IMG/VR virus record: IMGVR_UViG_3300021082_000007 | Reading direction: 5' to 3' (one strand) | Length of the DNA stretch: 47,921 bases | DNA from: a virus | In this document: piece after piece, positions 1-47,921 of the stretch | How the letters are laid out: each line of letters opens with the position of its first letter | How positions within the stretch are numbered: the stretch's first letter is position 1 | Program-made: the position numbers and the translations under genes | The notes under the pieces: generated by a model | Seen by the model: only the letters and a program-made list of their open reading frames with translations | Told to the model about the DNA's origin: nothing | Database searches by the model: none

Positions 1-127
1 TGCTATTTTTCCGTCATCGCGGCGGATATCGGCCAGCGCAGCCTGGGTGGATTCTATCGCGACGATGAGATTGGCGATCTGCGCATCGAGCAAGTCGGCC
101 GGGACCGCGCCACGCGGGCGTTCGGAA
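1..127. repeat. Left copy of exact 127-bp terminal duplication (= 47795..47921); circular-closure overlap
   Basis: tgctatttttccgtcatcgc...cacgcgggcgttcggaa occurs identically at both window ends; unique genome length is 47,794 bp. Confidence 0.95.
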
Positions 128-165
128 AACAAGATCTGCTGTTTCGGTCGAACAATGGCCGCCAT
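1..165 (-). CDS. 5' end of the tail-fibre-like gene 46547..47921, continued across the circular junction (partial in this window)
   Basis: The frame of ORF 46547..47887 stays open through 47888..47921 (=94..127) and on to an ATG at 165..163 (MAAIVRPKQQILFSERPRGAVPAD-LLDAQIANL...). The track start at 47887 is a TTG with no RBS. Confidence 0.5.
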   Translation of the reverse strand, partial: MAAIVRPKQQILFSERPRGAVPADLLDAQIANLIVAIESTQAALADIRRDDGKIA

Positions 166-206
166 AGCGAGTTTCCGATAGCATAAGCCAAATGAAAGGA
201 TAGCAC

Positions 207-764
207 ATGATGGTATCGGCGGAAGCCCTCGCCGCGCTGCACGCGCTGGAAGAGGGCGCGCACTACAATACGCTGCACTCGGTCGCGCGCGAGCTGATGG
301 AGGCCGGCTACGCCTTCGATTCCTGGGGTGAACTTGGCATGACCGAAGCCGGTCGGATCTATTTGCGGCGCGGTCACCGGCGCAACATTCCAATCAGCAG
401 CGATGACGAGCACGTCTACGACATGAGCGTGCACATGATGCAGGTGCCGAAGGTGCCGATCGATCGCAGGCCGAGTAAATTCTGGAAGAACAGCGCGCCG
501 CATCATGTCGACCGCGGCGACTACGATCCGACAGTCGCGCTCGACACCACCGCGGTTGCAACAAGGCCGCTTGAGTTGATCGATGAAGCGCCGGCGCAGC
601 CGTTGCCGGCGGCGGAATCGCAGTTGCAGAAAATGCTGCGCGCGGCCGGCGTGGCGTCGGGCAAGACAGGCGTGTGGGTGAAGGATGAATGGGTGGAAGA
701 GTTTTTTAATGCGCTGGACGGGGTATTTTCCGCGCCGGAAAAGGATAAAGGAAATACCCTGTAG
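207..764 (+). CDS. Hypothetical early protein (185 aa)
   Basis: ATGATG start preceded by aaagga; long ORF with no recognisable motif; first gene of the rightward block. Confidence 0.7.
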   Translation: MMVSAEALAALHALEEGAHYNTLHSVARELMEAGYAFDSWGELGMTEAGRIYLRRGHRRNIPISSDDEHVYDMSVHMMQVPKVPIDRRPSKFWKNSAPHHVDRGDYDPTVALDTTAVATRPLELIDEAPAQPLPAAESQLQKMLRAAGVASGKTGVWVKDEWVEEFFNALDGVFSAPEKDKGNTL

Positions 765-803
765 CGGGTATGGTAATTGTTAGCGACGTTTCGTCGGCGT
801 GAT

Positions 804-874
804 TACCATGCTTCAAAGCAAATACCATGCTTCAAAGCAAATACCATGCTTCAAAGCAAATACCATGCTTCAAA
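804..874. repeat. 19-bp tandem repeat TACCATGCTTCAAAGCAAA x3.7
   Basis: Three perfect units at 804-822, 823-841 and 842-860, plus a partial unit at 861-874. Each unit carries a small inverted repeat GCTTcaAAGC. It lies in a 387-bp gap between convergent genes. Confidence 0.95.
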
Positions 875-1151
875 TCCGCGGAAATTTGCCACGCAGCATT
901 GCGGACCCGGCCGCTCGGACAACGCGGCCCCGCCAGGGGGCGGTTCGGGCCAAGCCCTTGATTTGATTGGCGTTTTCGGTGCTCGATCGATTGCGAGTCG
1001 TTCGCAGCGTGCATGCCGTGGTTTGCGATTCCCGTTTTGCATGCCAATGCATTGATATCATTGCGCTTTGTGCCTGGGTTGCCGATCGGCAACGCCTACC
1101 ATCTGTTTGGTTAACAGATAGTCCGGCCAACAATATCAATGGGTTAGGTCA

Positions 1152-1454
1152 CTAAACCTGCCGATTGGGATGCAACTGGGATATGGCCTGATCGAGCTCG
1201 GCCGCGGTCATGTCGGCGCCGCGGCGCTTTGCTGTTGCGCTTTCATCGGCAAAGTATTGCATCAAGGTGCGGCCGGCGCTTGCTTTCGCGGCCGCGCTAG
1301 CCGAGCTATCGCTTAAAATCCCCAACAATGCGTCGCGAACAATGCCTCTTAATGAGCTATTAGCCGCTATTGTCGGCGCCGAGCTCTGCGCCGATTCGCT
1401 TGAATCTATCCCGGGCGCCTTTGTTGCTTCTATTAGTCGGCGTGCTTGTGGCAT
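1152..1454 (-). CDS. Hypothetical protein (100 aa, Ala/Ser-rich); start uncertain
   Basis: ORF overlaps the 3' end of ORF 1360..1689 by 95 nt in another frame; no domain recognised. Confidence 0.4.
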   Translation of the reverse strand: MPQARRLIEATKAPGIDSSESAQSSAPTIAANSSLRGIVRDALLGILSDSSASAAAKASAGRTLMQYFADESATAKRRGADMTAAELDQAISQLHPNRQV

Positions 1455-1626
1455 TGCGCTTTGCTTCCCTTATGCGATTTGCGCCTTGCATCATGCGACC
1501 GCCATGGCTCTGACAGCAAGGCACGCCGACTAACGCAAGCATACCGCATTGGCGCCCGCTAGATCGCGCAATGGCAATGCATCGGCGCCTATTGGCATAA
1601 TTGGGCTTTATGCGAGCTCGGCGCAT
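1360..1626 (-). CDS. HGGxSTG-like zinc-ribbon domain protein
   Basis: RRRCIAIARSSGRQCGMLALVGVPCCQSHGG matches the Cys...Cys...C.HGG signature of HGGxSTG-domain phage/bacterial proteins. The track start 1689 is a TTG; the ATG at 1626 is preceded by ggaaag. Confidence 0.55.
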   Translation of the reverse strand: MRRARIKPNYANRRRCIAIARSSGRQCGMLALVGVPCCQSHGGRMMQGANRIREAKRNATSTPTNRSNKGARDRFKRIGAELGADNSG

Positions 1627-1694
1627 GGCCGCTTTCCATGCCGCATTGCCGCTTTGCGGCCGCGGTTTATTTCTCAGATTATCTGACAAAACCG

Positions 1695-1724
1695 TTGACT
1701 CCTATCCCGATAGGGACAATATAA
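1695..1724 (+). promoter_or_regulatory. Sigma70-like promoter with an operator-like inverted repeat in the spacer
   Basis: TTGACT (1695-1700), a 17-19 nt spacer, then AATATA/TATAAG (1718-1725). The spacer holds CCTATC-cc-GATAGG. It sits 35 bp upstream of the ATG at 1759. Confidence 0.4.
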
Positions 1725-1758
1725 GCGCCGTTGAACCATAACAGGAAAGAGCTCGCCC

Positions 1759-1989
1759 ATGTACCACATCTATTGCGACACAATCGAAGCGGACGTTATC
1801 ACGCCGGATTTTAATCACGCGGCGCGGACGTTTCGGCGCCTAATCCGCGATAATCCCGCGGACGTTGTCACATGCGACCGAATCGAGAATCTCGGCGCGG
1901 CCGATACCGCGGACGATATCCTTTCGGGAAACTTCGACGGGCGCCGCGTCCGCGTGATGCACTGTGACCCGGCCCTATACGGCTATTGA
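1759..1989 (+). CDS. Hypothetical protein (76 aa)
   Basis: ATG preceded by aggaaag; its TGA stop lies inside hairpin element copy 1. Confidence 0.65.
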   Translation: MYHIYCDTIEADVITPDFNHAARTFRRLIRDNPADVVTCDRIENLGAADTADDILSGNFDGRRVRVMHCDPALYGY

Positions 1990-2049
1990 TTGCAGTGCAT
2001 GCGGCGCCGAGCTCGGCGCCGCATGAGCGGCAATCACGCCGACAACAGA
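1986..2049 (+). repeat. Hairpin element copy 1 (conserved flanks, 28-bp perfect palindrome core)
   Basis: TTGATTGCAGTG-[CATGCGGCGCCGAGCTCGGCGCCGCATG]-AGCGGCAATCACGCCGACAACAGA. GATTGC and GCAATC can extend the stem across a 4x4 internal loop. Confidence 0.9.
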
Positions 2050-2069
2050 ACATGACAGGAATCAGAACA

Positions 2070-2906
2070 ATGCGCGTTAAGCTTCAATTCAAGGCTATGT
2101 TTTCTATTGATAGCCCAAAGGCAATCAAAGCGGCCAAATTCAACTATCTAAACGCTATCAACTATATGGCGCCGCACAAATCAGGCGATGGCGTCACTAA
2201 TCTGTGCTCGCATGCATCGCCCGCGTGCATATTGCTTTGCCTTGGTCGCGAAAGCGGACAAGCGGCCATGGTATCACACGCGACCGGAACCAATAAGGTG
2301 CGGCAATCCCGCGAACGCAAAGCACGCTATTTCATGACAGAACGCAACGCCTATTGCGTTGAGTTCCTAGTCCATGTTGCGCGTTCTATCCGCAAAGCAA
2401 AACGCAAGCGTATGGCGCTAGCGGTCCGCCCTAATGGCGCAACGGATATTGCATATGAGGGAATCCGTATCTTTGTATCGCCCGAGCTCGCCGCGTATCT
2501 GTCACAGATATCAGGCGAACAAATCACGCCAGGATTGCACACAATCTTTTCCGCTTTCCCCATGGTGCAATATGTCGATTACACAAAGAATCATCTTAGG
2601 TTTAATCGCCAATTGCCCGCTAACTATTCGCTGACATTTAGCCGCTCGGAAAACAATGAAGCGCAAGCTTTAGACTTGCTCGCCCGCGGTCATAATGTTG
2701 CGGTCATATTCGCGGGCGCCATGCCGCTGATGTGGAATGGATTCCATGTTATCGATGGCGACCAGCACGATTTGCGGCACCTTGATCCGCATGGCGTCGT
2801 TATTGGCTTGTCGCCAAAAGGCAACAAGGCGAAACGCGAGGGAGTCGCGTTGGGCTTTGTTGTCCCGCCGATCGCGGCGCCCGTTGAATATCAATTAGCG
2901 GCATGA
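2070..2906 (+). CDS. GP88-family-like protein (mycobacteriophage Gp88 type), function unknown
   Basis: NLCSHASPACILLCLGRESGQ ... VRQSRERKARYF ... LAVRPNGATDIAYE fits the Cys cluster and RLN.tSD pattern of Gp88-like proteins. The track start 1986 is a TTG inside the hairpin. ATG 2070 (agga 9 nt upstream) or ATG 2052 is more likely. Confidence 0.6.
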   Translation: MRVKLQFKAMFSIDSPKAIKAAKFNYLNAINYMAPHKSGDGVTNLCSHASPACILLCLGRESGQAAMVSHATGTNKVRQSRERKARYFMTERNAYCVEFLVHVARSIRKAKRKRMALAVRPNGATDIAYEGIRIFVSPELAAYLSQISGEQITPGLHTIFSAFPMVQYVDYTKNHLRFNRQLPANYSLTFSRSENNEAQALDLLARGHNVAVIFAGAMPLMWNGFHVIDGDQHDLRHLDPHGVVIGLSPKGNKAKREGVALGFVVPPIAAPVEYQLAA

Positions 2907-3010
2907 TCATGCTCAATATCAGCACACGCCGAATAGGCGGAATCCGCTTTATCAAAATCGGCCGCTTTTGCTTTAGCTTTTGCCTAACGCGAGCATACCG
3001 GCCGCTTTGA
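2903..3010 (+). CDS. Possible 35-aa ORF (MIMLNISTRRIGGIRFIKIGRFCFSFCLTRAYRPL)
   Basis: ATGA overlap with the upstream stop. Its TGA stop is the same TTGATTGC position of hairpin copy 2 that terminates gene 1759..1989 in copy 1. Below the track size cut-off. Confidence 0.25.
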   Translation: MIMLNISTRRIGGIRFIKIGRFCFSFCLTRAYRPL

Positions 3011-3068
3011 TTGCAGTGCATGCCGCGGGCGCGCCCGCGGCATGAGCGGCAATCACGCCGACAACAGA
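3007..3068 (+). repeat. Hairpin element copy 2 (same flanks, different 26-bp perfect palindrome core)
   Basis: TTGATTGCAGTG-[CATGCCGCGGGCGCGCCCGCGGCATG]-AGCGGCAATCACGCCGACAACAGA; ends 12 nt before the ATG at 3081. Confidence 0.9.
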
Positions 3069-3080
3069 GGCTAAAACAAA

Positions 3081-3380
3081 ATGGCATTATCAGAACAAGC
3101 TAAGCTTGCGTTAACCGGCGCCTATGCCACGCGAGGAAAAAACCGCGGGCAATTGCTCGCCCGTTGCCCGCGTAGTGAAACGCTAGCCGCGGCCGCGTGG
3201 CAAGGCGCCATGCTATCGTGCAATCCCTATCTGGCCAGCATTGGCGCATGCTTGTTTATGACCGCAGAGCAAAGGCTAATCCGTGATGAGGTATTGGCGC
3301 ACTTCGACGCCATGCCGCGGGAATATCGCATTATGGCGCAACGTGACCGCGAGGCATTGGAACGCCTAGGCGTATGGTGA
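3081..3380 (+). CDS. Hypothetical protein (99 aa)
   Basis: ATG with gagg upstream; followed by an intrinsic terminator. Confidence 0.7.
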   Translation: MALSEQAKLALTGAYATRGKNRGQLLARCPRSETLAAAAWQGAMLSCNPYLASIGACLFMTAEQRLIRDEVLAHFDAMPREYRIMAQRDREALERLGVW

Positions 3381-3395
3381 CAACCCCAACTATAG

Positions 3396-3427
3396 GCGCC
3401 CGCGGGACTAGTCCCGCGGGCGCTTTT
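3396..3427 (+). terminator. Rho-independent terminator
   Basis: gcgcccgcgggac-ta-gtcccgcgggcgc (13-bp GC arms) followed by tttt, 16 nt after the stop at 3380. Confidence 0.7.
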
Positions 3428-3431
3428 GCGC

Positions 3432-3700
3432 GTGCTGGACCGCGGCCGCGTGCTGGACCGTGTGCGGCCGCTCGCCCGCGTGCTGGACCGTGTGCGCGTG
3501 CTGGACCGCGGCCGCGTGCTGGACCGTGTGCGGCCGCTCGCCCGCGTGCTGGACCGTGTGCGCGTGCTGGACCGCGGCCACGTGCTGGACCGTGTGCGGC
3601 CGCTCGCCCGCGTGCTGGACCGTGTGCGGCCGCTCGCCCGCGTGCTGGACCGTGTGCGGCCGCTCGCCCGCGTGCTGGACCGCGGCCGCGTGCTGGACCG
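3432..3700. repeat. Hierarchical tandem array: 12 copies of core GTGCTGGACCG in 18-bp and 30-bp units
   Basis: Unit A is gtgctggaccgcggccgc, unit B is gtgctggaccgtgtgcggccgctcgcccgc, unit C is gtgctggaccgtgtgcgc. The order is A-B-C-A-B-C-A'-B-B-B-A-core, so the 66-bp ABC block occurs twice. GCGGCCGC recurs in most units. All six frames are open only because of the repeat. Confidence 0.95.
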
Positions 3701-3720
3701 CACGCGGGCGCCCGCGTGCG
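3699..3720. repeat. 22-bp perfect GC palindrome closing the array
   Basis: cgcacgcgggcgcccgcgtgcg equals its own reverse complement and overlaps the last GTGCTGGACCG core. Confidence 0.85.
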
Positions 3721-3863
3721 CGTGGCATATACACCTAAACCGTTGATTTTGCTAGCTTTTCAGCAGGATCCGGCGCGCGCCGAGCTGAAATGCGGCAGAA
3801 ATGCGGCAACTTGCAACCCACGCAGGGGTAAATTATCCCTTCTCAACAAATATGAGGATCGCC

Positions 3864-4241
3864 ATGAACAAAACCTATAAACTCTCTATAGATCGAGCCA
3901 TTGCCAGCCATAACCGTCATTCCGAAACGCCGATCGATACGATCGAGGCCAGGCAAATTCACCGGCTATTATCCGGCCGGCACAATTCCAGCCCAAGCCC
4001 GGAAACGCCCATGGAAAATCCCGCAGAGGGGCCAGGGGTCGATTCCATGACCAAGGAACGCTTCATCGCCGGCCTGGCCAGGCTCGGCTACAACATCAGC
4101 ACCGCGCATCGCTTGCTCGGCATGGGCCGGTCAACCATCTATCGCATGGCCGACGGCACCTCAGAAGTGCCAAGCGTGATCATGCGCCTGATGGACATGT
4201 ACGAGCGGTTCGGGATCCCGAACGAGCACCGCGGCGACTAG
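3864..4241 (+). CDS. Helix-turn-helix DNA-binding protein
   Basis: C-terminal NISTAHRLLGMGRSTIYRMADGTSEVP is a classic HTH. ATG 3864 is preceded by agga (5-nt spacer). The track start 3801 is less likely. Confidence 0.6.
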   Translation: MNKTYKLSIDRAIASHNRHSETPIDTIEARQIHRLLSGRHNSSPSPETPMENPAEGPGVDSMTKERFIAGLARLGYNISTAHRLLGMGRSTIYRMADGTSEVPSVIMRLMDMYERFGIPNEHRGD

Positions 4242-4443
4242 ACCGCCGCAGCACCAGGTCGTACTGCACTGGCTCAGTCGGCGTGGGCGGTATTGGCTCA
4301 GGTTCCCAGGAATGCCGGATAGCCTGGTGGTCCGGTGTCCTAAAATCTGCGTAAGCACTGAACCCAGTTAACTGGCAGTACTCGCGGTGGCAGCACGTAC
4401 ATAAAACAACCCAAGTGGTCAAAACCGCCTCCATAAAGCAGCA

Positions 4444-4479
4444 ACCCGAGATCACATCCTGGCCGGGGTGATCTCGGGT
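4444..4479. other. 12-bp-stem hairpin in a non-coding gap
   Basis: acccgagatcac - 12-nt loop - gtgatctcgggt; no U-tract on either strand. Confidence 0.5.
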
Positions 4480-4596
4480 GCGCCTCGGCTCCGATCGCGT
4501 GCGCGAGCGAAGCTATGAAAAACGGAACCCGGCCAGGGCAACAACACCAGAGCACGCCGGCCGGGCGGGAGCAAGCCGCGCAGCCGAAATGCCGCG

Positions 4597-4764
4597 CAAA
4601 TCCCAAACCCGGAAAAGCGGAGGAATCCATACACATATAACATACATGTTTTTATATATACTGGTTAAAGGCATATATTGGGATTGTTGGGATTGGGTTT
4701 AGATAACTTATTGGTTTCATTACACTTTTATCCAAATCCCAAACAAATCCCAAACCGATCCCAG
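4597..4764. other. Candidate replication origin: AT-rich core flanked by TTGGGATT iterons
   Basis: About 4627-4735 is far more AT-rich than the rest of the genome (catacacatataacatacatgtttttatatatactgg...). TTGGGATTG occurs twice in tandem at 4678-4695. The complement AATCCCAA occurs at about 4599, 4735 and 4746, plus gatccca at about 4757. TTATCCAAA, one mismatch from the DnaA box TTATCCACA, is at about 4727. The region sits in a 562-bp gap between convergent genes. Confidence 0.35.
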
Positions 4765-4803
4765 TTCCAGATTAATCACCCTTTGTTCTCCTCCCGGCCG
4801 GCG

Positions 4804-6279
4804 CTAGTCGTCATCTGTAGTCCCAGAAACCCCAAATCCCGCTCGCTTCATCGCCGCCGCCATGTCTTTGGGATTGCCCGGTTCACCCGTTTCGAGCTGT
4901 TTTGCCGTAGCCTTGACCATCTCCGCGGCGCCCTCCTTGTTCCGTATCTTCGGCCCGGCATAGCCGATCCAGCAGTAAACCCGCTGCCGCGGCTGGCCCC
5001 CGACATCGACCCGAAGTTCGACCTCGCTCGGCGCCTCGGTAGTCACTCGCCGGATCTGGCTGCGGACCATACTGGCGAGATTGACGCCATCGCCACCATC
5101 CATGCGCGCCAATACGGCCGTCTGGATCTGCGGCCGGGTGAACAATCCACCACTGCCGACAATGCGCCGCACATCGGCGACCGCGTCATCGAACTCGCTG
5201 CGGCTCATCGCCTGCATCCGCGACTTGGTCGCAGTCTTCAGCGGCGCGTAGGGGTTGAACCCGGTGAGATCGCTGGATTCCAGCCACCGCCCCAGCTCGG
5301 CGATATTGGCCGGCTCTTCCATCCACTCATCCAGCGCCTGGGCCATCTCCGGCGTCATCTGCACGCCGTTGGCGATCGCGGTCACCCGTCGATCGTTGTC
5401 CGGGATCTGCAACGGATCAAAGTTGTTGGAGAAAATCAGGTAGCTGGTGAACGCGATCGCCTCAAATGCCTGCCGGTTCTTCATCGTAAAGGTGCGCAAT
5501 ACCGGCCGCGGATCGACAATCTCCTTGACCCGTTCATAGACGGCACGCTGCGCGGCCCATTTCCCGCTTTCGAGCGTGTCCTTGGATTCCGACACCACCA
5601 CCAGCGTGGCGTAAGCCGCCCAATCGGTATAATCCGCCTGGCCGGACTTGCCGGCGAACAGGTCGAAGTCGATCGGCTTGACGTAGCGCGGCCCCATCAA
5701 GCGCGAGAGTATTTCCTTCAGCTTGCCGCGGCCGGCGCCATACACCGGGCCGTCGATACCGGCTGCCACCATGATCACGGCAACGCCCGGAATGTGCGGG
5801 TTTTGGTATTTGTACGCCAGCCAATCATAGAACCACTCGCGCTCGGTTTGATCGGGTATCAAATGCTCCATGAACTTGATCCACAGATCCACGCTGCCGC
5901 CCGTCGCAGTGTGCTGCGGCCGCCGGTAGGTGTTCTTGAACAACTGCCCGTCCTCCCAATAGCAGGGAAACGGCATGTCCGGTCGCAGCCGCACGCCGGC
6001 GATCTCGTACCGATCGGCGTGCAACATCCAGGCTGCGAATGCGTGCTTGCGCTTCACACCACCCTGCGGCCCGGTTTCCTCTATCCACCACGGCATGTAC
6101 AGCGTCTGAAACGCCTTCAGCACCATCGTGCAGTAGTGCGATGGCTCATACAGCATCACCACTCGATCGGCGCGCGCATCATAGCCGTGCGTGTTTAATA
6201 ACCAGTTGATCTTGATTTCAATCGGATCTGTATCGTCTGGCTTGTCCGGCATCGGCGCTATGTCAGATCGCTTATTCAT
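4804..6279 (-). CDS. SF3 (D5/P4-type) primase-associated helicase / NTPase
   Basis: Walker A-like GPVYGAGRGKLKE and Walker B-like ATLVVVSES; 491 aa; immediately downstream of the AEP prim-pol gene. Confidence 0.7.
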   Translation of the reverse strand: MNKRSDIAPMPDKPDDTDPIEIKINWLLNTHGYDARADRVVMLYEPSHYCTMVLKAFQTLYMPWWIEETGPQGGVKRKHAFAAWMLHADRYEIAGVRLRPDMPFPCYWEDGQLFKNTYRRPQHTATGGSVDLWIKFMEHLIPDQTEREWFYDWLAYKYQNPHIPGVAVIMVAAGIDGPVYGAGRGKLKEILSRLMGPRYVKPIDFDLFAGKSGQADYTDWAAYATLVVVSESKDTLESGKWAAQRAVYERVKEIVDPRPVLRTFTMKNRQAFEAIAFTSYLIFSNNFDPLQIPDNDRRVTAIANGVQMTPEMAQALDEWMEEPANIAELGRWLESSDLTGFNPYAPLKTATKSRMQAMSRSEFDDAVADVRRIVGSGGLFTRPQIQTAVLARMDGGDGVNLASMVRSQIRRVTTEAPSEVELRVDVGGQPRQRVYCWIGYAGPKIRNKEGAAEMVKATAKQLETGEPGNPKDMAAAMKRAGFGVSGTTDDD

Positions 6280-6280
6280 C

Positions 6281-7255
6281 TCATTTCTCCCAAGGGTTCG
6301 TGTTATTGCGCCTCAACTCTTTCAGCTGCCGCATGAACTCAGGGTCTTCTGCCGGCGATAGCGACTGCCAACGGTGCGACACGCCGGTCTTGGTGTCCCA
6401 CAGGCACAGGCCGGCGCCGCCGGAGCGGTTGACCAGCACGCGATCGCGCGTTTTGGATTCCTTATCCCAGATGTTGGCGAAGGCTTTGATCCTGCTGACG
6501 CCGGCGCGCTTGTCGAGCTCGGCCAGTGTTAGCCGCTCGCCATCCGACAGCATGATGATATCGTCCGGCTTCAGATCGTAGACCCGCTCGCCTGGCATGT
6601 GCGTCTGCGTGGCGATGATCTGTTCGAGCCCAAGATCGACCATCACCTGTTCGCACTCGCCGATCATCGACGGAATATCGATCTCGGGAAACCACGGCAG
6701 GTCGGACAATTGCACGTCGAGGATCGATCTCCCGATGTAGCCATACGACCGGCCCTCGGAATGGAATCCATGCACCGCGACGTATCGCTTATCGTTGCCG
6801 GTGAAGTATTCGACCAGGTGCGGCTTGTCGCCGGCGCGCGGCTTGAACCGTGCCGTCCAATGCCGCTTGCGCACGGTGGCGCACTGCCCGATCAAGGCCA
6901 GCGTGGTCGACCCTGAAGTCCGCCGCAAGCAACCTGCCATGAACGCCGGCCAGCGTTTCGACAATGCGGCGAGCAGCGCCTCGCGCACTTGGGTAGTGCG
7001 CACATCCAGGTCGATGACAAAGGCCTTGCTGCCGTACATGCGCATGCCTGCGGCCTTGCCGTGCCACTGCGCGATCGCGGCGTCGTCATTCGGTTCGCTC
7101 GGCCAGCCCTTGAACGGCCCGTCCCGGCCCCTCAAGGGTATTACGTCGTAGCCGTTGTCCCGGATCCGGCGCCATATCTCGCGGTATTCGTTCACCGGCT
7201 TTGGCTCCAGCGGTATGGCTTGCGCTGGCTGGCCGGGATGGTAAAGCTTGGTCAT
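6281..7255 (-). CDS. Bifunctional primase-polymerase (archaeo-eukaryotic primase fold)
   Basis: YDVIPLRGRDGPFKGWP, AFVIDLDV and YVAVHGFH resemble the prim-pol N-terminal domain motifs. Confidence 0.65.
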   Translation of the reverse strand: MTKLYHPGQPAQAIPLEPKPVNEYREIWRRIRDNGYDVIPLRGRDGPFKGWPSEPNDDAAIAQWHGKAAGMRMYGSKAFVIDLDVRTTQVREALLAALSKRWPAFMAGCLRRTSGSTTLALIGQCATVRKRHWTARFKPRAGDKPHLVEYFTGNDKRYVAVHGFHSEGRSYGYIGRSILDVQLSDLPWFPEIDIPSMIGECEQVMVDLGLEQIIATQTHMPGERVYDLKPDDIIMLSDGERLTLAELDKRAGVSRIKAFANIWDKESKTRDRVLVNRSGGAGLCLWDTKTGVSHRWQSLSPAEDPEFMRQLKELRRNNTNPWEK

Positions 7256-7301
7256 CGGATGACTCCTTGTTGTCTGGTCACCTAGGGATGGGTGGATTCT
7301 G

Positions 7302-7330
7302 GCCGGCAGGGATTTCGCCCCCTGCCGGCC
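7302..7330 (-). terminator. Terminator-like GC hairpin after the VRR-NUC gene (no U-tract)
   Basis: ggccggcaggg / ccctgccggcc 11-bp stem with a 7-nt loop, starting 4 nt beyond the stop at 7334. Confidence 0.3.
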
Positions 7331-7333
7331 GCA

Positions 7334-7621
7334 CTATTTCAGCAGCGCGTCAATATCCGCCGAGGTCTTCACCAGCGCAATCGCTATCCCTAGTTCGGCG
7401 AAACGCTCATGGTACTTGATCTGGTGCAGTGAGACTCGCCCGCCTTTCGGCCGCTTCACCTCGACAAACACCGTCCGGCCGCCCGGTAGAATCACCACCC
7501 GGTCGAAGAACCCGCGCCGGCCGATCGCCTGCACCTTGATGCACTCGCCACCGTGTTCCTCGACCCGCAAGCGCAGCTCGCGCTCGATCACACTCTCTTT
7601 CACAGAATATTTGACAGGCAT
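7334..7621 (-). CDS. VRR-NUC domain nuclease
   Basis: GFFDRVVILPGGRTVFVEVKRPKGGRVSLHQ carries the D...E-V-K...Q PD-(D/E)XK signature typical of VRR-NUC; 95 aa. Confidence 0.8.
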   Translation of the reverse strand: MPVKYSVKESVIERELRLRVEEHGGECIKVQAIGRRGFFDRVVILPGGRTVFVEVKRPKGGRVSLHQIKYHERFAELGIAIALVKTSADIDALLK

Positions 7622-7670
7622 CGAGATCTATGTCCTCATATGCACAGGAAACAGGAAACGAGAGCATAAC

Positions 7671-8942
7671 ATGACCAAGCACTCCACCGTGATCGGCGGC
7701 TCGACCGCGGATCGATTGCTCAACTGCCCGGGCTCATTTCAGCTGCTGCAACGGCTGCCCGATCAGGAAGAAGTCCCCAGCGAATATGCGAACTATGGCT
7801 CGGCCATGCATGCGGCCATGGACCGACTGATGGCCATGTACACCGACGGTTTTCCATCCTCGACTGCGATGCTTGAGGCGGCCGAGGAAATGCTCGGCGA
7901 GACATTCTACGATCGTGTGCTCGAATTGCATCACCTTAATGATTCCATTTTCCCCGCGATCGACACCTTGTACGAGCTGATGAACGAATACGGCGGCGGC
8001 TTCCATGTCGTCGCCAATGAATTGAAGGTTAAATTCCCGGGTGTTCCTGGGGCTTTTGGAACATGCGATCTGCTGCTGGCCAATAAGAAGTTTGTCTTGA
8101 TGGTCGATTGGAAGTTCGGCCAGGGCGTGATCGTCCCCGCGGTCTATAAAGATCCCGAAGGCGACCGCGTTAACCCGCAGTTGTTGTTCTACTTCGCCGG
8201 CGCCATGGAGGAGCTGCCCTCCATGTTCAACAAGAAACGCTACGCCGTGGCCATCATCCAGCCGCGCACCGAGCAGCGACTGACCCACACCATAATAACC
8301 CGGACTGAAGTCGACATGTTCATCGAGGATGTCGACCTGGCGATCATCGCCGCGCTGGGCAAGAATCCACCATTGAAGGCTGGTGATCACTGCCGCTGGT
8401 GTCCGGGCCGGCCAATCTGCCCGATGCACACCGGGCCGTTGTTTGAGCTAGCCGATCTGAATCTGGAAATCCTGCCGGCGCAATTGCGCGCATCCGAAGT
8501 CGACGCCGGCAGCGCCGCTGCTTACGGTGAGTTTCTGGCCAAGGCCAAGTACCTCGCCGATATGGCGGCCGACTATAAGAAGCAGGTGGACGAAGCCATC
8601 CACAGCTATTTGACGAACGGCGGCACCGTCCCGGGCTGGAAGCTGAAGCTGCGCACCAAGCTGCGCCAGTGGATCGATGAAGACATCGTCAACAATGAAC
8701 TGACCAAGCTCGGCTTCGGCCAGGATGAAATCTGGCAGCACAAGCTGCAAACCTTCGCCGTCGCCGACAAGGTGGCCAAGCGATTGAAGGTCAAGATCCC
8801 CGACAACCTGCGCGTGGCGCCGCCAACGGACGAGACAGTCATCGCGCCGGACAGCGATCCGGCGCCGGCGATCGATCACGCCAAAGCCACCGAAGAGTTC
8901 GCCGCGGCGCTCAAGCAATTGCGTCACGAACAGGGTTCGTGA
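7671..8942 (+). CDS. PD-(D/E)XK / Cas4-like exonuclease (DUF2800-like)
   Basis: GSAMHAAMD, CDLLL...MVDWKFGQG and the C-terminal Cys cluster CRWCPGRPICP. The ATG at 7671 follows an upstream in-frame run-in of the track ORF. Confidence 0.7.
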   Translation: MTKHSTVIGGSTADRLLNCPGSFQLLQRLPDQEEVPSEYANYGSAMHAAMDRLMAMYTDGFPSSTAMLEAAEEMLGETFYDRVLELHHLNDSIFPAIDTLYELMNEYGGGFHVVANELKVKFPGVPGAFGTCDLLLANKKFVLMVDWKFGQGVIVPAVYKDPEGDRVNPQLLFYFAGAMEELPSMFNKKRYAVAIIQPRTEQRLTHTIITRTEVDMFIEDVDLAIIAALGKNPPLKAGDHCRWCPGRPICPMHTGPLFELADLNLEILPAQLRASEVDAGSAAAYGEFLAKAKYLADMAADYKKQVDEAIHSYLTNGGTVPGWKLKLRTKLRQWIDEDIVNNELTKLGFGQDEIWQHKLQTFAVADKVAKRLKVKIPDNLRVAPPTDETVIAPDSDPAPAIDHAKATEEFAAALKQLRHEQGS

Positions 8943-9008
8943 CACAATACCTGGCCGGTTTTGGTATTTGCGCCGGTCAATAGAACTTAACCAGAAGGAC
9001 ACGCGAAC

Positions 9009-9776
9009 ATGAACGATATCGTCAAGCGATCCCTTGGTTCGACAGCCCTGTCGAACGACCTCGCCGACCGGCTGCTAGCTGGGATTGAGGAGTCCCAGGC
9101 CACCACCCTGGTAGCCGGCGGCGGCAAGGATTTGATCAAGCTTTCTAAGAACGACGGCACCTGGAACGTCGGCCAGGCCGATGAGCCCATGCAAGTGGGC
9201 AGCAAGTGGTGGATCAATCTTCTCTCGATCTGCCACGGCTACATCTGCTGGTCGAACTACCAAGGCACCCGCAAGAATGAGAGGCTCGGCGAGGTGATGG
9301 TGCCGATGTACGAGCCGAAGCCGCCCAAGCCAGGCCCGATCGACGGCTTCAACTTCGCCGAGCAGCGCAGCTTTGAGGCTGTGTGCCTGAACGGCGAGGA
9401 TGAGGGCGCCGAGGTGCAGTTCAAGAACGGCTCGGTCGGCACGATGAAGGGCTTTAAGAAGCTTGAGGATGCGGTGAAGTCCCAGCTCCGCACCGATCGC
9501 GCCTATCCCTGCCCGGTCATCCAGTTCAAGTCGGAAAAATACAAGCATTCCGACTACGGCTGGATTTGGAATCCGGTGTTCGAGATCGTGGATTGGGCCG
9601 ACATGCAGGGCAACCTGAAGTCGGCGGGTGAAGCTGCGCCGGTTGATGTACCGGAGCCGCCGAAGCCAGCGCCTGCGGCCGCGGCAGCCCCGCGCCGTAG
9701 CAAGCCCGCCCTGGTCGAGGACAACGCCGTGCCGCCCGTCCGGCCGGCTCAGCGGCGCCGCCCACCGGCGGCGTAA
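9009..9776 (+). CDS. Hypothetical protein; possible ssDNA-binding/recombination accessory by position only
   Basis: Sits between the exonuclease and the polymerase, where related replication modules carry an SSB-like gene. The tail is Pro/Ala/Arg-rich. No motif recognised. Confidence 0.5.
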   Translation: MNDIVKRSLGSTALSNDLADRLLAGIEESQATTLVAGGGKDLIKLSKNDGTWNVGQADEPMQVGSKWWINLLSICHGYICWSNYQGTRKNERLGEVMVPMYEPKPPKPGPIDGFNFAEQRSFEAVCLNGEDEGAEVQFKNGSVGTMKGFKKLEDAVKSQLRTDRAYPCPVIQFKSEKYKHSDYGWIWNPVFEIVDWADMQGNLKSAGEAAPVDVPEPPKPAPAAAAAPRRSKPALVEDNAVPPVRPAQRRRPPAA

Positions 9777-9802
9777 CTCCCCTACATCTCCCCTGCATCT
9801 CC

Positions 9803-9829
9803 CCTAGGCCCTTCGGGGCCTAGGTTTTT
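9803..9829 (+). terminator. Rho-independent terminator
   Basis: cctaggccc-ttcg-gggcctagg followed by ttttt; preceded by three CTCCCCT-containing 11-bp repeats. Confidence 0.8.
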
Positions 9830-9851
9830 CCCACTCATCCCAGGGAATCCT

Positions 9852-11999
9852 ATGTCCGCCACCTTCGATCCCGACCGCATCTGCTGGTTCGACTTTGAGA
9901 CAAAGTCCGGCGAAGACCTGAAGACCGCCGGTGCCTGGCGCTATGCCTGCGACCGCGATGCCGCGGCCATCATCCTGACCTACGCGATCGGCCGAGCGCC
10001 GGCCAAGATCATCACTGCGCCGACGCCAGGCGCGGCGCTGGCCTGGCAGCACCTGCCGCTGGATCTAACTGAGTTCTACAGCCAGGCGCTCTACCGCGGC
10101 GGCGGGATGTTCGCGGCATTCAACGCCGGCTTCGATCGCACGATCTGGAACCGCACGCTGGTGGACGCGCCACCATTGATGATCGATATGTGCATAGACC
10201 CGTCGGTGCAGGCGACCGCGGCCGGCCTGCCGCCCGACCTGGCCAGCGCCTGCAAGATGTCCGGCAGCACGGCCAAGGTCGAAGACGGCGCCATTTACAT
10301 CAAACTGTTCTGCATGCCGGACTCGACCGCGACCCCACAATCTCACCCGGCGGAATGGGCGTTGTTCTGCCGCTACGCGCTCGGCGATATCGAGGCGATG
10401 CGCAGCTTGTTTCTCCGCACCCGGCAATTGCCGATGCGCGAGTGGGAAGAATACTGGGCCATGGAAGCCGTCAACGACCGCGGCATAGGGGTCGACATCG
10501 AGTTTGCCAAGAAGGCCGACAAGCTCGCCAAGGTCGCCAAGGTCCGCGGCGGCCAGGAACTGCGCGAGATCACGGCCGGCCATGTGACCGGGGTCGGCCA
10601 GGTCAAGAACCTGACCAATTGGCTGTGCCACCACCTGCCGTCGGACGGCATCGAGATGCTGACCAAGCGGGAGGAGGAAGAGGACGAAGAGGGCAAGATC
10701 ACCAGGCCCGCTAAGTATTCCCTGACGCGCCCTCGCGTCGAGAAGCTGATTCCCTACTGCCGGACAATCGGACACCACCGCGAGCAGCGCGCCCTGGAAA
10801 TCCGCCTGTATGGCGGGTCGACCACACCCGCCAAATACGGCCGCATCCTTGCCCAGGAGGTCGGGGATACGATTTACGGCCAGTACCAGTTCAACGGTGC
10901 ACCCCAAACGGGACGCGCATCCAGCCGCGGCGTGCAGATCCAGAACCTCACAAGGGCTTACCTCGATTACGAGCACGAAGCGATCGAGGCGATTCTTAAC
11001 GGCGCGGACTACGACCAGCTGGCTGCGCTCGGCGACGACACGCCGGCGCTGCGCAAGCTGGCGCTATTGATCCGGCCGACGTTCGTGGCGGCGCCTGGAA
11101 ACATGTTTGTTGTCAGCGACTTCGCCCAGATCGAGGCCAGGATCCTACCGTGGCTGGCCGGCCCCAAGAGTAAAGGCGCGCTCGACCGGCTCAAGATCTT
11201 CAGCGACATCGATGCCGACCCCTCGCTGCCGGACCTCTACACCCGCACGGCCGCCGGCATGTCCCGCCTGGACGTAACAGAAATCACCAAACCGTTACGG
11301 CAGCGCGGCAAGGTCGCCGAGCTCGCGCTCGGCTTCGGCGGCGCTTCCGGCGCCCTGATCGCTATGGGTGCCGGCTATGGCCTGTATTTGTCGCCCGACG
11401 AGGCCGCGGAGGTGGTGCATGAATGGCGCCGGATCAACCCGTGGTGCGTGCGCTTCTGGGGCAAGCATACCCAGGATGAATCTTACGGCCTGTGGGGCGC
11501 CGCCAACCGGGCGCTGGAGCAGCCCAAGATCACCCAGCACATCGGCCGGCTGGCCTACGTCTACCACCCGCAGGTGCTCGGCGGCACGCTGTTCTGCGAG
11601 CTGCCGTCCGGTCGCTGCATCGCCTACCGCGGCATCAAGTACGAGCTGGTCGATGAGCTCGATGACGACGATCAAGTCATTGGCCAGCGCACCGAGCTGC
11701 GGTTCTGGAAGGGCTACAACCGCGCCAAGATCTGGCACGGCACCTTGACCGAGAACGTGGTCCAGGCGGTCGCCGCCGACATGCTGCGCGGCACGCTAGT
11801 GCGGTTGGATAAGACGGACCTGTCGGTGCGGCTGCACTCGCACGATGAGGTTTTAGTCGAGGTTGCCGAGGACCGCGTCGACGGCGCCGTGGACATGCTG
11901 CGCGGCATCATGCGCGAAGGCTTCGATTGGACCGATGGGCTCCCCTTGATGTCCGATGAAACCGTGCAGCCGTATTATTCCAAGTGGGAGGGCAAGTGA
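9852..11999 (+). CDS. Family A DNA polymerase with 3'-5' exonuclease domain
   Basis: Exo I ICWFDFETKS; motif A VSDFAQIEARIL; motif B RQRGKVAELALGFGG; motif C LHSHDEVLVEV. Confidence 0.95.
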   Translation: MSATFDPDRICWFDFETKSGEDLKTAGAWRYACDRDAAAIILTYAIGRAPAKIITAPTPGAALAWQHLPLDLTEFYSQALYRGGGMFAAFNAGFDRTIWNRTLVDAPPLMIDMCIDPSVQATAAGLPPDLASACKMSGSTAKVEDGAIYIKLFCMPDSTATPQSHPAEWALFCRYALGDIEAMRSLFLRTRQLPMREWEEYWAMEAVNDRGIGVDIEFAKKADKLAKVAKVRGGQELREITAGHVTGVGQVKNLTNWLCHHLPSDGIEMLTKREEEEDEEGKITRPAKYSLTRPRVEKLIPYCRTIGHHREQRALEIRLYGGSTTPAKYGRILAQEVGDTIYGQYQFNGAPQTGRASSRGVQIQNLTRAYLDYEHEAIEAILNGADYDQLAALGDDTPALRKLALLIRPTFVAAPGNMFVVSDFAQIEARILPWLAGPKSKGALDRLKIFSDIDADPSLPDLYTRTAAGMSRLDVTEITKPLRQRGKVAELALGFGGASGALIAMGAGYGLYLSPDEAAEVVHEWRRINPWCVRFWGKHTQDESYGLWGAANRALEQPKITQHIGRLAYVYHPQVLGGTLFCELPSGRCIAYRGIKYELVDELDDDDQVIGQRTELRFWKGYNRAKIWHGTLTENVVQAVAADMLRGTLVRLDKTDLSVRLHSHDEVLVEVAEDRVDGAVDMLRGIMREGFDWTDGLPLMSDETVQPYYSKWEGK

Positions 12000-12409
12000 T
12001 GCCGGCCCGTCCGATTCCACCCGAGGTGCGCGGCCGGCTCAATAAGCTCCTGCTGATGCTCGGCTCCGACCAGGCCGGCGAGAGTTCGTCGGCTGCGGCT
12101 AAGATCACCGCGCTGCTGAAGCAGCACGGCCTGGATTGGCATGACCTGGTCGGCTCGATCGGCGAGGCGGCGCGATCGGCGCCACATAAGCCACCACCCA
12201 AAACGGAATCGCCAAGCGGCCAGCAGAGCATGACCGCGGCCGCGCTGCATCAGCTGATCCACCAGATATTGCGCAGTCCGCTTAACGAGCGCGCCAGACG
12301 CTTTCTTGTCGGCATGCAGAGCCACGCGGATACCTTCGGTGTCGTTAAGTTCAGCGACAAGCAGTGGCACTGGCTCATGGATCTGGCGCGGCGGGCAAAG
12401 GTGTCATGA
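11999..12409 (+). CDS. Hypothetical protein (136 aa)
   Basis: ATGA overlap with the polymerase stop; LLLMLGSDQAGESSSAAAKITALLKQHGLDWHDL helical N-terminus. Confidence 0.6.
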   Translation: MPARPIPPEVRGRLNKLLLMLGSDQAGESSSAAAKITALLKQHGLDWHDLVGSIGEAARSAPHKPPPKTESPSGQQSMTAAALHQLIHQILRSPLNERARRFLVGMQSHADTFGVVKFSDKQWHWLMDLARRAKVS

Positions 12410-12744
12410 TGCGGAAGAAGCATAGTGAGCTCCCATTCAATCCGCCGTGGGTAAAGCCGGGTGCTGGTTGGTGGTGCATGGTTGTCATCCGCGAGATCGT
12501 CTGTACGACGGTCGGTGAAGATAGCAGCGTAACCCATCCGGTGGACGATATCGTCGCTGTCTACGGCCCCTACAGTAAGTCGGAAGCGCAGCTGCGTGTC
12601 GATGTGTTCAACCGCTGTCATCAAGAGGCGGATGATGGCGCGCCGATCTATCGTCCCGTCATTAACGCGCCGGCGTTCTTGAACCAGGATGATTGGTGCG
12701 AGCATTACGCGACGGCCCGCCCCATGAACGACTTTGAGTGGTGA
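12406..12744 (+). CDS. Hypothetical protein (112 aa)
   Basis: ATGATG overlaps the upstream stop; no motif. Confidence 0.55.
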   Translation: MMRKKHSELPFNPPWVKPGAGWWCMVVIREIVCTTVGEDSSVTHPVDDIVAVYGPYSKSEAQLRVDVFNRCHQEADDGAPIYRPVINAPAFLNQDDWCEHYATARPMNDFEW

Positions 12745-12746
12745 AC

Positions 12747-14156
12747 ATGCGACAGAAATCGGAACTGCGGCCGTACCAGCACCGCATTGCCACGGCGCTC
12801 TATGAGTCCGACGAGAAGATCGCGGTGGCGCGCCCGGGCGGCGGCAAGACGATCGCCGCGCTGACCGCGATCGAGGAGCTATTCCGTGACGGTCACATCC
12901 GCCACGCGCTGGTGATCGCGCCGAAGCGCGTGGCCCGCAACGTCTGGCCGGACGAGATCGCGCAGTGGGCGCACACCAAAGGCCTGACCTACCAGGTGAT
13001 CACCGGCTCGCCCAAGCAGCGCGTCGACATGTTGTCGAACGCGGTTGAATACAATCTCACCATCATCGGCATCGACGTGGTGCAGTGGCTGCTCGACCAG
13101 CTGGTGGAATATCCAGACGAGCATCCGCTGTTCGATCTGCTGGTGATTGACGAGATATCCAAGCTGCGCAATCCGTCTGGCGTGCGAGCTCGCAAGCTGC
13201 TGCGCTATGCCAAACGCTGGAAGATGGTCTGGGGCTTGACCGGCACGCTGCGGCCGTCAGGCGCCGAGAACCTGTTTATGCCGGCGACGGTGGTAACCCG
13301 CGGAGGTTTGTGGGGGAAATCGTTCTACCGCTGGCGTAGCGAGCGGTTCTACGCGACGGATTACCAAGGCTACACATGGGCGCCGCTGCCGGGTGCGGAG
13401 GAAGTCATTAACCGCGAGATTGCACCGCTTTGCGTCACCTTGCGCGACGACGAGCTGCCGCAATTGCCGGAACTTCTTATCCTGTTTGATCGGGTCGATC
13501 TTCCAGCCGACGCCCGCAAGCAATACGAAGACATGGAACAGGAGCTGGCGCTGGAGGCCGACACTGGCGACATCGTCATCGCCAAGTCGGCCGCGGTCGC
13601 GACCGGCAAGCTGGCGCAGCTGGCCAACGGTTTCGTCTATAACGATGGTGTGACCCATCGGATTCACGGCGAGAAGGAGGAGTGGGTCGAAGAGATTATC
13701 GACGGCGCCGACGGGCCGGTGCTGATCGTCTACGAGTATCGCGAGGATCTGGAAATGCTGCGCGGGCTGCTCGGCCAGGATCTTCCGTATCTCGGCGCGG
13801 GGGTCACCAACAAGGCATCGGATCAATACATCACCCAATGGAATGAGGGGAAGCTGCCGTTCATGGCGCTGCACCCGGCTTCGGGCGGCCATGGCCTGAA
13901 CCTGCAATTCGGCGGCTGCGACATGGCCTGGATCTCTCCCACCTGGTCACCGGAGATGTGGGAGCAAACGATCGCCAGGATATATCGTTCCGGCCAGACC
14001 AAGCCGGTGGTGGTGCGCGTTTGCCTGGCCCATGACACCGTCGACCAGATGAAGGTCGACCGCGTGCACAAGAAAATGACGGCACAAAAGGCGTTTGAGG
14101 CCTACCTGCGCCGTCATGAAGTCGTAAGGGATTCTCGTCAACAGGTTACAGCGTAG
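12747..14156 (+). CDS. SNF2-family (SF2) helicase
   Basis: LRPYQ, ARPGGGKTIAAL (Walker A), LLVIDEISKLRN (DExx), GGHGLNLQFGG and QTIARIYRSGQTKPV. A GTG at 12738 is an alternative start. Confidence 0.9.
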   Translation: MRQKSELRPYQHRIATALYESDEKIAVARPGGGKTIAALTAIEELFRDGHIRHALVIAPKRVARNVWPDEIAQWAHTKGLTYQVITGSPKQRVDMLSNAVEYNLTIIGIDVVQWLLDQLVEYPDEHPLFDLLVIDEISKLRNPSGVRARKLLRYAKRWKMVWGLTGTLRPSGAENLFMPATVVTRGGLWGKSFYRWRSERFYATDYQGYTWAPLPGAEEVINREIAPLCVTLRDDELPQLPELLILFDRVDLPADARKQYEDMEQELALEADTGDIVIAKSAAVATGKLAQLANGFVYNDGVTHRIHGEKEEWVEEIIDGADGPVLIVYEYREDLEMLRGLLGQDLPYLGAGVTNKASDQYITQWNEGKLPFMALHPASGGHGLNLQFGGCDMAWISPTWSPEMWEQTIARIYRSGQTKPVVVRVCLAHDTVDQMKVDRVHKKMTAQKAFEAYLRRHEVVRDSRQQVTA

Positions 14157-14400
14157 CAGCTTTTTCCAGGTCGAGCACCAGCTGGTCTTCGTGGTCGAAA
14201 CGGTTGCGGACCAGGATCTCCACGATCTGCTTGTTCAGTAAGAATAGCTGGTCGCGGTTGACCTGGTAGCGGTTGTGCGTGTCGCCGGTGTTGACGTTGA
14301 GAACTACGGTTTCATTCTGGGGCATGGTCAGATAGACGAACCGCACGTTCGGCATAGTGGGCCTCGTTATCCGTTTGAAGCGTGAAGGATTAACCATCAT
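14146..14400 (-). CDS. Hypothetical protein (84 aa)
   Basis: ATGA coupling to the methyltransferase stop; its 3' end overlaps the convergent SNF2 gene by 11 nt. Confidence 0.55.
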   Translation of the reverse strand: MMVNPSRFKRITRPTMPNVRFVYLTMPQNETVVLNVNTGDTHNRYQVNRDQLFLLNKQIVEILVRNRFDHEDQLVLDLEKAATL

Positions 14401-14987
14401 ACGACTCCATCTCGATGTAGCCACTTCAATTCTGGTGCGCCTGTGAATCCATGTTCAAATACCAACCAACAATAGTCCGACTTGCCACCGCCCACCTTGC
14501 CGCCGGCCGTGATAACGTGGCCTGGCGGCATCGACGGCCGCGGCGTCAGGAGCCACACCCGCCGCAGCGGCATGTCTGCTAGCCACCGGGCGGCATTCAG
14601 TCGAGCCGTTGGTATGATCAACGCGACCTTGCGGTTGGCTAGCGCCAGCGCGTGCAAGGTGAAGCTTTCAAATACGTCAAAGGGCGGGTTCGACACTATG
14701 TTGTCGTGTACGCCTTCGTGGTCGAGGAAATCCTCCAGCGGGTAGCCGTGGTAGGAGTCCGGCCCGCTGCCGCCGCGGTCGACAATATCGGTGCCGTATG
14801 CGTCGAGGCCGGCTTTCAGCGCGGCGACGACGATCCGGCCGAAGCCGCAGGCCGGGTCATAGAGCCTGCCGTGGAAATGCTCCTCTTGGAACAATCGCTC
14901 GCTGACCCAGAACGGCTCGACGTAATGCTCGCTGATGCGGGGATATGCGGGGCTATGCGGGGAAACGTGGGTCCACGGCTGGCTCAT
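14397..14987 (-). CDS. Orphan SAM-dependent DNA methyltransferase (N6-adenine/N4-cytosine NPPF type)
   Basis: Motif I LYDPACGFGRIVVAA and motif IV IVSNPPFD; no adjacent restriction gene. Confidence 0.75.
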   Translation of the reverse strand: MSQPWTHVSPHSPAYPRISEHYVEPFWVSERLFQEEHFHGRLYDPACGFGRIVVAALKAGLDAYGTDIVDRGGSGPDSYHGYPLEDFLDHEGVHDNIVSNPPFDVFESFTLHALALANRKVALIIPTARLNAARWLADMPLRRVWLLTPRPSMPPGHVITAGGKVGGGKSDYCWLVFEHGFTGAPELKWLHRDGVV

Positions 14988-15196
14988 CGCACGTCCTCAT
15001 TCCACTTCCACTTGCCGTCGACCCAATGGCCGTTCACCGGGTCTTTGCACTCAGTGGCGCGGACCTCCCGCGCCGAAGTCCAGCGCATTTCCAGGTCTTT
15101 GGCGTAGGCCAGGGCTTCGGCCTCAGTCTCGCAGCGGATCGCGTTGTCGTACCACTTGGCGTCGTTGTGGACCCGCACCTCCGGTTTCCAGGCCAT
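14984..15196 (-). CDS. Hypothetical protein (70 aa, Trp-rich)
   Basis: Overlap-coupled ORF in the leftward accessory operon. Confidence 0.55.
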   Translation of the reverse strand: MAWKPEVRVHNDAKWYDNAIRCETEAEALAYAKDLEMRWTSAREVRATECKDPVNGHWVDGKWKWNEDVR

Positions 15197-15486
15197 CAGG
15201 CATTCCCCTCGGTTCGCAGGATGTGCATGTGCGCTTTCATGTGCTCGTCTACGTCATGGAATATCCGCCGCATGGCGACGGCCAGCTCCGGCAAGCCGCG
15301 GCCGGCAGCCTTGTCGATGCTGGTGAAGGTCTGCGCGGCGCCCATGAAGAACGTCATCTCCATGGAGTGGATCTGGTCTTCGTCGGTCCCGGCCTCGCGC
15401 AATTTGACGACCATGTCGTCCCAGGTTTCCCGCAACGTATTGTTGGGGTCGACGTTGCCCCTGATGACGACGCTGACAGCGGTCAT
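15196..15486 (-). CDS. Hypothetical protein (96 aa)
   Basis: Overlap-coupled ORF; no motif. Confidence 0.55.
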   Translation of the reverse strand: MTAVSVVIRGNVDPNNTLRETWDDMVVKLREAGTDEDQIHSMEMTFFMGAAQTFTSIDKAAGRGLPELAVAMRRIFHDVDEHMKAHMHILRTEGNA

Positions 15487-15872
15487 GGCGTTTTCTCCAA
15501 TTGCTTGGCGCCGAGGTCGGCCGCGAGCTCGTTCAATGCCGCCGTGGTCGGGGTCGGCGCATGATCCAGTTCGTGGACCGCGGCGATGTAATCCTCGGCG
15601 CGACGTGTCAATAGACCGATATTAGCCATTTGGGTTGTGAGCTCGACCAGCATCTTGTGCAGCCGCAAGGACTCATGGCGGTAGCGATCGCGTTCCTCGA
15701 CCATCATCTGCACGCGATCGTGCTCGCGGTTGAGATCGATCCGCATCTGACTGATGGTGTTCTGAGCGTTGATCAGGTCTTCGTGCATCTGCGTGACTTT
15801 TGCTAGAGCAGCGACACGATGGTCGTTCTCGACATCGGGCAGCGGGCGCGTCTGTTGACGAGGTGCGTTCAT
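15483..15872 (-). CDS. Hypothetical coiled-coil protein (129 aa)
   Basis: ATG 15872 preceded by gaaagg; heptad-like HEDLINAQNTISQMRIDLNREHDRVQMMVEERDRYRHESLRL. The track start 16025 would overlap the upstream gene. Confidence 0.55.
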   Translation of the reverse strand: MNAPRQQTRPLPDVENDHRVAALAKVTQMHEDLINAQNTISQMRIDLNREHDRVQMMVEERDRYRHESLRLHKMLVELTTQMANIGLLTRRAEDYIAAVHELDHAPTPTTAALNELAADLGAKQLEKTP

Positions 15873-15942
15873 GGTTTTCGCCTTTCTGTTGTTAAGTTGC
15901 TGCGCCGGGTAGAGCACCCGGCGCAGCATGGCCGCGGACGCA

Positions 15943-16173
15943 TTACCTTTTCGCAGCCTTTCGCGGAGCCTTACGCATAGGCCATAGATGATCCGGCGCA
16001 TCGTGACCGATTTCCTCCAGTGCATCCTTGAGCAGCCGGTAAGTGTCTGCGGGAAATTGCTTTCCTGCCCGCCAGTTATAGACGCCGTTTTCCGAAGTGC
16101 CGGTCAGCTCGGCCATGGCTTCGATGCCGCCGAGCGCGTTAATGATGTCTGCGGTGGTGCGGAATGTTGTCAT
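15943..16173 (-). CDS. Cro/YdaS-like helix-turn-helix regulator
   Basis: IINALGGIEAMAELTGTSENGVYNWRAGKQFP has the HTH plus W..G..P layout of Cro/YdaS-type proteins; first gene of the leftward operon, divergent from the moron cassette. Confidence 0.5.
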   Translation of the reverse strand: MTTFRTTADIINALGGIEAMAELTGTSENGVYNWRAGKQFPADTYRLLKDALEEIGHDAPDHLWPMRKAPRKAAKR

Positions 16174-16245
16174 ATCCCACACCTAACTCAACCTTTCTGA
16201 GTAAGCAAGCGTTGCGTCCCAGAATAGTTGAGATATAGTCGGCCG

Positions 16246-16431
16246 ATGGATCCCGAGTTCCAGCTCCGCGAACTGATGCTGATTGACGCCAAGGTGTTTC
16301 GGACGCGCAATCAGATTGCCGATCGCACCGATCCACAGACCAATAAGAAACTGTACAGGTCCAAAGCAAAGACCAAGAAGCCTGCTAAGGTTGAACCGGA
16401 CGACATCCCAACAGAGGAACCACCCAAATGA
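16246..16431 (+). CDS. Hypothetical basic protein (61 aa)
   Basis: ATG 16246 (track start 16228 is a TTG); ATGA coupling to the next gene. Confidence 0.45.
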   Translation: MDPEFQLRELMLIDAKVFRTRNQIADRTDPQTNKKLYRSKAKTKKPAKVEPDDIPTEEPPK

Positions 16432-17198
16432 GCCGCTTAGTCGGCGCCGCCCTGGCGGCGCTTCTATTCACCGTACCTGTGCAAGCCGCGATCGTTAACC
16501 TCGGCCTCGACCCGACGCCGTGGATCACCGACGGCGCGGCGACGATCACGATCTCGCCAACCGCACCCGGTCAGCAAACCACCAACTTACCGTGCCTGAT
16601 CTGCGGGGCGACCCAGCCGCTTCAACCGTCTGGATTCGGCTATAACGATTTCCACAACAACGGCGCCCAGAACACCGTCAGCTACTTTTCCACCGCGACC
16701 GTTCCCGGCGGCGGCGGATCCGGCCTGGCCCAGGATCAGTTCCTGGGGACCACCGGCTACTCCCTGTCGCCTGGGGCTGCATTCCTCGCAGCTGTCGGCG
16801 GCTTCAACGGCTTCTCTGTTGGCTTGGATTCAAATCAAGCAGGCACCGATGCTCAGATTCTGGAGAGTTTTTGGTTCCTCAATCTCACCCAGCACACCGT
16901 CCTGGCCGTGTTCCGGCCGCCGGGTGGCTATGACATCAGTCCGTTAAATAACGGCACCGGATTTCCTGACTACACGTTATCTGGATTATCTCTGGCTGGT
17001 GTCTCAGCTGGGGACCAGGTCATGTTCTTTGCTCGGATCACCAACGCCAACGACGGCCCCGACTCGTTCTTCCTCATCCCGCAAGTCACCGCGGTCCCGC
17101 TCCCCGCGGTCGGCACCGGGCTGCCGGCCTTAGTGGCGGGATTGTTCGGTTTGGTCGGGCTGCACCGGCGCCGCAAGGCGCGACTGCTCGCGGCCTGA
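16428..17198 (+). CDS. Secreted protein with PEP-CTERM/VPLPA-CTERM-type sorting signal (putative exosortase substrate)
   Basis: N-terminal signal peptide MSRLVGAALAALLFTVPVQA-A. The C-terminus is VPLPA-VGTGLPALVAGLFGLVGL-HRRRKAR, that is motif, hydrophobic helix, then Arg/Lys cluster. Confidence 0.7.
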   Translation: MSRLVGAALAALLFTVPVQAAIVNLGLDPTPWITDGAATITISPTAPGQQTTNLPCLICGATQPLQPSGFGYNDFHNNGAQNTVSYFSTATVPGGGGSGLAQDQFLGTTGYSLSPGAAFLAAVGGFNGFSVGLDSNQAGTDAQILESFWFLNLTQHTVLAVFRPPGGYDISPLNNGTGFPDYTLSGLSLAGVSAGDQVMFFARITNANDGPDSFFLIPQVTAVPLPAVGTGLPALVAGLFGLVGLHRRRKARLLAA

Positions 17199-17244
17199 TC
17201 GACCGGTTCCGACGGCGTGCATGTGTAGCGCCGCCGGGGCCAGG

Positions 17245-17288
17245 TTGAAAAATGGGAAAAAATTTTTGGCGGTCTAAACGGTTATGAC
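17245..17288. promoter_or_regulatory. Copy 1 of a conserved ~43-bp A6T5 motif
   Basis: TTGAAAA-n3-GGAAAAAATTTTTGGCGG-n10-TATGAC; copy 2 is at 38401-38442. On the minus strand it reads cTGTCA-n17-AAAAAT. Confidence 0.6.
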
Positions 17289-17514
17289 AGCGGTCCCCAC
17301 AGATAACGATCGCACGCTGGTGATGCATGACCCTGCTGTCGAGCATTGCGAGGATTGCGATAAGCTTGTTGCTGATAGTGACAAGATGCCGGGACCGGAT
17401 GAATGCCATTGCGCACGATGTATCGATTGCCGCGAGCTACTCGATGACGAGGAGCAGCACCTAGGTCATGAGCAATGCTTCGATTGCTTTGTGACGGAGC
17501 ACGATCGGGACTGA
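17284..17514 (+). CDS. Small acidic 8-Cys zinc-ribbon-like protein (76 aa)
   Basis: CEDC ... CHCARCIDC ... (15 aa) ... CFDC; about 30 percent Asp/Glu. Confidence 0.55.
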   Translation: MTAVPTDNDRTLVMHDPAVEHCEDCDKLVADSDKMPGPDECHCARCIDCRELLDDEEQHLGHEQCFDCFVTEHDRD

Positions 17515-17524
17515 CTGTCCGCCT

Positions 17525-20500
17525 TTACCAGCCGCCGGTGCCGCCCATCGGCATCCCACCGCCACCGAAGTCGAAGCCGCCGCCACCGCCCCAATCCAGG
17601 CCGGCACCGATCCCACTGCCGCCGCCCCAACCCCAGCCTTGCAGGATCTGCGGCGCGATCGGCGACAGGCCCATGCCGGCGCCGCCGCCGCGCGCCGCGG
17701 TCTGGTCGATCAGCGGCGACGAGAACGTGGCGTTTTCAATGGGCGGCAACATTCCCGCCAAGGCAATGCTGCCGCCCTGGCTGCCAGGCGCGCCTGGCGC
17801 CACCGCGCCGGTCGGGATCGAGCTTAATCCCGGCGGCGCAAGCGACAGCCCGCCGGCGGTACCACCGGCGGGCGTGGCAGGCTGCGCCGGAAGCACCGGC
17901 ATGGCATCGGCCGGCGGGGCTGGCATATCCGGCGCAACCCGGCTTTCGTCTTTGTAGGCATCGGTCAGCGCCTTGGCCATCTCCGGCGTCATCGCGCCCT
18001 GCTGGCCCTTCGGCTGCTCGCTTATTCGCGCCGCTTCGTCCTGGTGTAGCTTCTCCGCGGCGGCGCCGGCCTGCTCGACCGTGTCGAATTTGCCCAGGTG
18101 CTTGCCGGTTTCTACATAACGCTGACGCGCCTCCGCGTCAGACATTACGCGGCCGCCCTCGGCCGGCACGGTAGGAATGTTGACCTCCTTGCCTTGGTCC
18201 TCCACGCCGATCGTTCGCACGGTCGAGATTGAGCCGTCATCGTTCTGCACGGGCTTCTGCTCAAGCGGATCCAACGTCGCTGCATTGGGGTCGACCGGCG
18301 CGGCTGCCTCGGCCGGCGCCGGCGCCAGCCGTTTGCTGGCACTGAAGTCGGTGGCGCCCGAGGTGCCGAGGTCACTGCGCTTGCCGGGTGGCGCGGCCTT
18401 CGGCGGGCCTTCCTTGTAGGCGGCGTCGAGCTGCTGCTGGGTAACCCCCATCTTGCCGAGGTAGGGTTTCACCCCTTCGGCCACCCGGCTGCCGATCAGC
18501 GGCATGTCCATCGCCTGGCGCAGCGTGCGATCGCCGAGGTAGGTCTGCGCCTGACTGACCTGGTCGGGCGTGCCGCCGCGCTTCACCAGGTCGACCACCT
18601 TGGTATCGAGCAGCGCGTGCGCTGGATTAACCGGAGCAGCGGCTGGCGGCGCCGGCTTGGCGACCGGCTGTGGCGCAGGGGGCGTCGCTGCCGGGGGCTT
18701 AACCGGCGCCGCGGCTGCCGCGGGCGCAGGTGGGAGTGGTGCTGCTACCGCAGGCGCTGCCGGAGCCGCCGGTGCGGCGGCCGGCTCCGGTTCGAGTGGC
18801 TCTTCGCCCGACGGCCCGAGCTGGGCCGCTGCCGGCGGCGATGCGGGCGCCGCCGGTGCCGCGGCCTGTGGCGGTGGTGCGGCCGCTTTGGGGGCAGGAT
18901 CCGCAGCAGCCGCCGGTGCAGGCGGTGGACTAGCTTCCTTTGTAACCTGATTCCCTTGCGGCGTAAGCGCCGCCGCCGGCTTCACCCCCTGGTCTTTCTT
19001 CAGCTCGGCCGCAGTGGATGCCTGCCATTTCTGATTGTTCGCCACCGTGGTGCCGCCGTGCACCTCCGGGTTCTTGTTCTTGATGAAGAAGTCATTGCCG
19101 CCGACCGTGCCGACGTGCGTGGAGTTGGTCTTGGAGCTCGCCGCGGTCTTGCCGCTGCCGAAGTCCGTTGCGAGGTTGGAGTAATTGGTCCCCTTCTTGT
19201 GCGCCTCATCGATCTCGGCGTGCAGCTGGGCGCGGAACTGCGGATCGGTTTGGATCCGCTTCAGCGCGGCGTCGTACTTGGGCCGCATCGCCGGGTCGTT
19301 CATCGCCTGGTAGTATTTGGGGTCGATGATATCGGTGACCGGCCGGCCGTTGGCGATGATGCGATTCGCCCCCGCCTCATGTACGGCGATGCGGCCCTCC
19401 CTAGAATTGTTATCTTCGGTGTAGGCCGCCGCCGCCATCTGGTCTTTGGCGGTGGGGTTCTTATCGAAGAAGTTAGCGACCGGCCGGCGTTGCTCGACCA
19501 AGGTCCGGTTGCCTGGCTGCGCCGCGGGCGCCGCGGCTGCGGGCGCGGCCAAGGTCGGCCGGCCTGGCGCCATCGGCGGCTTGCCTGCCAGGCCCCCGCC
19601 CGGGACCAGGCCGGGGAACAGCTTGGCTTGGCCTGGCGACAAGCCATCCTTCCAGGATCCGCCGGCCATGCCGATACGATCGCCGGCGAAGTCATGGTGC
19701 ATCTGGTCGAGGCTGCCGTAGACCGATTGGTCGCCGGAGAAGTAGCCGCCCCAGCGATGCAGCTTGGCCAGGTCGGGGTGGTTGGCTTCCAGGTACTGAT
19801 GGAATCCATTCGCGTAGTCCTGGTACGCCTTGAACGTCTTGGGGTCGTTGGTCCGGTAGTTCTCCAGCGCCTTGCCGGTCGATTTATCGATCAGCTGCAT
19901 GTCGAAGGCGTTGCCGCGGCCGTGCTCGCGGGGATCGCCCTCGCGCTTGCCCGAGGTGAACTGCACCGTGTGGGTGGCGTCCGGCCGACTGTTGTAGACC
20001 TGCGCCCATTCCTTGGCGGCCAGTGCCACCTTGGGGTCGACGCCGGTCAAGTCGTTGGCTTTGGCCAGCGGCACGTTGCCGGACAGTCTGTTGCGGTTGG
20101 CGCCCGGGGCCGGCGGCGTGCCTGGTGCTGCTGGAGTGCCACCGCCGACCGGCGGCTTGTTCTTCTCCTGTTGCAGCAGCCGGTTGAGTGCCTTGTCTTT
20201 GGCGCTCGGCATGGCGCCGAGCAAGGCTGCGCCGATATCGTCGCCGCCGTCAAAGCGGTTGGGCGGCAGGGACGCAACCTTGCCCATCAGCTGCTGCACC
20301 TGGAGTGGCTTCTGCTCATCGACGCGGATGTTCTTGGCGCCCGGGCCTTTAACCAGGCCCTCCAGCAATTGCGTCATCTGGCTGGGCGGCGTGCCGGGTG
20401 GCACCACGCCGAGGTTGACCCCCAACGCATGCAGCATCGAGGTGGTGTCGGCGCCGAGCAGCGGCGTCTTGCCGGCAATCATTGCCTGCTTCGACTTCTC

Positions 20501-20533
20501 CCGCTCCAAGGCCATCTCGTCCATGTAGGCCAT
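17525..20533 (-). CDS. Giant internal-virion/ejection-like protein with LAS (M15-type) peptidase-like domain
   Basis: 1002 aa; last gene of the late block, in the T7 gp16 position. FTSGKREGDPREHGRGNAFDM ... WGGYF ... LDQMHHDF resembles SxHxxGxAxD / HxD zinc DD- or LD-peptidases. It also has a ~100-aa Pro/Ala linker and a Gly/Trp-rich C-terminus. Confidence 0.5.
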   Translation of the reverse strand: MAYMDEMALEREKSKQAMIAGKTPLLGADTTSMLHALGVNLGVVPPGTPPSQMTQLLEGLVKGPGAKNIRVDEQKPLQVQQLMGKVASLPPNRFDGGDDIGAALLGAMPSAKDKALNRLLQQEKNKPPVGGGTPAAPGTPPAPGANRNRLSGNVPLAKANDLTGVDPKVALAAKEWAQVYNSRPDATHTVQFTSGKREGDPREHGRGNAFDMQLIDKSTGKALENYRTNDPKTFKAYQDYANGFHQYLEANHPDLAKLHRWGGYFSGDQSVYGSLDQMHHDFAGDRIGMAGGSWKDGLSPGQAKLFPGLVPGGGLAGKPPMAPGRPTLAAPAAAAPAAQPGNRTLVEQRRPVANFFDKNPTAKDQMAAAAYTEDNNSREGRIAVHEAGANRIIANGRPVTDIIDPKYYQAMNDPAMRPKYDAALKRIQTDPQFRAQLHAEIDEAHKKGTNYSNLATDFGSGKTAASSKTNSTHVGTVGGNDFFIKNKNPEVHGGTTVANNQKWQASTAAELKKDQGVKPAAALTPQGNQVTKEASPPPAPAAAADPAPKAAAPPPQAAAPAAPASPPAAAQLGPSGEEPLEPEPAAAPAAPAAPAVAAPLPPAPAAAAAPVKPPAATPPAPQPVAKPAPPAAAPVNPAHALLDTKVVDLVKRGGTPDQVSQAQTYLGDRTLRQAMDMPLIGSRVAEGVKPYLGKMGVTQQQLDAAYKEGPPKAAPPGKRSDLGTSGATDFSASKRLAPAPAEAAAPVDPNAATLDPLEQKPVQNDDGSISTVRTIGVEDQGKEVNIPTVPAEGGRVMSDAEARQRYVETGKHLGKFDTVEQAGAAAEKLHQDEAARISEQPKGQQGAMTPEMAKALTDAYKDESRVAPDMPAPPADAMPVLPAQPATPAGGTAGGLSLAPPGLSSIPTGAVAPGAPGSQGGSIALAGMLPPIENATFSSPLIDQTAARGGGAGMGLSPIAPQILQGWGWGGGSGIGAGLDWGGGGGFDFGGGGMPMGGTGGW

Positions 20534-22863
20534 TAAGGCACCGTGATCCGCAGTGGCGCGCGTTGCGGCTGCTGCGCCGATTGGGCGGCCGTCATCGCCG
20601 CCGCCAGTTCGTTGATGCCGCTAGGCGACGGCCCCTGGGACAGGGCGTTGCGCGCGGTCGGCCCCTCCAATACGCCGGCGCGCCGAGCGCGGAGGTCGGA
20701 TGGCGCCAGCATGCCGACGACGCGGCCGAGCACGGCGCCGAGCGGCCCGAGGTAATGCCCGCCGAGCTGCGCCAGGGCTTCGCTGCCGAGCACCTTGTTG
20801 GCAACCGAGTTGCCCTGCCCGCCGATGGACCGGGTCAAGCCAGCCTGGCTGGTCGGCACGTTGAGCCGCGTGGCCAGGGCAACCTGGTCGGATACGTTGG
20901 GCAGCTGGTCACCCAGTATGGTCGCTCGCGAGTCCGGGTGCATGCCGGACTTGCCGGCGCCGGTCCAGGCATTGGCGAAGTTGGCAGGCCCGCGGGCGCC
21001 GCCTTGCGGATTGGTCTGCGGACTGTTGATGGTTTCGTTGCCGATCAGGCGCATGAGATCGCCGAAGATCTCACCGACACCGGGATGCCCGGTGGCTTCC
21101 AGGATACCTGGGACGTTCGGATCCTTCCGACCGCGACTGTTCAGGTAGTCGAACGCGGCGGACGGGTTCTCTTTGATGTAGTTCAGCAGCGTGTGGTAGT
21201 CGCCGGGTAGCCCGCCAGGTGTGGTGGGCGTTTCCCGCATGATGTCGCGAGTGGCGTTCTGGGTGGTATTGAAGTCGCGCGGGTCGACGCCGGCACGCTG
21301 GGCTGCCTCGCGCATGACCTGGGTGGTCGGCTCATAGAGCGCACTGACCGGCGGCATCCGGCCGCCTGCCGGGGTGTCGACCGAGCGGCCGAGCTCGGTG
21401 CGGAAGCCGGCGACATCGCCGTAAGGTGCCACCTGCGTGGTCGGCCCCATCGGCGGGCCGCCGTTGTGGCCAATGCCAGGCGATTGCACCGGCACCTGCA
21501 TCGGCTGGCCGCTGGCGTCACGGCTGGCCAATGGATTCAGTTGATCAGTAACCCGGAAGTCGATCGCGGCTCGTTCGGTCGGGCCGATCCTGGCGTTAGG
21601 GTCGGTCATCATGCCGTAGCCGCGTTCCTGGATCGGCGCCAGGTGCGTCGGCGTGTCCTGCGGGATCCTGGCGTTGAGGTTTGTTTGCCGCTGGTCGCTG
21701 ACGCCGCGCAGTGCCTCGGCGCTTTCGCGGGCGGCGGTATTGATCTTCTCGCCGATCGTTCCGGCGTTCGGTTGCACGTCGACGGCGCCGCGCGCCGCGG
21801 CCGATGCATCGTAGGCCGCGCCGATCTGGTTGCGGGCGTTGGTGCGGGCTTCCTGGATCACATCCGCGCTGCCTGGCTGGCCGGAAAGCGTCTGCTCGCG
21901 GCGCAGGATTCTGTCGTTGCCGAGCATGGCCGCGGTCGGCGTGACGCCCTGGCGCCGCGCCATGTCGGCGATCTGCGGCGCGTCGGGCCTGGCATCGCTG
22001 GCATACCATTGGTGGATCAGCGACCGACCAGCGTTCGGTAACGTGTGCGCGGTGCCGCCGAGCGCGGAGCCGAGCCAGGCGCCGGTTTCGCGGTCGCCCA
22101 GATACTTCTCGCCGAGGTAGCCGCCGACATTGCCGCCGAGCTCGCCGCCTATCGTCGGTGCCACCGTCGGCACGGCCATGCGCATTGCCGTGCTGGCAAC
22201 AGGTACAGCGGCGCCGGTCGTGGCCGCGACATGGCGTGCGGTCTGGAGGGTGCCGGCGGCTGCGCCCGCGCCGCCGCCGAGGAACGCGCTGCCGGCGCCT
22301 TCACCCATCCGCTCATACCAAGGCGCGTCTTCCGGCAGCGCCGGCGTGCCGGAGTTCTCCAGCATCTGCGGCGTGACGTAAGGCAGCTGCGAGTCCGGGC
22401 TGCCGATCGTTCGCGCCGCGGCGTTGTAGCCGCCGATGCCGAAGTCGGTGGCGCCGCCGATCGCGCCGGCCAGGATGCGGCTGGTTCTGTTCTCTACACT
22501 GCGCGGATCCGAGGTCAGGCGCTTGGCCGCCATGATGTCTTCGAGGTTCGGTACGTTTTCGGCGCCCGGCACCGGCTTTGATTCCACCGGCTTGTTGTTC
22601 CACCAATCAGTAATGCCGCGGCTGGCCTCGCCGGCGTCGGCAATGTCTCCCGGCTTCATACCGAAGGCGAGTTTGGCGCGGCCCCACATGTCCTCGCCCC
22701 AGGTCTTGGTCGGCGGCAGCGGCGCGTTGGTGCCTTTCTGCTGCTGCCGCAGCGCCTTGTAGGCGCTCGCCATGTGGACGTAGTCGGATGTGCCTTCCTG
22801 GTCCGGGTTCTCTTTCAGCCAGCCCGCTATGTCTTCGACTGTGGGTTCGGCCATGTCACTCAA
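20533..22863 (-). CDS. Internal-virion-like protein (776 aa)
   Basis: Size and position analogous to T7 gp15; several Gly-zipper-like hydrophobic stretches (AFLGGGAGAAAGTL, IGGELGGNVGGYLG). Confidence 0.45.
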   Translation of the reverse strand: MSDMAEPTVEDIAGWLKENPDQEGTSDYVHMASAYKALRQQQKGTNAPLPPTKTWGEDMWGRAKLAFGMKPGDIADAGEASRGITDWWNNKPVESKPVPGAENVPNLEDIMAAKRLTSDPRSVENRTSRILAGAIGGATDFGIGGYNAAARTIGSPDSQLPYVTPQMLENSGTPALPEDAPWYERMGEGAGSAFLGGGAGAAAGTLQTARHVAATTGAAVPVASTAMRMAVPTVAPTIGGELGGNVGGYLGEKYLGDRETGAWLGSALGGTAHTLPNAGRSLIHQWYASDARPDAPQIADMARRQGVTPTAAMLGNDRILRREQTLSGQPGSADVIQEARTNARNQIGAAYDASAAARGAVDVQPNAGTIGEKINTAARESAEALRGVSDQRQTNLNARIPQDTPTHLAPIQERGYGMMTDPNARIGPTERAAIDFRVTDQLNPLASRDASGQPMQVPVQSPGIGHNGGPPMGPTTQVAPYGDVAGFRTELGRSVDTPAGGRMPPVSALYEPTTQVMREAAQRAGVDPRDFNTTQNATRDIMRETPTTPGGLPGDYHTLLNYIKENPSAAFDYLNSRGRKDPNVPGILEATGHPGVGEIFGDLMRLIGNETINSPQTNPQGGARGPANFANAWTGAGKSGMHPDSRATILGDQLPNVSDQVALATRLNVPTSQAGLTRSIGGQGNSVANKVLGSEALAQLGGHYLGPLGAVLGRVVGMLAPSDLRARRAGVLEGPTARNALSQGPSPSGINELAAAMTAAQSAQQPQRAPLRITVP

Positions 22864-24607
22864 CCCCTAGTTTGCGATCGAGGTCGTTGATGTCTTCTGC
22901 CGACACCGCCGGCCTGGTCGCTGCGGGCGCGGTTGTGGTAGCGCCGGGCGCAGCCGCAGCTCGCCGCGGCGATCGGCCTTCGGCGTCGACCCGGCCGCTT
23001 TTGGTGCTTACATAGCTGGCGTCAGGCGGCACCAACGTCGCCATCTCCGGCAGGTACTTCTTGTAGTCGACATTGCGGTCGGTCAGCTGCACGGCGTGCT
23101 GCTCGTAGATCGGCTTTATGTTGGCGTTGTGTTTCGACATGGTGGCGTGAACCATGTTCCACAGCATCATCCGCACCTCGGGCGGCAGCCTGGATTCGCC
23201 CTTCAGCCCCTGCATCATGCTGATGAACTTATCCATCACGCCGCCAGTCTTGCGGACGTTCTCGACTTCGCCTTCGCGGACCACTGACGGCGGATCCAAG
23301 ATCTTCGCCGCGCCGACGATCATCGCCAGGTCGGAGCTTTGATTGTTGAATGGCACGTTGCCCATGAAGGTCGCGTAGCCGGTCTTGGCGTTCTCGTAGG
23401 CGTGAACCACCGGCGACTTCAGGTAGCTGTCGACCACCGGCCGCGGGTTGCCGGCGCCGGTGCGCGTTATCGCGCCGACCAACGGCCGCGGCTCCGGGAC
23501 CGGCAGGCCGGTCGAGGCGCCGCCGCCGGTCACTGGCGCGGGCGCCGCAGCGGCCGCAGCAGGTGCCGCGCCCGCGGCCGCGGGCGCCGCGCCGGTGCCG
23601 GTCGTCGCAGTGGTCCGCGACATCGGCACGTTGTCGATCTTGTCGAGCAGATCGAACAGTCGCGCGGCCGGTCCTGTCTGCGGCGGCACGATGTCGTAGT
23701 GCGGTTGCGAGGACTCCTGTTCGGTTTCCGGGTCTTTGAAGAACCTGATCTTCTTCTGCCAGCCGGCATCACGGGTAGCCCGAGCGGCGTTCAGCTCGTC
23801 GTTCGATAGCGGCAGCCCAGCGTCGACCTTGGCCAGGATCTTGGTCGCCATCTGGTTGAAGTTGTTCTGCGCGATCGGCGCGGACTCGATCGGGTTCGGC
23901 TGCGCCATCGATGCCGCGCCAGACTCCAAGGCAGTCTCGCCCTTGGCCGGGTCGTACATGGACGCGATCGGTCTTCCTTCCAGCGTGGTCCGGCCGTCGC
24001 GGGTGGCGAACTGCCGGCCGGTCGATTGGCCATTCTGGTAGATCGTGAAGTTGGTCGCGCCTTGCAGCTTGGTTTCATCCGAAGTCGGAAATCGGCCGGT
24101 GGTGCCGAATTGCAGCCTGGCGCGGTCGCGCGGATCTCGCGGCACGCCGGCGGCGGCAACCTCGGCCTGGGCGGCCTGCGCCGGCGCGGTCGCTGGATCC
24201 TTCAAGATCGCCGCCCTGCCGCTGGTGACCATGAGGTTGCGGCGCGCTTGTGCTGCTGCCAATGCCCGCGGGTCGATGAACGATTCCTGCACGGTGGTCG
24301 GCGGCAGGAAGATCTCGCCTGGCTGTGTGGTCGGGTCGGCTGGGTTGACCGGCCCCTGGTTTTCGACGGTTACGTCGCGGAAGCTTGGATCCACCTTGGC
24401 TGCGGGCGTGGCGGCATCGAGCTGGCCGGCAGCATCCTTGCCGGTGTTCCACATCTCGGTGTCGCGGGCGCGCTTCTCCCGCGCGGCCAGTATGGACTCG
24501 ACCGTGGCGGCGTTGTGCAGCGCCGTGCCGGTCGAGCCCTGGATGCTCTTGACCAGGCCAGACGCCCAGTTACCCCAGAATGGATCCTGTACGAACTCGG
24601 AGCCCAT
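22856..24607 (-). CDS. Internal-virion-like / structural protein (583 aa)
   Basis: Large late ORF with an Ala/Pro low-complexity segment; function assigned by position only. Confidence 0.4.
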   Translation of the reverse strand: MGSEFVQDPFWGNWASGLVKSIQGSTGTALHNAATVESILAAREKRARDTEMWNTGKDAAGQLDAATPAAKVDPSFRDVTVENQGPVNPADPTTQPGEIFLPPTTVQESFIDPRALAAAQARRNLMVTSGRAAILKDPATAPAQAAQAEVAAAGVPRDPRDRARLQFGTTGRFPTSDETKLQGATNFTIYQNGQSTGRQFATRDGRTTLEGRPIASMYDPAKGETALESGAASMAQPNPIESAPIAQNNFNQMATKILAKVDAGLPLSNDELNAARATRDAGWQKKIRFFKDPETEQESSQPHYDIVPPQTGPAARLFDLLDKIDNVPMSRTTATTGTGAAPAAAGAAPAAAAAAPAPVTGGGASTGLPVPEPRPLVGAITRTGAGNPRPVVDSYLKSPVVHAYENAKTGYATFMGNVPFNNQSSDLAMIVGAAKILDPPSVVREGEVENVRKTGGVMDKFISMMQGLKGESRLPPEVRMMLWNMVHATMSKHNANIKPIYEQHAVQLTDRNVDYKKYLPEMATLVPPDASYVSTKSGRVDAEGRSPRRAAAAPGATTTAPAATRPAVSAEDINDLDRKLGVE

Positions 24608-24616
24608 GACGCACCC

Positions 24617-25303
24617 TTATATGCTCGCGGCCAGCGCGTTACCGAGGCCCTGGCCGGCCACGCCGGCGCCGGCTTGCGCTAACCCGCCCGCGGCGCCGCC
24701 ACCGTACTGTGTGATCTTGATCGGCTCGACCGCCTTGGCGACGTTGTAGGCGCTAAGGATGCCGCTGCGCTCGTTGCCGGCCAGGCGAATGTCTTGTCCC
24801 GCCGTATTAAGAATTGTATTGGCGCGGTTGGTCAGGCCGTACTGCGAGCCGCCATATGATTGGACATCGGCCAGCGCGGCGATGCGCTTGCGGGCTTCGA
24901 TCGCGGCCTGCTGGATGTGTCCCTGGATCGCAGTCTTCATCTCCTCGGAGCCATGCTGCTGGCCCGAGAACATCGCCCCGGCGATCGCGTTCGGATCGCC
25001 CTCGGCCTGGGCGGCGACTTCCTCCGGCGTCAGCGAGGTCTTCAGCCGTTCGGATTCACTCTCCTGCGCCGCGGTCTGCTTCTTGGCGCCGAGCTCCTCC
25101 AGCGCGCCCTCGCGGCCGGCTTCGGCATTGCGCCGCAGATCCTCGTCGCGTTGCAGATAGTTCTGCGACTGCCGGCGCTGGTAGGCGACCCACTGATCGT
25201 TCGCCGACTGCTGCTTGCTCGCCATGTCTTGCTGCTGCTGCATGTTGTACAGCGACATGCCGATCGAGAAGCCCAGGCCAATGATCGAGATCGGGTCACA
25301 CAT
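24617..25303 (-). CDS. Structural-module protein with N-terminal hydrophobic segment (228 aa)
   Basis: MCDPISIIGLGFSIGMSLY, then Gln/Glu-rich helical sequence. Confidence 0.45.
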   Translation of the reverse strand: MCDPISIIGLGFSIGMSLYNMQQQQDMASKQQSANDQWVAYQRRQSQNYLQRDEDLRRNAEAGREGALEELGAKKQTAAQESESERLKTSLTPEEVAAQAEGDPNAIAGAMFSGQQHGSEEMKTAIQGHIQQAAIEARKRIAALADVQSYGGSQYGLTNRANTILNTAGQDIRLAGNERSGILSAYNVAKAVEPIKITQYGGGAAGGLAQAGAGVAGQGLGNALAASI

Positions 25304-25306
25304 GGG

Positions 25307-25948
25307 TTAGCTCGTTACGGTTCCAGATCCACTCTCGCGGCCGGTCCTGGCGTTGAGCTGACGCTGGGCTTCGGCCTGGCCGGTCACTGCCGGGATGGCC
25401 GAGCCCAGGCCGATCGCAATCGGCTTGAACATATCGCCAAGCGCGGCGACGTTCGGCGTCTGCAACTGCGCGTTCGCCGCAGAGGTCGCCGCAGTGTTCG
25501 CCGCGACCGTCGGGTCTTCGGTGGCGTACAGCTGGTTGTAGGCTTGCTGCTGTTGCGCGGCGATGCTCTTGCGCAGGTCCGACGTGTCGGTGTCGGCCTT
25601 GGCGCGCAGCCCTGCTTCGTTCACTGCCTGCTGATCGGTCAGCTTGCCTTGCACGAAGCCGGCGGCACCCGATCGTAACAATCCAGCGCGTGCGAGATCC
25701 GCTTCGGCCGTGCGCTTGGCTTCGCCGTACTGCTTCTGCAACTGCGGCAGCGTGTAGTCCAGCTCGGCTTGCTGGTACTTGTTGTAGAACGGGTCGCCGA
25801 AGTTATCGTTGCCGAAGATGCTATCGATCGCACTCTTGCCTTGGTTGAGCCGTGCCTGGCGCGCGTTCTCTTTGTCGCGGGCTTCCTGGGCCTGCTGCAT
25901 CTCGAACTGCACCATTTGGTTGTTCGATGGTCCGCTTTTGCCACCCAT
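25307..25948 (-). CDS. Structural-module protein, MGGK N-terminus (213 aa)
   Basis: Starts MGGKSGPS; Gln/Ala-rich helical. Confidence 0.45.
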   Translation of the reverse strand: MGGKSGPSNNQMVQFEMQQAQEARDKENARQARLNQGKSAIDSIFGNDNFGDPFYNKYQQAELDYTLPQLQKQYGEAKRTAEADLARAGLLRSGAAGFVQGKLTDQQAVNEAGLRAKADTDTSDLRKSIAAQQQQAYNQLYATEDPTVAANTAATSAANAQLQTPNVAALGDMFKPIAIGLGSAIPAVTGQAEAQRQLNARTGRESGSGTVTS

Positions 25949-25957
25949 GTCAGCACC

Positions 25958-26308
25958 TCATACTTGCGCGTTAGGATCTACCGCCGCCGCCTTGCCGTAG
26001 TCGGCCCAGAAGTTCGGCGGCGTCAGCACGGCTTTGGCCGCCACGTCGCCGGTTGTCGTTGCCGTGTCGGCCACGGCCTCGCCCGCCGAGATAGCGGCAG
26101 TGGTGTCTGGCTTTGAAGTGTCCTCGGCCGGCTTCTTCGCGGTCGCATCCGCGGCCGCTTTCTTGACGTTGATATTCTCCTGGTAGCCGCTCAGGTCGAG
26201 CGGCTTCTTGGCGGCCAGCGTCTTCTCCGCTTCCTCGACCGTCGCGTTGCCCGAATGATCTGCCGGCTCCTGGTAGTAGTTGCCGCCGCCGCCACCTTTG
26301 CCGCCCAT
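25958..26308 (-). CDS. Small-protein family member 5 (116 aa), MGGK N-terminus
   Basis: MGGKGGGGGNYY...; C-terminus TTTGDVAAKAVLTPPNFW...NAQV is related to the family motif. Confidence 0.5.
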   Translation of the reverse strand: MGGKGGGGGNYYQEPADHSGNATVEEAEKTLAAKKPLDLSGYQENINVKKAAADATAKKPAEDTSKPDTTAAISAGEAVADTATTTGDVAAKAVLTPPNFWADYGKAAAVDPNAQV

Positions 26309-26315
26309 GGTTCAC

Positions 26316-26717
26316 CTACTTGGTTACGCTGAGACTGCCGGCGCCGGATGCGCTGGATTTATTAGGCGCGCGCTGCCACTGCGACGGCAGCACGGTGCTG
26401 GCCAGCTTCGCCCCGGTCGATGTCGGCGGCGCGCCCGCGGGTGCGATCGGAGTGGCGATCGGCCCGCCAGGCGAGATCGCCGGCCCGAGCGGCGCCACGG
26501 GTTCGGGTGCCGCGGGCGCTGCTGCGACCGGCGCTGCAACCGGCGGCGCCACGGGTGCCGGCGGCAGCGTCGGTGCCACGAACGGCTCCGGCTCCGGCGC
26601 GGGCGGGGGCGCCCCCGTTGTCGACATGATGGTCGGATCCCCCGGCCATTTGCCGAAGTTGTTTCGCCGGATGTTCATGGCGTTGATGGCGTTGTCGATC
26701 TCGGCTTGGGTCGGCAT
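26316..26717 (-). CDS. Pro/Ala-rich small-protein family member 1 (133 aa)
   Basis: C-terminus TSTGAKLASTVLPSQWQRAPNKSSASGAGSLSVTK. Confidence 0.55.
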   Translation of the reverse strand: MPTQAEIDNAINAMNIRRNNFGKWPGDPTIMSTTGAPPPAPEPEPFVAPTLPPAPVAPPVAAPVAAAPAAPEPVAPLGPAISPGGPIATPIAPAGAPPTSTGAKLASTVLPSQWQRAPNKSSASGAGSLSVTK

Positions 26718-26724
26718 GGCTATC

Positions 26725-27192
26725 CTACTTGGTCAGGCTGAGACTGCCGGCGCTGGATGATTTGTTCGGCGCGTGCTGCCACTGCGACGGCAGCACGGTG
26801 TTCGCGAGCTTCGCGCCGGTCGAGATCGGCGCCGCGGTGGTCTGTAGCTTGCTGCCGCTGCTGATCGGACTACCGGCTGAGATCGGGTCGCCGAGCGGCG
26901 CATTCGGGTCGACCGCGGGCGTCACGGGTGCCGCGGCCGCGGGCGCTGCGATCGGCGCCTCGACCGGGGGCGCTACTGGCGCCGGCGCCGGCTCCGGCGC
27001 GGGCGCCGCCGCGGGTGCTTCCGGCGCAGGCGGCGGGATCCAGTTCGGGTCGGTTTCCTTGTTCCAGAAGTTGCCGTAGCCGTCGTATTCAGGCGGCAGT
27101 GCCGGGTTGCGGATCCATGACCCATAGCCGTCGTAGATCGTGTCCGGCTGCTCCGTCCACGTCCCGTAACCGTCATATGTTCTGTACGGCAT
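26725..27192 (-). CDS. Pro/Ala-rich small-protein family member 2 (155 aa)
   Basis: Three YDGYG(x)W repeats at the N-terminus; C-terminus ISTGAKLANTVLPSQWQHAPNKSSSAGSLSLTK. Confidence 0.55.
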   Translation of the reverse strand: MPYRTYDGYGTWTEQPDTIYDGYGSWIRNPALPPEYDGYGNFWNKETDPNWIPPPAPEAPAAAPAPEPAPAPVAPPVEAPIAAPAAAAPVTPAVDPNAPLGDPISAGSPISSGSKLQTTAAPISTGAKLANTVLPSQWQHAPNKSSSAGSLSLTK

Positions 27193-27199
27193 GGCTGGC

Positions 27200-27544
27200 C
27201 TACTTGGTCACGTTGATGCTGCCGCCGGTATTGGACGGCTGCGGTTTCGGCATGTGCTGCCACTGCGGCGGCAGCACGGTCTGCGCTATCTTTGATCCGG
27301 TCGAGGTCGGCGGCGGGCCGCCCGCGGGAGCGATCGGAACGCCAGGTGAGATCGATGGGCCGAGCGGCTCGACCGGCGCCGGCTCGACCGGCGCGGCTGC
27401 GACCGGGGCGGCCACCGGCGGCGCCACCGGCGCGGGCGGTAGCACGGGCGGCACGAACTCAGGCTCCGGCGGCGGCTCCGGCGCCGCGGTCCATCCCGGC
27501 GTGCCGCCCCAGTGGTAGTTGCCGCCTATGTCGGTCCAGCCCAT
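27200..27544 (-). CDS. Pro/Ala-rich small-protein family member 3 (114 aa)
   Basis: ATG 27544 abuts the upstream stop; C-terminus TSTGSKIAQTVLPPQWQHMPKPQPSNTGGSINVTK. Confidence 0.55.
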   Translation of the reverse strand: MGWTDIGGNYHWGGTPGWTAAPEPPPEPEFVPPVLPPAPVAPPVAAPVAAAPVEPAPVEPLGPSISPGVPIAPAGGPPPTSTGSKIAQTVLPPQWQHMPKPQPSNTGGSINVTK

Positions 27545-27546
27545 GG

Positions 27547-27894
27547 CTACACCTGCCCTGTGGTTGTCATGCTGCCACCGCCCTGCTGCGCCTTCATCTG
27601 ATCGGTCCACATTGCCGGTGCGGTGACCGATTGCGCGAGCTTGCTGCCGGTATCCTGCGTGGTCTGGATGGCGCCGTCGGTAGCCTGCGGCGGGGCCGGC
27701 TCGCCCTGCGGCGCAGCCGCAGCGGGAGCTGCCTGCTCTTGCGCGGCCGCCTGCGCAGGCGCCGCGGCCGGCTGCGCTTCGGGTGCCGCGGCCGGCTGCT
27801 CTTTGTCCCAGCCCCAGTTGTTCGCTCGGGCCAGCGGACCCCAGGTGATCGCATCGCCGCCAGGCGGCGCCCCACCTTTGCCCTTGCCGCCCAT
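27547..27894 (-). CDS. Small-protein family member 4 (115 aa), MGGK N-terminus
   Basis: MGGKGKGGAPPGG...; C-terminus DTGSKLAQSVTAPAMW...TTGQV. The ATG overlaps the upstream TGA by 1 nt. The longer track ORF to 28152 is Arg-rich run-in. Confidence 0.5.
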   Translation of the reverse strand: MGGKGKGGAPPGGDAITWGPLARANNWGWDKEQPAAAPEAQPAAAPAQAAAQEQAAPAAAAPQGEPAPPQATDGAIQTTQDTGSKLAQSVTAPAMWTDQMKAQQGGGSMTTTGQV

Positions 27895-28412
27895 CAGAGC
27901 ACCTTCCTGAAGATCATGCCGACCGCCTCGGCGCCGAAGTGCCGGCCGACCATGTTCATCAACGAGTTCTGCTCGGGCATGCCCGAGCAGATCGGAAAGT
28001 TGATCACCTTGCAGCCGTCGGCGCGGGCGAGCTCGATCACCATGCCGACCAGGCGCCGGCCGAGGTCGGTGCGTTGATACTTCGGGATGGTGTAAGTCTC
28101 GTCCATCACGCCCATCGGATCGGAGAACACATCGAACACATGGTAGGAGCAAACGCCGACCATCTTGTTGTCGTCCAGCGTATCCAGCGCGATGACGTAC
28201 ATCGCGAACTGGGTGCCGATCGCGCGGCGCAGGTGTGCGATGGTCTTGTCCTTGCGATAGTTCAGGTGCGCTGCCCAGATCGAACGATGGAAGAACTCGC
28301 CGAGGAAGTCGGCGACCATCTCGGCATCGGCAGCCTCGGCCATGCGGACGTTAATGTGCGGAGTACGCACACTCCGTTTGGGCTTTGGCAATTCGGTCAC
28401 CGCTATATTCAT
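27894..28412 (-). CDS. GNAT-family acetyltransferase-like protein
   Basis: INVRMAEAADAEMVADFL (beta1/alpha1) and IPKYQRTDLGRRLVGMVIELARADGCKVI (motif A-like). Confidence 0.55.
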   Translation of the reverse strand: MNIAVTELPKPKRSVRTPHINVRMAEAADAEMVADFLGEFFHRSIWAAHLNYRKDKTIAHLRRAIGTQFAMYVIALDTLDDNKMVGVCSYHVFDVFSDPMGVMDETYTIPKYQRTDLGRRLVGMVIELARADGCKVINFPICSGMPEQNSLMNMVGRHFGAEAVGMIFRKVL

Positions 28413-28869
28413 CAGCTAGCCATCGGTATGAGACAAAGTCCTCGCCCTCGATTCCATAGCCGGTCAGCGTGCCTTCGGCTTTGGCACCGATCAAACTCAT
28501 AAATCTGCGGACATCGTCGCGTCGTCGTAACGCCACCGCCTCGACCCGGTGGATACCAACATCGACTAGCATGGGCAGAACAAACGCCCTGATCTGCCGC
28601 ACCATTGGTAGCACGGCGCGTCCCCAATCGTCAGTGCCGAAGGCGAAGCCGGCGGCCACACCCTGGCGCTTTATCACGGCGCCCCAGACCGCGATCGGGC
28701 CGCAGTCGAAGCCCCAGGCGCAGAACGCAAACAGCTTGTGCCGCATGATCTGCTCGGCGAGCCGACTGATGTCGGTGCCGGCCGCGGCGATCTCGATGGC
28801 GTCGTCGCGGCGCAGGTTGTTCAGCACATGCTGGATCATTCCAGCGTCGGCAAGGGCTACGTCGATCAT
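28351..28869 (-). CDS. Acetyltransferase-fold-like protein at the T7 gp13 position
   Basis: IHRVEAVALRRRDDVRRFMSLIGAKAEGTLTGYGIEGEDFVSYRW resembles the C-terminal half of GNAT proteins; directly follows the nozzle-like gene. Confidence 0.4.
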   Translation of the reverse strand: MIDVALADAGMIQHVLNNLRRDDAIEIAAAGTDISRLAEQIMRHKLFAFCAWGFDCGPIAVWGAVIKRQGVAAGFAFGTDDWGRAVLPMVRQIRAFVLPMLVDVGIHRVEAVALRRRDDVRRFMSLIGAKAEGTLTGYGIEGEDFVSYRWLADEYSGDRIAKAQTECAYSAH

Positions 28870-30302
28870 CCGGTTTCGCCCCCTTGGTAGTGCACCACCA
28901 TGTTGGACAAAGTCTGCGGGCCGATCTCCTCCGACCGCAGCCGCAGCGACATGTGGGTGGCGTGGCCGTGGATCTCGATGCGGCCTTGCGGGAATGTCGG
29001 GCCGTCGAACACGCCGATCTCGTCTTCGACATCGGGGTCTTCGACATTGAACGCTGCCGATACTGTCCAGGGGATGCCGGCGCAGGTGGCATCCAGGCCG
29101 GTGAATGTCTTGAAGGTCGCCACGCCTTCGCCGGCGTGGAACGGGAAGATCAGCTCGACCGGGCAGGCGTCATAGACGGGGCCGAGATCGGAGATGCCGC
29201 CGTAGGCGTAGACGGTATTGTTGTCGTCGCGCACCACCACATGATCGTTATGCAGGCATGCCGCGGTAATGACGAAGCCGGCGTCGTACTCGGACCAAGC
29301 AGTGATCTTAGGACCAGGAAACGCCGACAGCACATAGATCTTGGATGTCAGCGGCGCGCCCTCGTAATCCTGCGAGCCGGCCATGATAATCCAAAACCGA
29401 CCTGTTACAGGTTGCAGCAGCGCGATCGTACCGCTCATCCAATCCCGGCCCATGAACCGGAACAGATCCTGTAACAGCGGATCGAGCGGGCTGCCGATGT
29501 CCGACACCGCCGCGGCCAGCGAGCTGTTGCGCGCTCGCAGCGATCGCACGCCCGACTGCGACATGTACATCACGTCGCCGGATCCATATTGCAGCACGCT
29601 GCGCCACGCCGTTGTGCCGGCCTGGCGCAAGGTCTGGACGTATTGGTTCTTGGTGAAGTCAGGATCCATGATCCACAGCTGCACCGCGGTCGAGCTAAAG
29701 ATCGCCAGCTTGTCGTAGTAGACCTCAAGGGCGACCGAGTCGGTCATGTCAGAATCGCCCATCGACAGGTCGATGAAGTTGGTGGGATTAGGCGGCGTCA
29801 TGCCGGACCAATCGCCGGCGTTGCCGATCGCCGAGAAGTACAGCGTGCTGGCCTCGACCGTGTACATCTTGTTCTTGTAGGTCCGGCAATAGAATCCTCT
29901 CGCCAACGGCAGGTTCAAGCCGTCGTAGTAGCGACCGACCGTGCCGGCGGCGTCCTTCCACAGAATGACGAACACTTTGTTGTCGAACAGATCGTAGTCG
30001 ATGATCTCGTAGATCGTCGTAGTCTGCTGCCCGAGCACGCCGATCGACCACTGACCGGATGGCGGCTCGACCTTGTATGGTCCGTTAGGCCCGAAGGTGT
30101 AGAGCTTCTGGTTGACCTCGACTAATCCCCTGCTGGCTGCGTCGACCGTCCAGAACGGCACGAACGCCATGCGCTTCTCGATCTCGCCGCCTGGCGTGAC
30201 GTGCGCGTTGCGCATGCTGCGCAGCGTTCCCGCGGGCGCGGTCAGCGCCGACCTGCGAAGATCCAGACCGGCAGCGAAGTCGGTGATGGTGAAATAGGGC
30301 AA
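28866..30302 (-). CDS. Tail tubular protein B / nozzle-like protein
   Basis: The N-terminus ITDFAAGLDLRRSALTAPAGTLRSMRNAHVTPGGEIEKR parallels the T7 gp12 N-terminus (LKGGISQQPDILRYPDQGSRQVNGWSSETEGLQKR). Gene order also fits. Confidence 0.45.
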   Translation of the reverse strand: MPYFTITDFAAGLDLRRSALTAPAGTLRSMRNAHVTPGGEIEKRMAFVPFWTVDAASRGLVEVNQKLYTFGPNGPYKVEPPSGQWSIGVLGQQTTTIYEIIDYDLFDNKVFVILWKDAAGTVGRYYDGLNLPLARGFYCRTYKNKMYTVEASTLYFSAIGNAGDWSGMTPPNPTNFIDLSMGDSDMTDSVALEVYYDKLAIFSSTAVQLWIMDPDFTKNQYVQTLRQAGTTAWRSVLQYGSGDVMYMSQSGVRSLRARNSSLAAAVSDIGSPLDPLLQDLFRFMGRDWMSGTIALLQPVTGRFWIIMAGSQDYEGAPLTSKIYVLSAFPGPKITAWSEYDAGFVITAACLHNDHVVVRDDNNTVYAYGGISDLGPVYDACPVELIFPFHAGEGVATFKTFTGLDATCAGIPWTVSAAFNVEDPDVEDEIGVFDGPTFPQGRIEIHGHATHMSLRLRSEEIGPQTLSNMVVHYQGGETG

Positions 30303-30314
30303 CTACGTCCTCCA

Positions 30315-31112
30315 TTAGCCGGGGATGTAGTCGAGGTAGGGAACGCGCCGCGCACTCTTGTCGGGGTCGAAGCCGCCGCGCTGAATGCCTCCCATGTTGT
30401 AGTTGTCGCGCTTGTCGGCGCCCTGGTCGGACAGCAAACGCCGCAGGTAGTTCTGCGCCTTGGTCAGCTTCATCGGCGCCGCTTCAGACTTCTGGGTTGC
30501 CAAGACCTCGGCCGCGGCGAACAGCACGATCGCTTTGGAGTCGAGGATGCAGCTGTCGGTCGGCGCAATGAGCGGCGACAGCGGCGCCTGGCCCTCGAAC
30601 CGCAGCATGAAGCCCTGCTTCGGATGCGCCACGTCATCGATCGGCACCGGCAGCAGCTGGAACTGCCCGACCGGGTTGGTGATCGGCGCGGTGCCGGCGA
30701 TGTTGACCGAGGCGAGGTTGCTCCAGCGCGACGGTTTGCCGTAGTGGGTCGGGCCGAGCTGCATCATGTGGGCTTTGATGCCGTAGGTCAGCGGCACCCA
30801 GGAGGATGCCGCCGTGATCTTCTGTGGATCGAAGGTGTCTTCGCGACTGACTTGCGCAATCAAGACCCGCACGATCTGGTCGAACAGCATTTCCTTCGGG
30901 TAGGAGTAGACCGCCTGGCCGCCAACCAGCGGCAGGTCGGTCCAGATCTTCAGGTGCTGCCAGTTGTAGGCGTCCCACAGCTCGCGCTGCTGCCTGGCCA
31001 AGAGTATGTCGATCGTTTCCTGCGCCTGGGTGCCTTGCGCAGGGTTGAGCGACGTGCCGGTTTCGGCACGCAGCTCGCGGCGTAACTCAAGGAGGGTTAC
31101 TCCTAGCGGCAC
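30315..31112 (-). CDS. Head-tail adaptor / tail tubular protein A-like
   Basis: 265 aa between the capsid-proximal genes and the nozzle-like gene; N-terminal helical LLELRRELRAETG ... ETIDILLARQQRELWDAYNW pattern. Called mainly by position. Confidence 0.4.
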   Translation of the reverse strand: MPLGVTLLELRRELRAETGTSLNPAQGTQAQETIDILLARQQRELWDAYNWQHLKIWTDLPLVGGQAVYSYPKEMLFDQIVRVLIAQVSREDTFDPQKITAASSWVPLTYGIKAHMMQLGPTHYGKPSRWSNLASVNIAGTAPITNPVGQFQLLPVPIDDVAHPKQGFMLRFEGQAPLSPLIAPTDSCILDSKAIVLFAAAEVLATQKSEAAPMKLTKAQNYLRRLLSDQGADKRDNYNMGGIQRGGFDPDKSARRVPYLDYIPG

Positions 31113-31591
31113 TAGGTTGCCTCATTGTCCGGTGGCGGTGGCGTGCGGCGGCCGCGTGGCGCCGGCTTAAAGATCGGCGTCAGGGCGGCCTGCGCCTTGG
31201 TGACTTCGTCGTCCTCGTCTTCCTCGTCGTCGCCATTGCCGTTGGTTATAGCGGGGGCCGCGACCACGGTCGACGGCTTGCCCTCCTCGTAGTGCGGCAG
31301 GCTCAGGTCGTCGGTCATCATGTATTCCATGCGGAACGCACGTCCTGGGAAGCAGGCTTCGACAACCTTGTGGCCGTACTTTGCCGTAAGCCGGTTCTTC
31401 TCTTCGGTCGGCCAGGTTTCGCCGATGCCGCACGGCATGATTTCCATGACGTTCTCGTCGCCGTGGATCGCTTGCAGCACTTGCACTTCCGGCCAGGTCA
31501 CCGCATCGAACTGGCTGTAAAACACAACGTGGCAGTTCTGGCCGGCAAGATTGACCTTGCAGGTGCAGTACTGGATCTTCTGTTGAGCCAT
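31112..31591 (-). CDS. Hypothetical capsid-proximal protein (159 aa)
   Basis: Follows the major capsid gene; has a CTCKVNLAGQNCH cluster, an acidic GDDEEDEDDE run and a basic Pro-rich tail. Confidence 0.45.
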   Translation of the reverse strand: MAQQKIQYCTCKVNLAGQNCHVVFYSQFDAVTWPEVQVLQAIHGDENVMEIMPCGIGETWPTEEKNRLTAKYGHKVVEACFPGRAFRMEYMMTDDLSLPHYEEGKPSTVVAAPAITNGNGDDEEDEDDEVTKAQAALTPIFKPAPRGRRTPPPPDNEAT

Positions 31592-31663
31592 GGTGTCTCC
31601 CTATGAAAAGCCGGGACGCGCTAAGGAGTGTCCGCTCCCCCGCGCGCCCCAGCCGCGCTGCGA

Positions 31664-32788
31664 TCAGGCAATGTCAATGACGACAGCACCGTTCAGGCGC
31701 CGCGCACAGAGTTGCCCGGTCGAAGTGATCGAGCGGTAGATGACGTACTTGTCGGGGGTCCGCTCGGGTGAATGCTGGTGGCGCCACTCGTCTTGCATGG
31801 CGACCAGGTAGATGTCCCGGTTGTCGTACCAGTAACAACGCTTGCTCTTGCTCGGCGTCAGGGCGTCGAGCGTCGGGTCGTAGGTGAAGTCGGTCCCCAT
31901 GTAGGAGATCTGACCAACCGCAACATCCTTGCCGCCGGAGAAGCCGGTCATCGAGTAGTTGCCATTGGCGCGCAGCTCCATCTCCAAAGCGGCGAGCCAA
32001 TCACTGCCGCAGAAGGCAGTGTTCGGCTTGGCGCCGTAGCGGGTGAGCTGGCGGTATTCCTTTTGCAGCAAGGTGATCAGCGCGCCGCCATTGGCGGCAG
32101 ATGCGGTGATCGGGGCGCCGCCCCAGGCCGACAGCGCCGGCGTGGTGCCGACCGCGGTCCCCATCAAGGTCGTATAGGCGCGGTTTCTCCACCACGGCTT
32201 CTGCGCGCGGTTGATGCCGGCGACGATACCTGTCGACGGATCGTCGGTGATCAGTGCCGCCATGCCGGCGAGTGCCTTGGCGTCGGTGGCGCCGTTCGTC
32301 CACAACAGGTTATTCATACCTCTCGCGTACTGCTCGCTAACGTCTTGCAGCGCGTCTTGCAGCAAGCCGACCAGGACGGTGTCGTCGCGGCCGGAGTGCT
32401 CGGACGTGTCGCTCATATCGGCGGAATCGGTGACGCTGATACCATCGGACTTCAGCTCAGAGTGCGTGAGCATGATGCCGATGTGATGCTCCTTCCAGGG
32501 GAAGATCGCCTGGGTCAGGTTGGCTGGCGTGTAGTAGGTGACCGCGTCATCGAGCCAGTAGCCCTTGACCTGGTCGTCGGTGCCGAAGGCGGCCGTGTTT
32601 CCGTACTCGCCCTTAACACTGATGATAATATTCCCCTTGCCGCCGGGGAATGTTTTCTTCTTGCTCTCCATCGCCGCGAGCAGCGGCTTCTCCTGGATGG
32701 CTTCCTGGAAAGCCGTCCCTTTGTTCATCCACCAATCCAACGCCGCCGTCGTAATGTGGGCGAGGAGTGGAGCGGGATATGTAGGCAT
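31664..32788 (-). CDS. Major capsid protein
   Basis: 374 aa, immediately after the scaffold and portal in the canonical terminase-portal-scaffold-capsid order. Confidence 0.7.
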   Translation of the reverse strand: MPTYPAPLLAHITTAALDWWMNKGTAFQEAIQEKPLLAAMESKKKTFPGGKGNIIISVKGEYGNTAAFGTDDQVKGYWLDDAVTYYTPANLTQAIFPWKEHHIGIMLTHSELKSDGISVTDSADMSDTSEHSGRDDTVLVGLLQDALQDVSEQYARGMNNLLWTNGATDAKALAGMAALITDDPSTGIVAGINRAQKPWWRNRAYTTLMGTAVGTTPALSAWGGAPITASAANGGALITLLQKEYRQLTRYGAKPNTAFCGSDWLAALEMELRANGNYSMTGFSGGKDVAVGQISYMGTDFTYDPTLDALTPSKSKRCYWYDNRDIYLVAMQDEWRHQHSPERTPDKYVIYRSITSTGQLCARRLNGAVVIDIA

Positions 32789-32804
32789 TTAAGCACCTCT
32801 ATGA

Positions 32805-33833
32805 TCAGAGGCGCGGCGCTCCCTCGCGAGCAAACCTAACTGCTTCCAGCAGTGTTTTCGGCTCGGGTGCCACACCAGCGGTTCGTCCGGTGCTGCTCGG
32901 AACGCGCGATGTGGCTTGGCGTCGGGGCTGGGTCCAAGTCTTGTACTGCTCGTTGACCCGGCGATACGCCTCTTGGGCGATCTGGATGCCGTTGTCGGCC
33001 GAGCGAGGTGGACCGTACTCCCCAACGATAGCCATCATCGTACTCTGAACAGCGGCTTTTTTCGCCGCGTAGTAGGGGTCCGATCGCATAACCTTCGCTT
33101 CCCAGCCGTTGACGGCGGTCGCCACCTGATCTGCCAAGATCTTCCGCTGGAATTGATCTTGCTGTGCTGCCGACGTTTGCTGGTGCTGTTGCAACGCGGC
33201 CTGATTCTTGACCGCGTTGGTCTGCGCCATTGCCTTGTCCATGCGTTCTCGCGAATACATGGCCGCGGCTTGCGTCGTCATATGCCCCTGCTGCACTGAC
33301 TGTTGCAGGTCAGGGGGCAGCGAGATGCCGAGGTACTCCTCGCAAAGCTTCATGTACGGCGCTACGCCGGCATGAAACTTAGCGAAGTCACCGCGGCGCA
33401 TCGCCGCCATCAGCTCAAGGCCCATCAAGAAATCATCCTGGCCGATGTCGTTGCGGCGCAGATAATCCTCGACCTTACCGGCCATGACAGCGGCCGGCTC
33501 AAGCGACTTCAGACGCTGCACCTCGCCCGACAACTTCTGCCGTTGCGAGTTCAGCTTCTTGATGCGCCGTTGCGCGGCCTTGGAAAGCTTGGCTAGTTCG
33601 TCAGGTGTCGGCTCTTCCGACAACTCTGGTTCGGACTTCCTTGCGACTTGGGATGGCGAGTCCCCATCGGAATCGTCGGTGTCTCTGTCGTCGGTCTGGC
33701 GCAGCTCAGGCACTGCACTCTGGATCGCGTCTAGAAGACTACCGCCGACATCGCCGGCGTCCGTACCTGGCGAAGGCACCTGCTCGACTGACTGCTCTAC
33801 CGCGGTGGGTAGTTGCTTGTCGTCGTCTGCCAT
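32805..33833 (-). CDS. Scaffolding protein
   Basis: Acidic N-terminus (MADDDKQ...), long Gln/Ala/Glu-rich helical body, located between portal and capsid; ATG 33833 preceded by agggga. Confidence 0.6.
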   Translation of the reverse strand: MADDDKQLPTAVEQSVEQVPSPGTDAGDVGGSLLDAIQSAVPELRQTDDRDTDDSDGDSPSQVARKSEPELSEEPTPDELAKLSKAAQRRIKKLNSQRQKLSGEVQRLKSLEPAAVMAGKVEDYLRRNDIGQDDFLMGLELMAAMRRGDFAKFHAGVAPYMKLCEEYLGISLPPDLQQSVQQGHMTTQAAAMYSRERMDKAMAQTNAVKNQAALQQHQQTSAAQQDQFQRKILADQVATAVNGWEAKVMRSDPYYAAKKAAVQSTMMAIVGEYGPPRSADNGIQIAQEAYRRVNEQYKTWTQPRRQATSRVPSSTGRTAGVAPEPKTLLEAVRFAREGAPRL

Positions 33834-33865
33834 ATTGAATTCCCCTGGCGCCAACTTAGCGCCTG

Positions 33866-34015
33866 TCATTGATACTTATCTTGAATCCATACCGTTAACA
33901 ACCGGCGCCACCACGGCACCTTGAGGCACTCACTGAGCGCATACTTCCTGGCGCACGGCCACGGTCGATCCGTTATGTGACAGGTACACTTCCTCGTCAG
34001 CGGCGGCATCGTCAT
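33866..34015 (-). CDS. Possible 49-aa Cys/Trp-rich ORF coupled to the portal gene
   Basis: MTMPPLTRKCTCHITDRPWPCARKYALSECLKVPWWRRLLTVWIQDKYQ. Its ATG forms an ATGA overlap with the portal stop. It fills an otherwise empty 178-nt gap. Confidence 0.35.
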   Translation of the reverse strand: MTMPPLTRKCTCHITDRPWPCARKYALSECLKVPWWRRLLTVWIQDKYQ

Positions 34016-36603
34016 GGCGGCATACCCGGCGGCCCGCCCGGCATCGGATGCGCCCGGCCCGGCGGCGCGCCAGCTAGTGTGCTCTGCGCGTCCGGCGCGC
34101 TCGGTGGCGGCCCTGTGTCTCCACCACCTGGCGCGTTGACGGCTCCCTGTGGACCCATAGCGGCGCCAGGACCGGCGCCGGCACCCGGCATGGTCGGCGC
34201 GCCACCGGCGCCAGATGCGGCACCGTTCATTGCAACGATCGATGGCAACGCCGACTTGAACGCTTCGGTTAGGTCGAGCCGGTCGTCCAAGCGCCGCAGC
34301 GTTTCCTTGGCGAGGAACTCCGGGTCGATGCCTGGCAACTGTATCAGCAGCGGCATGAGCCGTTGCGCGTTGGCGATCTCCTGCGCCTGGTTCGGCCGGC
34401 CCATGCTGCCGGCCTCGATCTCTAGAAGTATCTCGTTGGCGATGTCCTGCGCGACCGGCTCGGCCGGCCACACCGCGCCCTGGCCGACGATCTTTTTGAC
34501 CTTCTCTTGCGACATCTCCCGCATCAGGATCTGGCCGCCGTTGCGTGCCAGCTGGGTCAACAGATCGTTCAGATCATCGATGTTGGATCCCATAGAAGTC
34601 ATCCGCGAGCCTTCGGCAATCTGCGCTTGGGTCGCGGTGGTGTTCGACGTGCCGCCGAGGTTGGCTTCTTGGATGCCTGTCGTCCGTAGAATGTCCTCAT
34701 AGACGGGATTGACCTCGTACAAGTTCGGGTCGACGCCGGGGCCGGCATACGGCTGCAACAGTTGCTTCACGTCTTGATTGGGCTGCAACGCATTGAGCTC
34801 GATGATCGCGTTGGCTTCGCGGTGCTCAAGCTTCTCCATATCCTCGGCATCCATGCTGCCCGACACCACCGCGGTGAACGGCCGGCCGGCGATGCGCTGT
34901 TCCTTGAGGCCCTCGCGGCAGCGATTGTATTCAAGCTGCATGTCGCGCATTAACCTAACGTCGCTCGGCGGATACAGCTCCTTCTCATCCTCGATGCCGT
35001 TGAAGATCAAGCCGTACCAGGGGTAGAACCGCTCGTTGTAGATCTCCGGCGAGGCCGGCTCTTTGAGAAACTCACGGTAACCGTCGCAGATCACATAGAC
35101 CAAGCCGTCGTTGCGGTTGTAGATCTCCCAGACGACCGCGTTAGGATCCCCGCGCGACTCGGTGCGCGCACGGTCCTTGCTGCTCATCCAATCTTCCATC
35201 GCTTTGCTTGGATCGGTATCATTATCGGTGCCGTACTCGGTGCAATGGCCCCTGACATCCACGCCGTAGATCTCTTCGATCTCACTAACGGATAAGAGGT
35301 ACTCCTCGGCGACCCAGCCGGCCGCGACCCAGTTCCTGAGATCTATGCATTTGATATCCGGGATGATCCGCGTCGACATCGGGAAATCAAAGGTAAGCCC
35401 TTCACGGACTACCGCGCCCTGCGCCTTGATCAGATCGGCCAGCAGCAGCCGCAGCTGCTCGGCTTCCATGTCGCTGCCATCAGTGATGTCGTCGGTGGCA
35501 TCCGCAGCCAGGCGCTGCAAAGTCGCCAGCCGCTCGTTGGCGTCGGCGATGCCCTTCTCCAGGTCGGGACGGACTTGCATCACCCGCTCAAAGCCGAGCT
35601 TGACGTATGCGACACCGTTGGTAACCGCGCGCCGCACGGTCATCTTCAGCATGCTCTTGAACGGATGCGGCTGGTTGTCGACCTCGTAGGCGTAGAGCAG
35701 CTCTAAGGTGCGCGCCAGCTTGTCCATCATCTGGTTCTCGGACTTCACCCGAGCCGCATCCATCATGATGTCCATGCCGCTGCCGATCGCCTGCGCGATC
35801 ATCGGCGAGGCCGGCGGCGCCAGGTTGTTAGCCGCGGCGCCGGCCGCAGCCTGGCCGAGCTGGTCGCCCAGCCGCTGCGGCGCCTGCATCGAGCCGGGAG
35901 TTCGGTCGGCGGTCGCGGCGCCCATTTGGCCGGAGATCTGGTTCATCGACGGCGACGGCGCGGTCGCCGGGTTGGGCGGCATGCCGCCAGCCATTAGCAT
36001 TCCTATGTCAGGAGGCTGCCCGGTCGCCATCGGCATCATGCCCTGGATGGCGCTGCCGGCCGCGCCCGCGGCCTGGCCCATCATGCCGGGTGGCATGCCG
36101 GCCATGCCGCCAGGCGCCATCGGCCCCTGGCCCATGGCGCCGGCAGCTTGCGCCTGCTGCATCATCATCGCCGCCGAGGCCATAAGCTGGTTGAGCGTAG
36201 TCTGGCTCTCGTCCCAGCTGGTGGCATTGAGGCGCGGACGCTTCTTGGCAACGGCTTTCGGATTCTTGGCATAGAGAAACGCGGTCTTTTGCGCCACCAG
36301 CCTGAGCGTGAGATTAGCCACATAGCGGCGGTCTTTGTTGTCCTTGCTCCACTGCTTGCCGAAGCAGAACTCCTGGTCTTCGCGCATCCGGTCGAAGCTG
36401 GGCTTCCAGTATCGCTTCGCTTTCTTGACCTTGCTCGTCCAATCGCTGACCAGCTTACGTCGACGGTCTGGCGGATCTGGATTGGCCCGCGGGATGGAAT
36501 TGGGCCTGCCGGTTACCGGGTTGATATCCGGCTCGCTGGATTCGGCGTCCTCATCGAACCCGGCGAACATTTTCATCATGTCGTCTTGGAAGGCGTCTAC
36601 CAT
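34012..36603 (-). CDS. Portal protein (863 aa) with Met/Gly/Pro/Ala/Gln-rich insertion and Gly/Pro-rich tail
   Basis: Large ORF directly after terL (7-nt overlap). Low-complexity insert at about aa 141-281 and in the last ~75 aa. Confidence 0.7.
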   Translation of the reverse strand: MVDAFQDDMMKMFAGFDEDAESSEPDINPVTGRPNSIPRANPDPPDRRRKLVSDWTSKVKKAKRYWKPSFDRMREDQEFCFGKQWSKDNKDRRYVANLTLRLVAQKTAFLYAKNPKAVAKKRPRLNATSWDESQTTLNQLMASAAMMMQQAQAAGAMGQGPMAPGGMAGMPPGMMGQAAGAAGSAIQGMMPMATGQPPDIGMLMAGGMPPNPATAPSPSMNQISGQMGAATADRTPGSMQAPQRLGDQLGQAAAGAAANNLAPPASPMIAQAIGSGMDIMMDAARVKSENQMMDKLARTLELLYAYEVDNQPHPFKSMLKMTVRRAVTNGVAYVKLGFERVMQVRPDLEKGIADANERLATLQRLAADATDDITDGSDMEAEQLRLLLADLIKAQGAVVREGLTFDFPMSTRIIPDIKCIDLRNWVAAGWVAEEYLLSVSEIEEIYGVDVRGHCTEYGTDNDTDPSKAMEDWMSSKDRARTESRGDPNAVVWEIYNRNDGLVYVICDGYREFLKEPASPEIYNERFYPWYGLIFNGIEDEKELYPPSDVRLMRDMQLEYNRCREGLKEQRIAGRPFTAVVSGSMDAEDMEKLEHREANAIIELNALQPNQDVKQLLQPYAGPGVDPNLYEVNPVYEDILRTTGIQEANLGGTSNTTATQAQIAEGSRMTSMGSNIDDLNDLLTQLARNGGQILMREMSQEKVKKIVGQGAVWPAEPVAQDIANEILLEIEAGSMGRPNQAQEIANAQRLMPLLIQLPGIDPEFLAKETLRRLDDRLDLTEAFKSALPSIVAMNGAASGAGGAPTMPGAGAGPGAAMGPQGAVNAPGGGDTGPPPSAPDAQSTLAGAPPGRAHPMPGGPPGMPP

Positions 36604-38174
36604 CCTTGCAGGCTCCTCGCCCGAAGATCGTGACCCTCACGCCGGCGCGTGTCTGCAAACATCTCGCGGAAGGAGCCGGCCGTTGTTTCTGGCTCGATCT
36701 TCCTGCCGCGGGTTCGCCCGTGCATCTTCGATAGTCCTAGCCCAATAAGGCTCAGAGTGTCGACCAGGTCATCGTTTGAGCCATGCGGGAATTTAAGTAT
36801 TTGATCCTGGCCCTCCGACCACCAGCGGGTGAAGCTGGGAAAGCGCACCATCTTCATAGAGGTTCTAGCCTGGATCGCCTGGGCGCGCTGCTGCTTGTCG
36901 GCCGCGGGGTTGATCGGATCGATCGCGCAGAACACCTGCTTCTCGCGCATACGCCGTTTGAGAAATGGACCGATGCTCTTGGTGATGGCGCCGCCCTCGG
37001 CCCACCAAAACTGCGGCTTATACTTCTTCATCAGCGCGATCATGCTTTCGACCGCCTCATGAGAATCCAGCCGCTTCCAGACCATGTCCGGCATCACCCA
37101 GATGTTGTCCTTCTCATCGACGCCGACGATCATCAGACAGGTCTTGTCGGCGGATTTGGCGACCGACACCGCGTGGTCCGATGCCCCATAGAATCGCAAG
37201 GTATGAAACGCCGGTATGTCATCCATTTTATTGTAAGGGACCAGGTCGCTATCCTTGAAGAATGCGCCGTCTTTAGGTCCTGGACGGCCCTGATACAGCG
37301 CAGCAAATCCACGCGGATCGGTGGCACGGATCTCCTCCAGATATTGCTGGGTGAACCGCTCCGGCCATAGCGCCTCGCCGGGCGCGCGGCCGAGAATGTC
37401 GTTGTCTTCGGCTAATGCCGGCAGATCAATCTTGCGCCAGGCTTTGGCTTCTTCAACATTGAAGTATGGATTAAGCGGGTCGATAAGCCTGCCAACGAGA
37501 TCGTCTTCGGTCCACCTGGTCTGGACGATGACGATAGTGCCAGTCGAATCCATGAGGCGAGTTCGGAGGACTTGATTGTACCATTGCCACAGCTTCTCTC
37601 TAACGATGACTGAGTCAGCTTCAGTTCGATCCTTAATAGGGTCGTCCAATAAGATGCAGTGACCACCACGTCCGGTGATCGAGGAGCCGCGTCCCACACT
37701 GAAGACCACTCCATCACGGGTCGTTTGCACGCGGTTGACTGCATTGGCGCCGACTTTGATCTCTACCTCGGGGAAGACTTGCTTGTACTCGGGGGTTTCC
37801 ATGATGTCTCGGACACGTCGTCCGAGATCCCATGAATAATGCTCGTTGTAAGTAGCAACAATAATAGAGCGGTCAGGATGCCTACCGACATACCAAGCAG
37901 GAAACATCGCGCTGGCAAGCGTGGTCTTACCAAACCGAGGCCCAACATTGATCATCAACCTCCGGTAATCGCCGCGCTCGACCTCTTCAAGCGCGCTACC
38001 GATCATGCGGTGAAACGGCTGTGGTTTATAGAGCGACTGCCCGACATCGTCGTCGTAGTTGGGGTCGGGCATCATCAGTTCTGTAAACGCTATCAGATCG
38101 TCGCGGGCCGTGAGGATCGCCCGCTTGCGCTTCAGAAGCTTGAGGCGGACGTTCTCTTCAGCCTTCGTCGTCAT
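36597..38174 (-). CDS. terL: Terminase large subunit
   Basis: Walker A NVGPRFGKTT, Walker B CILLDDPIKD, coupling motif IVQTRWTEDDL, C-terminal nuclease-like region. Confidence 0.95.
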   Translation of the reverse strand: MTTKAEENVRLKLLKRKRAILTARDDLIAFTELMMPDPNYDDDVGQSLYKPQPFHRMIGSALEEVERGDYRRLMINVGPRFGKTTLASAMFPAWYVGRHPDRSIIVATYNEHYSWDLGRRVRDIMETPEYKQVFPEVEIKVGANAVNRVQTTRDGVVFSVGRGSSITGRGGHCILLDDPIKDRTEADSVIVREKLWQWYNQVLRTRLMDSTGTIVIVQTRWTEDDLVGRLIDPLNPYFNVEEAKAWRKIDLPALAEDNDILGRAPGEALWPERFTQQYLEEIRATDPRGFAALYQGRPGPKDGAFFKDSDLVPYNKMDDIPAFHTLRFYGASDHAVSVAKSADKTCLMIVGVDEKDNIWVMPDMVWKRLDSHEAVESMIALMKKYKPQFWWAEGGAITKSIGPFLKRRMREKQVFCAIDPINPAADKQQRAQAIQARTSMKMVRFPSFTRWWSEGQDQILKFPHGSNDDLVDTLSLIGLGLSKMHGRTRGRKIEPETTAGSFREMFADTRRREGHDLRARSLQGW

Positions 38175-38385
38175 GCTTGTACTTCGCCTTCGGTACGTCC
38201 GGCAGCGTCCTGATCTTTGCCTTCGGCGACGAAGTCATCGTGTTCGGCTCGACCGGCGTCGGCTGCGGACCTTTGATCGGCGAGGTGTGGTGGGTGTAGG
38301 TGTCCATGGTCTTGGACGTGTTCGGCGGCGGGCCGGCGCTCGGCGGCGGCTTGATGTTCACGGTCTTACCGATCTTGCTAGCCAT
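38158..38385 (-). CDS. Hypothetical Pro/Lys-rich protein (75 aa) upstream of terL
   Basis: ATG preceded by taggga; overlaps the terL start by 17 nt; too small and featureless to call a small terminase. Confidence 0.45.
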   Translation of the reverse strand: MASKIGKTVNIKPPPSAGPPPNTSKTMDTYTHHTSPIKGPQPTPVEPNTMTSSPKAKIRTLPDVPKAKYKHDDEG

Positions 38386-38400
38386 GTGCAGTTCCCTAAG

Positions 38401-38442
38401 TTGAAAACCGGAAAAAATTTTTGGCGGCTATGCGCGTATGAC
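38401..38442. promoter_or_regulatory. Copy 2 of the conserved A6T5 motif; possible leftward promoter for the terminase-portal-capsid genes
   Basis: TTGAAAA-n2-GGAAAAAATTTTTGGCGG-n9-TATGAC. On the minus strand it reads TTGTCA-n16-AAAAAT, ending about 25 nt upstream of the ATG at 38385. Confidence 0.35.
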
Positions 38443-38601
38443 AAACCCGAAAGCGTGCCAGCCGAGCAAAAACAACAAGACGAAGAACAGCAAACTGTTG
38501 GCGTGGACGGCCCACGGATATTGACCTGGCGCGTAGGTATTACCTAGCCAAGAGAAGAACCACAGCACCATGAGAATCCAGAATAACAGACCGATAGACA
38601 T
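38428..38601 (-). CDS. Two-TMD small membrane protein (57 aa), holin-like
   Basis: MSIGLLFWILMVLWFFSWLGNTYAPGQYPWAVHANSLLFFVLLFLLGWHAFGFVIRA; perfect aggagg RBS; below the track size cut-off. Confidence 0.55.
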   Translation of the reverse strand: MSIGLLFWILMVLWFFSWLGNTYAPGQYPWAVHANSLLFFVLLFLLGWHAFGFVIRA

Positions 38602-38603
38602 GG

Positions 38604-38813
38604 CTACCTCCTGATCGAGCAGCGTTCCATCTGTAGCATGTTGCGAGCCAGCGCCCGGCAGTTGTTCTCGGCTTGGATCGCGTCGATCTCGTAGCGCGTA
38701 TAAAACGGCGGCCGCTCGGTGATTACCGTCGTAATGCAGCCGGACAATAAGATAGCGAGTAGCGCCGCGCCAAAGACCGTGGCGACTAGAAAGTAGTCGT
38801 GTGCTGTCATCAC
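38604..38813 (-). CDS. Lipoprotein (69 aa), o-spanin-like
   Basis: Signal peptide with lipobox AILLSGC. Confidence 0.5.
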   Translation of the reverse strand: MMTAHDYFLVATVFGAALLAILLSGCITTVITERPPFYTRYEIDAIQAENNCRALARNMLQMERCSIRR

Positions 38814-38817
38814 AGCC

Positions 38818-39090
38818 TCAACGGCGGCGTCGGGTCGCCGCCAGGTCGATCATATACTTGGATTGGTCGATTGTAACGGGACCGCCGGCGCTGATCGGCG
38901 TGCCGGGCGGCACTACTTCTGGCGTTATTGGCGCCGGCGGCGGGTGCGTTGCGTCATAAGCGGTCTTGGTGTCGATCGCACGATTGACCGCGTCAGCGAC
39001 CGCCAGCTTCTCATTGAACACATTGACGGGGCCGGTTGGTTCCAGCTCCCCGCCAATGCGCAGTTGTGGATTTTTAGGCCATTCAGTCAC
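38818..39090 (-). CDS. Hypothetical Pro-rich protein (90 aa)
   Basis: ATGA-coupled to the upstream gene; no TMD. Confidence 0.5.
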   Translation of the reverse strand: MTEWPKNPQLRIGGELEPTGPVNVFNEKLAVADAVNRAIDTKTAYDATHPPPAPITPEVVPPGTPISAGGPVTIDQSKYMIDLAATRRRR

Positions 39091-39350
39091 TTGGTCTGTG
39101 GCTCCGGCGGCAGGTTAGGGTTGGGCGGACTGTCGGGCGGCTGGCCCATCGGGTCCGTCTTTGGGTCGGCCTTGTGATCGGCCGGATTCGGTGGTTGCGG
39201 TCGCGGCGTGTGGCGGGGTTCTTCCTCGTCGTCGGACTTCTTGGTCGACATCTTGGCTTTCCTCTTCTTTCGGGGTGTGGCCGGCTTCTTCCGCGCAGTC
39301 ACCTTGCGCCGTGGCGCAACAACCGGGCGCTTTCGCTTGGCCTTCCTCAT
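39087..39350 (-). CDS. Hyper-basic / Pro-rich protein (87 aa)
   Basis: gggagga RBS. More than half of the first ~38 residues are Lys/Arg (MRKAKRKRPVVAPRRKVTARKKPATPRKKRKAK). The C-terminal half is Pro-rich. Confidence 0.55.
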   Translation of the reverse strand: MRKAKRKRPVVAPRRKVTARKKPATPRKKRKAKMSTKKSDDEEEPRHTPRPQPPNPADHKADPKTDPMGQPPDSPPNPNLPPEPQTK

Positions 39351-39380
39351 AACAAAGCATCCTCCCTATAGGTTGCCGCC

Positions 39381-39593
39381 TTATTTCACCGCACCGGCGA
39401 TCGGCTGGCAAGTCTTAGCCAGCTCGGCAATCAAGGCGTCACGGCGCTCCGACGCCGACGAGATGTGGTAGAGCGTGAAGAACACCACGCCGAGGCAGAC
39501 GATATTGATGATCACCAGCGGCAGCGCGAGCGGCCCCGCGGCCGCCAACCCCTTGGCGATCTCGCCCGCCACCTTGCCGGTGTACTCGATCAT
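39381..39593 (-). CDS. Single-TMD small membrane protein (70 aa), holin or i-spanin-like
   Basis: LALPLVIINIVCLGVVFFTLY transmembrane helix. Confidence 0.45.
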   Translation of the reverse strand: MIEYTGKVAGEIAKGLAAAGPLALPLVIINIVCLGVVFFTLYHISSASERRDALIAELAKTCQPIAGAVK

Positions 39594-40009
39594 TTCTTCC
39601 TGGCTTCCAGCGCCTTGACGCGCTTCTCCAGCTCATCGAGCCGCTCATGCGGCGACTTGACCGGCGGCAGCGTCGGCGGCTCCGACGGCAACAACAGACC
39701 GTTTGCTTCAGTGTCGTAGCACATACCCTGGTAGCGCGGCTGCGGATCGCTCTCGTCATCGTCGTCCATCACCTCAAGCACAAGGCGATTGATCGGCCAT
39801 ATCGCCGTCGCGTCGCGCGTCGCGACCTTGACGGCGCCGCCCTCGACCGCGAGCTTCACCGTATCCGGCAGCAAGACGTTCTGCTTGAGGAACTCATACC
39901 AATCGGTCCCGTCATCGCGTCGGCAGAACAATGCACTGGCCGGAAACAGGGCGGGCAGCGCGTCTGGCCTGTAGGGCGACCATGTACCGTGGTGGATGAT
40001 CCGCATCAT
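39590..40009 (-). CDS. Hypothetical protein; possible tail-fibre assembly chaperone by position
   Basis: ATGA-coupled to the tail-fibre gene stop; short C-terminal coiled coil ERLDELEKRVKALEARKK. Confidence 0.35.
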   Translation of the reverse strand: MMRIIHHGTWSPYRPDALPALFPASALFCRRDDGTDWYEFLKQNVLLPDTVKLAVEGGAVKVATRDATAIWPINRLVLEVMDDDDESDPQPRYQGMCYDTEANGLLLPSEPPTLPPVKSPHERLDELEKRVKALEARKK

Positions 40010-41322
40010 GCGTATCCAGTGGCAACCCAAGTGCCATCAGCGACCTGAATCTGAAACTGGCGAAAGCGGGCGGTGAAAGCATTGTACGAGCTTGGGCCGC
40101 TTATCCCGGTGATACCGGCCCCGCCCCACGGCTCTTGCAGAGGACCATTGAACCCGCAATCCACGTCGCCGAGGTATACCCACCGCGCGTTGATCAGCGG
40201 GTTGCCGGGGTTGTTGCTGAAGTCGCGTGTCGTCCAGAACCTGTAGGCCACGCCTTCGCCGTGCGACCAGCCGCCCATGTAGAAGTTGCCGTCGGTATTC
40301 ATGCCGAAGTTGGCGCCGAAGTAGCCCTGGCAGTGGAAGGCGATAGTCGGATAGGGCGGGCCTTGCACCATGACGCTGGAGGGTGTCGCCGAGGCGAAGT
40401 AGACGCCATTGTTGTAGAAGGTGTGATTAACATTGCTGGGATGGGTAGATCCGCCGTTGGCGGCGAGCAAGCCGCTGAACGTGCCGGCGCCGGCAGTAAT
40501 GCCGCCGCCGACCCCCAGACCGCCGCTCGGCATAATGTAGTTGGTGCCGTCGAAGCCGACGTAGTGGGCCTGGTTGCTGCCGAGAAAGACGTAGCCGACG
40601 TTAGCGCCGCGGTAGCTGTAAGTATCGGCGGCGACCTTCAAGTCGCCGGTCATGGTATCGCCGGTCTTGCTGACCTTGCCGGCAAGGGCAGTGGCGTTGG
40701 TGCTATCGCCGGCGTCGACGTAGTCCTTGCGCACGGCATTGGCCGCAGCTGGCACGGTCGGCAGCGACAGATGTCCGGTCATGGTCCCGCCGGCCTTGGC
40801 GACCTTCTCGGCTTCCAGCTCGGCGATCGCGTCCTGCACGTTGGTGGCGGCGATCGCGCCGGTGGCGGTCGACGGAATCAAGGCCGCGTTCGGCGGCGGC
40901 GGGGTGGAGTCGTCAACGTACTTCCGGGTGGCCGCCTCTAGATCGGTGGATGGAGCGCCGGCCAGGACCAGCGGCCCGGTCATGGTGCCGCCGGCCTTGG
41001 GCAGGTAGCTGCTCAGATCGGTGGAATCGCCTGGGTCTCGGGTGGCGGCAAACCACTGCGCCGGATTGAAGGCGCCAGGCGAGATGTTGGCTTGCGCGAC
41101 ATAGAGCTTGCCGGCGTTGGCGACGAAGTCGCCGGCGGCGTATTGCGACCGCGTATCGAAGTAGCGCACCGCAATCAGGAACAGCGGCTGGCCGTCGGCG
41201 ACGTTGCCGACCGCCATCTGCCGGTTGGCGGTATTGACGTAGACCTCGCCCTTTTCCAGGGTCGGGGCTACAGCGGCAGGGCTGCCGTCGCGGCGATGGC
41301 GATAGTGCGAGGTCATGGTCAA
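40006..41322 (-). CDS. Tail fibre protein (paralogue A)
   Basis: The N-terminal ~95 aa are homologous to 44128..45867 (VNTANRQ.AVG, A.RYFD.R..YAAGD.V..AGKLY). It has repeated GGTMTG.L.L...AA.A..K.YVD fibre motifs. Confidence 0.8.
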   Translation of the reverse strand: MTMTSHYRHRRDGSPAAVAPTLEKGEVYVNTANRQMAVGNVADGQPLFLIAVRYFDTRSQYAAGDFVANAGKLYVAQANISPGAFNPAQWFAATRDPGDSTDLSSYLPKAGGTMTGPLVLAGAPSTDLEAATRKYVDDSTPPPPNAALIPSTATGAIAATNVQDAIAELEAEKVAKAGGTMTGHLSLPTVPAAANAVRKDYVDAGDSTNATALAGKVSKTGDTMTGDLKVAADTYSYRGANVGYVFLGSNQAHYVGFDGTNYIMPSGGLGVGGGITAGAGTFSGLLAANGGSTHPSNVNHTFYNNGVYFASATPSSVMVQGPPYPTIAFHCQGYFGANFGMNTDGNFYMGGWSHGEGVAYRFWTTRDFSNNPGNPLINARWVYLGDVDCGFNGPLQEPWGGAGITGISGPSSYNAFTARFRQFQIQVADGTWVATGYA

Positions 41323-43361
41323 TTGCCCGGTTGAGTTGGCGGGGTGAAGTTAGCAGTCCACAACGCCTTGCCCTTGGTAACACGGAACTCATCGATGTAG
41401 CCGGTCCAGTAGTTGGTGTTGTTGCCGATCGCGCCGATCACGAACGACCAGGTGCTGACGTAGATCGGAAACATGCCGTAGTCGTTCGGTCCCGCGTCTA
41501 GCACACCATCGAGCCACGATCTGAAAACGCCAGCCTGTCTGGTTACAGCCCAGTGGTGCCACGCATTGGGTGTGACATCGTGAACGCCAACCACGCCCTG
41601 GGTAACCCAATCGCTGCCGGTCTTACCAAACCAGCACTGCATACGGTTGTCGGTGCCCATTAGCGCGCCGTGCGATAGTTCTGTCAGGCTTGGATTACAT
41701 CGGCCAAACAGTCCGCGGTTAACACCGGGGGAGCCGGTATTGTAGAGCCAGCAGTCGATGGTGAAATCACTAGTGCCGAAGTTCAGACTGGCTGGAGCTG
41801 TCGGAACGTAGCAGAGCTGGCCGCCGCTGAAGAGTGCAGCCGCGGTGCCAAACTTCTTCTGTTGTATATCGATAACCGCGGTGGCCTTCTGTACTACCTG
41901 CCGCTCTCGCGAACTGTCGTTGAAATTGCCGTCGAAGTGCAGCAGCAGCACAGTCTTGTCGGGATTGAGGGGGAGCAGCTCGGCTGGTGGCGTGAACTCG
42001 GCGGTCCACAGTGCCTTGCCGATAACGAAGCGCACCTCGTCTATGTAGCCCTTGAAACGGTTCTCGCCGGCATCGCCCATGCCGCCTATCCGCAGCGGCC
42101 CGGTGTAGTCTTTAAACGATGTTCCGGCAGGTATCGCGAAACCAGACCGCAAAGTGCCGTTGACGTAGATCTGAACCGCAGTGCCATTGCGGACGACTGC
42201 AACGTGCGTCCAAGTATTGAACGGAACGGCAGCTCCAGGCGATCCGGTGAAATACACTTGCACGCCGGCGTTGTTCGCATCCGATACAACCGCGCCATCC
42301 GAATTGATGTACAACATCAGATGACGGTTGTTGTAATCGCCGGCACCATCCATCTGTGTGATGACCGCGTAGTTGTCGCCGGCAGCGGGATAGTCGCTAA
42401 TATAGACCCAGGCGTCGGCAGTGAAATCCTGGGTGCCTATGACCCAGTGTGCGTGATCCGGGTAGCTGACGTAGCATTGCGCCGCCCGGTTCAGGTACAG
42501 CGAAAAAGCGCCGCCGAATGGCGTCGGGGTAATCGATGAAATGGCCGCGCCGCCGGAAGCTGTGGCGAGGCCGCGCTTGTACTGCGACGAGTCCGCCAGG
42601 TTATCGAAGTGCATCAGCAGCACTGTGTTCAGGTCTGGTTCTGGTCCGTACTGTGCATTCGGTGGCGTGAAGTTAGCGGTCCACCTGGCAATGCCGTTGC
42701 TGACGCGGAACTCATCGATATGGCCGTACATGTAGGCGTAGCCGCCGGGATTAGTCCAAGCACCAAGGCACGGACCGTAGGTGCAGATATTGAAGACGCC
42801 GTTGCCGCCAACCGCCTGGGTGCCTTGCAATATGCCGTTCTGGAACGTGTAGAACGTGCCACCTTTGCGCACGATCGCGCGATGGCACCATGCACCGACC
42901 TGGCGATTTCCCATCGGCAGTGAAGCGGCCAAATTCCAAGTCGCTTGGTCGTTGGAGGCGTAAAAATACAGTGCGTCTGTTCCCCAGCCGACTAGCATGG
43001 GAACATACACTACACCCAGCGTGTCCCACTCGAATGAAGGACGAGCGACCGTGTTGTCGTGGCAGTATTCCCACCAATCGATCGTGAAGTCGTTGTCGGA
43101 CAGGTTAAATGAATTATCCAGGTTGACCGGCGAATAACACAAACCGTTCTGGGTATTAAGCGACAAAGACGTGGGGCCAAACTTGCCGCCGGCACTTATA
43201 ATCCCGTTTGATATGACAACCGGCCCGTTCTGCTTTCGTGAATAATCAATAGCGTATGCCGAGCCTTGCGGCCCGTCGAAGTGCATGAGCCACGTCACAT
43301 AGGCGTCGTTGTAGAGCGTGTCGTCGCTGGGAATACTGAAGCCGAGGCCGCGCTTGCTCAT
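41319..43361 (-). CDS. Triple LamG/concanavalin-like lectin-domain protein (receptor-binding candidate)
   Basis: Three repeats of the L(L)HFDG...DSS...FG.AA..F.G......(T)SDFTID.W pattern. ATG 43361 forms an ATGA overlap with the upstream stop (track start 43421 is a GTG). Confidence 0.65.
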   Translation of the reverse strand: MSKRGLGFSIPSDDTLYNDAYVTWLMHFDGPQGSAYAIDYSRKQNGPVVISNGIISAGGKFGPTSLSLNTQNGLCYSPVNLDNSFNLSDNDFTIDWWEYCHDNTVARPSFEWDTLGVVYVPMLVGWGTDALYFYASNDQATWNLAASLPMGNRQVGAWCHRAIVRKGGTFYTFQNGILQGTQAVGGNGVFNICTYGPCLGAWTNPGGYAYMYGHIDEFRVSNGIARWTANFTPPNAQYGPEPDLNTVLLMHFDNLADSSQYKRGLATASGGAAISSITPTPFGGAFSLYLNRAAQCYVSYPDHAHWVIGTQDFTADAWVYISDYPAAGDNYAVITQMDGAGDYNNRHLMLYINSDGAVVSDANNAGVQVYFTGSPGAAVPFNTWTHVAVVRNGTAVQIYVNGTLRSGFAIPAGTSFKDYTGPLRIGGMGDAGENRFKGYIDEVRFVIGKALWTAEFTPPAELLPLNPDKTVLLLHFDGNFNDSSRERQVVQKATAVIDIQQKKFGTAAALFSGGQLCYVPTAPASLNFGTSDFTIDCWLYNTGSPGVNRGLFGRCNPSLTELSHGALMGTDNRMQCWFGKTGSDWVTQGVVGVHDVTPNAWHHWAVTRQAGVFRSWLDGVLDAGPNDYGMFPIYVSTWSFVIGAIGNNTNYWTGYIDEFRVTKGKALWTANFTPPTQPGN

Positions 43362-44131
43362 GCGATCAGGCTCCCGCACAGCACCCAAACATCCGTACTG
43401 ATCTTCGACAACGTCGCGCACGAACCCATCAACGGCAGTTTGCGCTTGCTGTTTTCGGAATTGATGGTGACGCCGGCGCCAGGCACGATGGTCACCACAT
43501 TGGCGATCGATGAAGCAATATCGATCTGCGCACCAAAAGCGAACGGCACCGTGGCATTGGTCGGCACGGTGATGCTAACCGCATTGCTGGGACCGTTGAA
43601 GATCGACAGCAGCTTGCCGGCGTCAGACAGGATGAGTGTGTAAGCCGTAACGCCGATGTTATTGATCGCCCGCACGCCGGCATCGACGTACTGCTTGGTG
43701 GCAACGCCAAGCAGTTGCGTTGGGTCTTTGGCGACGTAGATTTCACTATTAGCCCGATTAATCTGTATGGCATTGGCAGCGCCAGACACGCCGTCGTCGT
43801 CGTAGCGCACCAGTGTAAAACTAGATCCGGTATTGCCGCCGCTTTCGGCATCACCTCCCAATCGCCACAGCCAACGCCGCTTACCGTTTCTGTTAAATCG
43901 GACATCAGCGGTATTGCCGCCGATAACATCGTTGAGGGCCAAGACCGGCGACGTTTTATCAATCGTCAGATCGCCGGTCATCGTGTCGCCAGCCTTCAGG
44001 ACGAACTGCGCAGCTGGCGCCACCGCAACCCAGGCGACGCCATTCCACTGATATTGCGGCATGCCGACGACTGCCGGGACCGGGTAGAGGTCATTGATGG
44101 CTGGCGAGGATGGAAAGTTGATGCCCATCAC
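43358..44131 (-). CDS. Tail fibre protein
   Basis: INFPSSPAINDLY ... YQWNGVAWV N-terminus, GDTMTGDLTI and ATKQYVD motifs. Confidence 0.7.
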   Translation of the reverse strand: MMGINFPSSPAINDLYPVPAVVGMPQYQWNGVAWVAVAPAAQFVLKAGDTMTGDLTIDKTSPVLALNDVIGGNTADVRFNRNGKRRWLWRLGGDAESGGNTGSSFTLVRYDDDGVSGAANAIQINRANSEIYVAKDPTQLLGVATKQYVDAGVRAINNIGVTAYTLILSDAGKLLSIFNGPSNAVSITVPTNATVPFAFGAQIDIASSIANVVTIVPGAGVTINSENSKRKLPLMGSCATLSKISTDVWVLCGSLIA

Positions 44132-45867
44132 AACCTCGCATCAGCTTTGTATGAATATTCATAATACGCCCCCGCTGTGTCAGCAGTCGGTACAGCCGAT
44201 ATCCATACGCCTTCTATTCCTGGGCTACTCGACGACGGTTGAGCTGAAGGAAAACCAGCCAAAGCTACAACAGCGTAAGACATTACTGGCACGGCGCGCA
44301 TATACGGACGAAACGGCGAAGATACATAGTAACTAGCACCGGCATTGGCGTAGCCACTCCAGAACAAAGTGTTACCCAAGTTGCCTTGGGTCGATCTTTG
44401 ATAATACCGCTGGCATGTCACCAACTCCTGATCGAACGGGCGTATGATCAGCGGTGACTGTGCAGCAGTCGGCGCAAACGCACCTGGAAGAATGGAAACG
44501 CCGCGCAGCATCATGAATTGCGCAGTGGCATTTAGACTGTTCACTTGTCCTGGGGCGGCGAGATAATTACCGGCCGCCCATACGTTGGCAGTCGGTGCCG
44601 TATAAGTCGGGCCGCACGCCGAGCAAAAAGCGATGACTATCCCGCTAGTATTCAATACGTCCCATTGTCCGCCGGTATCACCCGGTATGGTGACCGTCTT
44701 GTACTCTCGCGTACCGCCAACATTCTGGGTGTAAGTCGCGACGTAGCTGCGATTGTTAAGGCCATTGCGAATAGAGATGCTGTAGGTGCCGGGAACGGTA
44801 TGTTCGCTCCAGAACGCGATCGTAATTGGCGACGCACCTTGAAACCCCCAACCTAGCCGGGACATGCGATAGCCCTCGATGCTTTGCTGGATAATGCTGT
44901 AGTCACTCGTCACCAACGTAGCCTTGCCGGTGGCTGTGTTAGAATAAATCCTATGGCTGAAACCGAGAACCGGAGCAGTGTTATCCACGGTCGCTCGCGC
45001 ACCCGGTATTCCGTTAGCTGAGAAAAACCAACTATCGCCGGCATGGCCGGTAAGCAAAACCGTACCCGCCCCCTCCTGATTGACAGTGAAGCCGCCATTG
45101 ATCTGCATACCGTTGTAGGCCAGCGCGTCGAACGGCACCGCCGCAGCCATCGCCGATGCGATCGCACTGTCGACGTAGTCCTTACGCACGGCATTGGCGG
45201 CGGCTGGCGTTGTCGGCAACGACAAATGTCCAAACATAGTATCGCCGGCCCTGGCGACGAACGCGGTCGGATCGAAGCTCGGCACCGCAACCGCCTGAAC
45301 CCACTGAGCCGGGCCGACACCGTCGTTATAGCGGACGTAAAGCATCCCAGAATCACTCTCCCACCAAAGCTGGCCATCGGTTGGGCTTGCCGGCGGCGTG
45401 TCGCTAACCGTCAACGATGATTTATTGTTGATAGCGTTGGTCAGCACCAGATCCGCAGCGTCGACATAATCCCGGCGCACCGCATTGGCCGCAGCTGGGC
45501 CGGTCGGCAGAAACAAATGCCCCGACATGGTGTCGCCGGTCTTCAGCACCTTGGTCGGGTCGGTGGCGGTGCCGCCGCCGCCGGTGAACTCGGTCCACTG
45601 CGAGCCGTTAAACGCGCCAGGCGGGACCGCGGCATTGGCGGTGTAAAGCTTGCCGGCTTGCACCACCATATCGCCGGCGGCGTAGCTGGCGCGGGCGTCG
45701 AAGTAGCGGATCGCCAGCAACGGCAGTGGCACGCCGACGCTGCCGGCGTTGGCATCGCCGACCGCCAACTGCCGATTGGCAGTATTCACCGCCAATTCGC
45801 CGGGCTCGAGCGGATTGGGGAACGCATTGGCCGGGTTGGCACTGCGCCGGTGGCGGTATTGCTTCAT
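44128..45867 (-). CDS. Tail fibre protein (paralogue B)
   Basis: Shares the N-terminal domain with 40006..41322; two GDTM(S/F)GHL.LPT.PAAANAVR.DYVD repeats. Confidence 0.8.
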   Translation of the reverse strand: MKQYRHRRSANPANAFPNPLEPGELAVNTANRQLAVGDANAGSVGVPLPLLAIRYFDARASYAAGDMVVQAGKLYTANAAVPPGAFNGSQWTEFTGGGGTATDPTKVLKTGDTMSGHLFLPTGPAAANAVRRDYVDAADLVLTNAINNKSSLTVSDTPPASPTDGQLWWESDSGMLYVRYNDGVGPAQWVQAVAVPSFDPTAFVARAGDTMFGHLSLPTTPAAANAVRKDYVDSAIASAMAAAVPFDALAYNGMQINGGFTVNQEGAGTVLLTGHAGDSWFFSANGIPGARATVDNTAPVLGFSHRIYSNTATGKATLVTSDYSIIQQSIEGYRMSRLGWGFQGASPITIAFWSEHTVPGTYSISIRNGLNNRSYVATYTQNVGGTREYKTVTIPGDTGGQWDVLNTSGIVIAFCSACGPTYTAPTANVWAAGNYLAAPGQVNSLNATAQFMMLRGVSILPGAFAPTAAQSPLIIRPFDQELVTCQRYYQRSTQGNLGNTLFWSGYANAGASYYVSSPFRPYMRAVPVMSYAVVALAGFPSAQPSSSSPGIEGVWISAVPTADTAGAYYEYSYKADARL

Positions 45868-45912
45868 GCGACCTCATCCTCAATTCAAGGCCTGGTAAAA
45901 GTCCGGCAGCGT

Positions 45913-46305
45913 TCAGCGTTTGCGGCCGCGGGCGGCTCCCGGCTCGGTAAAGGTGAAATCGATCGTTTCGCTGCGCATGCCACCGGTGCGGACGCCGACC
46001 GGGCAGGTGGCGGCAACGACAAACAAGCTCGGTTTGACGTTGGTGCGCACTTGCGTGTCGCTGAGTAACGCGGTCGGCTCATCGTGGCCGTTGAAAGTAA
46101 TGATACTGGCGTTGTTGAAGCCGGTGCCGTCGACAATCAGCTGCAAATCGGGATCGCCGCACATAGCGGTGTCTGGATTTAACCCGGTGACGGTCGGCGG
46201 GTCGACTTGCACGATCGTCGGCACGTTGTCGGATCCGCCGACGTTGATTTTGGCCGGACCCGGGATCGTCATCACCTGCGTTTCATCGATATGGTAAACC
46301 GTCAT
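45913..46305 (-). CDS. IPT/TIG-like Ig-fold protein (130 aa)
   Basis: PTVTGLNPDTAMCGDPDLQLIVDGTGFNNASIITFNG fits the IPT/TIG beta-sandwich pattern. Confidence 0.5.
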   Translation of the reverse strand: MTVYHIDETQVMTIPGPAKINVGGSDNVPTIVQVDPPTVTGLNPDTAMCGDPDLQLIVDGTGFNNASIITFNGHDEPTALLSDTQVRTNVKPSLFVVAATCPVGVRTGGMRSETIDFTFTEPGAARGRKR

Positions 46306-46316
46306 TTTGCGCCCTC

Positions 46317-46550
46317 CTAGAATGTGCCGCCGTCGAGCTGCACCCAGTAGCCATCGATCCTAACATAGGCCTCGCCGTCGATCGGCGCCTCACCAATTCC
46401 GCCGCCGCCGCCGCCGCCGCCGGTCATGGCGGCGAATGCGGAGGGTATACGCTTGTTGGCGGTCGGCGGGCCGATGTTGTTGATGACGTTGCTGCCGCCA
46501 ACCGGGTTGGCAGTCGGCATCCACAACGCTACGCGCAGGTTCTGGCTCAT
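46317..46550 (-). CDS. Small fibre-associated protein with a poly-Gly tract (77 aa)
   Basis: GGGGGGGGIGEAPIDGEAYVRIDGYWVQL resembles the (D/E)AP.DG..Y.R..G.W motif common in phage/GTA fibre proteins. Confidence 0.5.
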   Translation of the reverse strand: MSQNLRVALWMPTANPVGGSNVINNIGPPTANKRIPSAFAAMTGGGGGGGGIGEAPIDGEAYVRIDGYWVQLDGGTF

Positions 46551-47921
46551 GGCGGCAGCACCACCGGCACATGCGGCCTAAACCAGATCGCCCAGAACCG
46601 GGAATCGACCGGCGGCGCCACTGTCATTGTCAAAGTGCTGCCGCTGGCGTTGAAGTCGACCGCGGGCTCCTGGATAACTCCATCCAGACTGACCATCAGC
46701 TGCGCGCCGATGCCGATCGAGGTCGCGACCGCCGGCGGACCCGCGGTCGGATCGATGTAAGTCAGCGTGAAGGTTTTCTTGGTGCCGTCCGGGATCAGCG
46801 GCTCGACTTTGAAGCAGTCCACCTTGGCAGAATTGATCTGATCGGGCGGGATCATCAGATCCCACTGAATGACCGCGCCGGCGCCGGGTGCTTCAACGAG
46901 CGTCATGGAATCGGCGTTGACGTCGACGGTGTAATCGAAGGTTGGCAGGATCCGCACGCCGTTGAGGTAAACGTCATGCCCCTCATTGCTAAACAGCGGC
47001 GCCTTGCCGTTGATATCGAGGCCGCTGAACGTCACCTGGCCGGCGGTGGCGATGTAGACGTAGCGGGCTCGGAATCCCGGCGCGACGGTGACGCCTGGCG
47101 GCTGCCAAGCCGTGCCGTCCCAGACCATGATCGAGTTCTTGGTGGTGTCATAATAGAAACTGCCGATCGCCAGCGGGTCCGGCACCTTCTCACCCGTATT
47201 CGGGTTGGTTTCGCCGGGAATCGGTTGATAAGACCACGGCCCGAGGTAGTAGAAACCGATATTGCCGACCAATTGCTGGCAATAAACCGCCCACCACTTG
47301 GCCGAAAACAACCCACCGAGGCCGCCCATGCCGGAAACCGGCTGGTAGAACAAACCATCGGGAAAAGCCGAGCTGTTGATGAAATCCAACGCCGTGGAAT
47401 TATCAATAACCGGGCCGCCGAGGTACTCGGCCCACTGCAAAGCCTCATCTTTGGCCGCAATGGCGTTGTCGGCTTGCGCATCCGAGTAGTTTGCCGAGTT
47501 CTTGGCGTCGATCGCGGCAGATTCTGCTCTGTCCGCGGCGTTTTCCGCGTCGGAGGCGGAATCCAGCGCGTTGACGTTGCCGTGTGAGATCGCGCTGAGC
47601 ATTTGCGCGGCGGAAATCGCCGCGGCCTCGGCATCACTGGCTCTGAGATCGGTATCGCGGCCGCTTTGGACGACGACGCTGATCGCGTCGGCGGTTTTAT
47701 CGGCCGCGGCGACGATGCGATGCTCGATATCGGTGACTTCTGCGCGAATGTGTTTTAGATCGAAGCTGAGTTGCTCCTGGCCGACGCTGTTGTTTGCTAT
47801 TTTTCCGTCATCGCGGCGGATATCGGCCAGCGCAGCCTGGGTGGATTCTATCGCGACGATGAGATTGGCGATCTGCGCATCGAGCAAGTCGGCCGGGACC
47901 GCGCCACGCGGGCGTTCGGAA
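46547..47921 (-). CDS. Tail-fibre/tail-associated structural protein; 5' end runs off the window (continues at 128..165 in the circle)
   Basis: First gene of the late block. N-terminal Ala-rich coiled coil, then two beta-rich segments (YVYIATAGQVTFSGLDING...VYLNGVRIL...DYTV ; FTLTYID...VSLDGVIQEP.VDF) reminiscent of T7-fibre N-terminal-type domains. Confidence 0.55.
   Translation of the reverse strand, partial: SERPRGAVPADLLDAQIANLIVAIESTQAALADIRRDDGKIANNSVGQEQLSFDLKHIRAEVTDIEHRIVAAADKTADAISVVVQSGRDTDLRASDAEAAAISAAQMLSAISHGNVNALDSASDAENAADRAESAAIDAKNSANYSDAQADNAIAAKDEALQWAEYLGGPVIDNSTALDFINSSAFPDGLFYQPVSGMGGLGGLFSAKWWAVYCQQLVGNIGFYYLGPWSYQPIPGETNPNTGEKVPDPLAIGSFYYDTTKNSIMVWDGTAWQPPGVTVAPGFRARYVYIATAGQVTFSGLDINGKAPLFSNEGHDVYLNGVRILPTFDYTVDVNADSMTLVEAPGAGAVIQWDLMIPPDQINSAKVDCFKVEPLIPDGTKKTFTLTYIDPTAGPPAVATSIGIGAQLMVSLDGVIQEPAVDFNASGSTLTMTVAPPVDSRFWAIWFRPHVPVVLPP
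47795..47921. repeat. Right copy of the exact 127-bp terminal duplication (= 1..127)
   Basis: Identical to bases 1-127. Confidence 0.95.

Follow-up and report, generated by a model that had tools for sequence, protein, structure and literature searches.

Introduction

The RNase III signals in the early mRNA of bacteriophage T7 (R0.3 to R1.3) lie between cistrons, several to a transcript, and are irregular hairpins of about two turns in which an internal loop divides the upper from the lower stem (PMC3867540). RNase III requires ~11 bp between its target site and the distal box, and internal loops limit it to a single-strand cut that leaves a stabilising 3' hairpin (PMC3867540). Boundary (linker) sequences, described from lambdoid phages and from Arthrobacter cluster AU phages, are conserved repeats flanking genes in mosaic regions that are prone to indels and replacement (bioRxiv 10.1101/2020.01.10.891226). 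Attenuator and coupling switches, including those of the trp leader, the ermC leader and the MS2 coat-replicase junction, are built on one segment with two alternative partners. In integron attC sites the base is conserved and paired, a bubble is left unpaired and the tip is paired but variable; these sites are strand-specific and occur in arrays of one-gene cassettes. REP elements are GC-rich extragenic palindromes in operons that can stabilise the upstream mRNA and, if they lie near a stop codon, can influence how the gene upstream is translated. Here we compare with these systems a ~75 nt element present in two copies, E1 and E2, in the window, i.e. the whole 47,921-nt stretch of DNA analysed, which is a complete phage genome (IMG/VR record IMGVR_UViG_3300021082_000007).

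Two elements in a complete phage genome

At positions 1986-2049, E1 reads TTGATTGCAGTG-CATGC-GGCGCCGAGCTCGGCGCC-GCATG-AGCGGCAATCACGCCGACAACAGA. E2, at 3007-3068, has the same flanks (TTGATTGCAGTG and AGCGGCAATCACGCCGACAACAGA) around the core CATGC-CGCGGGCGCGCCCGCG-GCATG. Identical flanks around different, perfectly palindromic cores (18 nt in E1, 16 nt in E2) had been proposed in the original prediction and are seen in both copies. The 29-nt right part occurs twice in the window, compared with zero occurrences expected from 100 dinucleotide shuffles, and the left 15-mer occurs twice without mismatches. The bipartite stem that had been predicted was reproduced when both copies were folded with RNAfold, at -45.4 kcal/mol for E1 (z = -7.2) and -39.5 kcal/mol for E2 (z = -3.9), as 7 bp (TGATTGC/GCAATCA) followed by an internal loop with G-C and U.G pairs and a further 11-12 bp. 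A covariance model scored E1 at 68 bits on the plus strand and 39 bits on the reverse strand, and E2 at 72 and 37 bits, respectively. No third copy was found by this model in the complete phage genome, the next sense-type match scoring 15 bits. The features of the locus, all on the plus strand, are as follows.

1759 to 1989, plus strand: putative upstream ORF of 76 codons, whose TGA (1987-1989) forms the first three bases of the E1 lower stem
1984 to 2047, plus strand: E1, whole covariance-model match (covariance model, RNAfold)
1987 to 1995, plus strand: E1 seg1 TGATTGCAG, the lower-stem 5' strand with the invariant A.G mismatch and the G-C pair
1998 to 2025, plus strand: E1 upper hairpin CATGC-GGCGCCGAGCTCGGCGCC-GCATG, 12 bp, centre AGCU
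2028 to 2041, plus strand: E1 seg2 CGGCAATC and seg3 GCCG; seg2 is the lower-stem 3' strand or, with seg3, forms hairpin B
2042 to 2072, plus strand: E1 leader ACAACAGA... with Shine-Dalgarno AGGAA (2057-2061) and the ATG of the GP88-family gene (2070-2072)
2070 to 2906, plus strand: GP88-family gene (PF17338, phrog_1617), the cargo between E1 and E2
2903 to 3010, plus strand: putative 35-codon ORF, starting in an ATGA overlap with the GP88 stop and ending with a TGA (3008-3010) inside E2
3005 to 3066, plus strand: E2, whole covariance-model match (covariance model, RNAfold)
3008 to 3016, plus strand: E2 seg1 TGATTGCAG
3019 to 3044, plus strand: E2 upper hairpin CATGC-CGCGGGCGCGCCCGCG-GCATG, 11 bp, centre GCGC
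3047 to 3060, plus strand: E2 seg2 and seg3 CGGCAATCACGCCG, the alternative hairpin B
3061 to 3380, plus strand: E2 leader with Shine-Dalgarno AGAGG (3066-3070), ATG (3081) and the 99-codon downstream gene

The left-flank TGA is thus the stop codon of the upstream ORF and a ribosome binding site follows the right flank in both copies, as originally noted. No T-run lies 3' of E1 or E2, in agreement with the view that neither is a classic terminator, and sigma-70 promoter and terminator scans near E1 and E2 did not raise the elements above shuffle level. An ordinary palindrome followed by TTTT is present in the same operon at 3396-3427. The ORFs 5' of E1 and E2 are both short and lack homology support: no homologue of the first was found in related loci and no family match for the second.

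The genome encodes 56 predicted proteins, which were compared with Pfam (E≤1e-3) and PHROGs (E≤1e-5, best 25 of 46 matching families). Baseplate genes were identified, and neither an RNA polymerase gene nor an integrase or other recombinase was found among these proteins and families. The T7-type context suggested for the hairpins does not apply: baseplate genes are present, these searches gave no RNA polymerase gene, and the phage is unrelated to T7. A promoter for a phage RNA polymerase was rejected as a candidate on the same searches. Searches of the PDB and of the literature gave no function for GP88.

A family of structured gene junctions

The flank pattern matched 104 IMG/VR stretches, and the resulting family comprises at least 118 distinct sense copies at ~64 IMG/VR loci, with 26 further copies in a sub-family that has one extra position. 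Up to seven copies occur in a 7-kb locus and 11 in one contig, and all 118 sense copies share the orientation of their genes. From 5' to 3', the element consists of seg1 (U)GAUUGCAG, an upper hairpin of ~10 bp that varies but is always paired, seg2 CGGCAAUC, seg3 (U)GCCG, an A/C-rich leader, the Shine-Dalgarno sequence and AUG.

In E1, in E2 and family-wide, a stop codon lies at the 5' edge, and a ribosome binding site and ATG lie past the 3' edge. A TGA is found at exactly the same register within seg1 in 78 of 114 copies, and a stop codon lies no more than 9 nt away in 102 of 114; approximately 10% of copies have no ORF end nearby upstream. The downstream gene starts ~15-21 nt past seg3, and several copies precede early genes. 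Where the same operons have junctions that lack the element, coupling is tight (overlaps or gaps of 1-15 nt).

The family is large, consists of structured RNA junctions that separate genes in uncultivated phages, and is absent from Rfam 15. The whole window gave no Rfam 15 match at gathering thresholds, and the best E-values for positions 1900-3150 were 2-10, to unrelated miRNA and sRNA models. Megablast of the first 6 kb of the window against GenBank phages returned no match, and BLAST with the consensus element returned chance-level matches only, the best of which (MT837809) is not an element according to the covariance model. The nearest isolates in a polymerase protein search were ≤37% identical, so an annotated relative is absent. 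The hairpin was found in none of the 120 bacterial and archaeal genome pattern matches listed. Similarly, 100 bacterial or archaeal pattern matches among those listed included no real copy when scored with the model: they reached chance-level scores of ≤36.7 bits with one match per locus, compared with 42-73 bits for sense copies at viral loci. REP and BIME elements are chromosomal, species-specific and present in many copies per host chromosome, and a REP identity was rejected on the bacterial and archaeal matches listed. Within ~5 kb of the elements, no protein was common to all of 78 element-bearing loci; the largest shared protein family was a small HTH protein (26 of 78 loci), and GP88-like proteins occurred in 18. 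No description of the motif string, or of such conserved intergenic hairpins, was found in the literature.

The upper hairpin probably folds as sense-strand RNA

The upper stem is 9-12 bp long in 98 of 116 copies, and 94% of its cells are paired, compared with 28-47% in slid controls. Double-sided changes number 188, compared with 59 in shuffles, extending to the family level the proposal that structure is conserved while sequence diverges. The upper stem contains 92 G.U and 24 A.C mismatches, and UNCG, GNRA and YNMG loops account for 27 of 47 tetraloops (~9% expected from base odds). The excess of G.U over A.C and the UNCG and GNRA loops point to the sense-strand RNA as the folding molecule, in line with the earlier suggestion of a selected RNA or ssDNA hairpin rather than a protein-recognised palindrome. 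Single-stranded DNA, too, can form hairpins that tolerate G.T.

In most relatives the loops are of the ordinary asymmetric kind. By the refuting condition of the original prediction, namely flanks with non-palindromic cores in relatives, selection is therefore on pairing and not on the palindrome. Of the original account of the core, pairing was therefore retained across relatives, whereas perfect palindromy is a peculiarity of this clade. The E2 upper hairpin is nearly identical, except at its tip, to the element in two relatives (L051 and L108). Palindromic hairpin centres are commoner than chance (11 of 47 tetraloops), a sign that palindrome dynamics at the level of DNA affect these same sequences.

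Two competing folds share one segment

In the long fold, seg1:seg2 and the upper stem form an irregular ~20-bp helix in which an A.G mismatch is fixed and a 2x2 loop is present; the lower stem of 7-8 bp is followed by a 4x4 loop with a central G-C pair. In the alternative fold, seg2 pairs with seg3 as hairpin B (CGGCA-N4-UGCCG), a helix of 4-6 bp located just 5' of the Shine-Dalgarno sequence. The lower-stem role first ascribed to the right flank was borne out, but this competing hairpin had been overlooked.

Both helices covary. In the lower stem, T8:A71 was replaced by C:G seven times, and further compensated variants include GAATGC/GCATTC, AATTGC/GCAATT and GCTTGC/GCAAGC. When the downstream fragment is folded, hairpin B has the minimum energy in 97 of 118 copies, compared with 17 of 590 shuffles. 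Two loci (L045 and L048) have lost the outer lower stem and kept helix B, and a third (L087) carries triple co-insertions. All 26 sub-family copies have a Watson-Crick pair at the extra seg2:seg3 position (four types: A-U 13, U-A 9, C-G 3, G-C 1), and its seg1:seg2 partner is paired in 15 of 26 and A.A in 11 of 26. Amid otherwise saturated sequences, GCAG and CGGC are absolutely invariant and GCCG nearly so. In the aligned copies, seg1:seg2 and seg2:seg3 are mutually exclusive and compensatory change maintains both helices, so the element has one mark of an attenuator-like three-segment switch, namely two exclusive, covarying helices that share seg2. A double-stranded DNA operator of the form CGGCA-N4-TGCCG was rejected, as its halves co-vary in a manner that preserves pairing rather than sequence.

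The element thus shares with the attenuator and coupling switches a segment that has two alternative partners and, because seg1 overlaps the end of the ORF, a ribosome could choose the fold. It differs from them in having no terminator output, in lying in many copies between full-length genes rather than behind a leader peptide, and in showing no predicted masking of the ribosome binding site. Predicted accessibility of the Shine-Dalgarno sequence and AUG was nearly the same whether seg3 was free or sequestered (0.65 against 0.67); masking by seg3 in the long form was rejected since these values do not differ meaningfully, and a simple masking output is therefore unsupported.

Cassette exchange at the elements

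Comparison of L108 with L051 revealed a 294-bp indel consisting of one gene and one element, with elements at its borders and a duplicated leader. In the window, the GP88 gene shares only 31-35% identity with its syntenic counterparts in relatives, among which identity is 74-96%, while the 99-codon gene 3' of E2 is 72-79% identical to its counterpart in relatives. The GC content of the GP88 cassette stretch is 52%, compared with ~60% around it. On these identities, the GP88 gene of the window is a distant allele, replaced between E1 and E2, and its flanking genes are not distant. In these two cases, the elements, as conserved repeats at gene borders, are shown to be sites of cassette insertion, loss or replacement.

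This places the element beside boundary sequences, with which it shares conserved repeats flanking genes in an indel- and replacement-prone region, and repeat-bounded gene indel (294 bp) and replacement (GP88). Boundary sequences are described within one cluster, however, whereas the present element is a covarying, strand-specific, two-state hairpin that extends across very divergent phages.

Proposed mechanism and alternative explanations

On balance, we lean towards reading each copy as an RNA junction with two states that acts in cis within polycistronic early phage mRNA, and we infer that a translation- or nuclease-gated intercistronic junction is the best reading of the aligned sequences. 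In the resting state the RNA would take the long form and act as a hairpin for processing and stability. The size of this form and its internal loop would fit single-strand cleavage by a double-strand-specific endonuclease, for example host RNase III. A flip to hairpin B could occur by either of two routes: a ribosome terminating on the embedded UGA would unwind seg1, or seg2 would be released when the internal loop is cut on its 3' side. After such a cut, the upper hairpin would form the end of the upstream message, directly past its stop codon, and hairpin B the 5' end of the downstream message. Neighbouring gene cassettes would in this way be linked by a standard junction through which their expression is insulated or coordinated.

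Processing by host RNase III is plausible, being compatible with the modelled geometry. Like the T7 signals, the element is intercistronic, is present in several copies per early transcript and is an irregular hairpin of about two turns with an internal loop between upper and lower stems; its ~20-bp irregular helix has ~11 bp from target site to distal end, and after a single cut at this candidate cleavage site the upstream message would retain a stabilising 3' hairpin (PMC3867540). The definition of the T7 signals includes no invariant sequence triad, embedded stop codon or competing second helix, all three of which the element has. We know of no requirement of RNase III for an invariant GCAG, CGGC or GCCG, and a sequence-specific protein could be an alternative cause of this invariance.

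A pure translational-coupling switch that operates with no nuclease is an unlikely but serious competitor. The terminating ribosome would melt seg1, hairpin B would form, and the ribosome, kept at the upper hairpin's base within a few nucleotides of the Shine-Dalgarno sequence, would re-initiate on the next gene, similar to hairpin shunting or termination-reinitiation. The length of mRNA covered by a ribosome downstream of its A site is roughly that of seg1 plus the internal loop (~11 nt). This explanation also accommodates the fixed register of the stop codon inside seg1, the strict selection on helix B, the start codon 15-21 nt past seg3 and the tight coupling at element-free junctions in the same operons. 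It leaves the narrow range of upper-stem lengths and the conserved A.G mismatch unexplained, and is at odds with the equal predicted accessibility of Shine-Dalgarno and AUG in both states and with the ~10% of copies that have no nearby upstream ORF end.

Improbable, in our judgement, is a primarily DNA-level element through which phages exchange one-gene cassettes, whether as a conserved linker (boundary) repeat or as a single-strand recombination site of the attC kind, for which the RNA fold would be incidental. The element-bounded L108/L051 indel with its duplicated leader, the low-GC E1-E2 cassette with a replaced GP88 allele and the palindrome-enriched hairpin centres all suit such an element, as does the precedent of boundary sequences in mosaic phage regions (bioRxiv 10.1101/2020.01.10.891226). 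A conserved base, unpaired bubble and variable tip resemble a folded attC, and the strand-specific layout, the start at the cassette gene's stop codon or inside it and the arrays of one-gene cassettes are likewise shared. The base of the element, however, is GATTGC ... GCAATC and does not fit the RYYYAAC ... GTTRRRY core sites, and no integron-type tyrosine recombinase, or other integrase or recombinase, was detected among the 56 proteins (best 25 of 46 PHROGs families); an attC identity was accordingly rejected. Recombination alone would hardly explain the RNA-type tetraloops, the covarying helix B by the Shine-Dalgarno sequence or the fixed start spacing, and two copies differing in the core only cannot come from a single crossover.

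We are more doubtful still of an operator for a sequence-specific RNA-binding regulator of phage or host, which would bind the internal loop or hairpin B beside the ribosome binding site and switch a set of early genes off or on jointly, in the manner of a translational-repressor operator. The absolutely invariant GCAG and CGGC and nearly invariant GCCG would be expected of such a site, several copies precede early genes, and the Shine-Dalgarno sequence lies directly 3' of the element. Against this, no protein co-occurs within ~5 kb (the best, the small HTH family, is present at 26 of 78 loci), and two alternative partners for each seg2 base can explain the invariance. Helix B tolerates sequence changes while pairing is kept, and is hence read as structure rather than sequence.

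A transcription terminator or attenuator without a U-tract is highly improbable despite the very stable GC-rich hairpin directly past the stop codon and the attenuator-like three-segment layout, because in all copies GGCAAUCNNGCCGA and the A/C-rich leader, never a U-run, follow the hairpin (on which an intrinsic terminator was rejected), because termination at each of up to seven copies within one co-directional gene array would silence the downstream genes, and because a conventional palindrome with TTTT is available in the same operon (3396-3427).

Building on the two-state junction, we consider it possible, though less likely than not, that the element represents a new class of phage riboregulator, namely a toggle that senses translation where genes meet. 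The nuclease-sensitive long helix would be flipped into a short 5'-UTR hairpin by a ribosome that terminates on the embedded UGA, with the result either that the ribosome is passed to the next cistron over the hairpin base, as in a bacterial shunt, or that translated messages are shielded from RNase III. The same junction would double as homology over which unrelated phages trade expression-ready single-gene cassettes.

Implications for phage biology

At ~75 nt and defined to the single nucleotide, the element is directly testable. If the two-state junction holds, many uncultivated phages would build early operons with a standard part at gene junctions, in which a stop codon is combined with a hairpin for mRNA processing or stability, a switch of conformation and, for the next gene, a defined 5' leader. 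It might be of use as a natural intercistronic insulator. If true, a new abundant, well-covarying, two-state family would join the known cis-regulatory RNAs, and the element would provide a concrete molecular basis for two long-standing ideas about phages, linker-enabled modular exchange and the context-independent expression of newly acquired genes.

Genomic setting of the element

The window covers a complete phage genome. Its two ends (1-127 and 47795-47921) form a 127-bp direct repeat, 100% identical, which represents either true terminal repeats or the overlap of a circular assembly. Early and replication genes, among them a DUF2800 exonuclease, a family A DNA polymerase and an SNF2 helicase, lie on the plus strand, and structural genes, including terminase, major head and baseplate proteins, on the minus strand. 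Megablast with the first 6 kb found no close isolate among GenBank phages, and no GenBank phage polymerase exceeds 37% identity to the DNA polymerase of the window.

Features of the window
804-874, 19-nt unit TACCATGCTTCAAAGCAAA in 3.7 exact tandem copies, in the early region downstream of a 185-codon gene
1986-2049 (+), element copy 1 (E1; covariance-model match 1984-2047)
2070-2906 (+), GP88-family gene (PF17338)
3007-3068 (+), element copy 2 (E2; covariance-model match 3005-3066)
3396-3423, perfect 28-nt palindrome followed by TTTT
3427-3701, tandem array with units of 18, 30 and 66 nt around GCGTGCTGGACCG, between a 99-codon gene and an HTH gene; possible functions are an origin or an array of iterons or operators, and the 168-codon ORF spanning it is probably spurious
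4804-7255 (-), two genes within the plus-strand early/replication block (491 aa, weak DUF5906 match; 324 aa), each product ~71% identical to proteins of locus L051; ORF 4678-6198, overlapping on the plus strand, is unlikely to be a gene
40600-45600 (-), several internal repeats (diverged, 75-130 nt) inside and between large genes, one with a Laminin_G_3 domain; they look like repeated domains of tail-fibre-like proteins

The original prediction described two hairpins with identical flanks and different palindromic cores, and the sequence bears this out: TTGATTGCAGTG-CATGC-[core]-GCATG-AGCGGCAATCACGCCGACAACAGA is present at both positions, with cores GGCGCCGAGCTCGGCGCC and CGCGGGCGCGCCCGCG that are both perfect palindromes. 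The 29-nt right part of the element occurs twice in the window versus never in 100 shuffles. For the RNA of both copies, RNAfold gives the bipartite stem proposed originally (-45.4 and -39.5 kcal/mol; z = -7.2 and -3.9). The left-flank TGA does serve as the stop codon of the upstream ORF, at 1759-1989 for copy 1 and at 2903-3010 (35 codons) for copy 2, and the claimed absence of a U-tract holds, with no T-run downstream of either copy. The proposed analogy with T7-type RNase III sites stands for the architecture only; the phage itself is not T7-like, because no RNA polymerase, RNase III or recombinase gene was found among 56 predicted proteins (Pfam, E ≤ 1e-3; PHROGs, E ≤ 1e-5, best 25 of 46 families). 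E1 and E2 flank the GP88-family gene and the 35-codon ORF, where GC content is 52% versus ~60% around.

Distribution of the element family

A stem-base pattern matched 12 IMG/VR loci, and a looser pattern, GATTGCAG-N16-46-GGCAATCNNGCCG, matched 104 IMG/VR stretches, with the hairpin present in ~75 of 95 distinct matches. Based on a covariance model trained on 47 copies, which detected no copy in the window besides E1 and E2, 204 matches were obtained from 88 sources, comprising 118 distinct sense-strand copies in ~64 loci, with up to seven copies in one 7-kb locus and 11 in one 65-kb contig. The element matches no Rfam 15 family, and BLAST with the consensus element returned no real copy from GenBank phages. 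Among the looser-pattern matches listed for bacterial and archaeal genomes, none of 120 has the hairpin, and the 100 of these scored with the model, with a single hit in each locus, did not exceed 36.7 bits, compared with 42-73 bits for viral sense copies.

The most widely shared neighbour is a small HTH protein family (~65-aa core), encoded 0.4-2 kb downstream of an element in 26 of the 78 loci that carry one (window 3801-4241; L002, L007, L009, L022, L034, L047, L053, L060, L063, L073, L077, L086, L094, L095, L101 and others). Loci L253 (seven copies) and L230, from the same IMG/VR contig (3300047160_001700), form a sub-family with an extra small leader hairpin, GCCUAGGAGGGC, after seg3, which puts the Shine-Dalgarno AGGAGG in or at its own loop ahead of nearly every gene.

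Anatomy, conservation and folding strand

Parts of the element, 5' to 3' (column numbers in the text are those of the family alignment, A2)
seg1: (U)GAUUGCAG; holds the upstream UGA
upper hairpin: variable in sequence; 9-12 bp in 98 of 116 copies
seg2: CGGCAAUC; pairs with seg1 (lower stem) or seg3 (helix B)
seg3: (U)GCCG; two variable bases after seg2
leader: A/C-rich, then a Shine-Dalgarno site; start codon mostly 15-21 nt past seg3

Seven positions (G9, A11, G12, C67, G68, G69 and C70) are unchanged in all 118 copies, while C10 is kept in 112 and G79, C80, C81 and G82 in 108-113. In the upper stem pairing is conserved and sequence is not, with 94% of cells paired; column shuffles give 71%, and sliding the partner gives 28-47%. 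Compensatory core changes, which the original prediction proposed tabulating in relatives, are abundant there (188 double-sided changes versus 59 in shuffles). The lower stem also covaries, T8:A71 having changed to C:G seven times, and compensated variants include GAATGC/GCATTC, AATTGC/GCAATT and GCTTGC/GCAAGC.

Several asymmetries argue against a symmetric double-stranded DNA site. Upper-stem G.U pairs outnumber A.C mismatches (92 versus 24), 27 of 47 tetraloops are UNCG (9), GNRA (8) or other YNMG (10) where ~9% is expected from base odds, the sense strand scores ~30 bits above the antisense, and flanking genes and element share one orientation in every copy. These findings point to folding of the transcript, or at least of the coding strand. 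The original RNA-hairpin reading was right, given this sense-strand signature and the upper-stem covariation across the family.

The stop codon also belongs to the element. The base preceding GATTGC and the first two bases of that motif make up a TGA, which closes an ORF of 40 codons or more in 78 of 114 copies; a stop codon falls no more than 9 nt from this position in 102 of 114. Element-free junctions in the gene arrays are instead tightly coupled, with overlaps or gaps of 1-15 nt.

A competing fold

An addition to the original account is that seg2 and seg3 (CGGCA-AUCN-UGCCG) themselves form a hairpin, helix B, mutually exclusive with the lower stem. For the fragment 3' of the internal loop, the minimum-energy structure is helix B in 97 of 118 copies versus 17 of 590 shuffles, largely a consequence of the conserved sequence. 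Two elements with weak model matches (in L045 and L048) have lost the outer lower stem and retained CGGCA-N3-UGCCG. Two further weak matches, both in L087, carry one extra nucleotide in each of the three segments (the two copies reading U/A/U and A/U/A for seg1/seg2/seg3), so that the seg2 base pairs either way. With the extra position left free, the sub-family pattern GATTGC-N-AG ... CG-N-GCAATC-NN-GC-N-CG matched 33 database stretches (30 distinct sequences, 26 with the hairpin). The extra seg2:seg3 pair is Watson-Crick in 26/26 (A-U 13, U-A 9, C-G 3, G-C 1), and the extra seg1:seg2 pair in 15/26, the other 11 being A.A. Both helices are thus under selection, helix B more strictly. A double-stranded DNA operator read by its sequence is excluded, as seg2:seg3 pairing is kept across four pair types. 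The invariant triad would follow from each seg2 base having two partners, any change needing two simultaneous compensations.

Cassette exchange and palindrome tips

Loci L051 and L108 are 88-97% identical over aligned blocks flanking the elements and differ by a 294-bp unit of one 73-codon gene and one element with its leader, the junctions lying inside elements. In the window's clade (L011, L028, L051, L057/L084, L092 and L108) the element lies directly 3' of the stop of a large syntenic gene, a clear homologue of the window GP88 in six clade loci, with that of L028 clustering with a second GP88-like group. The clade GP88 proteins are 74-96% identical among themselves and only 31-35% to the window GP88, whereas the proteins beside the window cassette are 51-57% (185 aa) and 72-79% (99 aa) identical to their clade counterparts; the segment between E1 and E2 has thus been replaced, in agreement with boundary sequences of mosaic phage regions (bioRxiv 10.1101/2020.01.10.891226).

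L108 also has two copies differing solely in the stem tip. Self-complementary 4-nt tetraloop centres number 11 of 47 in alignment A2, versus ~3 expected, and both window cores (centres 2010-2013 and 3030-3033) have the form A-B-A with A and B each palindromic, reading GGCGCC-GAGCTC-GGCGCC and CCGCGG-GCGC-CCGCGG with the flanking C/G. This suggests palindrome correction at the DNA level. The RNA does not need perfect palindromes; we infer that the distal stem is turned over fast, by templated DNA-level correction or palindrome-tip instability, from which the perfect palindromes of the window would follow.

A proposed two-state switch

Two mutually compatible triggers could convert the long form to helix B. 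A ribosome that terminates on the UGA within seg1 would occupy both seg1 and the internal loop (~11 nt). This would leave seg2 free to pair with seg3 as helix B, adjacent to the Shine-Dalgarno site of the following gene. Such a trigger would explain the fixed stop-codon register. Masking of the ribosome-binding site by seg3 in the long form is unsupported (predicted accessibility 0.65 versus 0.67). Alternatively or additionally, the long form would be the substrate of a double-strand-specific endonuclease, for which RNase III is plausible: it requires ~11 bp between target site and distal box, is limited by internal loops to cutting a single strand, and leaves a 3' hairpin that stabilises upstream RNA (PMC3867540). 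If the cut fell just 5' of C67, the upper hairpin, immediately following the stop codon, would form the 3' end of the upstream message, and hairpin B would be the very start of the downstream message; a 5'-terminal hairpin is a known RNA stabiliser. Nuclease cutting would account for the stem length, for the presence of the internal loop and for the exact point at which helix B begins.

The predicted element is real and more interesting than originally described. We lean only slightly towards the full statement, including the specific mechanism of processing plus ribosome, and are less sure of that mechanism than of the two-state element; that the element is intercistronic, has two states and acts at the RNA level we regard as highly probable.

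Follow-up and report, generated by a model that had tools for sequence, protein, structure and literature searches.

Tandem repeats of variable copy number between two early genes of an uncultured soil phage, interpreted as a young intergenic minisatellite

The window, that is, the whole stretch of 47,921 nucleotides analyzed here (IMG/VR record IMGVR_UViG_3300021082_000007), can be read as the whole, or nearly the whole, of a 48-kb phage genome with a G+C content of 62%. Small plus-strand early genes occupy its left part together with a replication module (GP88-like protein, D5-like helicase, primase, DUF2800 exonuclease, family-A DNA polymerase and helicase), while the structural genes, encoding the large terminase, portal-like and SU10-adaptor-like proteins and tail fibres, are located on the minus strand; a search for tRNA and tmRNA genes returned nothing relevant. 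Between two of the early phage genes, near-perfect repeats of 18 and 30 bp fill a block of 274 bp. The features of this locus are as follows:

3081..3380, plus strand: putative 99-aa early gene, no function assigned; an open reading frame, also called in independent assemblies
3396..3427, plus strand: inverted repeat GCGCCCGCGGGACT/AGTCCCGCGGGCGC, perfect 14+14 (3396-3423), then TTTT; found by the inverted-repeat scan, and RNA folding predicts a hairpin
3427..3700, plus strand: tandem array of 12 GTGCTGGACCG cores; unit and core positions from exact matching and TRF
3699..3720, no strand assigned: 22-bp perfect palindrome CGCACGCGGGCGCCCGCGTGCG, the right boundary of the array; inverted-repeat scan
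3787..3808, plus strand: tandem duplication, GAAATGCGGCA twice; TRF, 100% match
3864..4241, plus strand: small HTH gene, with a Fis/NtrC-type helix-turn-helix in the C-terminal half of the product, predicted to be DNA-binding

The 99-aa protein has 252 homologues at E ≤ 1e-3 in environmental phage contigs. The HTH gene is preceded by a ribosome-binding site, GAGGA, 6 nt ahead of ATG 3864; its product was matched by Pfam HTH_8 (E = 2.5e-4, under the curated cut-off), assigned by PHROG to transcriptional regulators, and matched to a designed HTH_8 peptide in PDB, and it has homologues in the IMG/VR relatives L003-L006. NCBIfam and PDB sequence searches identified the HTH protein and its neighbours no further.

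The earlier note on this DNA had described the repeats as bracketed by an intrinsic terminator and a perfect GC palindrome. The perfect 14+14 hairpin, which forms the left boundary of the array, and the 22-bp palindrome are both there, but the hairpin tail comprises only TTTT, and a consensus terminator scan, which needs at least five T, made no call at 3396-3427. Judging from its sequence, the hairpin is likely an intrinsic terminator, with a weak tail, for the upstream operon. The right arm of the palindrome, GCCCGCGTGC, can be read as the same 10-mer that is formed at each junction of a B unit (see below) with the next unit, and the left flank, TTTTGCGC, is similar to the tail of the C unit, GTGTGCGC. 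Closer to the HTH gene, the two copies of GAAATGCGGCA lie directly upstream of a weak promoter-like TTGCAA-N17-TATCCC for this gene; in L258, an 86% relative, a single GAAACGCAA is aligned with the site of the duplication. Two regulatory interpretations of short motifs were rejected: ATGCGGCA as a dispersed operator was found at 6 sites versus 4.7 expected, i.e., with no enrichment, and the loose likeness of TGGAC..GC, confined to B units, to the sigma-54 promoter TGGCAC-N5-TTGC was judged by inspection to be a GC-rich coincidence.

The core GTGCTGGACCG occurs in the window in 12 exact copies, all on the plus strand and spanning 3432-3700, and nowhere else on either strand. The copies start at 3432, 3450, 3480, 3498, 3516, 3546, 3564, 3582, 3612, 3642, 3672 and 3690, so that they follow one another at 18, 30, 18, 18, 30, 18, 18, 30, 30, 30 and 18 bp. 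With one mismatch allowed, 13 core matches were counted versus 1.55 expected, a number reached in 0 of 100 shuffles. The segments between the cores are of only three recurring types (four, if A' is counted separately), and the units are contiguous:

Unit A, 18 bp, plus strand: core followed by CGGCCGC
Unit B, 30 bp, plus strand: core followed by TGTGCGGCCGCTCGCCCGC
Unit C, 18 bp, plus strand: core followed by TGTGCGC
3432-3497 and 3498-3563, plus strand: 66-bp A-B-C higher-order repeat
3564-3581, plus strand: A'
3582-3671, plus strand: three B units
3672-3689, plus strand: last A unit
3690-3700, plus strand: terminal core

The exact-match core scan confirmed the 12-copy array of three unit types in the order A-B-C-A-B-C-A'-B-B-B-A-core, as it had been described, with the GGCCAC of A' as the sole substitution in ~270 bp. 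TRF detected periods of 18, 30 and 66 across 3427-3701, and the longest exact repeat internal to the array is 87 bp. The recurrence of GCGGCCGC in the units was likewise verified, 8 copies of it being present within the array. The G+C content reaches ~79% in the array, compared with 0.633 over positions 3001-4000.

The array varies in copy number. Exact-protein look-ups with both array-flanking proteins located several further, independent assemblies of this phage, and the ~6 kb around the array proved to be base-for-base identical among them, except for two tandem repeats. One of these is the array itself: ERZ27267981 contains 9 cores (A-B-C-A'-B-B-B-A-core, 66 bp shorter than the window), ERZ27267964 contains 4 (A-B-A-core, 192 bp shorter), and JGI 3300043602 contains 2 (A-core), its contig of 47681 bp corresponding to the window minus exactly 240 bp. 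Each shorter allele equals the 12-copy allele minus one deletion between like units. The other is a perfect 19-bp repeat at 804-874 (71 bp), present in 3.7 copies in the window and in 1.7 copies in both ERZ assemblies. A further look-up with the helicase protein yielded no additional alleles. The 12-copy order given in the earlier note is, accordingly, one of several, with 2, 4, 9 and 12 cores counted among near-identical genomes (in assemblies, not reads), and the collapse of the array which that note had reckoned with was encountered in part, as some same-phage assemblies carry 2-4 copies.

Such differences could be produced by short-read assembly, some repeat existing in the phage but the 12-copy hierarchy, or the 2-, 4- and 9-copy versions, being assembly products. 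The cores do differ in number between identical flanks, the short alleles are exactly the shortest paths through the repeat graph, and breaks are located at or inside the array both in a JGI contig (3300044728, L255), which stops inside it, and in all Logan unitigs (k = 31), which in at least three runs end exactly at the array edges. On the other hand, the unit order is repeated in three assemblies, the first 10 units of L255 being as in the window and the L254 array being that of the window minus one 66-bp unit. Since the longest exact internal repeat is only 87 bp, assemblies with k = 127-141 can resolve the unit order, and the 71-bp repeat at 804-874, which is under the k = 141 of the ERZ assemblies, varies too. 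The 2- and 4-copy contigs, moreover, require k-mers spanning both flanks, and for this reason the alleles are probably real. Considering these points, of which the one on assembler resolution is inferred by ourselves, we find an assembly artefact rather improbable and a real biological polymorphism more likely.

In the relatives, the region is organized in a common order: g207, g1210, the GP88-like gene, variable small genes, the HTH gene, a non-coding AT-rich region, the helicase and primase genes (both on the minus strand) and the exonuclease gene. No tandem array was found in the slot between the 99-aa and HTH genes in the four IMG/VR relatives (L003-L006), nor in ~20 loci of L257-L278 that represent at least six lineages and encode homologues of the 99-aa protein with 75-87% identity. 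In the latter loci, no core with two or fewer mismatches was detected within 700 bp past the end of the 99-aa gene. The expectation that the core would be conserved in relatives was, consequently, not borne out: array and core alike are absent from their slot. Separately, two or three near-matches to the core were noticed in relatives, 360-490 bp downstream of the end of the 99-aa gene.

In most relatives, the HTH gene follows its neighbour directly or overlaps it; the overlap is ATGGTAA in L261, where the ATG is the one that persists as position 3374 in the window, and TGATG in L267. A homologous spacer of ~200 bp was found only in the 86% lineage L258, with a terminator hairpin and GC-rich hairpins, and it contains GCCGGACCGGATCCGCGCAC in single copy; as 14 of 20 positions of this sequence agree with unit A and the core that follows, it is a possible single-copy seed of the array. 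Since the relatives lack the array and their HTH gene mostly abuts or overlaps its neighbour, the spacer and the array appear to be recent and branch-specific.

Broader searches gave no further occurrences. Among public phage records, the DNA search found no match with positions 2800-4700 (distant mode) or 1-25000 (near mode), and tblastn with the HTH protein found nothing. Scans of IMG/VR, a metagenome collection and a genome collection for the pattern core-N(7-19)-core were uninformative, as the pattern is too permissive: the loci typically have one or two matches each, in L001 and L002 within apparent protein-coding sequence, and none of the 246 loci among the matches listed contains an A, B or C unit, leaving chance matches only.

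The location of the array next to replication genes suggests origin iterons, to be bound by an initiator or the helicase: the D5-like helicase and primase genes lie 1.1 kb from the array, which is made up of direct repeats. A site with the classical anatomy of an origin was, however, found elsewhere. At ~4620-4770, downstream of the HTH gene, by the 3' end of the helicase gene and 0.9 kb past the array, there is an AT-rich stretch (about 4620-4730, the nearest one to the array) with TTGGGATTG repeats on one side and CAAATCCCAAA in the opposite orientation on the other. In the relatives examined, the slot past the HTH gene likewise holds an AT-rich stretch, accompanied by short repeats that differ from one relative to another (AGACACAAACC in L004, AGACCCAAA in L258, TATGGCCCAG in L267 and GGGCCAC/ATGGCCC in L003). 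Going by this anatomy, the replication origin is probably situated at ~4620-4770 and not in the array, and with it the main reason for reading the GTGCTGGACCG array as origin iterons is gone, the AT-rich stretch, its inverted iterons and their equivalents in the relatives accounting for the origin. The array itself adjoins no AT-rich unwinding element, as both it and its flanks are GC-rich, it is missing from the corresponding position in the relatives, and its 18- and 30-bp spacings differ from those of about 11 or 22 bp that keep sites on one face of the helix. The latter point had been made correctly in the earlier note, the spacings corresponding to 1.7 and 2.9 turns at 10.5 bp per turn.

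A partition centromere would call for linked genes of a partition NTPase and a centromere-binding protein, and no such pair was found among the ORFs scanned. Neither ParA, ParM, ParB nor integrase was detected by Pfam or PHROG among the neighbouring genes and most large ORFs, and no lysogeny genes were present among the ORFs scanned. The proposal of an iteron or centromere-like array for the adjacent HTH protein is not supported, since the HTH gene is conserved where the array and the core are absent, a better origin candidate lies 0.9 kb downstream, and partition genes are lacking among the scanned ORFs.

A transcribed repeat RNA, such as a spacer-less mimic of CRISPR repeats, finds some correspondence in the length of the B unit, as 30 bp fits the size range of CRISPR repeats. 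The array, however, has no unique spacers between its repeats, Rfam returned no CRISPR-DR or other relevant match at the gathering threshold or at E ≤ 10, and the units possess no stem-loop beyond the GCGGCCGC palindrome. The fold of the plus strand is no better than that of shuffled sequence (z-score -1.1), and the z-score of -2.6 for the minus strand pertains to a folded region that takes in the flanking hairpins. The suggestion of a CRISPR-repeat mimic or structured repeat RNA is not supported, given the lack of spacers, of an Rfam match and of an unusual plus-strand fold; we consider it extremely unlikely that the array serves as origin iterons or as such an RNA.

Another explanation is that the array is a set of binding sites tunable by copy number, in which a DNA-binding protein of the phage or the host would occupy each 11-14-bp core (CGCGTGCTGGACCG) as a single monomer. 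Such sites would soak up the protein as a sink or decoy, form a nucleoprotein roadblock or insulator ahead of the HTH gene, or, as a Chi-like array working in one direction, counter a host exonuclease; as at contingency loci, the dose would be adjusted through changes in the number of repeats. The 12 identical, co-oriented cores, with none elsewhere in the 48 kb, the invariance of the core while the tails vary by unit type, the retention of at least two cores in every allele, and the position directly upstream of the gene for a DNA-binding protein in the replication/early region are all consistent with this. The E. coli Chi sequence, GCTGGTGG, contains GCTGG, and the core includes the same GCTGG, a candidate likeness.

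Several observations speak against binding sites. No array or core is present in the slot of the relatives, and the HTH domain from LGYNIS to ADGTS, including the STIYRM segment, is identical in the array-less L267, so the array is not the conserved target of the HTH protein. An otherwise identical genome makes do with a 2-core allele, the 18- and 30-bp spacings set neighbouring sites on different faces of the helix, and partition genes are absent among the scanned ORFs. The identity of the core among units is, besides, expected in any case, the copies being only a few events old. A binding array is for these reasons unlikely, although it deserves to be kept in mind. Its more specific version, in which a phage contingency locus shifts between 2 and 12 copies of 11-14-bp binding or decoy sites by recombination and so titrates a DNA-binding factor, appears to us doubtful; the factor would be a defence or repair nuclease recognizing a Chi-like site, a nucleoid protein or a phage regulator.

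All six frames of the array are free of stop codons over about 3411-3735, which confirms the earlier observation and raises the question of translation into a small variable repeat peptide, i.e., a de novo amino-acid tandem repeat as in Borg elements. It had been claimed that no frame has a start or a ribosome-binding site. Candidate starts do exist in the open frames (ATG 3374, TTG 3426, GTG 3460 and one GTG per core), but a ribosome-binding site is indeed missing, as inspection by eye revealed no Shine-Dalgarno-like stretch ahead of TTG 3426/GTG 3432 or of the antisense GTG 3734. The sense candidate, in the frame of 3426, which scores best on that strand, reads RVLDRG / RVLDRVRPLA / RVLDRV, and the antisense one (ORF 3734-3408) reads VQHAAA / VQHAGERPHT / VQHAHT. 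A collagen-like AGP frame was ruled out, glycine not being every third residue.

In favor of such a peptide, the units measure 18 and 30 bp, each divisible by 3, and in two assemblies gene callers predicted an ORF across the array, although the strand differs between the two. The G+C content by codon position is 0.98/0.49/0.93 in the sense and 0.93/0.49/0.98 in the antisense candidate, as compared with 0.62/0.48/0.77 in real genes of this phage, and the codon scores of +0.10 and +0.15 per codon rank among the highest of the off-frame values (95th percentile +0.085). The same scores are, however, near the 5th percentile (+0.07) of genuine in-frame windows, the gene median being +0.42. Shine-Dalgarno-like stretches are missing, as noted; the start of the sense ORF lies in the tail of a very stable hairpin at which transcription should end, and this ORF comprises only ~26 codons in the 2-copy allele. 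ATG 3374, the one plausible coupled start, opens the worst frame (-0.69 per codon, GC3 0.49). Pfam gave no meaningful-looking hit: EndIII_4Fe-2S, the one match above the cut-off, is due to 6 residues of the Cys-rich repeat as read in the third sense frame (3460..3738), and the antisense match Trp_ring is under the cut-off. No homologous ORF was seen in the relatives. A credible start with a ribosome-binding site and in-frame codon usage was, in sum, found in none of the frames, and translation of the repeats is very unlikely. The view that the block is functional DNA or RNA rather than a gene stands as to its second half, the array block being most likely non-coding, while its functional half is mostly unsupported.

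Taken together, these results suggest, with somewhat better than even confidence, that the array is a young, lineage-specific and recently expanded intergenic minisatellite (VNTR), hypermutable and driven by slippage or unequal recombination. Head-to-tail units in the range of ~10-100 bp are evident from TRF and the 12 cores, the units are near-identical and not conserved in related lineages, and their near-identity (one substitution) points to a recent expansion. On the ancestral branch, a spacer with a terminator hairpin and what looks like a promoter region of its own would have arisen between the 99-aa and HTH genes, and short GC-rich seeds would have come to sit in it, with a strong palindrome on either side. 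These seeds may have been amplified by replication slippage or unequal homologous recombination into the three unit types, and subsequently into the 66-bp A-B-C higher-order unit and the run of B units. The same process presumably now alters the copy number much faster than point mutations build up, which would result in otherwise identical genomes with 2, 4, 9 or 12 cores. We infer that the array is neither a replication origin nor a CRISPR mimic and that it is probably untranslated. It would need no function; any effect of it is most likely incidental, and it may pad or insulate the promoter region of the HTH gene from the upstream terminator.

Some properties of the array are at odds with a minisatellite. 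Units in multiples of three and a three-periodic G+C content are not predicted for a neutral non-coding repeat, the chances of which we roughly estimate at ~0.1 for the unit lengths divisible by 3 and ~0.05 for the 3-periodic G+C. The 12 perfect co-oriented cores, at least two of them kept per allele, also fit a selected binding site, and tolerated junk is less expected in compact phage genomes. The short alleles match assembler shortcut paths as well, and the polymorphism is seen at the level of assemblies.

As a minisatellite, the array represents a clean natural example of a hypervariable hierarchical repeat in an uncultured soil phage, with four alleles across public metagenomes and identical flanks. 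It is usable as a strain marker and calls for caution with assemblies, as contigs break or shorten there, and the likely origin at ~4620-4770 corrects a tempting mis-annotation of the array. It is also a candidate for testing repeat-number variation as a contingency mechanism of phages; if its copy number has a phenotype, it would join a small number of phage contingency loci known to be based on repeats.

Among known systems, origin iterons (lambda ori, P1 oriR/incA, P4 ori/crr) share with the array co-oriented short repeats near replication genes, and P4, like the phage studied here, has a D5-type primase-helicase; the array, however, differs in having no AT-rich unwinding element, helical phasing or conservation, while the site at ~4620-4770 displays the classical anatomy. 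Tandem-repeat plasmid centromeres, such as parC of R1, likewise consist of direct repeats of ~10-20 bp in tandem, but here neither genes like those for ParA, ParM or ParR nor a lysogeny module were found among the scanned ORFs, and the copy number is unconstrained. With the bacterial VNTR/minisatellite loci used in MLVA typing, the array has in common head-to-tail units of at least 10 bp, their near-perfect identity, lineage specificity, intergenic location and copy-number differences among otherwise identical genomes. The distinctions are that it belongs to a virulent-looking 48-kb phage and combines three unit types, a 66-bp higher-order repeat with a homogeneous run, and two bracketing perfect palindromes.

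Borg elements contain perfect tandem repeats with flanking partial repeats read as seeds, and divisibility by three separates their genic repeats from the intergenic ones, of which only 14-38% have units divisible by three (Schoelmerich et al., PLoS Biol 2023, PMC9879509). The array resembles them in its perfect units, recent independent origin, absence from close relatives, flanking seeds, unit number variable within populations and intergenic occurrence (PMC9879509). Borg repeats are A-rich and genome-wide, whereas the phage array has ~79% G+C and is one of only two such loci that the phage possesses; most intergenic units of Borgs have lengths that are no multiple of three, unlike the 18 and 30 bp of the array. 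The perfect, fast-evolving tandem repeats of Borgs are the closest described phenomenon, from which the phage array differs in composition and pervasiveness.

The stretch at window 4620-4770 is a likely candidate for the replication origin of the phage. It is located between the HTH gene on one side and the 3' end of the gene of a D5-like helicase on the other. The corresponding slot is AT-rich in relatives as well, and the short repeats adjoining it there differ from those of the window.

Candidate origin and AT-rich slots in relatives
Window 4620-4770: AT-rich, with TTGGGATTG in two to three copies on one side and CAAATCCCAAA in three copies, in opposite orientation, on the other
L004 6620-6750: AT-rich slot
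L003 2736-2850: AT-rich slot
L258 (the 86% relative) 3520-3720: AT-rich slot
L267 3380-3560: AT-rich slot

The helicase gene (window 4804-6279, minus strand) was compared with its counterparts in the four IMG/VR relatives, L003-L006, and is mosaic across them: identity to the window reaches 72% in L004 and only 40-44% in L003, L005 and L006. For the adjoining primase, identity is 68-71% in each of the four. It is possible that the helicase co-varies with the lineage-specific origin repeats.

The HTH gene (window 3864-4241, with an internal ATG at 4048) looks like a fusion: the 125-aa form is present in L003 and L267, and the C-terminal HTH half (MTKERF...) occurs as a separate ORF of 64-70 aa in several relatives (L004-L006, L261-L277). 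Since the internal ATG in L003 is preceded by a strong AGGAGG, a product translated from the internal start is possible.

Within the 12-core repeat array, the alternating pyrimidine-purine tract CGTGTGCGCGTGC is found at every C-to-A junction, and a like tract, CGCGTGCGCGTG, adjoins the perfect palindrome at the right edge. These tracts are potential Z-DNA-forming segments and could contribute to instability.

Alternating tracts, 12-13 nt
Window 3489-3501
Window 3555-3567
Window 3713-3724: beside the right palindrome

A second perfect tandem repeat (window 804-874) comprises 3.7 copies of the 19-bp unit TACCATGCTTCAAAGCAAA; two further assemblies of this phage carry only 1.7. In relatives, this same intergenic slot, 3' of the g207 homologue (L004 3154-3201; L005 3054-3108; L006 3359-3406) is filled by unrelated tandem repeats, e.g., AACAAGT x6.7 and AACAACT x7.7; therefore, it is the presence of some repeat that is conserved there.

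A strong sigma-70-like promoter (window 1696-1730, TTGACT-N19-TATAAG), whose spacer holds the palindrome CCTATC..GATAGG, lies a short way upstream of the RBS and start ATG of gene 1759-1989, and is a candidate regulated early promoter of the operon running into the array. Ahead of small early genes, the window and its relatives share an intergenic cassette that is conserved and about 70 nt long, composed of a long hairpin (TGATTGCAG..ATGCCGCGGGC / GCCCGCGGCAT..GCGGCAATCA), then GCCGAAAACAGGAAAG, then ATG. Its central stem varies from copy to copy yet remains complementary, suggesting a structured element for processing, termination or regulation.

Copies of the hairpin cassette
Window 3008-3075 and about 1986-2055
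L004 5004-5083 and 5707-5787
L005 4710, 5004 and 5704
L003 1300-1347

In one further related locus, L278 (ERZ25039534 contig_15340, 180,692 bp), the region at about 13.7-20.3 kb joins early and tail genes of a relative to genes of bacterial appearance (PilZ, HIT, rotamase, SurA-like). The junction may hold a truncated primase. Either a prophage remnant or a chimeric assembly could account for this arrangement, which might point to a host.

What the first reader, a model, noticed from the sequence alone, without database searches (positions are those of the whole stretch)
16428..17198. Phage-encoded secreted protein with a PEP-CTERM/VPLPA-CTERM exosortase sorting signal
The 256-aa product has a cleavable-looking Sec signal (…FTVPVQA-A). 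It ends with VPLPA, then a 19-residue hydrophobic helix, then HRRRKAR. This tripartite architecture matches the PEP-CTERM family of exosortase-dependent sorting signals, specifically its VPLPA variant known from Alphaproteobacteria.

Such proteins are normally chromosomal, co-occur with exosortase/EPS loci, and are rarely associated with viruses. Here the gene sits in a rightward three-gene cassette (16246-17514) wedged between leftward operons, which is the layout of a moron.

A phage product that uses the host exosortase pathway to reach the cell surface could remodel the envelope or EPS. Possible roles are superinfection exclusion, receptor masking or biofilm effects. It also predicts an exosortase-bearing host.
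Basis: partly seen in the sequence, partly recalled or inferred. Interest (0 to 1): 0.7.

Follow-up and report, generated by a model that had tools for sequence, protein, structure and literature searches.

The report
Phage cargo with exosortase-type sorting tail
A soil phage encodes a secreted protein whose C-terminal tail copies a so far uncatalogued surface-sorting signal of Bradyrhizobium-like bacteria, so the phage probably uses the host's own exosortase machinery to place its protein on the cell envelope.

Summary
The ORF (16428-17198, +, 256 aa) is real. It has a Sec-type signal peptide, a confidently modelled beta-sandwich domain with no detectable relatives, and a three-part tail (VPLPAVGTGLP motif, 19-residue hydrophobic helix, HRRRKAR).

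The tail scores 9.0 bits against VPLPA-CTERM (cutoff 25.35) and does not hit PEP-CTERM. The underlying idea holds up well, for four reasons:
- The protein belongs to a family of 389 or more clusters found in 206 viral contigs and in none of 185,579 species genomes.
- Mature domains 87-95% identical carry different tails, and some of those tails pass the curated PEP-CTERM, PEPxxWA-CTERM or VPLPA-CTERM cutoffs.
- The query's tail class (VPxPxxGxGxPxL) occurs on at least 14 unrelated secreted proteins of Bradyrhizobium, Pseudolabrys and related MAGs. An HMM built only from those host tails scores the query tail at 32.7 bits (shuffles: -0.2 +/- 2.3).
- In 4 of 5 independent loci, such tail proteins lie beside a distinct exosortase-family gene (invariant Cys, NxxR, His) inside an EPS locus.

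Other phage cargo genes carry tails that match in class within each phage. Processing, localisation, function and the actual host remain inferred.

The parts
16428..17198 (+). CDS of the 256-aa secreted cargo protein (here called FAM), stop codon included
   Evidence: An identical protein is called on 8 metagenomic contigs. 457 or more homologues.
16428..16487 (+). Sec-type signal peptide, aa 1-20, predicted cleavage VQA|A
   Evidence: Heuristics; the feature is conserved in about 97% of homologues. SignalP was not run.
16488..17093 (+). Mature beta-sandwich domain, aa 21-222, with invariant NLPCxIC, LESFWFLN, NGTGFPDYT and NDGPDSFF motifs
   Evidence: Alignment A2. AF2 model: pLDDT 84.9, pTM 0.77. 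No Pfam, NCBIfam or PHROG hit and no significant fold match.
17094..17126 (+). Signature motif of the sorting tail, V223-PLPAVGTGL-P233 (class VPxPxxGxGxP)
   Evidence: Pro224 is invariant. The whole tail scores 32.7 bits against an HMM built only from host tails, versus -0.2 +/- 2.3 for shuffles.
17106..17162 (+). Hydrophobic transmembrane stretch, aa 227-245
   Evidence: KD 1.87 over 19 residues. AF2 helix 231-255.
17163..17183 (+). Basic cluster HRRRKAR, aa 246-252 (cytoplasmic stop-transfer)
   Evidence: A basic cluster is present in 117 of 118 homologues.
16246..16431 (+). Upstream 61-aa ORF (up61) whose stop overlaps the FAM start (ATGA), which suggests translational coupling
   Evidence: Conserved at 71-74% identity and in the same position in related phages L011 and L029. 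Only a weak PHROG hit.
17284..17514 (+). Downstream 76-aa Cys-rich ORF (down76), the third gene of the rightward cassette
   Evidence: Found only in this phage's own contigs. Weak DksA-like zinc-finger PHROG hit, E = 0.013. No Pfam hit.
15943..16182 (-). Divergently transcribed Cro/YdaS-like HTH gene (g79)
   Evidence: Sub-threshold Pfam hits to YdaS_toxin, HTH_17 and P22_Cro, 20-21 bits. Homologues lie near FAM in 14 loci.
16183..16245 (.). 63-bp divergent intergenic region between g79 and the cassette; presumed promoter region
   Evidence: Position only. The consensus scan found no sigma-70-like site.

Best explanation
The gene encodes a phage accessory protein that is exported by Sec. Its roughly 200-residue beta-sandwich domain is then held at the inner membrane by a C-terminal helix with a cytoplasmic Arg/Lys stop-transfer. 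The VPxPxxGxGxPxL motif at the start of that helix is the recognition signal of a distinct exosortase-family enzyme encoded in EPS loci of Bradyrhizobium-like Alphaproteobacteria (Hyphomicrobiales). That host enzyme is expected to cleave off the anchor and hand the domain on to the cell envelope or EPS layer, as is proposed for PEP-CTERM proteins. The phage thereby decorates or remodels the host surface. The most likely purposes are blocking further adsorption or changing aggregation.

Shown here: the architecture; phage carriage; interchange of the tail with signals that pass curated exosortase-signal cutoffs; the same tail class on many unrelated host secreted proteins; and their adjacency to an exosortase-family gene.

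Inferred: cleavage, the final location, the biological role, and the identity of this phage's host.
For: 1. Architecture is conserved across the family.

2. Phage carriage:
- The window has DNA polymerase A, primase, TerL, portal and tail fibres.
- 206 IMG/VR contigs encode relatives, and 0 of 185,579 GTDB species genomes do.
- Contexts examined include terminase/portal/capsid (L005), a P2-like baseplate (L112), next to an Acb2/Tad1 gene (L113) and after an endolysin (L114).
- A Pfam census of 102 large ORFs in 56 non-redundant loci is phage-typical.

3. Tail swapping: homologue tails pass PEPxxWA-CTERM (42.7 and 46.0 bits, cutoff 35), PEP-CTERM (28.1 and 29.6 bits, cutoff 16) and VPLPA-CTERM (32.7-35 bits, cutoff 25.35). 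Mature domains 87-95% identical carry different tail classes. All 10 distant relatives tested pass PEP-CTERM.

4. Within-phage co-variation: a second, unrelated cargo gene carries the same tail class as FAM in L021, L063, L066, L079 and L084. L063b and L084b are homologues of each other with different tails, and each matches its own phage.

5. Host signal: a DNA pattern for the tail found about 20 true C-terminal tails, on secreted proteins that include two complete Bradyrhizobium chromosomes, a Pseudolabrys MAG and alphaproteobacterial MAGs. The 17 examined further fall into 14 unrelated mature-domain groups and lie in ordinary chromosomal or EPS contexts. An HMM built from host tails scores the query tail at 32.7 bits; shuffles reach at most 7.3 and the other tail classes have medians of 3-6.

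6. Cognate enzyme: a 286-aa, roughly 7-TM protein starts 10 nt downstream of a tail-bearing gene in L098. Its family has 1,040 or more members, many of them named exosortase/archaeosortase family protein, with invariant C193, N236, R239 and H254. It sits in loci with a roughly 900-aa TPR protein, Wzz, an AAA_31 ATPase, glycosyltransferases and AsnB. A tail-bearing secreted protein lies beside it in L098, L119, L120 and L121/L122, that is in 4 of 5 independent loci.
Against: - The query tail fails every curated exosortase-signal model.
None of the 120 members listed has a precomputed Pfam domain, so the enzyme assignment rests on source names, conserved residues and locus context.
- No exosortase substrate of this class has been shown experimentally to be cleaved. 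Exosortase biochemistry in general is largely inferential (Haft 2006, PMC1569441).
- The phage's host is unknown. The nearest cultured phages are distant (TerL 50% to a Microcystis phage, 43% to a Rhizobium phage).
- Some 'host' tail proteins are themselves encoded by prophages (L097 beside TerL; L110 at a probable prophage edge), so part of the host signal may reflect phage cargo.
- The function of the mature domain is unknown.
Confidence: 0.66

Rival explanations
1. Plain type I membrane protein. The tail is only a stop-transfer anchor. The protein stays in the inner membrane with its beta-sandwich domain in the periplasm, for example as an injection-blocking exclusion protein, and no sorting enzyme is involved.
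For: The query tail hits no curated sorting-signal model. A signal peptide plus a C-terminal TM helix plus basic residues is by itself a generic bitopic topology.
Against: - A mere anchor would not need an invariant Pro and a conserved VPxPxxGxGxP motif.
- It would not be exchanged for PEP-CTERM, PEPxxWA or VPLPA signals between near-identical mature domains.
- It would not co-vary in class with a second cargo gene in the same phage.
- It would not recur on 14 unrelated host proteins, some of them beside an exosortase-family gene.
Confidence: 0.2
2. A genuine member of the curated VPLPA-CTERM (TIGR03370) or PEP-CTERM (TIGR02595) families, handled by the enzyme that serves those signals.
For: The literal string VPLPA is present. 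Some homologues do carry tails that pass those models.
Against: 9.0 bits against a 25.35 cutoff for TIGR03370 and no hit to TIGR02595. The family's true VPLPA-type tails score a median of only 3.0 bits on the host-tail HMM, where the query scores 32.7, so the two classes are distinct.
Confidence: 0.05
3. A virion-associated or adsorption-related structural protein, for example a baseplate or tail accessory with a carbohydrate-binding beta-sandwich.
For: In L112 the gene lies between gp25-like and baseplate J genes on the same strand. In the window it abuts the structural module. The weak fold-search hits lean towards tail fibres and carbohydrate-binding modules.
Against: - A cleavable signal peptide plus a membrane anchor is not expected for a tailed-phage virion protein.
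- The position varies widely between phages: early region, after the endolysin, before the terminase.
- The domain is never fused into larger tail proteins; 389 representatives are all about 200-265 aa.
- The fold matches are not significant: E at least 0.016, TM below 0.3.
Confidence: 0.05
4. A lysis component resembling a unimolecular spanin, with an N-terminal outer-membrane signal and a C-terminal inner-membrane anchor spanning the periplasm.
For: The topology is superficially similar. In L114 the gene follows an Amidase_3 endolysin. A few homologues have a lipobox-like L-[LV]-S-C in the signal peptide.
Against: The query and most homologues have no lipobox Cys and instead a small-x-small signal peptidase I site. 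The gene is usually not near lysis genes. At about 250 aa with a globular beta-sandwich it is unlike known u-spanins (own knowledge of T1 gp11, about 130 aa).
Confidence: 0.03

Closest known systems
PEP-CTERM/exosortase (EpsH/XrtA) protein-sorting system (Haft 2006, PMC1569441; TIGR02595)
   Same: - N-terminal signal peptide plus a C-terminal three-part signal (Pro-containing motif, TM helix, basic cluster).
- A modular 'suffix' on many otherwise unrelated, poorly annotated secreted proteins in one genome.
- Genes clustered with an exosortase-family enzyme in an EPS locus (TPR protein, Wzz, ATPase, glycosyltransferases, AsnB).
- Distant relatives of the mature domain carry PEP-CTERM tails that pass the cutoff.
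   Different: - The motif is VPxPxxGxGxPxL with no Glu and a second Pro inside the helix. It fails TIGR02595.
- The cognate enzyme candidate is a short (about 286 aa) divergent subfamily with no precomputed Pfam hit.
- The cargo here is encoded by phages.
VPLPA-CTERM sorting domain (TIGR03370)
   Same: An alphaproteobacterial, Glu-less, Pro-rich variant of the same three-part design. It occurs on some members of this same phage family (32.7-35 bits).
   Different: The query scores 9.0 bits against a 25.35 cutoff. True VPLPA-type tails continue with A-x-W-L-F/L-G, not xxGxGxP, and score about 3 bits on the host-tail HMM.
Families that swap C-terminal anchors (GlyGly-CTERM / LPXTG / PEP-CTERM on homologous proteins; Haft & Varghese 2011, PMC3237569)
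   Same: One mature domain carries alternative sorting suffixes in different genomes. This is an accepted argument that the suffix is a sorting signal matched to the local enzyme.
   Different: Here the swapping takes place among phage genomes, at 87-95% mature-domain identity, and involves a class with no curated model.
Phage-encoded envelope proteins that ride host sorting pathways: T5 Llp and phi80/N15 Cor lipoproteins (Lol pathway, receptor masking), and the prophage-encoded LPXTG protein SasX of S. aureus (sortase A). Cited from own knowledge, not checked here.
   Same: The concept is the same: a phage supplies only the cargo and a host-type sorting signal, and the host machinery places it on the surface, where it alters adsorption or colonisation.
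   Different: A different sorting pathway (exosortase-type), different hosts (soil Alphaproteobacteria), no sequence or fold relationship, and no demonstrated function.
Small PEP-CTERM beta-sandwich proteins such as the floc-forming PepA (NF033554; Gao et al. 2018, as cited in PMC12642866)
   Same: Similar size (about 200-260 aa) and a secreted single domain followed directly by the sorting tail. Sub-threshold alignments of distant relatives extend into the PepA mature region.
   Different: All scores are far below the cutoff (at most 38 bits against 80). The query itself has no hit. Homology of the mature domains is unproven.

Membership tests
PEP-CTERM sorting domain (TIGR02595) | HMM score at or above the curated cutoff (16 bits) | tested here: not met
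   No hit for the whole protein or for the tail alone. Homologue tails score 19.2-29.6 bits and 10 of 10 distant relatives score 20.8-26.3 bits.
PEP-CTERM sorting domain (TIGR02595) | C-terminal three-part architecture (motif, TM helix, basic cluster) together with an N-terminal signal peptide | tested here: met
   The signal peptide was assessed by heuristics only.
VPLPA-CTERM sorting domain (TIGR03370) | HMM score at or above the curated cutoff (25.35 bits) | tested here: not met
   9.0 bits, E = 1.4, on the isolated tail, and no hit. Family members with true VPLPA-type tails score 32.7-35 bits.
Proposed VPxPxxGxGxPxL C-terminal signal class (uncurated; defined here from host proteins) | Match to a profile built only from non-phage host tails | tested here: met
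   32.7 bits. Shuffled tails: mean -0.2, sd 2.3, maximum 7.3. Host tails, leave-one-out: median 61.1, minimum 39.4. Other tail classes: medians 3-6. The query tail did not match the DNA pattern used to collect the host tails.
Proposed VPxPxxGxGxPxL C-terminal signal class | Modular suffix on several unrelated secreted proteins within a genome | tested here: met
   17 host proteins fall into 14 unrelated groups. Bradyrhizobium sp. McL0615 has at least 4 (L095, L110 with two, L111) and B. centrosematis LMG 29515 at least 2.
Proposed VPxPxxGxGxPxL C-terminal signal class | Co-occurrence or adjacency with a dedicated sorting enzyme | tested here: met
   A tail protein lies beside the exosortase-family gene in L098, L119, L120 and L121/L122, but not in L123. 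A genome-wide phylogenetic profile could not be computed.
Exosortase/archaeosortase superfamily (for the 286-aa host enzyme, L098:1977-2834) | Polytopic membrane protein with conserved Cys, Arg and His, and membership by HMM | tested here: inconclusive
   About 7 TM segments. C193, N236, R239 and H254 are invariant across 36 sequences. Many cluster members are named 'exosortase/archaeosortase family protein' by JGI, and the context is an EPS locus.
Exosortase-dependent cargo (functional claim for the phage protein) | The host of this phage encodes the cognate exosortase, and the protein is cleaved at the motif | not testable with these tools
   The host is unknown. Processing needs an experiment.
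Moron (phage accessory gene inserted between conserved genes) | Orientation or position sets it apart from the flanking operons, and the same gene appears in unrelated phage contexts | tested here: met
   A plus-strand cassette lies between minus-strand blocks. At least six different contexts were found in unrelated phages. L007-L010 carry copies 80% identical but share no neighbours.
Moron | Own promoter and terminator; present or absent among close relatives; carried by a temperate phage | tested here: inconclusive
   No consensus promoter or terminator at the cassette. The gene is present at the same position in relatives L011, L029 and L040. No integrase was seen in the window ORFs scanned, but integrases or recombinases lie within 10 kb of the gene in about 9 of 56 other loci.

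The most novel reading that the evidence does not exclude
Soil phages of Bradyrhizobium-like bacteria carry a phage-restricted clade of secreted beta-sandwich proteins, plus at least four other cargo types, in exchangeable 'cargo slots'. They fit these proteins with whichever exosortase-type tail matches the current host. One of those tails is VPxPxxGxGxPxL, a previously uncurated signal whose cognate enzyme is a short, divergent exosortase encoded in an EPS locus. Phages would then be systematic users, and useful reporters, of exosortase sorting, and tail class could serve as a host-prediction marker.
Probability: 0.5. Interest if true: 0.8.

Novelty: new variant of a known kind. Interest (0 to 1): 0.7.

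Why it matters
Exosortase/PEP-CTERM sorting is widespread in environmental bacteria, but it is still almost entirely a bioinformatic inference. The cleavage chemistry, the acceptor and the destination of the cargo are poorly known.

- **A tractable model substrate.** A compact, abundant phage cargo family whose tail is swapped between signal classes over short evolutionary distances is a natural experiment on signal-enzyme specificity.
- **A new system in an important genus.** The analysis exposes a signal class and a candidate cognate exosortase subfamily in Bradyrhizobium-type bacteria that no curated signal model recognised. These organisms matter agriculturally, and surface polysaccharides and surface proteins bear on their symbiosis and their phage adsorption.
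- **Phage biology.** It adds a third host sorting route, after lipoprotein/Lol and LPXTG/sortase, that phages appear to exploit to modify the cell surface.
- **Host prediction.** Tail class may help predict hosts for uncultured soil viruses.

Tried and rejected
- **Family scans.** Whole-protein scans against NCBIfam, Pfam and PHROGs found nothing. Tail-only scans gave only noise-level hits to MYXO-CTERM, LAVTG and VPLPA-CTERM.
- **Fold search.** The confident AF2 model found nothing significant in PDB or BFVD (best E 0.07 and 0.016; TM below 0.3), so no function can be read from the fold.
- **Deposited phages.** tblastn of the protein against 50,697 deposited phage genomes found no match.
- **Host inference.** Every direct route failed. 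The window has no tRNA, the closest cultured phages are too distant, and the NCBI-sourced homologues come from bulk metagenome assemblies.
- **Promoter/terminator scan of the cassette.** Nothing above shuffle expectation.
- **Backbone clustering.** Single-linkage clustering of loci on raw ORFs lumped 70 loci together. I rejected it as an artefact of spurious alternate-frame ORFs in high-GC DNA and replaced it with gene-by-gene tblastn.
- **Viral scan for distant relatives.** The scan for the distant canonical-PEP relatives failed because the alignment was too divergent, so whether they are viral or chromosomal is unknown.
- **Literature.** No description of a phage PEP-CTERM family, of this motif, or of a matching exosortase subfamily.
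- **Readings rejected.** VPLPA-CTERM membership, virion component and u-spanin (see rival explanations).
Full report
**1. The observation**

The ORF at 16428-17198 (+) exists and encodes 256 aa.
- N-terminus: MSRLVGAALAALLFTVPVQA|A has a basic residue, a strongly hydrophobic core and V-Q-A at -3 to -1.
- C-terminus: V223-PLPA, a 19-residue uncharged stretch (A227-L245), then HRRRKAR.
- AlphaFold2, run with a 55-sequence alignment, gives a confident model (mean pLDDT 84.9, pTM 0.77): a beta-sandwich followed by a C-terminal helix at residues 231-255.
- The start codon overlaps the stop of a 61-aa upstream ORF (ATGA). A 76-aa Cys-rich ORF follows. All three are on the + strand between minus-strand gene blocks.

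The window is a phage. It encodes DNA polymerase A, a split primase, TerL, a portal and tail-fibre proteins.

**2. The proposed family membership fails**

The whole protein hits nothing in NCBIfam, Pfam or PHROGs. Short sorting-signal models can be lost to HMMER's filters, so I scanned the tail alone. It scored 9.0 bits against VPLPA-CTERM (cutoff 25.35), 12-14 bits against MYXO-CTERM (cutoff 20), and gave no PEP-CTERM hit. The protein cannot be filed under either family.

**3. The family**

A homology search found 457 or more metagenomic relatives of about 245-270 aa, none with a Pfam domain. An exhaustive profile search over 1.84 billion representatives found 389 clusters (168 at E <= 1e-10). 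Nearly all are 200-265 aa and single-domain.

The mature domain is well conserved, with invariant NLPCxIC, LESFWFLN, NGTGFPDYT and NDGPDSFF. Immediately after DSFF the sequences diverge into discrete tail classes:

| Tail class | Count among the top 120 |
|---|---|
| VPGPxxGAGxP | 67 |
| VPLPAVG-type (includes the query) | 14 |
| VPLPA-like (PLPxAVWLFG) | 22 |
| VPLGPAG | 7 |
| PExSTW | 6 |
| other | 4 |

Scored against curated models:
- PExSTW tails pass PEPxxWA-CTERM (42.7 and 46.0 bits, cutoff 35) and PEP-CTERM (28-30 bits, cutoff 16).
- PLPxAVWL tails pass VPLPA-CTERM (32.7-35 bits).
- VPGP and VPLPAVG tails hit nothing.

More distant relatives carry canonical VPEPxxLxLLGxGL...RRRR tails, and 10 of 10 tested pass PEP-CTERM. 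Mature domains that are 87-95% identical carry different tail classes. For example, P0119 has a VPLPA-CTERM tail that passes the cutoff, while P0111, 92.9% identical in the mature domain, has a VPLGPAG tail. In 16 of 120 cases the nearest neighbour differs in tail class. Interchange of C-terminal anchors on one mature domain is an accepted argument that the suffix is a sorting signal matched to the local enzyme (Haft & Varghese 2011, PMC3237569).

**4. Where the family lives**

A scan of one genome for each of 185,579 bacterial and archaeal species, using the family's two most conserved peptides, confirmed no relative. The same type of scan of IMG/VR confirmed 206. No deposited phage genome has it.

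Contexts I inspected are all phage, and they differ from one another:
- early genes with methylases (L004);
- directly upstream of Terminase_3, portal, S78 protease and HK97 capsid (L005/L006);
- inside a P2-like baseplate module (L112);
- beside an Acb2/Tad1-type gene, a helicase and DNA polymerase A (L113);
- after an Amidase_3 endolysin (L114).

A Pfam census of 102 large ORFs from 56 non-redundant loci gave RecT (7), Phage_integrase (7, plus 2 serine recombinases), the tail-fibre chaperone S74 (6), Amidase_3 (4), portals and methylases. Many carriers are therefore temperate.

Within the window's own lineage the gene is syntenic, lying between the Cro-like g79 and the 1002-aa virion gene, in L011, L029 and L040. 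It diverges faster than its neighbours: 49% identity in L029, against 68-89% for the flanking genes. In L040 it carries a PEASTW tail. L007-L010 carry copies 80% identical to the query but share no neighbours with the window. This is a mobile, fast-evolving accessory gene. 'Moron' fits loosely: I found no promoter or terminator and no integrase among the window ORFs scanned.

**5. Other cargo with matching tails**

A regex scan of all the viral loci for non-family ORFs with a Pro motif, TM stretch and basic cluster at the C-terminus found six, representing five different proteins. Most lie next to the family gene and all have signal peptides. Their mature domains are unrelated to the family.

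In every case the tail class matches that of the family protein in the same phage: VPGP with VPGP in L021, L063 and L066, and PLPA-type with PLPA-type in L079 and L084. L063b and L084b are homologues of each other (31% over about 200 aa) yet carry different tails, each matching its own phage. Two independent cargo families thus co-vary in tail class. That is what one expects if the tail must fit a host machine.

**6. The tail class is a host signal**

A degenerate DNA pattern for PGPxxGAGxPGx...RRR, scanned over the species genomes, gave 25 hits. About 20 are true C-terminal tails (VPGPIVGAGLPGL...RRRR followed by a stop) of secreted proteins of 170-280 aa. They occur in complete Bradyrhizobium chromosomes (B. 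centrosematis LMG 29515 and sp. McL0615), Bradyrhizobium MAGs, a Pseudolabrys MAG and uncultured alphaproteobacterial MAGs. The remainder (Gordonia, Modestobacter and others) are chance in-frame matches.

Seventeen such proteins fall into 14 unrelated mature-domain groups, none related to the phage family. Their neighbours are ordinary chromosomal genes:
- a CzcA efflux pump (904 bits), a two-component system and an ABC ATPase;
- in L102/L106, EPS genes: a priming glycosylphosphotransferase, a Wza-like exporter and a WcaI-like glycosyltransferase.

Two 'host' cases are themselves prophage-linked. In L097 the tail protein occupies the slot downstream of a TerL that is homologous to the TerL upstream of the family gene in L056, L068 and L078. 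In the Bradyrhizobium sp. McL0615 chromosome (L110), two tandem tail proteins precede a ParB-methylase that is 42-45% identical over its best-matching roughly 100-residue segment to those in L082 and L076. These cases give a weak but direct link between these phage groups and Bradyrhizobium/Pseudolabrys.

An HMM built only from 18 host tails scores the query tail at 32.7 bits. Shuffled versions score -0.2 +/- 2.3 (maximum 7.3). The family's VPLPA-type, PEPxxW and VPLGPA tails score medians of 3-6 bits. The query tail (PLP, GTG, PAL) did not match the DNA pattern used to collect the host tails, so the test is not circular for it.

**7. A candidate cognate enzyme**

In L098, a 286-aa protein with about 7 TM segments starts 10 nt after the stop of the tail-bearing gene.
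- Its family has 1,040 or more members of about 285 aa. Many are named 'exosortase/archaeosortase family protein' by JGI.
- In a 36-sequence alignment C193, N236, R239 and H254 are invariant. From my own knowledge, these correspond to the conserved Cys, Arg and His of exosortases.
- Its neighbourhood on long contigs is a classical exosortase/EPS locus: a TPR protein of about 900 aa, Wzz, an AAA_31/CbiA ATPase, a NusG-like gene, epimerase, glycosyltransferases and asparagine synthase.
- A secreted protein ending in VPGPxAGAGLPGL...RRR or VPAPxxGAGxPGL...RRRR lies beside it in L098, L119, L120 and L121/L122, which is 4 of 5 independent loci. It is absent from L123.

Membership in the exosortase superfamily is therefore well supported but not formally tested.

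**8. Mechanism**

The best-supported reading runs in four steps:
1. Sec export and cleavage of the signal peptide.
2. Transient anchoring of the protein by its C-terminal helix.
3. Recognition of the VPxPxxGxGxPxL motif by the host's exosortase-family enzyme.
4. Removal of the anchor and transfer of the beta-sandwich domain to the envelope or EPS layer.

Steps 1 and 2 follow from the sequence. Step 3 rests on the comparative evidence above. Step 4 and the biological role (blocking adsorption, exclusion, or aggregation) are inference by analogy with PEP-CTERM proteins and with phage lipoproteins such as T5 Llp (own knowledge). The mature domain gives no functional clue: no significant fold match was found, and the only notable feature is an invariant CxxC pair.

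**9. Novelty**

Searches of 8 million papers found no description of a phage-borne PEP-CTERM-type family, of this motif, or of a matching exosortase subfamily. The single exception is a passing note of a PEP-CTERM domain on a Dehalococcoides mobile element.

This is a new variant of a known kind (exosortase-type sorting), with three new aspects:
- a cargo clade found only on viral contigs;
- a signal class that no curated signal model recognises, together with a candidate cognate enzyme;
- tail swapping and within-phage co-variation of tails among phage cargo genes.

**10. Caveats**
- The genome scans rely on exact peptide or DNA patterns, so absences are not absolute.
- IMG/VR includes proviruses and possibly some misclassified contigs.
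- The host of this particular phage is unknown.
- Nothing about processing or function has been shown.

Noticed in passing
L098:1538-2005 (-), L119:6860-7324, L120:6914-7327, L121:7839-8375: A conserved protein of 137-178 aa always follows the exosortase-like gene. It has an N-terminal hydrophobic segment and a conserved C-terminal '...CxAERLPWxELG'. It may be an unrecognised partner of this sorting system.
   Followed up: partly
L021:9511-9996, L063:10843-11523, L066:13911-14576, L079:9221-9757 (-), L084:10763-11470: Additional phage-encoded secreted proteins, unrelated to the family, carry the same kinds of tails. L063b and L084b form a second phage cargo family. L084b shows weak similarity (31.6% over 95 aa, E = 0.002) to the Pseudolabrys tail protein of L097.
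   Followed up: partly
L097:203-3280 compared with L056, L068 and L078 (TerL followed by the cargo gene): The slot immediately downstream of a shared terminase large subunit holds different tail-bearing secreted proteins in related (pro)phages. It looks like an exchangeable 'cargo slot'.
   Followed up: partly
window 17525-20533 (-): A 1002-aa Pro/Ala-rich protein with a Gly-rich C-terminus and no PHROG or Pfam hit. It contains 'EHGRGNAFDMQ', which by eye resembles the SxHxxGxAxD motif of LAS/M15 peptidoglycan peptidases. It may be a virion-associated lysin or an internal protein.
   Followed up: no
window 17284-17514 (+): A 76-aa acidic protein with several CxxC-like pairs (zinc-finger-like; PHROG DksA-like hit at E = 0.013). 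It is found only in this phage's own contigs and is absent from relatives L011 and L029.
   Followed up: partly
window 14397-14987 (-): A 196-aa protein with an 'SNPPF' motif typical of N6-adenine/N4-cytosine DNA methyltransferases. It is conserved in L011 and L029 (66-68%). It was not scanned against family libraries.
   Followed up: no
L113:9598-9834: In one carrier phage the family gene sits directly after an Acb2/Tad1-hairpin (anti-CBASS/anti-Thoeris sponge) gene and a TacA1-like gene. That places it in an accessory region concerned with host interaction.
   Followed up: no
Homologues P0013, P0016, P0027, P0045, P0072 (N-termini): A minority of family members have a lipobox-like L-[LVI]-S-C within the signal peptide, so some may be lipoproteins as well as tail-anchored. 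P0085 has the tail replaced by a long basic extension.
   Followed up: no
L093, L094, L106 and other host loci: Host genes for tail-bearing proteins have lower third-position GC (about 0.74) than neighbouring core genes (about 0.85). This hints that they lie on horizontally acquired islands, or turn over quickly.
   Followed up: no
window 1986-2906 (+): A 306-aa protein matches Pfam PF17338 (GP88, 97.5 bits), a phage family of unknown function.
   Followed up: no

Follow-up and report, generated by a model that had tools for sequence, protein, structure and literature searches.

A tandem array of small extended proteins beside the putative ejection genes of an uncultured podophage

Why would a podophage carry, in its late structural operon, five back-to-back genes for small proteins with variable bodies and a shared C-terminal peptide? 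A sequence-only reading of this locus had drawn attention to the array and taken the peptide mainly for a capsid-targeting or cargo-loading tag. The window analyzed here is the whole of IMG/VR record IMGVR_UViG_3300021082_000007 (47,921 nucleotides) and contains a podophage genome that is complete, at about 47.8 kb. Its host is probably an alphaproteobacterium, and prophage relatives in Rhizobiales and Brucella indicate Gram-negative hosts.

Genes of the array and their neighbors

The gene order of the phage begins with terminase, portal, capsid, an SU10-type adaptor, and a P22 gp10-like hub protein (28866-30302; annotated in one relative as a “packaged DNA stabilization protein”) and continues with a gp13-like gene, a GNAT gene, the array, two genes that we call p213 and p228, and genes for proteins of 583, 776, and 1002 aa (Table 1). 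The array thereby has the gp13-position genes on one side and the large putative internal-virion proteins on the other, as the sequence-only reading had placed it, and the same gene slot holds ejection proteins in P22 and T7 (PMC8954989).

Table 1. Features of the array and its neighbors in the window, listed in the direction of the minus strand
Feature	Coordinates	Strand	Length	Description	C-terminal module
gp13-like gene	28351..28869	-	172 aa	T7 gp13 family, predicted GNAT fold
GNAT gene	27894..28412	-	172 aa	PF00583, E=7e-8; phrog_1249, E=2e-10
S5	27547..27894	-	115 aa	start MGGKGKGG; end TGSKLAQSVTAPAMW...GGSMTTTGQV	27550-27651
S4	27200..27544	-	114 aa	start MGWTDIGG; Pro-rich spacer; end TGSKIAQTVLPPQW...GGSINVTK	27203-27301
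S3	26725..27192	-	155 aa	three YDGYG repeats; Pro/Ala spacer; end TGAKLANTVLPSQW...AGSLSLTK	26728-26820
S2	26316..26717	-	133 aa	N-terminal helix; Pro/Ala spacer; end TGAKLASTVLPSQW...GSLSVTK	26319-26417
S1	25958..26308	-	116 aa	start MGGKGGGGGNYYQEP; end TGDVAAKAVLTPPNFW...PNAQV	25961-26053
p213	25307..25948	-	213 aa	start MGGKSGPS; predicted mostly helical
p228	24617..25303	-	228 aa	invariant M-C at positions 1-2, Pro at 4

The five ORFs of the array (25958-27894) are tightly packed, as had been described, with gaps of 2, 7, 7, and 7 nt between them and 9 nt to the downstream gene, and the GNAT gene upstream has a stop codon that overlaps the ATG of the first array gene by one base. Because Shine-Dalgarno-like sequences accompany these 2- to 9-nt gaps and no promoter-like or terminator-like site was found on the minus strand from 17 to 36.9 kb, the array and the structural genes probably share a transcript and translational coupling. 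The start of S4 was set at the ATG at 27544, rather than at that of a longer GTG ORF, because its orthologues begin MPWNDIGG or MPWTDIGG.

The array region is about 70% GC and holds long ORFs in several frames, as chance ORFs in GC-rich, low-complexity DNA would require, but the probability of that reading is negligible, and we regard it as already refuted. In the called frame, GC3 is 0.79 to 0.87 and dN/dS against orthologues is 0.18 to 0.56, and the frame, starts, and stops are kept across dozens of contigs. Profile hidden Markov models (HMMs) built from distant relatives alone and run on all 544 ORFs of the window match array genes with E values down to 5e-30. The full-length model finds 25958..26308 (5e-30), 26725..27192 (6e-7), 26316..26717 (4e-5), and 27547..27894 (1e-4), and a model of the C-terminal part alone recovers 25958..26308 (E=4e-11) and 27547..27894 (E=3e-5). 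The match of 27200..27544 is not significant by itself (E=0.3 among the 544 ORFs), and this gene is counted in the family because of its 64% amino acid identity to 26316..26717, its sole connection. The five genes are real and are members of one family, and their common C-terminal module goes beyond a chance resemblance.

Recent duplication, which the sequence-only reading had proposed, is corroborated by nucleotide-level repeats between copies that are 69 to 87% identical: a 78-nt repeat (87% and 72% identical), a 45-nt repeat that spans a stop codon, the spacer, and the next start (87% and 69%), and a 129-nt repeat (77%). Two details of that proposal need reassignment. The near-identical 3' ends are real but belong to 26316..26717 and 26725..27192, not to the first two members, and the internal half-copy SGSKLQTTAAP exists but lies in the middle gene, 26725..27192, not in the second.

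Upstream, the gp13-like gene lies at the position expected of its name, just before the putative ejection-protein genes, and its product matches phrog_308 (E=2.7e-9), which T7 gp13 itself matches at 1e-42; no PF11090 match was obtained at E<=0.01. An AlphaFold2 model (pLDDT 90, pTM 0.83) gives this protein a predicted GNAT fold: its top Foldseek matches in the PDB are all GNAT acetyltransferases (E ~1e-10, TM 0.6 to 0.7), RimJ (3igr) included. Two gp13-like homologues bear the JGI label RimJ/RimL family, and comparison of the gp13-like profile with the GNAT profile found no similarity; the fold is assigned by structure prediction only.

Downstream, p213 is present in all relatives, whether array bearing or not, and has the MGGK head in common with the array; in its alignment, G2, G3, and K4 are each kept in at least 90% of sequences. 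The array proteins are not evidently truncated copies of p213, as the head is shared but, at the C terminus, shuffled sequences reach the same HMM scores. In HHalign, the two C termini gave E=0.0078 over 12 columns at 5% probability, and because this similarity is not significant, we do not claim paralogy. The adjacent p228 begins MC[DE]P in the main clade and MCLP or MCNP in distant prophages; its size and position are those of the gp14-like class, and a profile comparison detected no homology to T7 gp14. Neither p213 nor p228 has profile similarity to P22 gp7, and their PHROG matches to “DNA ejection” and “pilot protein” entries (E ~0.005 to 0.009, one member each) are at chance level. A BLASTP comparison of the 776- and 1002-aa proteins with the giant Mae-Yong protein returned nothing.

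Anatomy and narrow distribution of the family

The family consensus runs from an MGGKGGGG head through a low-complexity spacer of 61 to 163 aa to the motifs P[LI]G.PI, TG..LA..VL.PP.YW, and GS..TTQT. The flexible Gly-Gly-Lys-Gly(n) head, which the sequence-only reading overlooked, is the more widely conserved end: MGGK starts 55 of the 74 distinct gene calls in the first IMG/VR scan, although the head has been lost from three internal paralogues of the window. Spacers are of Pro/Ala, Ala/Lys, or Pro/Thr type (Ala 21%, Pro 17%), with poly-Pro, AADKAA-type, and PTPTP-type variants in relatives. The N-terminal variety described earlier was all found, namely, the YDGYG repeats, the MGGK starts (in two of five genes), and the APVAPPVAAP linkers. 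In the C-terminal module, the P[LI]G.PI motif comes first, then TG..LA..VL as a short helix, then PP.(Y/F)W, and last a strand rich in Ser/Thr whose final residues are Q[TV] (TK in the derived paralogues). The Gly of TG and the Trp are kept in at least 90% of 59 representative family members.

Family proteins of 97 to 204 aa are predicted to be mostly disordered. AlphaFold2 predicts no globular fold and no long helices for an array protein; the model of S2 has a pTM of 0.20 and helices only at residues 4-20 and 101-109. Transmembrane segments are absent from the 72 family members scanned, in which the top 19-residue Kyte-Doolittle value is 1.3 and none exceeds 1.6. A Gln lies within the last three residues in 47 of 56 MGGK-headed members, and the last residue is Lys or Arg in each of the 18 headless members; as these belong to one subclade, the pairing of head Lys with C-terminal Gln counts as about one evolutionary event.

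An exhaustive search of 1.84 billion representative proteins recovered 74 clusters of the family, all of 45 to 201 aa; the match covers most of the protein or the whole of it, and metagenomes are the source of all matches. No homologue was found among cultured phages (50,697 records, queried with the region by megablast and with two array members by tblastn). The five window proteins have no Pfam match at E<=0.01 and no PHROG or NCBIfam match, and 59 family members gave nothing against PHROGs; a single chance-level match (E=0.0097) was all that these searches returned. PDB sequence searches with array, p213, and p228 profiles returned just one match (E=0.008), to the Pro/Ala linker of an E2 acyltransferase; JGI names one family member “membrane protein involved in colicin uptake.” The family is therefore as unfamiliar as the sequence-only reading had held it to be, from Pfam, PHROG, NCBIfam, and the PDB to cultured phages.

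Within related uncultured phages, array copies number from 0 to 5 and always lie between the GNAT gene and p213, upstream of the putative ejection proteins. There are 2 to 5 copies in relatives whose hub protein shares 63% identity or more with that of the window, none at 51 to 61% hub identity (here the stop of the GNAT gene overlaps the start of p213), and 2 in a lineage at 48%. Because the phages at 51 to 61% hub identity have no array, the array proteins are accessory. S1 is the best-conserved member and occupies the last position in all array-bearing relatives but one (L078), and in the closest relatives, the first position is taken by orthologues of S5. The five genes arose by tandem expansion, specific to this lineage, of a single family of small extended proteins.

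Covariation of the GNAT gene with the N-terminal residue

The GNAT gene that directly precedes the array varies among relatives together with the start of the proteins encoded in this slot. We compared 57 lineages at the gene downstream of the gp13-like gene (up to 80 loci per scan of more than 540 related loci). Among the loci listed, the protein starts M-G/A in 34 of the 35 lineages with the extra GNAT and M-C in all 22 lineages without it; the lone exception among the 57 lineages is L118, which has the GNAT together with M-C, and none combines M-G with absence of the GNAT. Additional genes in the same slot obey the same rule. Fitch parsimony on the hub-protein tree gives 3 changes of GNAT state and 4 of N-terminal state, so that about three independent switches are required, a small number of independent events.

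This covariation suggests N-terminal modification of ejection proteins. In MGGK, the residue at position 2 is small, so that Met would be removed, and a dedicated GNAT is encoded alongside. The pattern recalls N-terminal acyl- and acetyltransferases of the GNAT class (RimI/J/L, N-myristoyltransferase) in that the N terminus would be Gly (or Ala) after Met removal and in that the GNAT gene is immediately upstream, probably translationally coupled, and covariant with the N-terminal residue; it differs in that the enzyme here matches only the generic PF00583 model and that the modification is putative. A broader proposal, to which we give a low though appreciable probability, is that podophage ejection or internal proteins are N-terminally acetylated or fatty acylated by phage GNAT-fold enzymes, the array being an expanded set of substrates. 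Once Met is removed, slot proteins begin with Gly where a dedicated GNAT is encoded and with Cys where it is absent. An N-terminal Cys may gain an N-acyl group in two ways, by S-acylation and a subsequent S-to-N shift or with the gp13-like GNAT as the enzyme. The parallel in eukaryotic viruses would be their myristoylated entry proteins, and a literature search found nothing relevant on acylation of phage internal proteins.

Roles open to the array proteins

We put at about an even chance that the array proteins are accessory proteins of the virion lumen, or ejected ones, that form part of the ejection-block apparatus, a reading that combines family expansion with a docking model drawn by analogy. 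From gene context and protein anatomy, we infer that they would be packaged in the portal-tail lumen or alongside the ejection proteins and would leave before or together with them. The conserved C-terminal peptide would dock on the tail hub or channel, with the spacer serving as a ruler or filler, and the GNAT encoded just upstream would probably recognize the MGGK head and might also modify it N-terminally.

The closest analogue is T7 gp7.3 (PF11653, VirionAssem_T7; phrog_1320), which is likewise about 100 aa and mostly disordered, starts MGKK, and has a conserved C-terminal peptide, KKSLSVARSSGGGINI, comparable to GSLSVTK and GGSINVTK of the array. In the T7 virion, six copies of gp7.3 are anchored in the nozzle by a C-terminal loop and are ejected first; residues 84-98 alone are ordered, on the nozzle protein gp12, and the remainder is disordered in the channel (PMC11784390). 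Unlike the array, gp7.3 is encoded in one copy ahead of the portal gene, has a Lys-rich rather than Pro/Ala-rich body, and starts M-G even though T7 has no second GNAT gene. No phrog_1320 match occurs among 59 family members and no Pfam match among the five window proteins, and HHalign of the family alignment with gp7.3 gave a probability of 0.1%. T7 gp6.7 (PF17570) is also a small, largely unstructured virion protein, whose short loops bridge portal and core and which later becomes part of the outer-membrane channel, but it starts M-C, like p228, and not M-G-G-K.

In P22, the order of hub gp10, a small assembly gene, and ejection proteins matches, and gp7 (phrog_598, of the gp14-like outer-membrane ejection class) resides in the portal lumen and docks to hub gp10; removal of its 20-aa leader exposes a mature N terminus of KGGKGG. 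Mature gp7*, in contrast to the array proteins, is a helical hairpin of 209 aa and assembles into a dodecameric channel. The array has no sequence or profile similarity to T7 gp6.7, T7 gp14, or P22 gp7, and neither a Pfam/PHROG match to the gp14-like class (T7 gp14, PF24072; P22 gp7, phrog_598) nor its helical-hairpin body of ~180 to 240 aa. By analogy, then, we infer that the array proteins may be functional counterparts of T7 gp7.3 and gp6.7 and not detectable members of either family.

Being non-globular and Pro/Ala-rich, the array proteins could just as well serve in assembly and never enter the virion, as disordered scaffolds or chaperones that help to load the ejection proteins or the hub, or to position them, and are then discarded. 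Their genes directly follow two GNAT-fold genes of assembly type, the proteins are dispensable in sister lineages, and T7 gp13 is apparently discarded likewise; in virions of the T7-like phage phiPsa17, gp6.7, gp7.3, and gp14-16 were detected, gp13 not being among them (PMC4517105). Two conserved termini on a free spacer, with a head in common with p213, nevertheless better fit a docked structural component, and we judge a role confined to assembly rather unlikely. Likewise rather unlikely is that the proteins are ejected to span the periplasm as tethers that mimic TonB or TolA, the spacer reaching from the outer-membrane channel to the inner membrane, to peptidoglycan, or to a periplasmic protein of the host and the Ser/Thr-rich C-terminal strand pairing by beta-strand addition in the manner of a TonB box. 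Such a role, which the sequence-only reading had entertained as its alternative, is a refinement of the packaged or ejected accessory protein and not an exclusive rival to it. It accords with the genomic context, with spacers that are extended, Pro-rich or Ala/Lys-rich, and similar in length to TonB/TolA linkers, with the colicin-uptake name and the acyltransferase-linker match, and with Gram-negative hosts. It fits poorly with the lack of an N-terminal membrane anchor and of a TonB_C or TolA_C domain, for which the array proteins show neither a Pfam match nor a globular fold.

Two further readings carry much less weight. That the genes encode injected host-takeover or anti-defense effectors, or fibers decorating the surface, unrelated to an ejection channel, would suit their copy number and sequence, which change fast from one close relative to the next, as is usual for arms-race genes, but dN/dS is below 1 throughout, the array genes have no promoter of their own and no enzymatic or binding domain, and their position is strictly linked to the GNAT and p213 genes; we consider it very improbable. 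Farther still down the scale stands the capsid-targeting or cargo-loading tag with which this account began. A conserved terminal peptide on variable bodies, encoded in the structural module, does recall encapsulin cargo-loading peptides and the T4 capsid-targeting sequence, except that here both termini are conserved and the N terminus equally or more so. The supposed cargo, moreover, does not hold up: the variable parts are low-complexity spacers with no predicted domain or globular fold, and the exhaustive search finds the module only on proteins of 45 to 201 aa, never on an enzyme, a larger cargo, or the diverse folded proteins of those systems.

Of all the parts of podophage injection machines, small disordered virion proteins are understood least, and T7 gp6.7 and gp7.3 were reportedly placed in structure only in 2024. 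The present family shows that such small disordered proteins can expand into arrays of 2 to 5 paralogues. Its conserved termini on freely changing spacers imply a modular design, a docking peptide plus a ruler, in which spacer length is open to experiment. The covariation, together with the GNAT fold predicted for the gp13-like protein, has a wider reach, since it turns the function of T7 gp13-type proteins into a direct question for mass spectrometry. If N-terminal modification is borne out, it would supply a function for the long-enigmatic T7 gp13 family and would explain the conserved M-C starts of T7 gp14, gp6.7, and p228.

Organization of the genome and its late operon

Because its first 127 nt (1-127) are repeated at 47795-47921, the window is a complete phage genome of ~47.8 kb, circularly assembled; the contigs of its relatives measure 46-48 kb. 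It contains a replication module (family A DNA polymerase, PD-(D/E)XK nuclease, and SNF2 helicase) and one long late operon on the minus strand (see table), with no promoter-like or terminator-like sites found on that strand between 17 and 36.9 kb. Since its prophage relatives reside in Rhizobiales, Brucella anthropi, and other Alphaproteobacteria, the host is very probably a Gram-negative alphaproteobacterium. There are only two cultured relatives, Microcystis phage Mae-Yong1326-1 and Rhizobium phage RHph_N65, in both of which the hub homologue is annotated as "packaged DNA stabilization protein" (as is P22 gp10), the homologue of the 583-aa protein is annotated as "putative injection protein," and small genes are absent between the acetyltransferase and the homologue of the conserved 213-aa protein p213.

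Late operon of the window in transcription order, with coordinates of the array and adjoining genes
Order	Feature	Coordinates	Strand	Remarks
1	Large terminase		-	
2	Portal		-	863 aa
3	Putative scaffold		-	354 aa
4	Major capsid protein		-	
5	159-aa protein		-	
6	SU10-type adaptor		-	
7	Hub protein	28866-30302	-	478 aa
8	T7 gp13-family (gp13-like) protein	28351-28869	-	phrog_308
9	Canonical GNAT	27894-28412	-	PF00583
10	Array (five small genes)	25958-27894	-	
	S5	27547-27894	-	115 aa; start MGGKGKGG; first
	S4	27200-27544	-	114 aa; second
	S3	26725-27192	-	155 aa; third
	S2	26316-26717	-	133 aa; fourth
	S1	25958-26308	-	116 aa; start MGGKGGGGG; last
11	p213	25307-25948	-	213 aa; start MGGKSGPS
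12	p228	24617-25303	-	228 aa; start MCDPIS
13	Proteins of 583, 776, and 1002 aa, in that order		-	

Several features of the window and its relatives lie apart from the array. As called, the gp13-like and GNAT genes overlap by 62 nt (28351-28412), and an overlap of ~58 nt recurs in relatives; an internal Met at GNAT residue 24 would start 8 nt past the gp13-like stop, and the GNAT start is uncertain. A 700-aa protein with three Laminin_G_3 (concanavalin-like lectin) domains (41319-43421, minus strand) adjoins a 438-aa protein with tail-fibre-like PHROG matches, and the two are probable receptor-binding proteins. Two close relatives carry, after the capsid gene, a small gene matching PF24729 (Acb2_Tad1_hairpin, an anti-defence sponge family; L164 7025-7300 and L165 6982-7221), where the window has merely a 72-nt gap (31592-31663). 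Four p213 homologues (L078 13135-14193, L079 9144-10136, L086 12333-13466, and L118 3597-4634) bear a 100-140 aa insertion after approximately residue 48, for a total of 330-377 aa. The published description of Mae-Yong1326-1 (L001) gives it a 340-nm flexible tail (PMC9503304), despite which the phage has a podophage-like structural module, collinear with that of the window; a check is needed of either its morphology or the pairing of phage with host.

A family of small proteins restricted to uncultured phages

The five ORFs recognized in the sequence-only reading are present on the minus strand at the coordinates it gave, separated by gaps of 2, 7, 7, and 7 nt from S5 to S1, and each start is preceded by a Shine-Dalgarno sequence (AGGTG- or TAGGA-type). 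Because GC3 in the called frames is 0.79-0.87 and dN/dS against orthologues on other contigs is 0.18-0.56, the array genes are protein-coding and under purifying selection. S2, S3, and S4 are recent paralogues, sharing a 78-nt repeat (87% and 72% identity among copies), a 45-nt repeat that runs over the stop codon, spacer, and next start, and a 129-nt repeat within the linker. The strings quoted in that earlier reading are correct but were assigned to the wrong genes: the near-identical 3' ends, attributed to the first two genes by coordinate, are real and belong to those at 26316 and 26725, and the internal half-copy, attributed to the second, lies in the gene at 26725. Within the window, MGGK starts occur only in S5, S1, and p213.

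None of the five proteins has a match in Pfam, PHROG, or NCBIfam; their family profile has no significant PDB sequence match, and 59 family members yielded no real PHROG match. A word-indexed search of 5.8e9 proteins returned 28 matches, all from JGI, ENA, or Logan metagenomes and none with a Pfam domain, one of which owes its name, "membrane protein involved in colicin uptake" (the TolA COG), to an Ala/Lys spacer. An exhaustive HMMER search of 1.84e9 representatives recovered only 74 clusters (48 at E<=1e-10), all of them proteins of 45-201 aa and most matched full-length. The family is therefore real and limited to a single group of uncultured phages, and its C-terminal module was never found on larger proteins among the 1.84e9 representatives. 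It is unannotated, narrow in distribution, and variable in copy number, and these 74 clusters place its conservation well beyond this genome.

Across at least ~150 related loci, obtained from two IMG/VR scans with the hub protein, array size tracks relatedness as measured by hub identity to that of the window. Loci with hubs at least 63% identical have 2-5 small genes in the GNAT-to-p213 interval; 18 loci with hubs 51-61% identical have no array, the GNAT stop codon overlapping the p213 start; and L078, of a 48% hub lineage, has two small genes. The last (S1-type) gene is orthologous in all array-bearing loci but L078 and the first (S5-type) among the closest relatives, with middle genes varying in number between loci. 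The array proteins are dispensable in sister lineages.

Of the 74 distinct gene calls that the first scan gave, two of which proved to be mis-framed, 55 have an MGGK start, 33 of these reading MGGKGGGG; this head is lost only in internal paralogues of the window's own subclade, which start MPW, MPY, or MPT. The consensus from an alignment of 59 representatives consists of MGGKGGGGG, a spacer, P.G..I..G, TG..LA..VL.PP..W, 15-25 residues, and a C-terminal GS..TT.., with at least 90% of the sequences retaining the Trp and the Gly of TG. An HMM trained on distant loci alone recovers S1, S3, S2, and S5 among the window's 544 ORFs, the next best being p213, via its head. Spacers are 61-163 aa (median, 79) and rich in Ala (21%) and Pro (17%), those of relatives also being poly-Pro, PTPTPDPTP-type, EEPVVEEKK-type, or AADKAAADKAA-type. 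No family member has a transmembrane segment, and the AlphaFold2 model of S2 (30-sequence alignment; pTM 0.20) contains helices solely at residues 4-20 and, briefly, 101-109 (TGAKLAST).

Variation at the termini takes two further forms. A 189-aa metagenomic protein (P0011) has MGGKG heads at residues 1 and 47 of one ORF; either two array genes have fused or the called start lies too far upstream. Gln occurs in the last three residues (TTQT, TGQV, NAQV) of 47 of 56 MGGK-headed array members, across all loci, and all 18 headless members end in Lys or Arg (VTK, TTK, TTR), a link that may represent one evolutionary event because the headless members form one subclade.

Array proteins as candidate ejection accessories

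The sequence-only reading offered two roles, a conserved terminal tag on variable cargo or a set of ejection or adhesion proteins. The former is not supported, as the spacers are low-complexity sequence and the exhaustive search found the module only on proteins of 45-201 aa. The ejection-type role is plausible from gene context and analogy. In P22, the slot after the hub gene holds gp14, gp7, gp20, and gp16; the equivalent T7 slot holds gp13 to gp16. Protein size classes in the window's block match the gp14-like, gp15-like, gp16-like scheme (PMC8954989), and homology to these families was undetectable for p213, p228, and the large proteins.

Functionally, T7 gp7.3, which starts MGKKVKK and ends GGKKSLSVARSSGGGINI, comes closest. 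Only its residues 84-98 are resolved by cryo-EM, anchoring six copies to the nozzle protein gp12 in the tail channel, residues 1-83 being disordered around the DNA end, and it has been proposed as the first protein ejected (PMC11784390). T7 gp6.7 is similar in kind, being small, ordered only in short loops, and ejected. P22 gp7 (L092 2370-3059), annotated as losing its first 20 residues (leader) to host OpdA, has a mature N terminus, KGGKGGADK, similar to the MGGKGG head seen in p213 and the array; it resides in the portal lumen, docking on the gp10 hub (bioRxiv 10.64898/2026.09.03.749273). The array proteins resemble these in gene neighbourhood, in small size, in having no fold, and in combining a Gly/Lys head with a terminal peptide that is conserved and strand-prone (GSLSVTK, GGSINVTK, GSMTTTGQV), from which we infer a role as lumen or ejection accessory proteins. 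The C-terminal module would provide docking to the hub or channel; the spacer would fill or measure the channel or span the periplasm after ejection. No sequence test places the array proteins in the gp7.3, gp6.7, gp14, or gp7 families; by analogy, the family would join those virion or ejection proteins of podophages that are small and disordered.

GNAT genes and the N-terminal residue of downstream proteins

In every close relative, p213 starts MGGK[SGA]. Across the 25 aligned relatives, p228 (homologues in L001-L086) never varies at M1, C2, or P4; main-clade proteins start MC[DE]P and those of distant prophages MCLP or MCNP. When distant loci were scored with HMMs for GNAT, the gp13-like protein, p213, and p228, giving 57 distinct hub lineages, GNAT accompanied a p213 starting M-G in 34 (M-A in L087) and its absence accompanied M-C in 22 (MCRLPGPK in Mae-Yong, MCFGGGSNN, MCAKTPKPP), an association amounting to about three independent events; GNAT with M-C occurred in one lineage (L118), and M-G without GNAT in none. 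When mapped onto a neighbour-joining hub-protein tree, the GNAT state changes three times: a gain in a large clade, a nested loss with reversion to M-C, and a separate gain in the RHph_N65 lineage. Gene overlap was rejected as the cause of the pattern, since in many GNAT-negative loci the gaps are positive.

The slot is an insertion hotspot, and extra genes in it also obey the rule: the GNAT-positive L111 (7475-7972) and L131 (6953-7504) encode Gly-rich proteins of 165-183 aa starting MGGKAPGGG and MAQVGKPGGG, and the GNAT-negative L098 (6403-7551) encodes a 382-aa protein starting MCPTNGST.

A GNAT fold is also predicted, with high confidence, for the gp13-like protein (pLDDT 90, pTM 0.83): the top PDB matches of its model are all GNAT enzymes, the N-alpha-acetyltransferase RimJ among them, and JGI labels two homologues as RimJ/RimL family. 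GNAT enzymes include N-terminal acetyltransferases and N-myristoyltransferase, and in bacteria methionine aminopeptidase cleaves off Met when Gly, Ala, or Cys follows. T7 gp6.7 starts M-C (MCFSPK), as does T7 gp14. A T7-like virion proteome contained gp6.7, gp7.3, and gp14-16, with gp13 not among the detected proteins (PMC4517105), in keeping with gp13 acting as an enzyme or in assembly. From the N-terminal association, the gp13-like fold, Met removal, and GNAT chemistry follows the speculative, rather unlikely proposal that ejection-block proteins are N-terminally acetylated or acylated, the array being an expanded substrate set. T7 gp7.3, which starts M-G without a second GNAT gene, is a caveat to this proposal, and we found no literature on such modification. 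Of wider interest is mainly the testable connection of GNAT-fold genes with the N-terminal residue of the products of the genes that follow them.
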